21,548 nucleotides of DNA, taken from assembly GCA_028282585.1 (NCBI GenBank), contig JANQHR010000155.1:1-21548 (forward strand), written 5' to 3'. The stretch comes from Bacteroidales bacterium. Lineage in GTDB: Bacteria; Bacteroidota; Bacteroidia; Bacteroidales; UBA12077. A program made the position numbers and the translations under genes. The notes beneath the pieces are model-generated. The model searched no databases. It saw nothing but the letters and a program-made list of their open reading frames with translations, and was not told where the DNA came from. Every line of letters starts with the position of its first letter. Position 1 is the stretch's first letter. Below, one piece after another: positions 1 to 21,548 of the stretch.

Positions 1-625
1 TCTTATCATCTTGAAATTACATCAAACCACAACCTCGCTCATGCCAGGCGGAAATCTCGAAATGTTTCTTATCATCTTGAAATTACATCAAACCACAACC
101 TTTTTTCGTTTAATTTTGCATCAATCATGTTTCTTATCATCTTGAAATTACATCAAACCACAACATTCGTATTCTGAACATCCGTTACAAATTGGTTTCT
201 TATCATCTTGAAATTACATCAAACCACAACGCGCTGACATTTTATATATGTTTAAGAGGTGTTTCTTATCATCTTGAAATTACATCAAACCACAACTGGT
301 AAAATATGCAAAAACTGAAAATGCCAGTTTCTTATCATCTTGAAATTACATCAAACCACAACTTTAAAATAGTAAATAATTAAATAAATGTAGTTTCTTA
401 TCATCTTGAAATTACATCAAACCACAACTTTCCTGTCAACCAAACATTTATCCTATCTGTTTCTTATCATCTTGAAATTACATCAAACCACAACTTAAAG
501 AATGTGATAAAGTTTTAGATATTGGTTTCTTATCATCTTGAAATTACATCAAACCACAACTAACACTTTATATAGTTGATAAAACAGGAGTTTCTTATCA
601 TCTTGAAATTACATCAAACCACAAC
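1..625 (-). CRISPR. Type II-C CRISPR array, 36-bp repeat GTTGTGGTTTGATGTAATTTCAAGATGATAAGAAAC (minus-strand reading); truncated by the window edge
   Basis: Identical repeats at 1-33 (partial), 64-99, 129-164, 195-230, 261-296, 327-362, 393-428, 459-494, 525-560 and 590-625, separated by nine unique 29-30 bp spacers. Orientation is inferred from pairing of the minus-strand repeat 5' end with the tracrRNA anti-repeat. Confidence 0.99.
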
Positions 626-786
626 CTGGGTCGATATAAGCCTTATTTTATAGCTATTCAGCACTAAAAACACGCTTATTTTCTGTATATCTAATCCACA
701 GGAAGTAGTTTTGATATTCAAAATTAAGATTCTAATTCAGAATTCAAGCAATTTTTTATCAATATTTCAAAGAACTTTCTAATATT
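626..786 (-). promoter_or_regulatory. CRISPR leader with a candidate Bacteroidota sigma-A promoter
   Basis: AT-rich non-coding stretch between the cas2 stop and a perfect terminal repeat. Minus strand has TAATTTTG (TAnnTTTG -7 box) at 726-719 and TTG 18 nt upstream (747-745), pointing into the array. Confidence 0.7.
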
Positions 787-1125
787 TTAAAATATCTCAA
801 GCTGTTTTGGTCCTTCGGGCAAAGGCTTTTCTTTTATTCCCCAAAAGTTCATAATATCTCCATACTGCTTATCAGTAATTCTTAAAATACTCACCTGTCC
901 CTTTTCCGGAATACACGATTTTATTCTTTTAGCATGAACTTCTCCACTTTCCTTACTGGCACAATGCCTTATGTAAACCGAATATTGCATCATTGTAAAT
1001 CCGTCTTGCATCAAATCTTTTCGAAAACGGGCAGCAGCTTTTCGCTCTTTTTTAGTATTTGTAGGTAAATCGAAAAAAACAAAAAGCCACATAATATGAT
1101 ATGCATTTAACCGGTTATGTTTCAT
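787..1125 (-). CDS. cas2: CRISPR-associated endonuclease Cas2
   Basis: 112 aa with WLFVFFDLPT (catalytic Asp), FRKDLMQDGFTMMQYSVY and ITDKQY motifs; lies between cas1 and the array. Confidence 0.98.
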   Translation of the reverse strand: MKHNRLNAYHIMWLFVFFDLPTNTKKERKAAARFRKDLMQDGFTMMQYSVYIRHCASKESGEVHAKRIKSCIPEKGQVSILRITDKQYGDIMNFWGIKEKPLPEGPKQLEIF

Positions 1126-1127
1126 AT

Positions 1128-2018
1128 TTATATAATTCCAGGAAACTCAATCTGTTTTTTGGTACCTGTAAAGCACCCGGCTAAAGATGCCGTAGTATTT
1201 GTAATAGCTATCATTAATGGCCGTGTTTGCTTTTTCATAGCAACATCCGATGATAGTATTTCTAAGATTTCAGCCTTAATTTCTTTCTCAACCGTATCCG
1301 TATCGGGATATTTTTGACAAATATCCCATACAGCTATATCAACAAAAGGCCGGTATGGTTCCATCATATCATCAGCCAGGCAAAATGCGTTATACCGGTT
1401 GCTGTGGAAAATCCCAAAGGATGGCAATAAACCTGAACCGGTTAAAGCTCTTGCCACTGCTGCGCGTAAAATAATATATCCATAATTTAACAATGCATTG
1501 GGCCATTCTCCATAACGCTCGCGAGTAAAATCTTCTCCAAATAGCTTTTTCCAGTACAACCGGGCTGCCATTCCTTCCCGGTTATCTGTATCGCCACTTT
1601 TAACTTGCCTGGATAAATGAGGCAATGGATTTGAATCCAAGTTCAATTTATTAAGCACTTTAGCCTGGTTCTCAATTTTAGCCACAACGGTTTGCTTCCA
1701 TAAATTCTTTTTCAGCGGTTCGGAAGCTGCAACCTGATGCCTGTAAATCTCGGTTTGCTGATGGTTGCCTTCCATATTGATCAACATGGATTGAGGATGA
1801 TGTTTAGAATTGCAAAAAATGATGGCTACATTATTATTCATTAACTCGCTGATTAATGGCATACTTAACGTAATTTGCATATGCTCTATTACCATGAACC
1901 CAATATCTTCAATCGGTACTGTTTTAGCTTGGTTTTCATTATCCATTTCAACTACCAACTGCTTATTTCTAACAGACAAATAACTAGGCTTTGTAAAATA
2001 TAATGTTCGTTTTAGCAT
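1128..2018 (-). CDS. cas1: Type II CRISPR-associated integrase Cas1
   Basis: 296 aa; VPIEDIG, SGDTDNREGMAARLYW, NALLNYGYIILR, GIFHSNRYNAFCLADDMMEPYRPFVD. Catalytic E/H/D residues are present. Confidence 0.98.
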   Translation of the reverse strand: MLKRTLYFTKPSYLSVRNKQLVVEMDNENQAKTVPIEDIGFMVIEHMQITLSMPLISELMNNNVAIIFCNSKHHPQSMLINMEGNHQQTEIYRHQVAASEPLKKNLWKQTVVAKIENQAKVLNKLNLDSNPLPHLSRQVKSGDTDNREGMAARLYWKKLFGEDFTRERYGEWPNALLNYGYIILRAAVARALTGSGLLPSFGIFHSNRYNAFCLADDMMEPYRPFVDIAVWDICQKYPDTDTVEKEIKAEILEILSSDVAMKKQTRPLMIAITNTTASLAGCFTGTKKQIEFPGII

Positions 2019-2065
2019 ATCAATTTAGATTAACAAATTGTTTAGTTTTAAGTGTTCTTGTTTTT

Positions 2066-2098
2066 AGTCTCGGCGTGTCTTGAAGACACGCCGAGACT
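2066..2098. repeat. REP-like palindrome copy 1 (downstream of the transposase)
   Basis: AGTCTCGGCGTGTCTT-G-AAGACACGCCGAGACT: perfect 16-bp arms, GC-rich in an AT-rich background. GGAG overlaps the 5' foot on the minus strand (2100-2097). Confidence 0.9.
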
Positions 2099-2153
2099 CC
2101 TCTAAAAATGACTGTGCCTGATCTTTTATTAATATGTGTTTAAACATATCAGT

Positions 2154-2768
2154 TTAGATTAAAAGGTTATCCATTTCGATGTATTGTTTTGCAACCTTCT
2201 TATTTAGAAGCGTTCCCTTACGTATACCCAGGTAATCTTGCGAAGAAGAAAACTCCCAATCTTCAGCCTTTTTTACTAAGCCTGCATTTACAGGATTATC
2301 ATGAATATACTTAAAGCAAACCTGAGGATATCCTTGCAACTGACTATTAATCTTAGTGCCATATACTGTCTTATAAAACGATGGAGTTATTCCATTTGGA
2401 CAGTTAATACATTCGGCTTTTGTTGCTTCCCTGAATAGTTTTCCTGTTCTGTTATATTGTTTATTAAATGCTTTGGTGTATCCCATCAACATAATACCAA
2501 TTGACTCATTAAGGGTTCTATGAGACTCAGACTCGGTGTGTCTCAAAGACACACCGAGTCTACTTACCGGCAAACTCACTTCATGAACCAACACCATTAA
2601 ATGAAAGTGATTAGGCATTAAGCACCAGGCCAGAATATCGGAGTAAGAGGTAATATACGTTTTTATCTTTTTTAAGAAGAATAAGTAATTTTCTTTGTTT
2701 AAGAATATCTTTTCGCGGTTATTCCCCTGATTATAAATGTGATATATGTAACCCTTTTCAAATTTCAT
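2154..2768 (-). CDS. HUH/Y1 tyrosine transposase, REP-associated (RAYT/TnpA-REP-like; IS200/IS605 superfamily)
   Basis: 204 aa; YHIYNQGNN N-terminus, AWCLMPNHFHL (HUH motif), RTGKLF, and KYIHDNPVNAGLVKKAEDWEFSS (catalytic Tyr plus the NP-AGLV-W-SS tail typical of RAYTs). No tnpB is adjacent. Confidence 0.92.
   Translation of the reverse strand: MKFEKGYIYHIYNQGNNREKIFLNKENYLFFLKKIKTYITSYSDILAWCLMPNHFHLMVLVHEVSLPVSRLGVSLRHTESESHRTLNESIGIMLMGYTKAFNKQYNRTGKLFREATKAECINCPNGITPSFYKTVYGTKINSQLQGYPQVCFKYIHDNPVNAGLVKKAEDWEFSSSQDYLGIRKGTLLNKKVAKQYIEMDNLLI
2529..2561. repeat. REP-like palindrome copy 2, inside the transposase coding sequence
   Basis: AGACTCGGTGTGTCT-CAA-AGACACACCGAGTCT: perfect 15-bp arms, encoding RLGVSLRHTES in frame. 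GTAG overlaps the 5' foot on the minus strand (2563-2560). Confidence 0.9.
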
Positions 2769-2802
2769 GTTTTACTTTTTTATTATTCTCGGCCTCGGTG
2801 TT

Positions 2803-2835
2803 ATTCTCGGCGTGTTTTAAAAACACACCGAGAAT
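2803..2835. repeat. REP-like palindrome copy 3 (between the cas9 stop and the transposase start)
   Basis: ATTCTCGGCGTGTTTT-A-AAAACACACCGAGAAT: 16-bp arms with one mismatch (a G.T wobble on the minus strand). Partial arm copies sit at 2783-2801. Confidence 0.88.
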
Positions 2836-2848
2836 GTATTTCAGCATA

Positions 2849-5800
2849 TTATATCTTTTCAATTTGACCTAACACATTTATTTTAAAATCATAATTTTCA
2901 ACTAAAGCATTAAATTTACTTAACGATATTATTAACTTTGCATGAGGCTTTTCATAATTAATAGTGCTTGATGGTTTTTCTTGCTCTTTATCGGGTCTTG
3001 CTTCAAGGTGGTATCTCAATTTTACCCTACCATCATCACCTCTAAACCCATATATTTTATAAAGCCTTTTCTGAATATTAGTTTGATTATTTTCCCAAAT
3101 TTCTTCAACACTATCTTTATAAAAAAGTACAAATGTTCCAATTTTTAATATCCACTTTAATTTAAATATTTTCCCTTTTATTTCTTTTGAATCTTCTGAC
3201 ATTGGATACATTCGAGAAAACCCTTTATTGCTCCTTTTATAATAACTAGCTGCCATCAAATTATTAAAAGGTTCAAATGTTCTTAATAATTTTCCTTTTG
3301 CTTCAAATTCATATATAGCTAACGCATAATTTTCATCATTTCCTACAATTATTTCATTTTTATACCTTTGTGTTTCTTTTGACATATCCTTATGCCTTTT
3401 TAAAGACAAAGCTCCTTTTAATCCGAATTTACAACGTACTTTTTTAATAGGATTTACTTTTTTTTCTCCGATATAGAAAGGTTTTGAAAACATTTCTTTC
3501 AATCCTATTTCTTTTGCTTTTAGCTTTGCTTTTTCTCGAATTACATCATCTACAATTTTTTCTAAATCATCAATTTTTGAAAAACCTCTTTCTCCATATT
3601 CAAAAGGTACTCTTTTTACATGAAACAGTTCATCTTTTTGGGTTTTCTTATTTTTTATGCAATCAATATATCCTTCTTTATCAAATATAATTTTACCATT
3701 ATTGTCTTTTTTTGGAAGCCTTATTCTTCCATAATAAGATTCATTATGCAAACTTCCTCTAGCTGTATCTCCTTGCTGATAAATAACCTCTCCTTTCTTA
3801 TTAAATTGTATCTTACCTCGTTTCCTTAGCTTCTTTTTAGCTTGTTTTGGCAAACTATCAGGAGTATAATGAGAAACCAAAATTTCTTTTTCGATTTCTT
3901 TAATGTCTTCAGTAAAAGTAGGCCATGGTTTTGTAACCTGTGGTTTTTTATCACTTCCTGAAATAAACATTTCCTCTGAGTCGTGATAAAACTTTGCCAA
4001 ATTCTCATAATTCTGCTTGGTAATGCAAGCAATTGTTATTGCATCTATACAATGATGAATATGATTTACTCTTGCTTTCTTTTCATATTCATCTTGTAGC
4101 CCCCATAATTTTCTGAAATCAGCAACTGTATTACCTTTAACAGTATAAACTTTATTGAATAAGGTTTTAAGATATAAACGAGAATATTTAGTGATTATAC
4201 CTATATCAACCATCTGACTATTTTTAAATCCGGATGGAATATCTTTCATTGTAAATCTTTCATACTTTCCTTTCCAATAATCTCTTTCTATAACTAATTT
4301 ATGTCTACGCTGAATTGCAAAATCTTTTGATTCTTTTGTTACCGATGTTCTTGATTTTCTTACCTGTATTTGTATTTGTTTATCAAGTTCTTCATATTTC
4401 TCTTTCCATTTTTCAATTCTCGCAAGAATATCATTGTGATTTGCTAATTCGGTTGGTATTTTGTTTCGTTTAATATCTCTGTTAAACTTATTTTGGCAAA
4501 GAGTTTTGTTTTGTTGTGAATTATCATAAGATAAACTACGCGGTATTGTATGTTCTATATCAAAAGATGGATTGTTACCTAAAAAGTCCGATATTCCTAT
4601 ACTATCGCCTGTGTAAATACATTTGTGCTCCTGTTCTTCCCACAACTGATATTTTAAAATGTCTGCTTCTGAAGGTTCTCTTTTTACTCCAGATGAATCA
4701 AAATGTTCTTTTATTCTTGCATAATAATCTTTATGCAGGTTTTCACGGTCACGCTGCCAACTTTGCAAAGCTTTGCGCTCGTTTGCATTTTTAAGATCAC
4801 GTGACATTTCAATATTTAATTTCGTGTTTTCATCAACCAAGTCTTGTTTAATTAATTCATTAATCAATTTTCGAAGCTGATGAAGCGCACGCATAGCCAT
4901 TGGGTTTCTAACACTTGAAACCATTGGGCTACCCAAATATTTTCGACCATCTTCAGCTCTTTTAGGTTGCTTAAAAACTTCAATTGCAGAAGGATGATAA
5001 AGTTGTTCTAAATTTTCTTGGTTTGTATCAAAATTATCTTTTAAGAAACTTTTTACTCTCTCATCAATTGTTTCAATTTGCAAGAAACCAGATTTACCGT
5101 TTTGTTTTTGAATTTGTTCTTTGAATTGATTAAGTGCGCTATGAACTATATCATTTTGGACTTCTAGTGCTAATTTATTCCAACGATTTGTTCCAAATAC
5201 AGAAGTGATATTTTTTTCAATATCTTTTTTATATTGTTCTTTAGCTTCTTCACTCCAAAACCATTTATTATCTTTACACTTCTTAATTAATCCGTTAACG
5301 ACTTCAACAATTTGTTTTTCTTGATTCTGATTTTGAATTATCTCAAGTATCTCCGTTTGTATTATTTTTCTATTCTCTTCCAGATTCCATATTTCTTTAG
5401 AAATTGCATTTCCCATATTTGCCAAGAATATTGCATGAGAGTAAATCAAGCCTTCACTCAAATAAGGCAACACTTTTTTTATTGCTTTTAAACTAAGTGA
5501 ACCATAATCATGTTTTAAATGAATATTATTTGTAAACTCTTTTAATTTTTCATCTTGTAAGCCAAGTTTTTCTTTTGCAAATTCAGTTAATTTTTCTACA
5601 CTATCGAATGTATATAGTACGTGCCATACATCGTAAATATCAATAAATGATTCTTTTCCATCAAGCTCTCTAATATGTTTAATTTTAAACTCTTTCCAAT
5701 TTTCTCCAAAAACACTTTCAAATCGAGCAGAAACAGGGCAACCACTTACAGTAGTTTTCATTGAATAGTTGAAAAGATAATCTTCAGGATGCTTCAAACT

Positions 5801-6808
5801 TGCTTTATAAAACTTATATTGATTTTTTGGAGCTAGTTGTTTTGCAATATCTTCAAAATCGAAATGTTCTTTACTTTTTCTATAAAACAAAGGCCTGATT
5901 TTAACTTTCTCTTGTTGATTTAAGAACCTTAATTTTTCATCGTCTGGGGTCTTAATTTTAATATTGTTTACAAAACAAAGCATTCTATATTCTTCAAATA
6001 ACGGATGAGAAGAAGAACATCGCTGTTTGTTTTTTTCAAATGGGCACTTTCCTATCAAACCCTTTTGTGACTTTAATGGACGTTGATAAAATATTGCTTT
6101 TTGGATAGATTTTTTAATTGATGAACTAATCTTTTGTTTTTCGCAAATTTCGTTGAACTCTTCTAAATAATGATCTTCTCTATGAGTATATTGGTTTCGA
6201 ATTTTTGTACCCGTATTATATTTTTCATAAAAGTACTGTCCTATTGTTTTATTTCCTTTTAATTCAGTTAACTCTGATATTGCTTTTTTTATAGCTCCAT
6301 CACTTTCCTTTGTTCCTTCTAGTCGGTTACTTAAAAATCCCCTTCTCTGTGCTAAATGATAAAAAGCTCTGCCTAATTTATATCTGTTTTCTTTTGTTGA
6401 TAAATCAAGTATCTCTGTTACGGCAAGGTTTCTAAAGTAGTATGGGTTTTTATTTATTCTATCATCTGTGGATAGCCACTTTCTGAATTCTTCATTTGTC
6501 GGATATACTTTTTTATATCTCCAATCATTTAACTCTTGCTCTGTTAGTTTAGGACAATAATTATGTTTTATTAGTACTTTAAGCGTACTTATTTTTCTTA
6601 ATTTACGCCTGTATTTTAGCCTTCTAGCACTCCTATAATTTGTTCTTTCTTCTGCTTTAGAACCTTCTATACCTTTTTCAATTTTTACCCCTTCTTGAAA
6701 TATGTGTACTCCTTTTTGAAGTAAATCAAACTGTTTGTTATTGGCTGTTTCCACAACAGCCCAGCCAATACTGTTAGTACCAAGGTCTAATCCTAAAATT
6801 TTACTCAT
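2849..6808 (-). CDS. cas9: Type II-C CRISPR nuclease Cas9 (large Bacteroidota type)
   Basis: 1319 aa; RuvC-I ILGLDLGTNSIGWA, Arg-rich bridge helix RSARRLKYRRKLRK, RuvC-II NIEMSRDL, HNH DIEHTIPRSLSYDNSQQNKTLC, RuvC-III HIHHCIDA. No csn2 or cas4 in the operon, so subtype II-C. Confidence 0.99.
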   Translation of the reverse strand: MSKILGLDLGTNSIGWAVVETANNKQFDLLQKGVHIFQEGVKIEKGIEGSKAEERTNYRSARRLKYRRKLRKISTLKVLIKHNYCPKLTEQELNDWRYKKVYPTNEEFRKWLSTDDRINKNPYYFRNLAVTEILDLSTKENRYKLGRAFYHLAQRRGFLSNRLEGTKESDGAIKKAISELTELKGNKTIGQYFYEKYNTGTKIRNQYTHREDHYLEEFNEICEKQKISSSIKKSIQKAIFYQRPLKSQKGLIGKCPFEKNKQRCSSSHPLFEEYRMLCFVNNIKIKTPDDEKLRFLNQQEKVKIRPLFYRKSKEHFDFEDIAKQLAPKNQYKFYKASLKHPEDYLFNYSMKTTVSGCPVSARFESVFGENWKEFKIKHIRELDGKESFIDIYDVWHVLYTFDSVEKLTEFAKEKLGLQDEKLKEFTNNIHLKHDYGSLSLKAIKKVLPYLSEGLIYSHAIFLANMGNAISKEIWNLEENRKIIQTEILEIIQNQNQEKQIVEVVNGLIKKCKDNKWFWSEEAKEQYKKDIEKNITSVFGTNRWNKLALEVQNDIVHSALNQFKEQIQKQNGKSGFLQIETIDERVKSFLKDNFDTNQENLEQLYHPSAIEVFKQPKRAEDGRKYLGSPMVSSVRNPMAMRALHQLRKLINELIKQDLVDENTKLNIEMSRDLKNANERKALQSWQRDRENLHKDYYARIKEHFDSSGVKREPSEADILKYQLWEEQEHKCIYTGDSIGISDFLGNNPSFDIEHTIPRSLSYDNSQQNKTLCQNKFNRDIKRNKIPTELANHNDILARIEKWKEKYEELDKQIQIQVRKSRTSVTKESKDFAIQRRHKLVIERDYWKGKYERFTMKDIPSGFKNSQMVDIGIITKYSRLYLKTLFNKVYTVKGNTVADFRKLWGLQDEYEKKARVNHIHHCIDAITIACITKQNYENLAKFYHDSEEMFISGSDKKPQVTKPWPTFTEDIKEIEKEILVSHYTPDSLPKQAKKKLRKRGKIQFNKKGEVIYQQGDTARGSLHNESYYGRIRLPKKDNNGKIIFDKEGYIDCIKNKKTQKDELFHVKRVPFEYGERGFSKIDDLEKIVDDVIREKAKLKAKEIGLKEMFSKPFYIGEKKVNPIKKVRCKFGLKGALSLKRHKDMSKETQRYKNEIIVGNDENYALAIYEFEAKGKLLRTFEPFNNLMAASYYKRSNKGFSRMYPMSEDSKEIKGKIFKLKWILKIGTFVLFYKDSVEEIWENNQTNIQKRLYKIYGFRGDDGRVKLRYHLEARPDKEQEKPSSTINYEKPHAKLIISLSKFNALVENYDFKINVLGQIEKI

Positions 6809-6849
6809 AACCGTATATTTTTTCTATTATTCTTTTCTACTGATTACCA

Positions 6850-6905
6850 TAAATTTAAGAAAACTTACAATTACTTTCAATTTTTTACATTTTTTATTAA
6901 ATTTG
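6850..6905. promoter_or_regulatory. Divergent candidate promoters for cas9 (minus) and tracrRNA (plus)
   Basis: Minus strand: TTG (6880-6878), 20 nt, TAAATTTA (6857-6850). Plus strand: TTTC (6875-6878), 19 nt, perfect TAAATTTG (6898-6905) just before the anti-repeat. Confidence 0.55.
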
Positions 6906-6908
6906 ATT

Positions 6909-6982
6909 ATTACATCTTATCACAATAAGGCTATATGCCGAAGGATGTAAATCCTATACTCCTGCTTCGGTGGGAGTTTTTT
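6909..6982 (+). ncRNA. tracrRNA
   Basis: ATTACATCTTATCACAAT (6909-6926) pairs with the first 18 nt of the minus-strand repeat (14 Watson-Crick, 2 G.U, and a 2x2 U-U loop). It is followed by nexus AAGGCTATATGCC, hairpin AGGAT-GTAA-ATCCT (6942-6955) and terminator ACTCCTGC-TTCG-GTGGGAGT plus a T-run (6958-6982). The 5' end is approximate. Confidence 0.9.
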
Positions 6983-7138
6983 AATTAAGAAAGTGCTATT
7001 AATAAAATAACAGATACCTTTGAAGGTAGTAAAAAGAGAATAGGTAAGATGCTTTTTGCTTTATTGCCGCCACTTTGATAAGGCTTTGCTTAAAGGTTCA
7101 GTGAGACTTAACAACCACAAAGGAATGTTTTAGCTATT

Positions 7139-7921
7139 TTATTCTCCACCATACCAGGCTTTAAAATCGGAAACTTTTTCGCGGCTTACAATAATTTCTT
7201 TTTCGAATTCGTGCGGAAATTTAACTCGTAAACGACTTGTTGAGTACACTACAACATCGGTAATATGATCGAAATTAATAATAAAGGAACGGTTTGCTCT
7301 AAAAAATTTTTGAGGATCCAATTGATTTGTTAATTCTTCTAAAGTACTATCAACAATAAATTTTCTGTTTTCGTTGGTTATAATAAAAACAGTTCGGCCT
7401 TCGGCATAAAAAAAGTAAATATCATTAACCGAAATGGACTTTATGTGCTCTCCTATTTTAACTAAATAGCGATTTTTGTACTTCTGACTTTTTCCTGAAA
7501 TTAACTCTGCTAATTTTTCCAACGTAACATTCGTTTGTGTTATTTCCTCAGACGGCAAATTAGCACGCATGCTTTTAATTTTATCCATTGACTTGGATAA
7601 GCTTTCAAAACTTAGAGGCTTTAATAAATAATCAATGCTGTTTAATTTGAAAGCATCAATAGCATATTCATTAAACGCTGTAGTAAATATGATAGGTTTC
7701 TCAACTTTAACCGATTTAAAAATATCAAAACTTAAACCATCGGTTAACTGAATATCTAAAAATATTAAGTCTATATTTTGCTGATGATTTTTTAGATAAT
7801 TAACGCTTTTTTCTATGGTTGTTAAAATAGATAAAACTTCAACTTGGGGATCATATTTTTTTAACAACAGTTCTAACTTTTCTGCTGCTGGCTTTTCATC
7901 TTCTATAACCAATACTTTCAT
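7139..7921 (-). CDS. LytTR-family two-component response regulator
   Basis: Receiver domain VIEDE...LIFLDIQL...IIFTTAF...YLLKP; LytTR domain with FFRANRSFIIN and VSREK. Confidence 0.96.
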   Translation of the reverse strand: MKVLVIEDEKPAAEKLELLLKKYDPQVEVLSILTTIEKSVNYLKNHQQNIDLIFLDIQLTDGLSFDIFKSVKVEKPIIFTTAFNEYAIDAFKLNSIDYLLKPLSFESLSKSMDKIKSMRANLPSEEITQTNVTLEKLAELISGKSQKYKNRYLVKIGEHIKSISVNDIYFFYAEGRTVFIITNENRKFIVDSTLEELTNQLDPQKFFRANRSFIINFDHITDVVVYSTSRLRVKFPHEFEKEIIVSREKVSDFKAWYGGE

Positions 7922-7925
7922 CTTA

Positions 7926-8960
7926 TTAATCTTCTATTTTTAAAACCGGTACTTTATAAATTCTCACTCCATCTAACTCCGAAATTGAAAAAGCTTTTCC
8001 ATACTGTTTGTACGCTTTCTTCAAATGATCAATTTCAGTATTTTTAGCAAGAACCTGTATTAATTTATTTCTGATGGGATGCGATATTTCAAGAAAGTCA
8101 TTTATAACCTTTGAGTCAATACTCAAAGGTTGAATTTCAGAGACAATGGTTCTGTTAACAATATCTTCGATAATAACCACTAATGTTCCTCCGACAACTT
8201 TCTGAAATGGCTCAGCATCTTTATCATTAATATTAAATTTTAGGTTATTATGTAGTTTATAATTGAATATATTAATTAAAGTATTTACAATCTTAAACTC
8301 ATCTTCAATTTTTACCGGATCGCTATTTTTGGTTGAAAGAACATTCCTGTATACTTCCGATAATTTAAGAATAAATTTGTCTGCTTCGCCAACATCCTTT
8401 TTTGAAAGGCTGATTAAAGTTTCCAAACTATCATAAAGGAATTCAGGATTAATCTTATTCTTATAGGTATGCAATTCTATTTCAACACCCTGACGTAGGA
8501 TAGCTTCCTTATCTAATAAACTTTCATTCGTTCTATTCAGATAAAAAAAACTGAAATAAACCATATTATATAATATACTTGTTATCAGAAAAATGGTATT
8601 AAAAACAGTCAACTCATGTCTAAATGTATTAAATCCCACCAGCTTTGAAAAATAGAAGGAAATAATTAAAGATGTAATTATTACCGTGATTATCAAACTT
8701 CCTCCTCCCTGGATTATAAGTCTTCTCGAAATACTGCAATTAGCAGAACACCTTTTCTCAACTTGTAAAATATACAATCTTATTAATTCAAAAATTAGGT
8801 AAGTAATAACTACGCATAAAGTGGCTTCTATTACTAAAAAATTTTCTGATAAATCCTGAACTCTATCAAAAATTAATAAGATAAGTATATACATGGTAAC
8901 TCCATAAAAAATTGGAGTAAAAATCCTGAAAACTGCGCTGTTTATAATATTCTTAACCAT
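7926..8960 (-). CDS. LytS/YehU-like membrane histidine kinase homologue, probably catalytically inactive
   Basis: About 4 N-terminal TM helices. H-box reads INPEFLYDSLE instead of NPHFLFNSLN; N-box is degenerate (IIEDIVNR) and no GxGL box is recognisable. Confidence 0.8.
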   Translation of the reverse strand: MVKNIINSAVFRIFTPIFYGVTMYILILLIFDRVQDLSENFLVIEATLCVVITYLIFELIRLYILQVEKRCSANCSISRRLIIQGGGSLIITVIITSLIISFYFSKLVGFNTFRHELTVFNTIFLITSILYNMVYFSFFYLNRTNESLLDKEAILRQGVEIELHTYKNKINPEFLYDSLETLISLSKKDVGEADKFILKLSEVYRNVLSTKNSDPVKIEDEFKIVNTLINIFNYKLHNNLKFNINDKDAEPFQKVVGGTLVVIIEDIVNRTIVSEIQPLSIDSKVINDFLEISHPIRNKLIQVLAKNTEIDHLKKAYKQYGKAFSISELDGVRIYKVPVLKIED

Positions 8961-10002
8961 TTTTACCCGGCTTTAAAAGTGGGAGTTCAACTTTAAAATA
9001 ATCATCCTTTATAACGCTGATCTTTTTATCAGTAAAAACCTGATATCTCTGTCGAATATTACTTAATCCTATTTTAAAAGATTCTCTGTGCGATGGAGCT
9101 TTTAATATTCTATTTTTAACATATACTATATCATTCGTTGCAATTATGTCAACTTCCAAAGGTTGATCATCATCAAAAACATTATGTTTGACCGCATTTT
9201 CAACCAATATCTGAATACTAATCGGAGGAATTAAATTTTCCAATAAACTAGTATCAATATCGATATGAGTTTTAAATGCTTTTCCAAAACGAATTTTCAA
9301 TAAAAAACAATAATCCTTAACAAATTCTATTTCTTCTTTTAAAGTTATTAATTGCTTTTTATCTGATGCCAGAATATATTGATACGTTTTTGCCAGCTTA
9401 CGAATATAATCTTCTGTTTGATCCGCATCTTTATAAATTAATGATGATATTGTATTTAAACTATTAAACAGGTAGTGCGGACTAAGTTGTGTTTTTAATG
9501 CTTCAAACTGCAACTGCATTTGCTTACGTGCCAATTTTGCATTTTGTATTTGGCCGTAAGAATAATACTTATAAGAATAAATTAAAAAGTCGAATACAAC
9601 ATATAAAATATCTAAAATCAAAATGAGAATATACGCTCTTATCTTAATTTCATTATATTCCTCAAGTAATGCTTTAAAAGTATAATTCAGTTGGTTTAAC
9701 CTTAAGTAGACCCAAATGAATAGTGCAACCAAAATAAAAATAGAGACATAATTTATAATAATTCCGAAAACAAACCTAAATCCGATCTTTTTTCTCCAGA
9801 ATGGAATTTTATTCAAAAGAGAATTAATTAAAATTAAAGTTAACCCGATAGTATTTGCTCCTATTACAAGGAAAGTAATTAAAACCCAATCTTTAGAAAA
9901 TACAGGAAACTCCCCGAGCTCACTATAATATAAGTATGAATATAGAACCAATCCCAGGATTGTATTTATAAAAAAAGCGGATATGATTTTTCGGATTTGC
10001 AT
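8953..10002 (-). CDS. LytS/YehU-like membrane sensor histidine kinase
   Basis: About 4 TM helices; ALKTQLSPHYLFNSLN H-box, IPPISIQILVENAVKHN N-box, KIGLSNIRQRY G-box variant; overlaps the next gene by 8 nt. Confidence 0.93.
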   Translation of the reverse strand: MQIRKIISAFFINTILGLVLYSYLYYSELGEFPVFSKDWVLITFLVIGANTIGLTLILINSLLNKIPFWRKKIGFRFVFGIIINYVSIFILVALFIWVYLRLNQLNYTFKALLEEYNEIKIRAYILILILDILYVVFDFLIYSYKYYSYGQIQNAKLARKQMQLQFEALKTQLSPHYLFNSLNTISSLIYKDADQTEDYIRKLAKTYQYILASDKKQLITLKEEIEFVKDYCFLLKIRFGKAFKTHIDIDTSLLENLIPPISIQILVENAVKHNVFDDDQPLEVDIIATNDIVYVKNRILKAPSHRESFKIGLSNIRQRYQVFTDKKISVIKDDYFKVELPLLKPGKNG

Positions 10003-10012
10003 ATTTTTAACT

Positions 10013-10063
10013 AAAAAACCTTGAGATTTCTAATTTAAGCAAATTTAAACTGAAATCTCAAGG
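10013..10063 (-). terminator. Intrinsic terminator/attenuator after the 576-aa gene
   Basis: Arms CCTTGAGATTTC (10019-10030) and GAAATCTCAAGG (10052-10063), followed on the minus strand by T6. Confidence 0.7.
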
Positions 10064-10114
10064 CACAACAAAAAACAATTATTAGATCTTTAAAAAAACT
10101 AACTACAAAATGTT

Positions 10115-11845
10115 CTAATTAATTGCTCTTTCGTACTCGTAATCTGACTTTATTTCGTCTGCAATACTTTTAAAGATATAAGTTATTTCATCATCACCGG
10201 ATGGCATAACTTTTTTGATGTTCTTTAATGAAGTTGCTTTTTCAATATCAACATCAATATCTTCTACAGTCTTTAGTAAATAAACAGTCGTTCTTTTATC
10301 TAGTTTACCTCTTTCACAGAACAATCTTATAATTTCTTCTTTTGCTGAGTTATGGTCAATTTCGTCTAATGCATCAAAGAAATATCTTAAAACATCCGGA
10401 TCCTCTGGTAAATCGGAAATAACTTCTCTGAGAATTGCTGATGCGGCATGTTTGTAATCATCATTTGCTAAATCTTCTGCAGCATCTAATAAATAGATTA
10501 AACCTTTATTATCCAGTTTATGTACACGAATTAAATCTAATAACACATTATATATCTCCATTTCATTATCCATGCTCTTGATAACATCAAAATACGCTTC
10601 TAAAATTTCCTCATCATTTTGCATTGAACCATGTAAACTTCTTAACATAGGAGTTTTTCTTGTGTTAGCATTATAACTTCTTCCAATATCCAACATGTTC
10701 AATATTGCTGATTTATTTAAATCAGTATCGGTAATTACTTTTCCTTTTGCAACCCATTCAAGGATTTCTTCCTCTAATAAATGGTAACTACTGGATAAAT
10801 CTTTTACTTCCATAACCAATTGAGCAGTTAAATCCTCATCTCCAACTACATGTGGAACTAATAATCTAAATAAAGCAGCTCTCTCGCTATTTGAACTAAA
10901 ATCATCTACCGCTTCTATAAAATCAGAAAGAATTCTTTTATCCATCTTTTGAGATGCTAACAATGGTTTTAATACGTTTCCTTTTTCAGAATTTATTGAC
11001 ATACCTTCTATTACATCAAAAAACTCGCGTGAATTTTCTTTGTTAACCGGATATTTTTTAATAAATGCTCTGAGTGTATTTCCTCTCTCTGTATTGTAAC
11101 TTAAAGTTTCTACTGCATCCAGAAATTTTTCCATTGAATAGGAATCTAATTCATGCTTGTTAAGAATTTCTCTTAACAGTGTTCCTTTAGTACTATTTGA
11201 AGAAATATCAGGCATAGCCTTAAGTACTTTAACTAACTCTTCTTTATTTAAATTAATATCATTAACCAATGTTTTATAATAAAGATATTTGGTATTAAAT
11301 CCGCTATACTCAACAGATTCAAAATAAAACAAAGCATGATTTGTTGATTTGTAATAAGAATATCCACTATTCCTTTCAAACTCATCAATTTCGTCTAGTA
11401 CTGCATTTACTCCGCCTTTATTATAAATTCTAAGAATTCGATCTTTGCCACCAATGCCAGTTTTATGAATTACATCAATAAGAATTTCCTCTAACCATTT
11501 TTGACCTTCAGGTTGAAATGTAATTTCATTTCTTCCATCAAAATACTTTTTAGTAAGATTTCCTTGCTTATCGCTTTCAATTTCAATCTTACGAGTGTTG
11601 CCAAATGAGGATTTAGTAATTTTTAGATATCCATCAGGTTCTATAGCAGTAATGTTTTTATCATCATCGGAAACTGTTATTTTTCCTTTGTATTCTATTT
11701 CGTATGCAGAAAATGAATCTTTTGATTTATAAAAATGTTCCCTGCTATCACCCTCTTTATTTTTAGCTGCATCTTTAGCAGTTGCTTCTGCAAAATGCGG
11801 AACTAAAAAAATAAAACTTAATAAAAAAATTAATCGTGCTTTCAT
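10115..11845 (-). CDS. Secreted/periplasmic protein with an N-terminal beta-rich domain and about 11 helical (HEAT-like) repeats; function unknown
   Basis: Signal peptide MKARLIFLLSFIFLVPHFAEA; recurring ~35-aa units (ISSNSTKGTLL, LSYNTERGNTL, MSINSEKGNVL, FSSNSERAALF, IDHNSAKEEII, IKSDYEYE). Confidence 0.75.
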   Translation of the reverse strand: MKARLIFLLSFIFLVPHFAEATAKDAAKNKEGDSREHFYKSKDSFSAYEIEYKGKITVSDDDKNITAIEPDGYLKITKSSFGNTRKIEIESDKQGNLTKKYFDGRNEITFQPEGQKWLEEILIDVIHKTGIGGKDRILRIYNKGGVNAVLDEIDEFERNSGYSYYKSTNHALFYFESVEYSGFNTKYLYYKTLVNDINLNKEELVKVLKAMPDISSNSTKGTLLREILNKHELDSYSMEKFLDAVETLSYNTERGNTLRAFIKKYPVNKENSREFFDVIEGMSINSEKGNVLKPLLASQKMDKRILSDFIEAVDDFSSNSERAALFRLLVPHVVGDEDLTAQLVMEVKDLSSSYHLLEEEILEWVAKGKVITDTDLNKSAILNMLDIGRSYNANTRKTPMLRSLHGSMQNDEEILEAYFDVIKSMDNEMEIYNVLLDLIRVHKLDNKGLIYLLDAAEDLANDDYKHAASAILREVISDLPEDPDVLRYFFDALDEIDHNSAKEEIIRLFCERGKLDKRTTVYLLKTVEDIDVDIEKATSLKNIKKVMPSGDDEITYIFKSIADEIKSDYEYERAIN

Positions 11846-11929
11846 AGTTATTTAAATTATTTGAATGTTTCGGTTTATTTTCATGTTACAATTATCCGAA
11901 GAAAGCATTGCAATTAAAAACCAAATGAA

Positions 11930-11960
11930 ATGAATTGTAATTAAATTGTAATGAATTGTA
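11930..11960 (-). promoter_or_regulatory. Candidate LytTR-regulator binding site
   Basis: Minus strand ACAATTCAT-N12-ACAATTCAT (21-bp period; plus-strand ATGAATTGTA at 11930 and 11951) with a partial third copy between them, about 85 bp upstream of the first gene of the LytTR cluster. Confidence 0.7.
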
Positions 11961-11973
11961 AAATTCTAATAAT

Positions 11974-12004
11974 AAAAAAAGAGTGTAGAACATAATCTAC
12001 ACTC
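11974..12004 (-). terminator. Intrinsic terminator of the TlpA gene
   Basis: GAGTGTAGA (11981-11989) / TCTACACTC (11996-12004) stem followed by T7 on the minus strand. Confidence 0.75.
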
Positions 12005-12028
12005 CTTATCTATAATACCTTGTTTTAG

Positions 12029-13129
12029 TTAATCCAATAATTCTGCTAATTTTTCTCCCAGTTTTTCTCCTTTCAAGTTTTTAGCAATAATTGTTCCATC
12101 TTTATCAATTAATATACTATGAGGAATAGAATTAAAATGGTACAAATCTCTAACAGAGCTTTCCCAATAGTTTAGTTCTGAAACCTGAGGCCAAGTGATG
12201 CCATCTTCATTAATTGCTTCTAACCATTTTTCTTTTGTTTTATCAAGAGAGACCCCAAATATTTCAAATCCCTTATCTTTATATTTTTCATAGTTAGCAA
12301 CTAAATATGGATTTTCTTGGCGGCATGGAGGGCACCATCCAGCCCAAAAATCCAACAATACTAACTTACCTTTTGCAACTGTTGAAAAAGTTATTGGGTT
12401 GCCATTAACATCATTCATTGTAAAATCGATATACTTTTCACCAACTGCAACAGTTTTCAATTTTTCAATTCTTTCATTAATTATATCTAAATGTTTTGAG
12501 TTTGTAATTTCAGGGCCAAATCCATTTACAATTTCTAATAATTCCTCAAGATCCTTATATCGTGCGCCATTATAATTTAAAGCAATATAAGGTGCAATTA
12601 AGGAGGTATTATGTTCATTTTGAAATAGGTTAATAAATTCTCCCCTCTCTTTTTCAACTTCTCCATATTCCTTTTCAATTTCCATTAACCTTAAAGTATC
12701 ATCGGAACCCACTAAGCTATAATATTCATTATATAGTTCATTCATTCTCAGTTCATATCCCGATAGTTTCACTATAAATTCATCCAGTAAATCAGTTAGG
12801 TTTGAACCAATAACCTCTGCTTCTTCAACATTATCAATACTTGCATTAATGGTTATGTTTACATTGTCCAAAAATAATTCTATTTCATCTAGCGTATCAT
12901 TTAACACAACTAAGTAATAATCCGGTTGTTCAACTGAACCCTTAAATGAAAAAGATCCGTTAACCACAGCTACCGAATCAACCGTAACTAAGTCTTTTTC
13001 GACAACCTTACTTAACACCGCGGAGCCAGATTCTAATCCGCTAATGTTTCCTTCGATCTTATATTGTGGTTGCATGGTACATGAAAACATGAACGCAACT
13101 GCGATAAGACTATAAAAAAGTTTTTTCAT
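12029..13129 (-). CDS. TlpA/ResA-like thiol-disulfide oxidoreductase lipoprotein (DUF4369-like N-terminus plus redoxin domain)
   Basis: Lipobox FMFSC; LLDFWAGWCPPCRQENP; cis-Pro motif SIPHSILIDKDG. Confidence 0.92.
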   Translation of the reverse strand: MKKLFYSLIAVAFMFSCTMQPQYKIEGNISGLESGSAVLSKVVEKDLVTVDSVAVVNGSFSFKGSVEQPDYYLVVLNDTLDEIELFLDNVNITINASIDNVEEAEVIGSNLTDLLDEFIVKLSGYELRMNELYNEYYSLVGSDDTLRLMEIEKEYGEVEKERGEFINLFQNEHNTSLIAPYIALNYNGARYKDLEELLEIVNGFGPEITNSKHLDIINERIEKLKTVAVGEKYIDFTMNDVNGNPITFSTVAKGKLVLLDFWAGWCPPCRQENPYLVANYEKYKDKGFEIFGVSLDKTKEKWLEAINEDGITWPQVSELNYWESSVRDLYHFNSIPHSILIDKDGTIIAKNLKGEKLGEKLAELLD

Positions 13130-13216
13130 GATAAAAAAATTTGGTTTTTATATTTTGGCAATAAACATACGAAAAATTCTAGATAATTAGAACTTCAGAT
13201 ATTTAAATATTTCTTA

Positions 13217-14323
13217 TTATTTGTTAAAATAATCATCTATTATCATTCTGGAAGCCAAAAATGAATTCATCTTACCATTCAGAACGTTTTCTTCGAACAA
13301 TTGAAGTTTCTTTTTTATACCTTCCTCGTTATAAAAATTAGTTTTTAGCGCTTCATTGATAGATTCGTACATCCAGTACCTGGCTTGCTCTTTTCTTTTT
13401 TTATCAAAATAATTTGAATCCTTTGCCTGATTAATGAAATCTTCGATAGTTTCCCAGATTTTATTAATTCCAATCCTTTTAAATGATGAACAGGTTAACA
13501 CCTTAGGAATCCATCCTGATTCCGTTGGTGGGAATAAATGAAGTGCATTTTGATATTCCACTTTGGCCATCTCGGCCCTTTGAACATTCTCTCCGTCAGC
13601 TTTGGTAATAGTAATTGCATCTGCCATTTCCATAATCCCCCGTTTAATTCCCTGCAATTCATCACCAGCTCCTGCCAGCATAAGAAGTAAAAAGAAATCT
13701 ACCATTGAATGCACTGCTGTTTCAGACTGCCCAACTCCTACAGTTTCAATAAAAATAACATTAAAACCCGCAGCTTCGCATAAAATAATGGTTTCCCTGG
13801 TTTTTCTGGCAACACCACCTAATGATCCGGCAGAGGGAGAAGGACGAATAAATGCATTTGGATCATTAGCCAGTTCTTCCATTCTGGTTTTGTCGCCTAA
13901 TATACTTCCTTTCGATTTTTCACTACTTGGATCAACGGCAAGCACTGCCAGTTTACCACTTTGTTTGGTAATGAACCTTCCCATTGACTCAATAAAAGTA
14001 CTCTTACCAACACCAGGCACTCCCGTAATACCAATTCTGACCGATTTTCCGGAGTGAGGTAAACATTTTTCAATAATTTCCTGAGCTAAATTGATGTGTT
14101 CCTGAAGAGAGCTTTCAATTAATGTAATAGCTTGACCTAAAATAGTCCTGTTTCCTTCTAAAATTCCTTTAACATATTCCTCGACGGAAAGCTGAACCTT
14201 CTTTTTTAATCTAAACTTCCTTATAACTTCCGGGTTAATTGATTCTGGCTGATCAACTCCTTTTTGAACATTTAAAGCAGACTCAAAATCCTTATCCTTA
14301 TTTTGATTACCTTTCTTAGACAT
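13217..14323 (-). CDS. meaB: Methylmalonyl-CoA mutase-associated GTPase MeaB (ArgK family)
   Basis: GITGVPGVGKST P-loop, AVDPSS, GSILGDKTRM, IETVGVGQSE, GAGDELQGIKRGIME. Confidence 0.96.
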   Translation of the reverse strand: MSKKGNQNKDKDFESALNVQKGVDQPESINPEVIRKFRLKKKVQLSVEEYVKGILEGNRTILGQAITLIESSLQEHINLAQEIIEKCLPHSGKSVRIGITGVPGVGKSTFIESMGRFITKQSGKLAVLAVDPSSEKSKGSILGDKTRMEELANDPNAFIRPSPSAGSLGGVARKTRETIILCEAAGFNVIFIETVGVGQSETAVHSMVDFFLLLMLAGAGDELQGIKRGIMEMADAITITKADGENVQRAEMAKVEYQNALHLFPPTESGWIPKVLTCSSFKRIGINKIWETIEDFINQAKDSNYFDKKRKEQARYWMYESINEALKTNFYNEEGIKKKLQLFEENVLNGKMNSFLASRMIIDDYFNK

Positions 14324-14393
14324 ATAACGTATTTTATACGAAATTAGAACATCTATAAATACAAACTATAAAATATTAAAAGAATTTATAAAC

Positions 14394-14422
14394 AAAAAAG
14401 AGTAGCTTTTACAAGCCACTCT
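14394..14422 (-). terminator. Intrinsic terminator after the DUF1573 gene
   Basis: AGAGTAGCTT / AAGCCACTCT near-perfect stem with a T-run on the minus strand. Confidence 0.6.
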
Positions 14423-14448
14423 GGTATATTAACTATTTTATATAGTTT

Positions 14449-15543
14449 TTAATTCTGTTCTTCTGTAATGATCTCACCTTTTATTGTAAGTCGAACATTT
14501 GAATTTTTGGGATCATTACTAATCACATAAATAGACTTCGTTTGCCTGCCTTTTCTTGAGCCCGGGCTAAATATCGCTTTAAAAGAACTAGCTTCACCCG
14601 GTTTAATAACCTTTTTTTCCGGAGCAACAGTAGTACAACCGCACGTTGATCTTATTTTACGGATTATTAAATCGCTTTTCCCTTTGTTCGTAAATTTAAA
14701 TTCGTGTTCAATTTTATCTTTCTGTGCAGATTTACCAAAATTATAACTTTCATCTTCAAAAGAAATAACAGGAGCATTTTCTAACTCGTTCTGTGTAAGT
14801 TTAGAGAAGTCTTCCTCTATCCTGGCACTGATGGTAATAGTTTGTCTGCTTCCTGATTTGCCATTAATTAAAATCGGTATCCTGTTAGAAACAAATCCCC
14901 AATCGTTGGCTTTTTTTGCATCATATACTCCTAAAATATATCCTTTCTCTCCAGGTTTTAGCACTTCAGGAACAACCGTTAAATTAAGGTGCTTCGGCAT
15001 ATTGACGAAGGTAACTTTCATTTCCGAATCTGAACCATTATATATTTTTAAAGTATCCTTTTTAACCTGGTTACTATAAACTTTTACAAAAGCAAAATGG
15101 TTTGTTTCCAATCTTAAATCGCCCAGTGTTTTTGGATAATAATCTACAACTGTTTTTTTACGAGGTGCTACGTCACCAGTTATTCGTAAAATATTTCTAC
15201 CTTTTTGTGTATTTGTTTCTACAACAATGCTTTTGTTAAAACTACCAGGTCGATTTCTTGGGTCGAATACAGCAATTACAAATCCTGTTTGACCAGGCAT
15301 TATTGGCTTTTCTGTCCATGTTGGTGAAGTACATCCACAAGAAGCTTTTACTTTGTTAATAATTAACGGTGCTCCTCCGGTATTTGTGAACATAAACTTA
15401 TACTCCACTTTTCCATCACTTTCTTGTATTTTTCCAAAATCATGTACTTCTTTTTCAAATGATATAAAAGCTTCTTTTTGTTGAGCTTGTAAACAACCAT
15501 AAAATGCAACAACAGTAATAAAACTTAAAATCAATTTTTTCAT
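14449..15543 (-). CDS. Secreted DUF1573 domain protein (Ig-like domains with CGC motifs)
   Basis: Signal peptide; FTNTGGAPLIINKVKASCGCT and FTNKGKSDLIIRKIRSTCGCT; I recall this gene sitting next to meaB in Bacteroidota. Confidence 0.88.
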   Translation of the reverse strand: MKKLILSFITVVAFYGCLQAQQKEAFISFEKEVHDFGKIQESDGKVEYKFMFTNTGGAPLIINKVKASCGCTSPTWTEKPIMPGQTGFVIAVFDPRNRPGSFNKSIVVETNTQKGRNILRITGDVAPRKKTVVDYYPKTLGDLRLETNHFAFVKVYSNQVKKDTLKIYNGSDSEMKVTFVNMPKHLNLTVVPEVLKPGEKGYILGVYDAKKANDWGFVSNRIPILINGKSGSRQTITISARIEEDFSKLTQNELENAPVISFEDESYNFGKSAQKDKIEHEFKFTNKGKSDLIIRKIRSTCGCTTVAPEKKVIKPGEASSFKAIFSPGSRKGRQTKSIYVISNDPKNSNVRLTIKGEIITEEQN

Positions 15544-15701
15544 AACTTATATTTTATTTAATTATATCTTGTATTTGATTACCCCAAACAAAAATAGTAA
15601 TTCAAAACATTTAGTGATAATCGTTAACAAACTTTAACTTTTCAATTTATTATACTAATTTCAACCCAAATTATAGCTTTAATAACAATAAGCTTTACGT
15701 C

Positions 15702-18700
15702 TTGAAAATACTAAAGTTATCCATATCATCAATTATTTTCATTACACTGTATTTCAATTCATTTGGACAATTTTATAATGGACATCAAATGGACTTTGGT
15801 AAAAACCGGGTTCAATACAATGATTTTTACTGGTCGTTTTACCGATACGATAAATTTGATGTATATTTTAATCAGGATGGAGAAGCAATTGCAAGATTTA
15901 CTTCAAAATATGCTAATGATGAAATATTAAGACTCGAAGAAAAACTAAATCATCAACTAAATAAGCGTTTGATATTTCTGGTTTATAACAAATTCTCTGA
16001 TTTCCGGCAAAGTAATATTGGATTAGTAACTGGCAAAGAAGAGTATAATACCGGAGGTATTACTAAAATAAGAAATAATAAGGTTAGTCTGTATTTTCAA
16101 GGTAATCATACCGAGTTTTTAACACAAATGCGATCGGCCATTGCTGAAGTAATTGTAATGGAAATGTTATATGGAGAGGGATTATCGGAAAATTTTGCGA
16201 GCTCGAGTATGCTCAATCTTCCCGAGTGGTATTTAAAAGGTTTAACCTCATATTTAGCTACCGACTGGAATATTGATATTGAAAACCATATCAAGGACGG
16301 AATTCTAAATAATCGTTATAAAAAATTTAATCGTTTAACCGGAGACGATGCAATAAATGCCGGTCATTCTTTTTGGAAATATATAAATGATTATTACGGG
16401 AACACTGTAATTACTGATATCGTTTATCTTACACATGTTACCAAAGGAGCAAATAAAGCACTGGAAGGAGTACTTGGATTAACCTTCAAAGGGCTCACCG
16501 AACAATGGTTAAGATATTATCAAGATTATTTTGAAGAGGAAAGTTTTACAGCAAATGATTCAATACTAAATGCCTCGATTATTAAAAAAAGAAATCCTAA
16601 ATTACATTTTAGTCAGGCTAAAGTGAATCCTGATGGTAGTAAAATTGCATATGTGAGTAATGAATTAGGGCAAAAAAAAGTATGGATATTTGATAAAACA
16701 ATAAAAAAATCAGAAAAGATATTTAAGCAAGGTCATAAAATAAAACAAATCAATGATTATACATATCCGGTTATTGAATGGCATCCAACAGAAGATATTT
16801 TAACTATAATAACTGAAAAGGAAGGTGGTTTAAAATTCATAAACTATATACTGGAAGAAAATGAGGTTATTGAACGAAGCCTCTTATATTTTGACAAGAT
16901 TCTTGATCTTAATTACTCAGATGATGGCTCGAAACTTACATTTTCTGCAGTAAAGAAAAGTGAAACAGATATATATGTTTTCGATATTGCTTCATCAACA
17001 CATGAAAAAATTACTTCTGATTTAGCTGACGATTTTCATCCCAGATTTATTAATAATTCTAAAGAAATAATTTTTACTTCTAACCGTGTAAGCGATACGC
17101 TTAATACAAATAATATTGCGTATGGTGATAACTTTGATTTATTTGTTTACCATTATCAAGATCAGAATCCAATTTTAAGAAGATTAACAAGTACTTACAA
17201 ACAAAATGAACAATTTCCTATTGAACAAACCAATGATGAATTTTATTATCTGAATGATCAAAATGGAATAAGAAATCTTTTCCTCGGAAAATATGATAGT
17301 ACAATTAGTTTTATAGATACAGCAATACATTATAGATATTTCTTGCACGAAAAACCGCTTACAAATTTTTCCAGTCACATAAATGAACACCATCTGAGTA
17401 GAAACAAAATATCTTATGCCTTTGTCAATTATAATAAAGGTTATTATGATATTAAACATGGCACTTTAAGTTATGAAATCAAAGGAGATAATCATATTTT
17501 AAGTAAAACAAGATATCGGAACGAATTAGAAAAACAATTTAAGATAAAAGATAGTCTTGAAATAGTTGATCCAAGAAAAAAATCATTGATAGATTCTGCC
17601 CAGATATTCTCAATAGAAGATAATTATGCAGATATAAATAATTATATTTTCGAAATTGAAAAGTCTTATTATAGTTACAAATATGATAGTATTAAACCTG
17701 ATACAAACATCATAAAAAATACCGTTCCAAAAATTCAAATTTACCAGCGAACATTTTTTACTGATCATGTTGTAAGCCAAGTAGACTTTAGTTTTTTAAG
17801 CTCTACATATCAGGCATTTACCGGAGGGGCTGTATATTTTAACCCCGGATTCAATGCTTTATTTAAGCTCGGTGCATTTGATTTATTAGAAGATTATAAA
17901 ATTATAGCAGGCGTTAGGTTCTCAGCAGACTTTAAAAGCAATGAATATTTAGTAAGCTTGGAAAATTTAAAAAAGAAAATCGATGAACAATATATTTATC
18001 ATCGTCAAAGTTTTGAAAATACTACGGAAGATTTTATCTCTAAAACGCAAACCAATAAGTTAATGTATATACGTACAATTCCTTTTAGCCAAATAAATGC
18101 ATTAAAGGGAACGGTTACTTTACGAAATGATAAACAGGTATATTTATCAACTGACCGGAGTACTTTAAAAAACTCGGATGATCATAAAATTTGGGTTGGA
18201 CTGAAACTGGAATATATTTATGACAACACGATCAAACTGGGAACAAATCTATATAATGGAACGAGATATAAAGTATTTGCAGAATATTACAATCGAACCA
18301 TTGAATATGTTGACTCATTTAATTACTTTAAAACAGATCTTTTTGTAATAGGTGCCGATTTCAGGCACTATCAGAAAATTCACAGGGATTTGATTTTTGC
18401 TTCACGTTTTGCGGCCAGTACTTCTTTTGGGCGAAGTAAACTTATTTATTATTTGGGAGGAGTTGATAACTGGACCAATTTTTCTCAAGCAACTCCAACA
18501 TTTATTCCTCTCGACGAAATTCCAATAGATCAATCGGAAGCATATGCATTCCAAGCAGTTGCCACAAACTTAAGAGGATTTCCTCAAAATATACGAAATG
18601 GAAATAGTTTTGCTTTAATTAACACTGAACTGCGTTGGCCAATTATTAAATATTTTTCAAGTTATCCGTTAAATTCTTCTTTCTGGTCGAACTTACAAGT

Positions 18701-18962
18701 AATTGGATTCTTTGATATTGGAACAGCATGGAGCGGATGGACACCATATTCTAACGAAAATGCATATGATGAAGACGTAAGAGGTCAAAAACCAATTATT
18801 ATTACTGTTGATACTCAAATAGATCCAGTTGTAGCCGGATACGGATTCGGATTTAGAGCTTTGTTACTTGGCTATTATGCCAGATTTGACTGGGCCTGGG
18901 GAATTGAAAATCAAAAAATAACACCACATGTATTTTATTTTTCATTAAGTTTAGATTTTTAA
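15702..18962 (+). CDS. Outer-membrane protein: degenerate peptidase-like N-domain, TolB/PD40 beta-propeller and Omp85-type barrel
   Basis: TTG start; signal peptide; PDGSKIAYVSN, YSDDGSKLTFS, DIYVFD and EIIFTSNR propeller motifs; LRGF and FFDIG Omp85 motifs; C-terminal FYFSLSLDF beta-signal. Confidence 0.75.
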   Translation: MKILKLSISSIIFITLYFNSFGQFYNGHQMDFGKNRVQYNDFYWSFYRYDKFDVYFNQDGEAIARFTSKYANDEILRLEEKLNHQLNKRLIFLVYNKFSDFRQSNIGLVTGKEEYNTGGITKIRNNKVSLYFQGNHTEFLTQMRSAIAEVIVMEMLYGEGLSENFASSSMLNLPEWYLKGLTSYLATDWNIDIENHIKDGILNNRYKKFNRLTGDDAINAGHSFWKYINDYYGNTVITDIVYLTHVTKGANKALEGVLGLTFKGLTEQWLRYYQDYFEEESFTANDSILNASIIKKRNPKLHFSQAKVNPDGSKIAYVSNELGQKKVWIFDKTIKKSEKIFKQGHKIKQINDYTYPVIEWHPTEDILTIITEKEGGLKFINYILEENEVIERSLLYFDKILDLNYSDDGSKLTFSAVKKSETDIYVFDIASSTHEKITSDLADDFHPRFINNSKEIIFTSNRVSDTLNTNNIAYGDNFDLFVYHYQDQNPILRRLTSTYKQNEQFPIEQTNDEFYYLNDQNGIRNLFLGKYDSTISFIDTAIHYRYFLHEKPLTNFSSHINEHHLSRNKISYAFVNYNKGYYDIKHGTLSYEIKGDNHILSKTRYRNELEKQFKIKDSLEIVDPRKKSLIDSAQIFSIEDNYADINNYIFEIEKSYYSYKYDSIKPDTNIIKNTVPKIQIYQRTFFTDHVVSQVDFSFLSSTYQAFTGGAVYFNPGFNALFKLGAFDLLEDYKIIAGVRFSADFKSNEYLVSLENLKKKIDEQYIYHRQSFENTTEDFISKTQTNKLMYIRTIPFSQINALKGTVTLRNDKQVYLSTDRSTLKNSDDHKIWVGLKLEYIYDNTIKLGTNLYNGTRYKVFAEYYNRTIEYVDSFNYFKTDLFVIGADFRHYQKIHRDLIFASRFAASTSFGRSKLIYYLGGVDNWTNFSQATPTFIPLDEIPIDQSEAYAFQAVATNLRGFPQNIRNGNSFALINTELRWPIIKYFSSYPLNSSFWSNLQVIGFFDIGTAWSGWTPYSNENAYDEDVRGQKPIIITVDTQIDPVVAGYGFGFRALLLGYYARFDWAWGIENQKITPHVFYFSLSLDF

Positions 18963-18972
18963 ATGAAAGCTT

Positions 18973-19341
18973 ATGAGTATAAACGAACTTATTTTACTTA
19001 TTATCATTGGGTTTTTAGCCGGAGTCGTTGGTGGTTCCTTAGGATTAGGTGGTGGAATTATTATTGTTCCCGCTTTGGTCTTTATACTGGGATTCACTCA
19101 ACATCATGCGCAAGGAACAAGTTTAGCTGTATTATTATTTCCGATCGGCATATTAGGTGTTATTAATTATGCAAAAAACGGATATGTAAATTTTAAATTC
19201 GCAGCCGTTTTAATTGTTGCTTTTGTTTTAGGCAGTTATATAGGTTCGGAGATATCAGTAAATTTACCGGAAAAAATACTTAAAAAGGTTTTTGCAATTT
19301 TCTTGTTAATAATCTCAGTAAAAATGATTTTAGATAAATGA
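18973..19341 (+). CDS. TauE/SafE-family membrane protein (single repeat, half size)
   Basis: GFLAGVVGGSLGLGGGIIIVPAL and HAQGTSL motifs; 122 aa, about 4 TM helices. Confidence 0.88.
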   Translation: MSINELILLIIIGFLAGVVGGSLGLGGGIIIVPALVFILGFTQHHAQGTSLAVLLFPIGILGVINYAKNGYVNFKFAAVLIVAFVLGSYIGSEISVNLPEKILKKVFAIFLLIISVKMILDK

Positions 19342-20528
19342 TAGATTTTAAAGAACAAATTATCCAACTAACCAATAAATATTTTGATGAGATTGTCGAG
19401 GTTCGAAGATATTTACATCAAAATCCAGAACTATCTTTTCAGGAATATGAAACTTCAAAATACATTATTTCGCTTTTAAATAAATGGAAAATTAAATACA
19501 GAGCTGAAATTGCTAACACCGGTATAGAATGTATAATTGAAGGCAAAAATCCGGAAAAAAAAGTAATTGCACTTCGTGCAGATATGGATGCACTTCCCAT
19601 TGAGGAACAAAATGACTTTAGTTATAAATCGAAGAATAAAGGTATTATGCACGCTTGTGGCCATGATGTTCATACAGCTTCACTTTTAGGAACTTTGCAA
19701 ATTTTAAATGAACTAAAGGAATCATTTGAGGGAACTATAAAGTTTATATTTCAACCCGCAGAAGAAAAATTACCCGGTGGCGCCAAGCAAATGATTGAAG
19801 AAGGTATTTTAGAAAACCCCAGACCCGATTTGATTATCGGACAACATGTATATCCCGAACTGGAAACAGGAAAATTAGGATTTAGGAAAGGTATATATAT
19901 GGCATCGACAGATGAAATTTACATAACTGTAAAAGGAAAAGGCGGGCATGCAGCTATGCCTGAAAAAATTACAAATACTGTTCTTATTGCTTCGCAAATT
20001 ATTATAGCTTTGCAGCAAATTCCGAAAGAACTCGCACCAAAACATATTCCGACGGTTTTATCGATTGGAAAAGTTATTGCCAATGGAGCAACCAATGTTA
20101 TTCCGAACGAAGTTTATCTTGAAGGAACTTTCAGGACTTTTAACGAAGAATGGAGAAAAATTGCTCGTGAAAAAATCAAAGAAATATGCGAATCTGTTGC
20201 AAAAAACCAAAATGCAACGGTACAGGTAACTATTAAAAACGGATATCCGGTTTTACATAATAATGAAAATGAAACGGAAAAAACAATCCAATTTGCAAAA
20301 GAGTTTTTAGGTGAAGACAACATTACAGAATTAGATATTAGAATGACTGCCGAAGACTTTGCTTATTTCTCACAAAAAATTCCGGCATGTTTTTACAGGC
20401 TGGGAACATCTTCAAGCAAAGAAACCAAATTTCCTTTACACTCACCCAAATTTAAAGTTGACGAAAACGCAATGAAAACTGGAATGGGAACAATGGCTTA
20501 TGTTGCAATTAAGCATCTGAACACTTAA
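19338..20528 (+). CDS. M20D-family amidohydrolase (Acy1/hippuricase-like)
   Basis: RRYLHQNPELS, ALRADMDALPI, MHACGHDVH, FQPAEE, GKGGHAAMP, AEDFAYF, LHSP. Confidence 0.95.
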   Translation: MIDFKEQIIQLTNKYFDEIVEVRRYLHQNPELSFQEYETSKYIISLLNKWKIKYRAEIANTGIECIIEGKNPEKKVIALRADMDALPIEEQNDFSYKSKNKGIMHACGHDVHTASLLGTLQILNELKESFEGTIKFIFQPAEEKLPGGAKQMIEEGILENPRPDLIIGQHVYPELETGKLGFRKGIYMASTDEIYITVKGKGGHAAMPEKITNTVLIASQIIIALQQIPKELAPKHIPTVLSIGKVIANGATNVIPNEVYLEGTFRTFNEEWRKIAREKIKEICESVAKNQNATVQVTIKNGYPVLHNNENETEKTIQFAKEFLGEDNITELDIRMTAEDFAYFSQKIPACFYRLGTSSSKETKFPLHSPKFKVDENAMKTGMGTMAYVAIKHLNT

Positions 20529-20640
20529 ACATGTTAAGAGACCGGTTTATTAACTCAAGCAGCTTATTTAGATTGATTCTAAATTGACAATAAAAGTGTT
20601 ATTTAATAAGCTTTTTGTTTCTCAGTTTAAATTAAGAAAA

Positions 20641-20648
20641 TAATTTTG
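20641..20648 (+). promoter_or_regulatory. Candidate -7 promoter box of the ferredoxin gene
   Basis: TAATTTTG 38 nt upstream of the ATG. A TTTG at 20614-20617 is slightly too far for a standard -33 element. Confidence 0.45.
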
Positions 20649-20686
20649 TATTGAATTAACATTTTTAAAACTAAAATTAAAAAATC

Positions 20687-20854
20687 ATGGCTTACGTAAT
20701 AAATGATGATTGCACGGCTTGCGGTAGTTGTATAGACGAATGCCCAGTTGAAGCAATAGCAGAAGGTGATATCTACACAATTGACGCTGAAACTTGCACT
20801 GACTGTGGTGCTTGCGCTGATGTTTGCCCGGTTGAGGCTATTCATCCAGAATAA
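20687..20854 (+). CDS. 2[4Fe-4S] clostridial-type ferredoxin (55 aa; not in the ORF track)
   Basis: Manual translation MAYVINDDCTACGSCIDECPVEAIAEGDIYTIDAETCTDCGACADVCPVEAIHPE*, with two CxxCxxCxxxCP motifs. Confidence 0.98.
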   Translation: MAYVINDDCTACGSCIDECPVEAIAEGDIYTIDAETCTDCGACADVCPVEAIHPE

Positions 20855-20876
20855 ACCAAAAGTTAAAAAAAATTAT

Positions 20877-20906
20877 ACCCGCTTTGACCAAAGCGGGTTT
20901 TTTTTT
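20877..20906 (+). terminator. Intrinsic terminator of the ferredoxin gene
   Basis: ACCCGCTTT-GACC-AAAGCGGGT followed by a long T-run. Confidence 0.9.
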
Positions 20907-21429
20907 ATAAATTCTCTACGTTGCTTCCACTTCATCAGTCCACTCTAATATCAGGATATGGAAACAACAAGAGTTTTTCAATTTCAGCATCCGTACCCGA
21001 ATGATCTTTATACCAGACACTATCTCCAAACGTAAAAGCAGTATTTTCAATTGAATCGATTACTTCCACTTTTGTTCACTGTAAATTAGGCTTTTTTGCA
21101 ATTCATTTTGGAATATGATATTAGATTCTTTCTAAACTTATTCATTTAGACATATATATATTTTATGCTAAATTGGGAATTCTATTCTTTCCTGAAATAT
21201 TAACAAATTAGCAATTATGCTATAATTTTAAGTTAAACCAGCTAGTAACATAAAACATCGTTTATGGAATTTAAATAGCAAGTTAGTTGACTTTTAAAAA
21301 TCTGACAGTATGAAATTTAACAAACAAAAATTAAAATATACTGTGATGTTTAACATTATGCCAGGATCATATTCTTTTGAGTTTTTAACTGATAAAAAAG
21401 AAGATGTCCAAAAAGAACGAAAATAAAAA

Positions 21430-21528
21430 TTTGCCACTAAAACACCAAGGCTCGAAAATACACAAAAGTCTATTAATCAATATATTATAATTTTGTGAGA
21501 TTTTGTGTTTTTGTGTCTTTGTGGCGAA
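21430..21528. repeat. Imperfect long inverted repeat built from ~9-10-nt CACAAA/TTTGTG units (MITE/REP-like)
   Basis: Left arm 21430-21467 versus the reverse complement of 21491-21528 matches at 27/38 positions, several mismatches being G.T-compatible; 23-nt AT-rich loop. Confidence 0.6.
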
Positions 21529-21548
21529 AATCAATCTTTTTAGACACC

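Follow-up and report, generated by a model that had tools for sequence, protein, structure and literature searches.

Between cas9 and cas1 of the type II-C CRISPR-Cas operon in the window (the whole 21,548-nt stretch of DNA analysed here) lies a gene for a Y1 HUH nuclease of the TnpA_REP/RAYT class, accompanied by three copies of a hairpin that is found nowhere else in the genome. Y1 genes recur in this slot in related loci and are always co-oriented with cas1. The gene is under purifying selection, its presence and type change repeatedly among related loci, and it does not co-diverge with Cas1 or Cas2. We see about even chances that gene and hairpins form a conserved, exchangeable hairpin-nuclease cassette, riding in the operon much as a passenger would and not as a fixed component of immunity; a CRISPR function for the Y1 gene is possible.

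A Y1 HUH nuclease gene and its three hairpins

The operon lies on the minus strand throughout, in the order cas9, hairpin, Y1/HUH gene, hairpin, cas1, cas2 and CRISPR array, and gene coordinates, Pfam matches and palindrome positions all agree with the order proposed in the initial annotation. cas9 (2849..6808) encodes a type II-C protein of 1319 aa with matches to Pfam RuvC_III, HNH_4 and Cas9_a, whilst cas1 (1128..2018) matches Cas_Cas1 (115.8 bits) and cas2 (787..1125) matches CRISPR_Cas2 (69.5 bits), scores being above threshold for all three proteins. All Cas catalytic motifs had previously been described as intact. Cas1 retains E148, H205, D216, D217 and E220, all invariant across 67 Cas1 sequences, and Cas9 retains the N-terminal Asp of GLDLGT, DIEH...N within the HNH match, and NHIHHCIDA in RuvC-III. 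The array (1..625, minus strand) comprises at least ten 36-nt repeats, the first truncated at the contig end, past which the array extends; its spacers are unique and 29–30 nt long. No full-length spacer match was found elsewhere in the genome or in any fetched locus, and the same comparison revealed neither self-targeting nor cassette-targeting spacers. Positions 2019–2848 are exactly the gap from the cas1 start to the cas9 stop. A tracrRNA in this gap was considered and rejected, the best anti-repeat-like match lying instead upstream of cas9. Rfam gave no relevant match in positions 1–8000, and a sigma-70 promoter scan returned 41 sites versus 30.6 expected, a result that is uninformative for Bacteroidota.

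The Y1 gene (2154..2768, minus strand; type A of the types distinguished below) specifies a protein of 204 aa, which its motifs and predicted fold identify as an intact nuclease of the TnpA_REP/RAYT class. Its profile matches lie below threshold, with 21.7 bits for Pfam Y1_Tnp (PF01797; cut-off 23) and 54.4 bits for NCBIfam REP_Tyr_transpos (NF047646; cut-off 80). When the AlphaFold2 model (pLDDT 91) was searched against the PDB with Foldseek, the first-ranked match was E. coli TnpA_REP (4ER8_A; E 8.4e-7, TM 0.57 by query and 0.69 by target); the TnpA proteins of IS608, IS200 and ISDra2 came next. HFH at residues 54–56 aligns with H59-M60-H61 of 4ER8 and Tyr154 with Y115, the catalytic tyrosine of the E. 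coli enzyme according to PMC3479197, and the earlier claim of an intact HUH motif and catalytic Tyr is upheld by this alignment. Across 91 sequences H56, Y154, N158 and P159 are invariant and H54 is at least 90 % conserved. The dN/dS check suggested at the outset gave a median of 0.14, or 0.095 without the loop described below, and as dS is saturated (>1) these values are only rough; the gene is nevertheless under purifying selection, at a dN/dS of about 0.1.

Three hairpins, none assigned to a strand, belong to this gene. The upstream hairpin (2803..2835) follows the cas9 stop and precedes the Y1 start, contains one non-Watson–Crick G-T/A-C position and folds as single-stranded DNA at −14.2 kcal/mol (z −6.4). 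The internal hairpin (2529..2561; −17.5 kcal/mol, z −7.3), a third copy absent from the initial annotation, sits in frame over codons of about 70–80, between HUH and Tyr, where it encodes a low-confidence surface loop of the model (residues 71–80, pLDDT 56). The downstream hairpin (2066..2098), located past the Y1 stop and ahead of the cas1 start, is a 33-nt perfect palindrome with a stem of 15–16 bp (−19.7 kcal/mol, z −8.3). For each of the three, none of 200 shuffles folded as well. The initial description, in which a RAYT-class Y1 gene, intact and flanked by hairpins, lies within a type II-C operon, is thus borne out. No T-run terminator accompanies any of the three hairpins, and we therefore rejected a role as intrinsic terminators.

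In the 4.9 Mb assembly (173 contigs, 98 % completeness) the hairpin occurs three times, all at this locus, so the genome holds no REP population; its 72 perfect GC palindromes are all singletons and form no palindrome family. 'REP-associated', the term used initially, is consequently apt as a family name but does not describe this genome. The triplet of upstream, internal and downstream hairpins is equally locus-confined in three other genomes (G008, 3/3 copies; G009, 3/3; G023, 3/4). The complete genome G008 has its three copies around the Y1 gene alone, and on this ground we rejected the idea that cas1, cas2 and array are the cargo of a Y1 transposon ending in a hairpin beyond the array. Among 89 homologues, 62 have the internal hairpin at the same place, as a 15-bp stem in which four pairs are nearly invariant and most other positions show two to four Watson–Crick pair types. 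The hairpin feet are conserved as A[CG]T.

This arrangement resembles the E. coli TnpA_REP 'REPtron' (4ER8; PMC3479197 and PMC8266576) in its Y1 HUH fold, the single Tyr in a YIxxNP helix, the cognate hairpins flanking the gene, the single intact close copy and the lack of tnpB. It differs in that the window protein is only 16 % identical (fold alignment) and scores below the NCBIfam and Pfam cut-offs, the metal ligand H123 of 4ER8 (PMC3479197) aligns with Ala162, the genome lacks a REP population and the gene lies inside a cas operon. Of the 5′ GT[AG]G tetranucleotide conserved at the foot of RAYT hairpins, the form GTAG was seen at one of the three window hairpins, the internal one, on the gene's own (minus) strand, the strand that was read. 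In-frame REP hairpins between HuH and Y, in a variable peripheral loop, are already described for tnpA_REP genes by Quentin 2018 (PMC6006769), where subclass 2.4 is characterized by HuH as NH[IFV]H, a length of about 194 aa and abundance in Bacteroidetes. The window gene shares the in-frame hairpin, and its NHFH fits the subclass motif; compared by motif, its YIHDNP (YIHQNP in its clade, which resembles the motif of subclass 2.6) does not match the YIxNNP of subclass 2.4 exactly. The main text of that paper contains neither 'CRISPR' nor 'cas1', and a literature search found no paper reporting a Y1/RAYT gene in the cas9–cas1 slot, although supplements such as those of 10.1101/270033 and PMC6006769 could list one.

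Enzymes of the IS200/IS605 family are established to cleave and join single strands under the guidance of hairpins (PMC3479197), and the TnpA proteins of IS608, ISDra2 and IS200 (2VJV, 2XMA, 2F4F) share the fold class of the window protein. Such elements are present as several identical copies with distinct left and right ends and often carry tnpB. In contrast, the window has one copy, accompanied by three perfect palindromes that are nearly identical, and a scan of 14 large window ORFs turned up no tnpB-like family, in support of the absence claimed beforehand. The genome as a whole contains one intact close Y1 copy, one 45 % identical paralogue and four fragments.

Recurrence of Y1 genes in the cas9–cas1 slot

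The initial annotation had argued that the gene was not a one-off recent insertion, and the comparison of loci agrees. A Y1 gene occupies the slot in 46 of 80 Cas1-sampled loci (type A in 12, B1 in 21, B2 in 11 and C in two) and a type A gene does so in eight of the 12 loci from the genus, although these loci, mostly from metagenome bins, are related and the samples pattern-based, so that the counts overstate the number of independent events. Six of the eight genus carriers are intact, one is interrupted and one lies at a contig break; the other four loci comprise three in which cas9 abuts cas1 and one with a type C gene. Thus the Y1 gene is not constantly present in a defined group of loci as a cas gene would be. 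Its embedding in the operon and its orientation are nonetheless far above chance: in all 76 non-redundant occupied loci it is co-oriented with cas1, and in the Cas1-sampled loci the distance to cas1 ranges from a few to about 150 nt.

Two observations proposed as capable of refuting the initial annotation were each made in part. Close homologues lie in the slot in 42 of 73 evaluable cases, whilst the remaining 31 are at non-CRISPR places. Sister genomes in which cas9 directly abuts cas1 do exist within the genus, namely in the three loci mentioned; in the Cas1-sampled set the same arrangement, with genes intact, is found in 21 of 80. For the B types the balance lies elsewhere, 71 of 80 sampled genes being outside CRISPR loci. 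Family copies at non-CRISPR places stand between housekeeping genes and have an identical hairpin layout. In at least five other species the slot orthologues show dS >1 and purifying selection, and in three loci (L030, L034 and L036) the Y1-cas1-cas2 block is kept next to a very different cas9 (25–40 % identical). The enrichment, the constant co-orientation and the presence of four Y1 types in one slot go far beyond what an incidental insertion would produce.

csn2 in type II-A and cas4 in type II-B are fourth operon genes, each diagnostic of its subtype and necessary for adaptation. Like them, the Y1 gene is an extra gene in a cas9-cas1-cas2 operon and adjoins the adaptation genes, and a recruited II-C accessory filling the place of Csn2 or Cas4 is the alternative that survives best, although we consider it rather unlikely. 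The Y1 protein would then assist Cas1-Cas2 (and Cas9) during adaptation; it might, for instance, produce prespacers by nicking or trimming DNA that is single-stranded or bears hairpins. The occupancy of 46/80 loci, always co-oriented and close to cas1, speaks for this, as do the convergence of at least four Y1 types on the slot, the invariant catalytic residues at a dN/dS of about 0.1, a genome without another hairpin copy as target for the enzyme, and the blocks kept beside divergent cas9 genes. Unlike csn2 and cas4, however, Y1 genes are missing from a share of closely related loci, belong to several unrelated types and do not co-diverge with Cas1 and Cas2. The intact loci in which cas9 abuts cas1 (21/80 related, 3/12 in the genus) and the many homologues outside CRISPR loci (31/73 close homologues; 71/80 of the B-type sample) weigh against it further, and slot copies are sometimes broken (L112, L161 and a remnant in L183).

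Proposed exchange of cassettes between cas loci

A comparison of Y1 and Cas1 trees had been suggested as a check, and co-divergence with the adaptation module failed it. Spearman correlations of Y1 distances were 0.22–0.24 with Cas1 and 0.21 with Cas2, versus 0.89 for the Cas1–Cas2 control. On a Cas1 tree of 97 labelled loci we counted at least 12 changes between presence and absence and at least 19 changes of slot state, and near-identical cas1 genes accompany different Y1 types or none; L180 (B1) and L183 (B2), for instance, have cas1 genes that are 92 % identical at the DNA level. The swapping of Y1 types beside near-identical cas1 genes, together with the lack of co-divergence, means that the branch of the initial annotation in which the gene was a recruited accessory failed the tests run. 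A single cas-linked Y1 clade was also rejected, as the Y1 tree is poorly resolved and, over its 73 labelled rows, needs at least 15 changes.

Traces of exchange were visible at individual loci. In L183 a B1 remnant of 104 codons stands in front of the intact B2 gene, the sequences of L029 and L035 turn mosaic at the internal hairpin, and the breaks in remnants and mosaics lie near hairpins. A profile search of six-frame translations (E up to 0.01) found no decayed Y1 gene in slots classed as empty or other, and such slots held no hairpins except in one pair (L190/L191), which share an identical Cas1. Between the occupied L129 and the empty L121 the 3′ end of cas9 differs as well, and as empty sites are traceless, gain and loss may be plain allelic replacement and not Y1 chemistry. 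The last ∼290 codons of the window cas9 have no DNA-level homology to any genus relative compared. We observed no movement of the cassette, with one intact copy per locus and no excision product; contigs from three DNA runs of one study, which included the source contig and fragments of relatives, contained no joint from which the cassette had been removed.

The reading to which we give even chances, that of an exchangeable, passenger-like cassette, would work as follows. The Y1 gene and its three private hairpins would constitute a minimal 'REPtron' cassette, its enzyme being a putative single-stranded DNA hairpin nuclease and strand-transferase whose gene bears an in-frame copy of the hairpin between the HUH and Tyr motifs. 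As the cassette is co-oriented and lacks terminators, co-transcription with the operon is most likely. The cas9–cas1 junction of Bacteroidota type II-C loci would be a recurrent landing or exchange site, where cassettes of at least four Y1 types may arrive, leave and displace each other beside cas1-cas2 modules that are nearly identical, with break points probably near the hairpins and at the conserved 5′ end of cas1. The enzyme would bind its own hairpins in single-stranded DNA, and nick and rejoin beside them by means of Tyr154 and a metal bound by HUH. Such activity, in combination with ordinary recombination between CRISPR loci, could both keep the three hairpins alike and move or exchange the cassette, whose persistence would be due to selection acting on the cassette as such or to some benefit independent of Cas1/Cas2.

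A passenger model alone leaves unexplained the convergence of four Y1 types on one slot beside Cas9 proteins only about 25 % identical, the constant orientation, and purifying selection in a genome without another hairpin target; a function serving the operon would be in keeping with all three. Y1 nucleases might be a genuine and so far undescribed optional module of Bacteroidota II-C systems, brought to the cas9/cas1 boundary by several independent recruitments, where, acting on hairpin or single-stranded DNA, they would either feed or trim prespacers for Cas1-Cas2 or drive cassette-like exchange, an idea we offer tentatively and hold to be improbable. The boundary adjoins the hypervariable C-terminal part of Cas9, and if the exchange version were true, effector and adaptation modules could be shuffled faster.

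It is less probable still that the hairpins themselves are the selected part, as intercistronic stem-loops in transcript or DNA that determine how much Cas9 is made relative to Cas1/Cas2 or protect the mRNA, with the Y1 gene retained as the enzyme that keeps them in place. REP elements do act as intercistronic elements in some operons, and the parallel is strengthened by stable hairpins at both gene junctions, by the lack of a T-run, which makes read-through possible, by a structure kept through paired changes across 62 loci, and by the extra 129-nt hairpin unit gained directly in front of cas1. Against it, the junction of empty loci is free of hairpins, and the internal hairpin falls within the gene, at an identical codon also in copies outside CRISPR loci, which marks the layout as a property of the Y1 family and not of cas operons. 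Finally, a recent one-off insertion of an IS200-like element, tolerated since no cas gene was broken, would agree with the sister genomes in which cas9 abuts cas1, the close homologues elsewhere and the kinship to IS200/IS605 transposases, but is already contradicted by the comparative data (the slot orthologues in other species, diverged to dS >1 under purifying selection, the 46/80 occupied related loci, and a single intact close copy with neither tnpB nor identical copies) and is hardly credible.

RAYT/TnpA_REP genes are usually seen as immobile and single-copy, their only known business being a genome-wide population of REP hairpins; here, a gene of this class stands in a genome without such a population, at a fixed place inside a Cas9 operon. 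Either the cas9–cas1 boundary is a preferred harbour and exchange point, which if true would give new insight into how 'domesticated' genes persist and move and how CRISPR modules recombine, or CRISPR-Cas9 has an optional fourth gene across the phylum. Since cultured carriers exist among the loci (Sunxiuqinia, Mariniphaga, Gaoshiqia and Saccharicrinis records), both readings are directly testable. For annotation, such Y1 genes should not be taken as disruption of a CRISPR locus by an IS.

The duplicated Y1–cas1 junction

The junction where the Y1 gene ends and cas1 begins had been reported as duplicated, and the duplication is real: an 18-mer at 2016–2033 recurs at 2145–2162 with one mismatch, where 0.01 chance matches are expected. 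Both copies are read on the minus strand. Copy 2 (2016..2033, 18 nt, no mismatches) contains the working cas1 start codon, whilst copy 1 (2145..2162) contains the Y1 stop codon and a vestigial cas1 start, and is adjoined by ∼18 nt resembling the 5′ end of cas1. The window has in this way gained the 129-nt hairpin-bearing unit in front of cas1. The duplication is nonetheless a rearrangement specific to a lineage: only two of 40 loci have significant cas1 5′ remnants, these being clear in L029 (z 8.9) and L035 (z 6.3), whereas in the window a possible remnant directly after the cas9 stop (2833..2847, minus strand) is marginal (z 3.1). Remnant lengths differ: the window remnant, read by eye, measures about 37 nt, whereas the alignments gave about 47 and 70 nt. 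With remnants this rare and unequal in length, we rejected a fixed-length target duplication, by transposase or by Cas1-Cas2 integration, as a general signature; one-sided homologous recombination followed by an illegitimate second joint would account for them more simply.

Organization of the Y1 locus and its product

The locus lies in a contig (C35) that the window covers in its entirety, within an assembly of 173 contigs and 4.9 Mb. In the order initially annotated, and all on the minus strand, its elements are cas9 (2849–6808, 1319 aa), a 33-nt palindrome (2803–2835), the Y1 ORF (2154–2768, 204 aa), a second 33-nt palindrome (2066–2098), cas1 (1128–2018), cas2 (787–1125) and a CRISPR array (1–625) with 10 or more 36-nt repeats, truncated by the contig end; 2019–2848 is precisely the gap from cas9 stop to cas1 start. 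To the two palindromes already described as flanking the gene we add a third, located within the ORF (2529–2561, 33 nt), and all three are near-identical. The absence of tnpB was borne out in a scan of the 14 large window ORFs, and the reported duplication of the transposase–cas1 junction was recovered as an 18-mer (Y1 stop, six bases, cas1 start) at 2145–2162 and 2016–2033, with one mismatch and 0.01 matches expected by chance. Both junction copies bracket a 111-nt stretch containing the downstream hairpin, and directly after the first (2145–2162) we read ∼18 nt resembling the cas1 5′ end. Divergent from cas9 lies a likely tracrRNA gene (6890–6985, plus strand), with an anti-repeat-like stretch at ∼6890–6925 followed by a terminator-like hairpin and T-run (6958–6985); neighbouring genes (7139–10002, minus strand) specify a LytTR response regulator and, in tandem, two His_kinase-family sensors.

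The Y1 protein scores below threshold for both Pfam Y1_Tnp (21.7 versus 23 bits) and NCBIfam REP_Tyr_transpos (54.4 versus 80 bits). Using a profile of 91 homologues, the sole solved relative was E. coli TnpA_REP (PDB 4ER8, E-value 6.9e-6), on which HFH 54–56 aligns with H59-M60-H61 and Tyr154 with Y115, the metal-binding motif and catalytic tyrosine according to PMC3479197; the motifs initially described as intact are thus upheld. One difference is that ligand H123 of that enzyme (PMC3479197) aligns with Ala162 in the window protein. At this position, among the sequence types we distinguish in the slot between cas9 and cas1 (A, the window's own; B1; B2; and C), B-type proteins keep His (NPIHHGF or NPVxHGF) and type A has Ala (NPVxAGL). 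An AlphaFold2 model (pLDDT 91, pTM 0.85) contains a single weak block, residues 71–80, which form the loop for which the internal hairpin codes. Its top Foldseek match was again 4ER8 (E-value 8.4e-7, TM 0.69 by target), followed by the IS608, IS200 and ISDra2 transposases. We read the gene as specifying a real, selected and catalytically intact hairpin nuclease with hairpins of its own.

As ssDNA, each palindrome is predicted to form a 15-bp hairpin (between −14 and −20 kcal/mol, with z from −6.4 to −8.3), and none of the three in the window is followed by a T-run. Genome-wide, only these three copies exist in 4.9 Mb, all within the CRISPR locus, and no palindrome families were found, each of the 72 perfect GC-containing palindromes being a singleton; the enzyme would thus have no REP population to serve. 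The same upstream, internal and downstream triplet occupies the CRISPR locus of the genus relatives G008, G009 (3 of 3 palindrome copies each) and G023 (3 of 4). A hairpin with a 15-bp stem is found at codons 50–95 in 62 of 89 non-redundant homologues. Four stem pairs are near-invariant (T-A and C-G beside the loop, a T-A pair at position 6 and an A-T pair at the foot). Elsewhere in the stem, two to four Watson–Crick pair types occur at most positions, which are paired in 58–62 of the 62 sequences, and one position is paired in just 40. Copies are mostly alike within one locus and unlike between loci. An in-frame hairpin between HuH and Y, as present here, has been published as the hallmark of TnpA_REP subclass 2.4 (PMC6006769). 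The protein class, REPtron layout and intragenic hairpin are already known (PMC3479197, PMC8266576 and PMC6006769); in the literature searched, supplements aside, we found no paper placing a Y1/RAYT gene between cas9 and cas1.

Occupancy of the cas9–cas1 slot

Twelve genomes carry a Cas1 ≥ 73 % identical to that of the window. Six have an intact Y1 gene in the slot (G000, the source genome, and G008, G024, G023, G009 and G020), one has a gene spanning a contig break (G014) and one carries type C (G019). In G021 (locus L112, 2349–2657) a 310-nt insert breaks the gene after residue 50, just ahead of the HUH motif, and contains an ORF for an 87-aa GIY-YIG nuclease (Pfam, 54.8 bits); the tail of that ORF was also seen downstream of Y1 at L036. 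Sister genomes with cas9 abutting cas1, initially associated with an incidental insertion, do exist and number three of the twelve (G002, G015 and G006; cas9 ends 5–12 nt ahead of cas1). Orthologues within the genus are 61–77 % identical in protein sequence, and their median dN/dS of 0.14 (0.095 without the loop; cas1 0.057) supports purifying selection, the figure being weakened by saturated dS (>1).

A protein-anchored sample (the best 80 of 534 confirmed homologues) drew hosts from many Bacteroidota families, with Cas1 identity down to 44 % and Cas9 to ∼25 %. Forty-two of the 89 full-length, non-redundant homologues occupy the cas9–cas1 interval on the strand of these genes; a further 31 that could be evaluated lie elsewhere, and 16 could not be judged. 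Close homologues at random loci, the other initial sign of an incidental insertion, were seen in part: non-CRISPR copies sit between ordinary genes, some of them at positions conserved within a lineage. When sampling was anchored on Cas1 (80 loci, 53–86 % identical), a Y1 gene was directly upstream of cas1 in 46: 12 of type A (3 partial), 21 of B1, 11 of B2 and 2 of C. A further 21 loci have cas9 abutting cas1 without a hairpin, and in 13 the slot holds something else, namely a DUF6261 gene (L179, 1691–2350; 94.5 bits) or, in twelve, a 360–1200-nt gap without a recognisable gene. REP_Tyr_transpos matched 29 of 34 scanned slot ORFs at 44–71 bits, all under the cut-off. Co-orientation with cas1 was constant (76 of 76 non-redundant occupied loci).

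Lability of the slot

On a Cas1 tree (FastTree, 109 loci), slot state is clustered yet labile, with at least 12 presence/absence and at least 19 state changes, which are not independent events. In a Sunxiuqinia elliptica record (L183, 1440–1830) a 104-codon B1 remnant is followed first by a hairpin and next by a B2 gene that is intact; its sister species (L180; cas1 DNA 92 % identical) has an intact B1 gene. Between L029 and L035, whose Cas1 proteins are nearly identical, Y1 is 80–92 % identical ahead of the internal hairpin and 47–80 % beyond it. Occupied L129 and empty L121 differ in the last ∼215–245 nt of cas9 too; here gain or loss appears to have come about by allelic replacement and not by a clean excision. 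Among the genus loci compared, occupied or empty, the last ∼290 codons of cas9 (2849–3720) have no DNA homology and the remainder is 66–81 % identical, so that the C-terminal region directly beside the slot appears hypervariable.

The initial proposal of a recruited gene fared poorly when co-divergence was examined: Y1 distances correlate weakly with Cas1 (0.22–0.24) and Cas2 (0.21), against 0.89 for Cas1–Cas2 at the same loci. In the Y1 tree, which is poorly resolved, copies from inside and outside CRISPR loci are intermingled (at least 15 changes). The gene is neither a fresh insertion nor a co-evolving Cas subunit, and the best-supported reading is a self-contained cassette with the cas9–cas1 junction as its harbour. 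Such a cassette would be expressed from the operon by co-transcription and travel with a frequently exchanged CRISPR locus, and recombination close to its hairpins and within the conserved 5′ end of cas1 would swap it; we infer that the Y1 enzyme itself may drive these events. A role within the operon or on its behalf, whether in adaptation or through hairpins acting in the transcript, is jointly the less probable reading. It nevertheless has real room, since orientation is always constant, four Y1 types converge on one slot and purifying selection acts in a genome without other hairpins.

Y1 genes in other contexts

In a type-B-anchored sample (the best 80 among the matches listed), only nine were near cas genes, eight of them in the slot; most of the wider Y1 family is thus non-CRISPR. 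At L080 (1–2812) a type-A homologue has a C-terminal fragment of Cas3 on one side and cas6b on the other, a type I-B-like rather than type II locus. The source genome also has an open Y1 paralogue with a 206-aa frame (45 % identical) as well as four short fragments, of which three contain stop codons (C10:9359–9820, C45:8158–8361, C45:44531–44686, C10:31501–31671 and C14:8166–8312 for paralogue and fragments), with no perfect palindrome of this kind nearby. Finally, in a Flavobacteriaceae locus (L096, 6001–9075) the Y1 frame does not end before its downstream hairpin but continues across it to take in a PIF1-like helicase that has HRDC and HTH_40 domains, the fused ORF measuring 1025 aa, an architecture we take to be reminiscent of Helitrons; a second Flavobacteriaceae locus (L097) has a similar ORF of 1028 aa.
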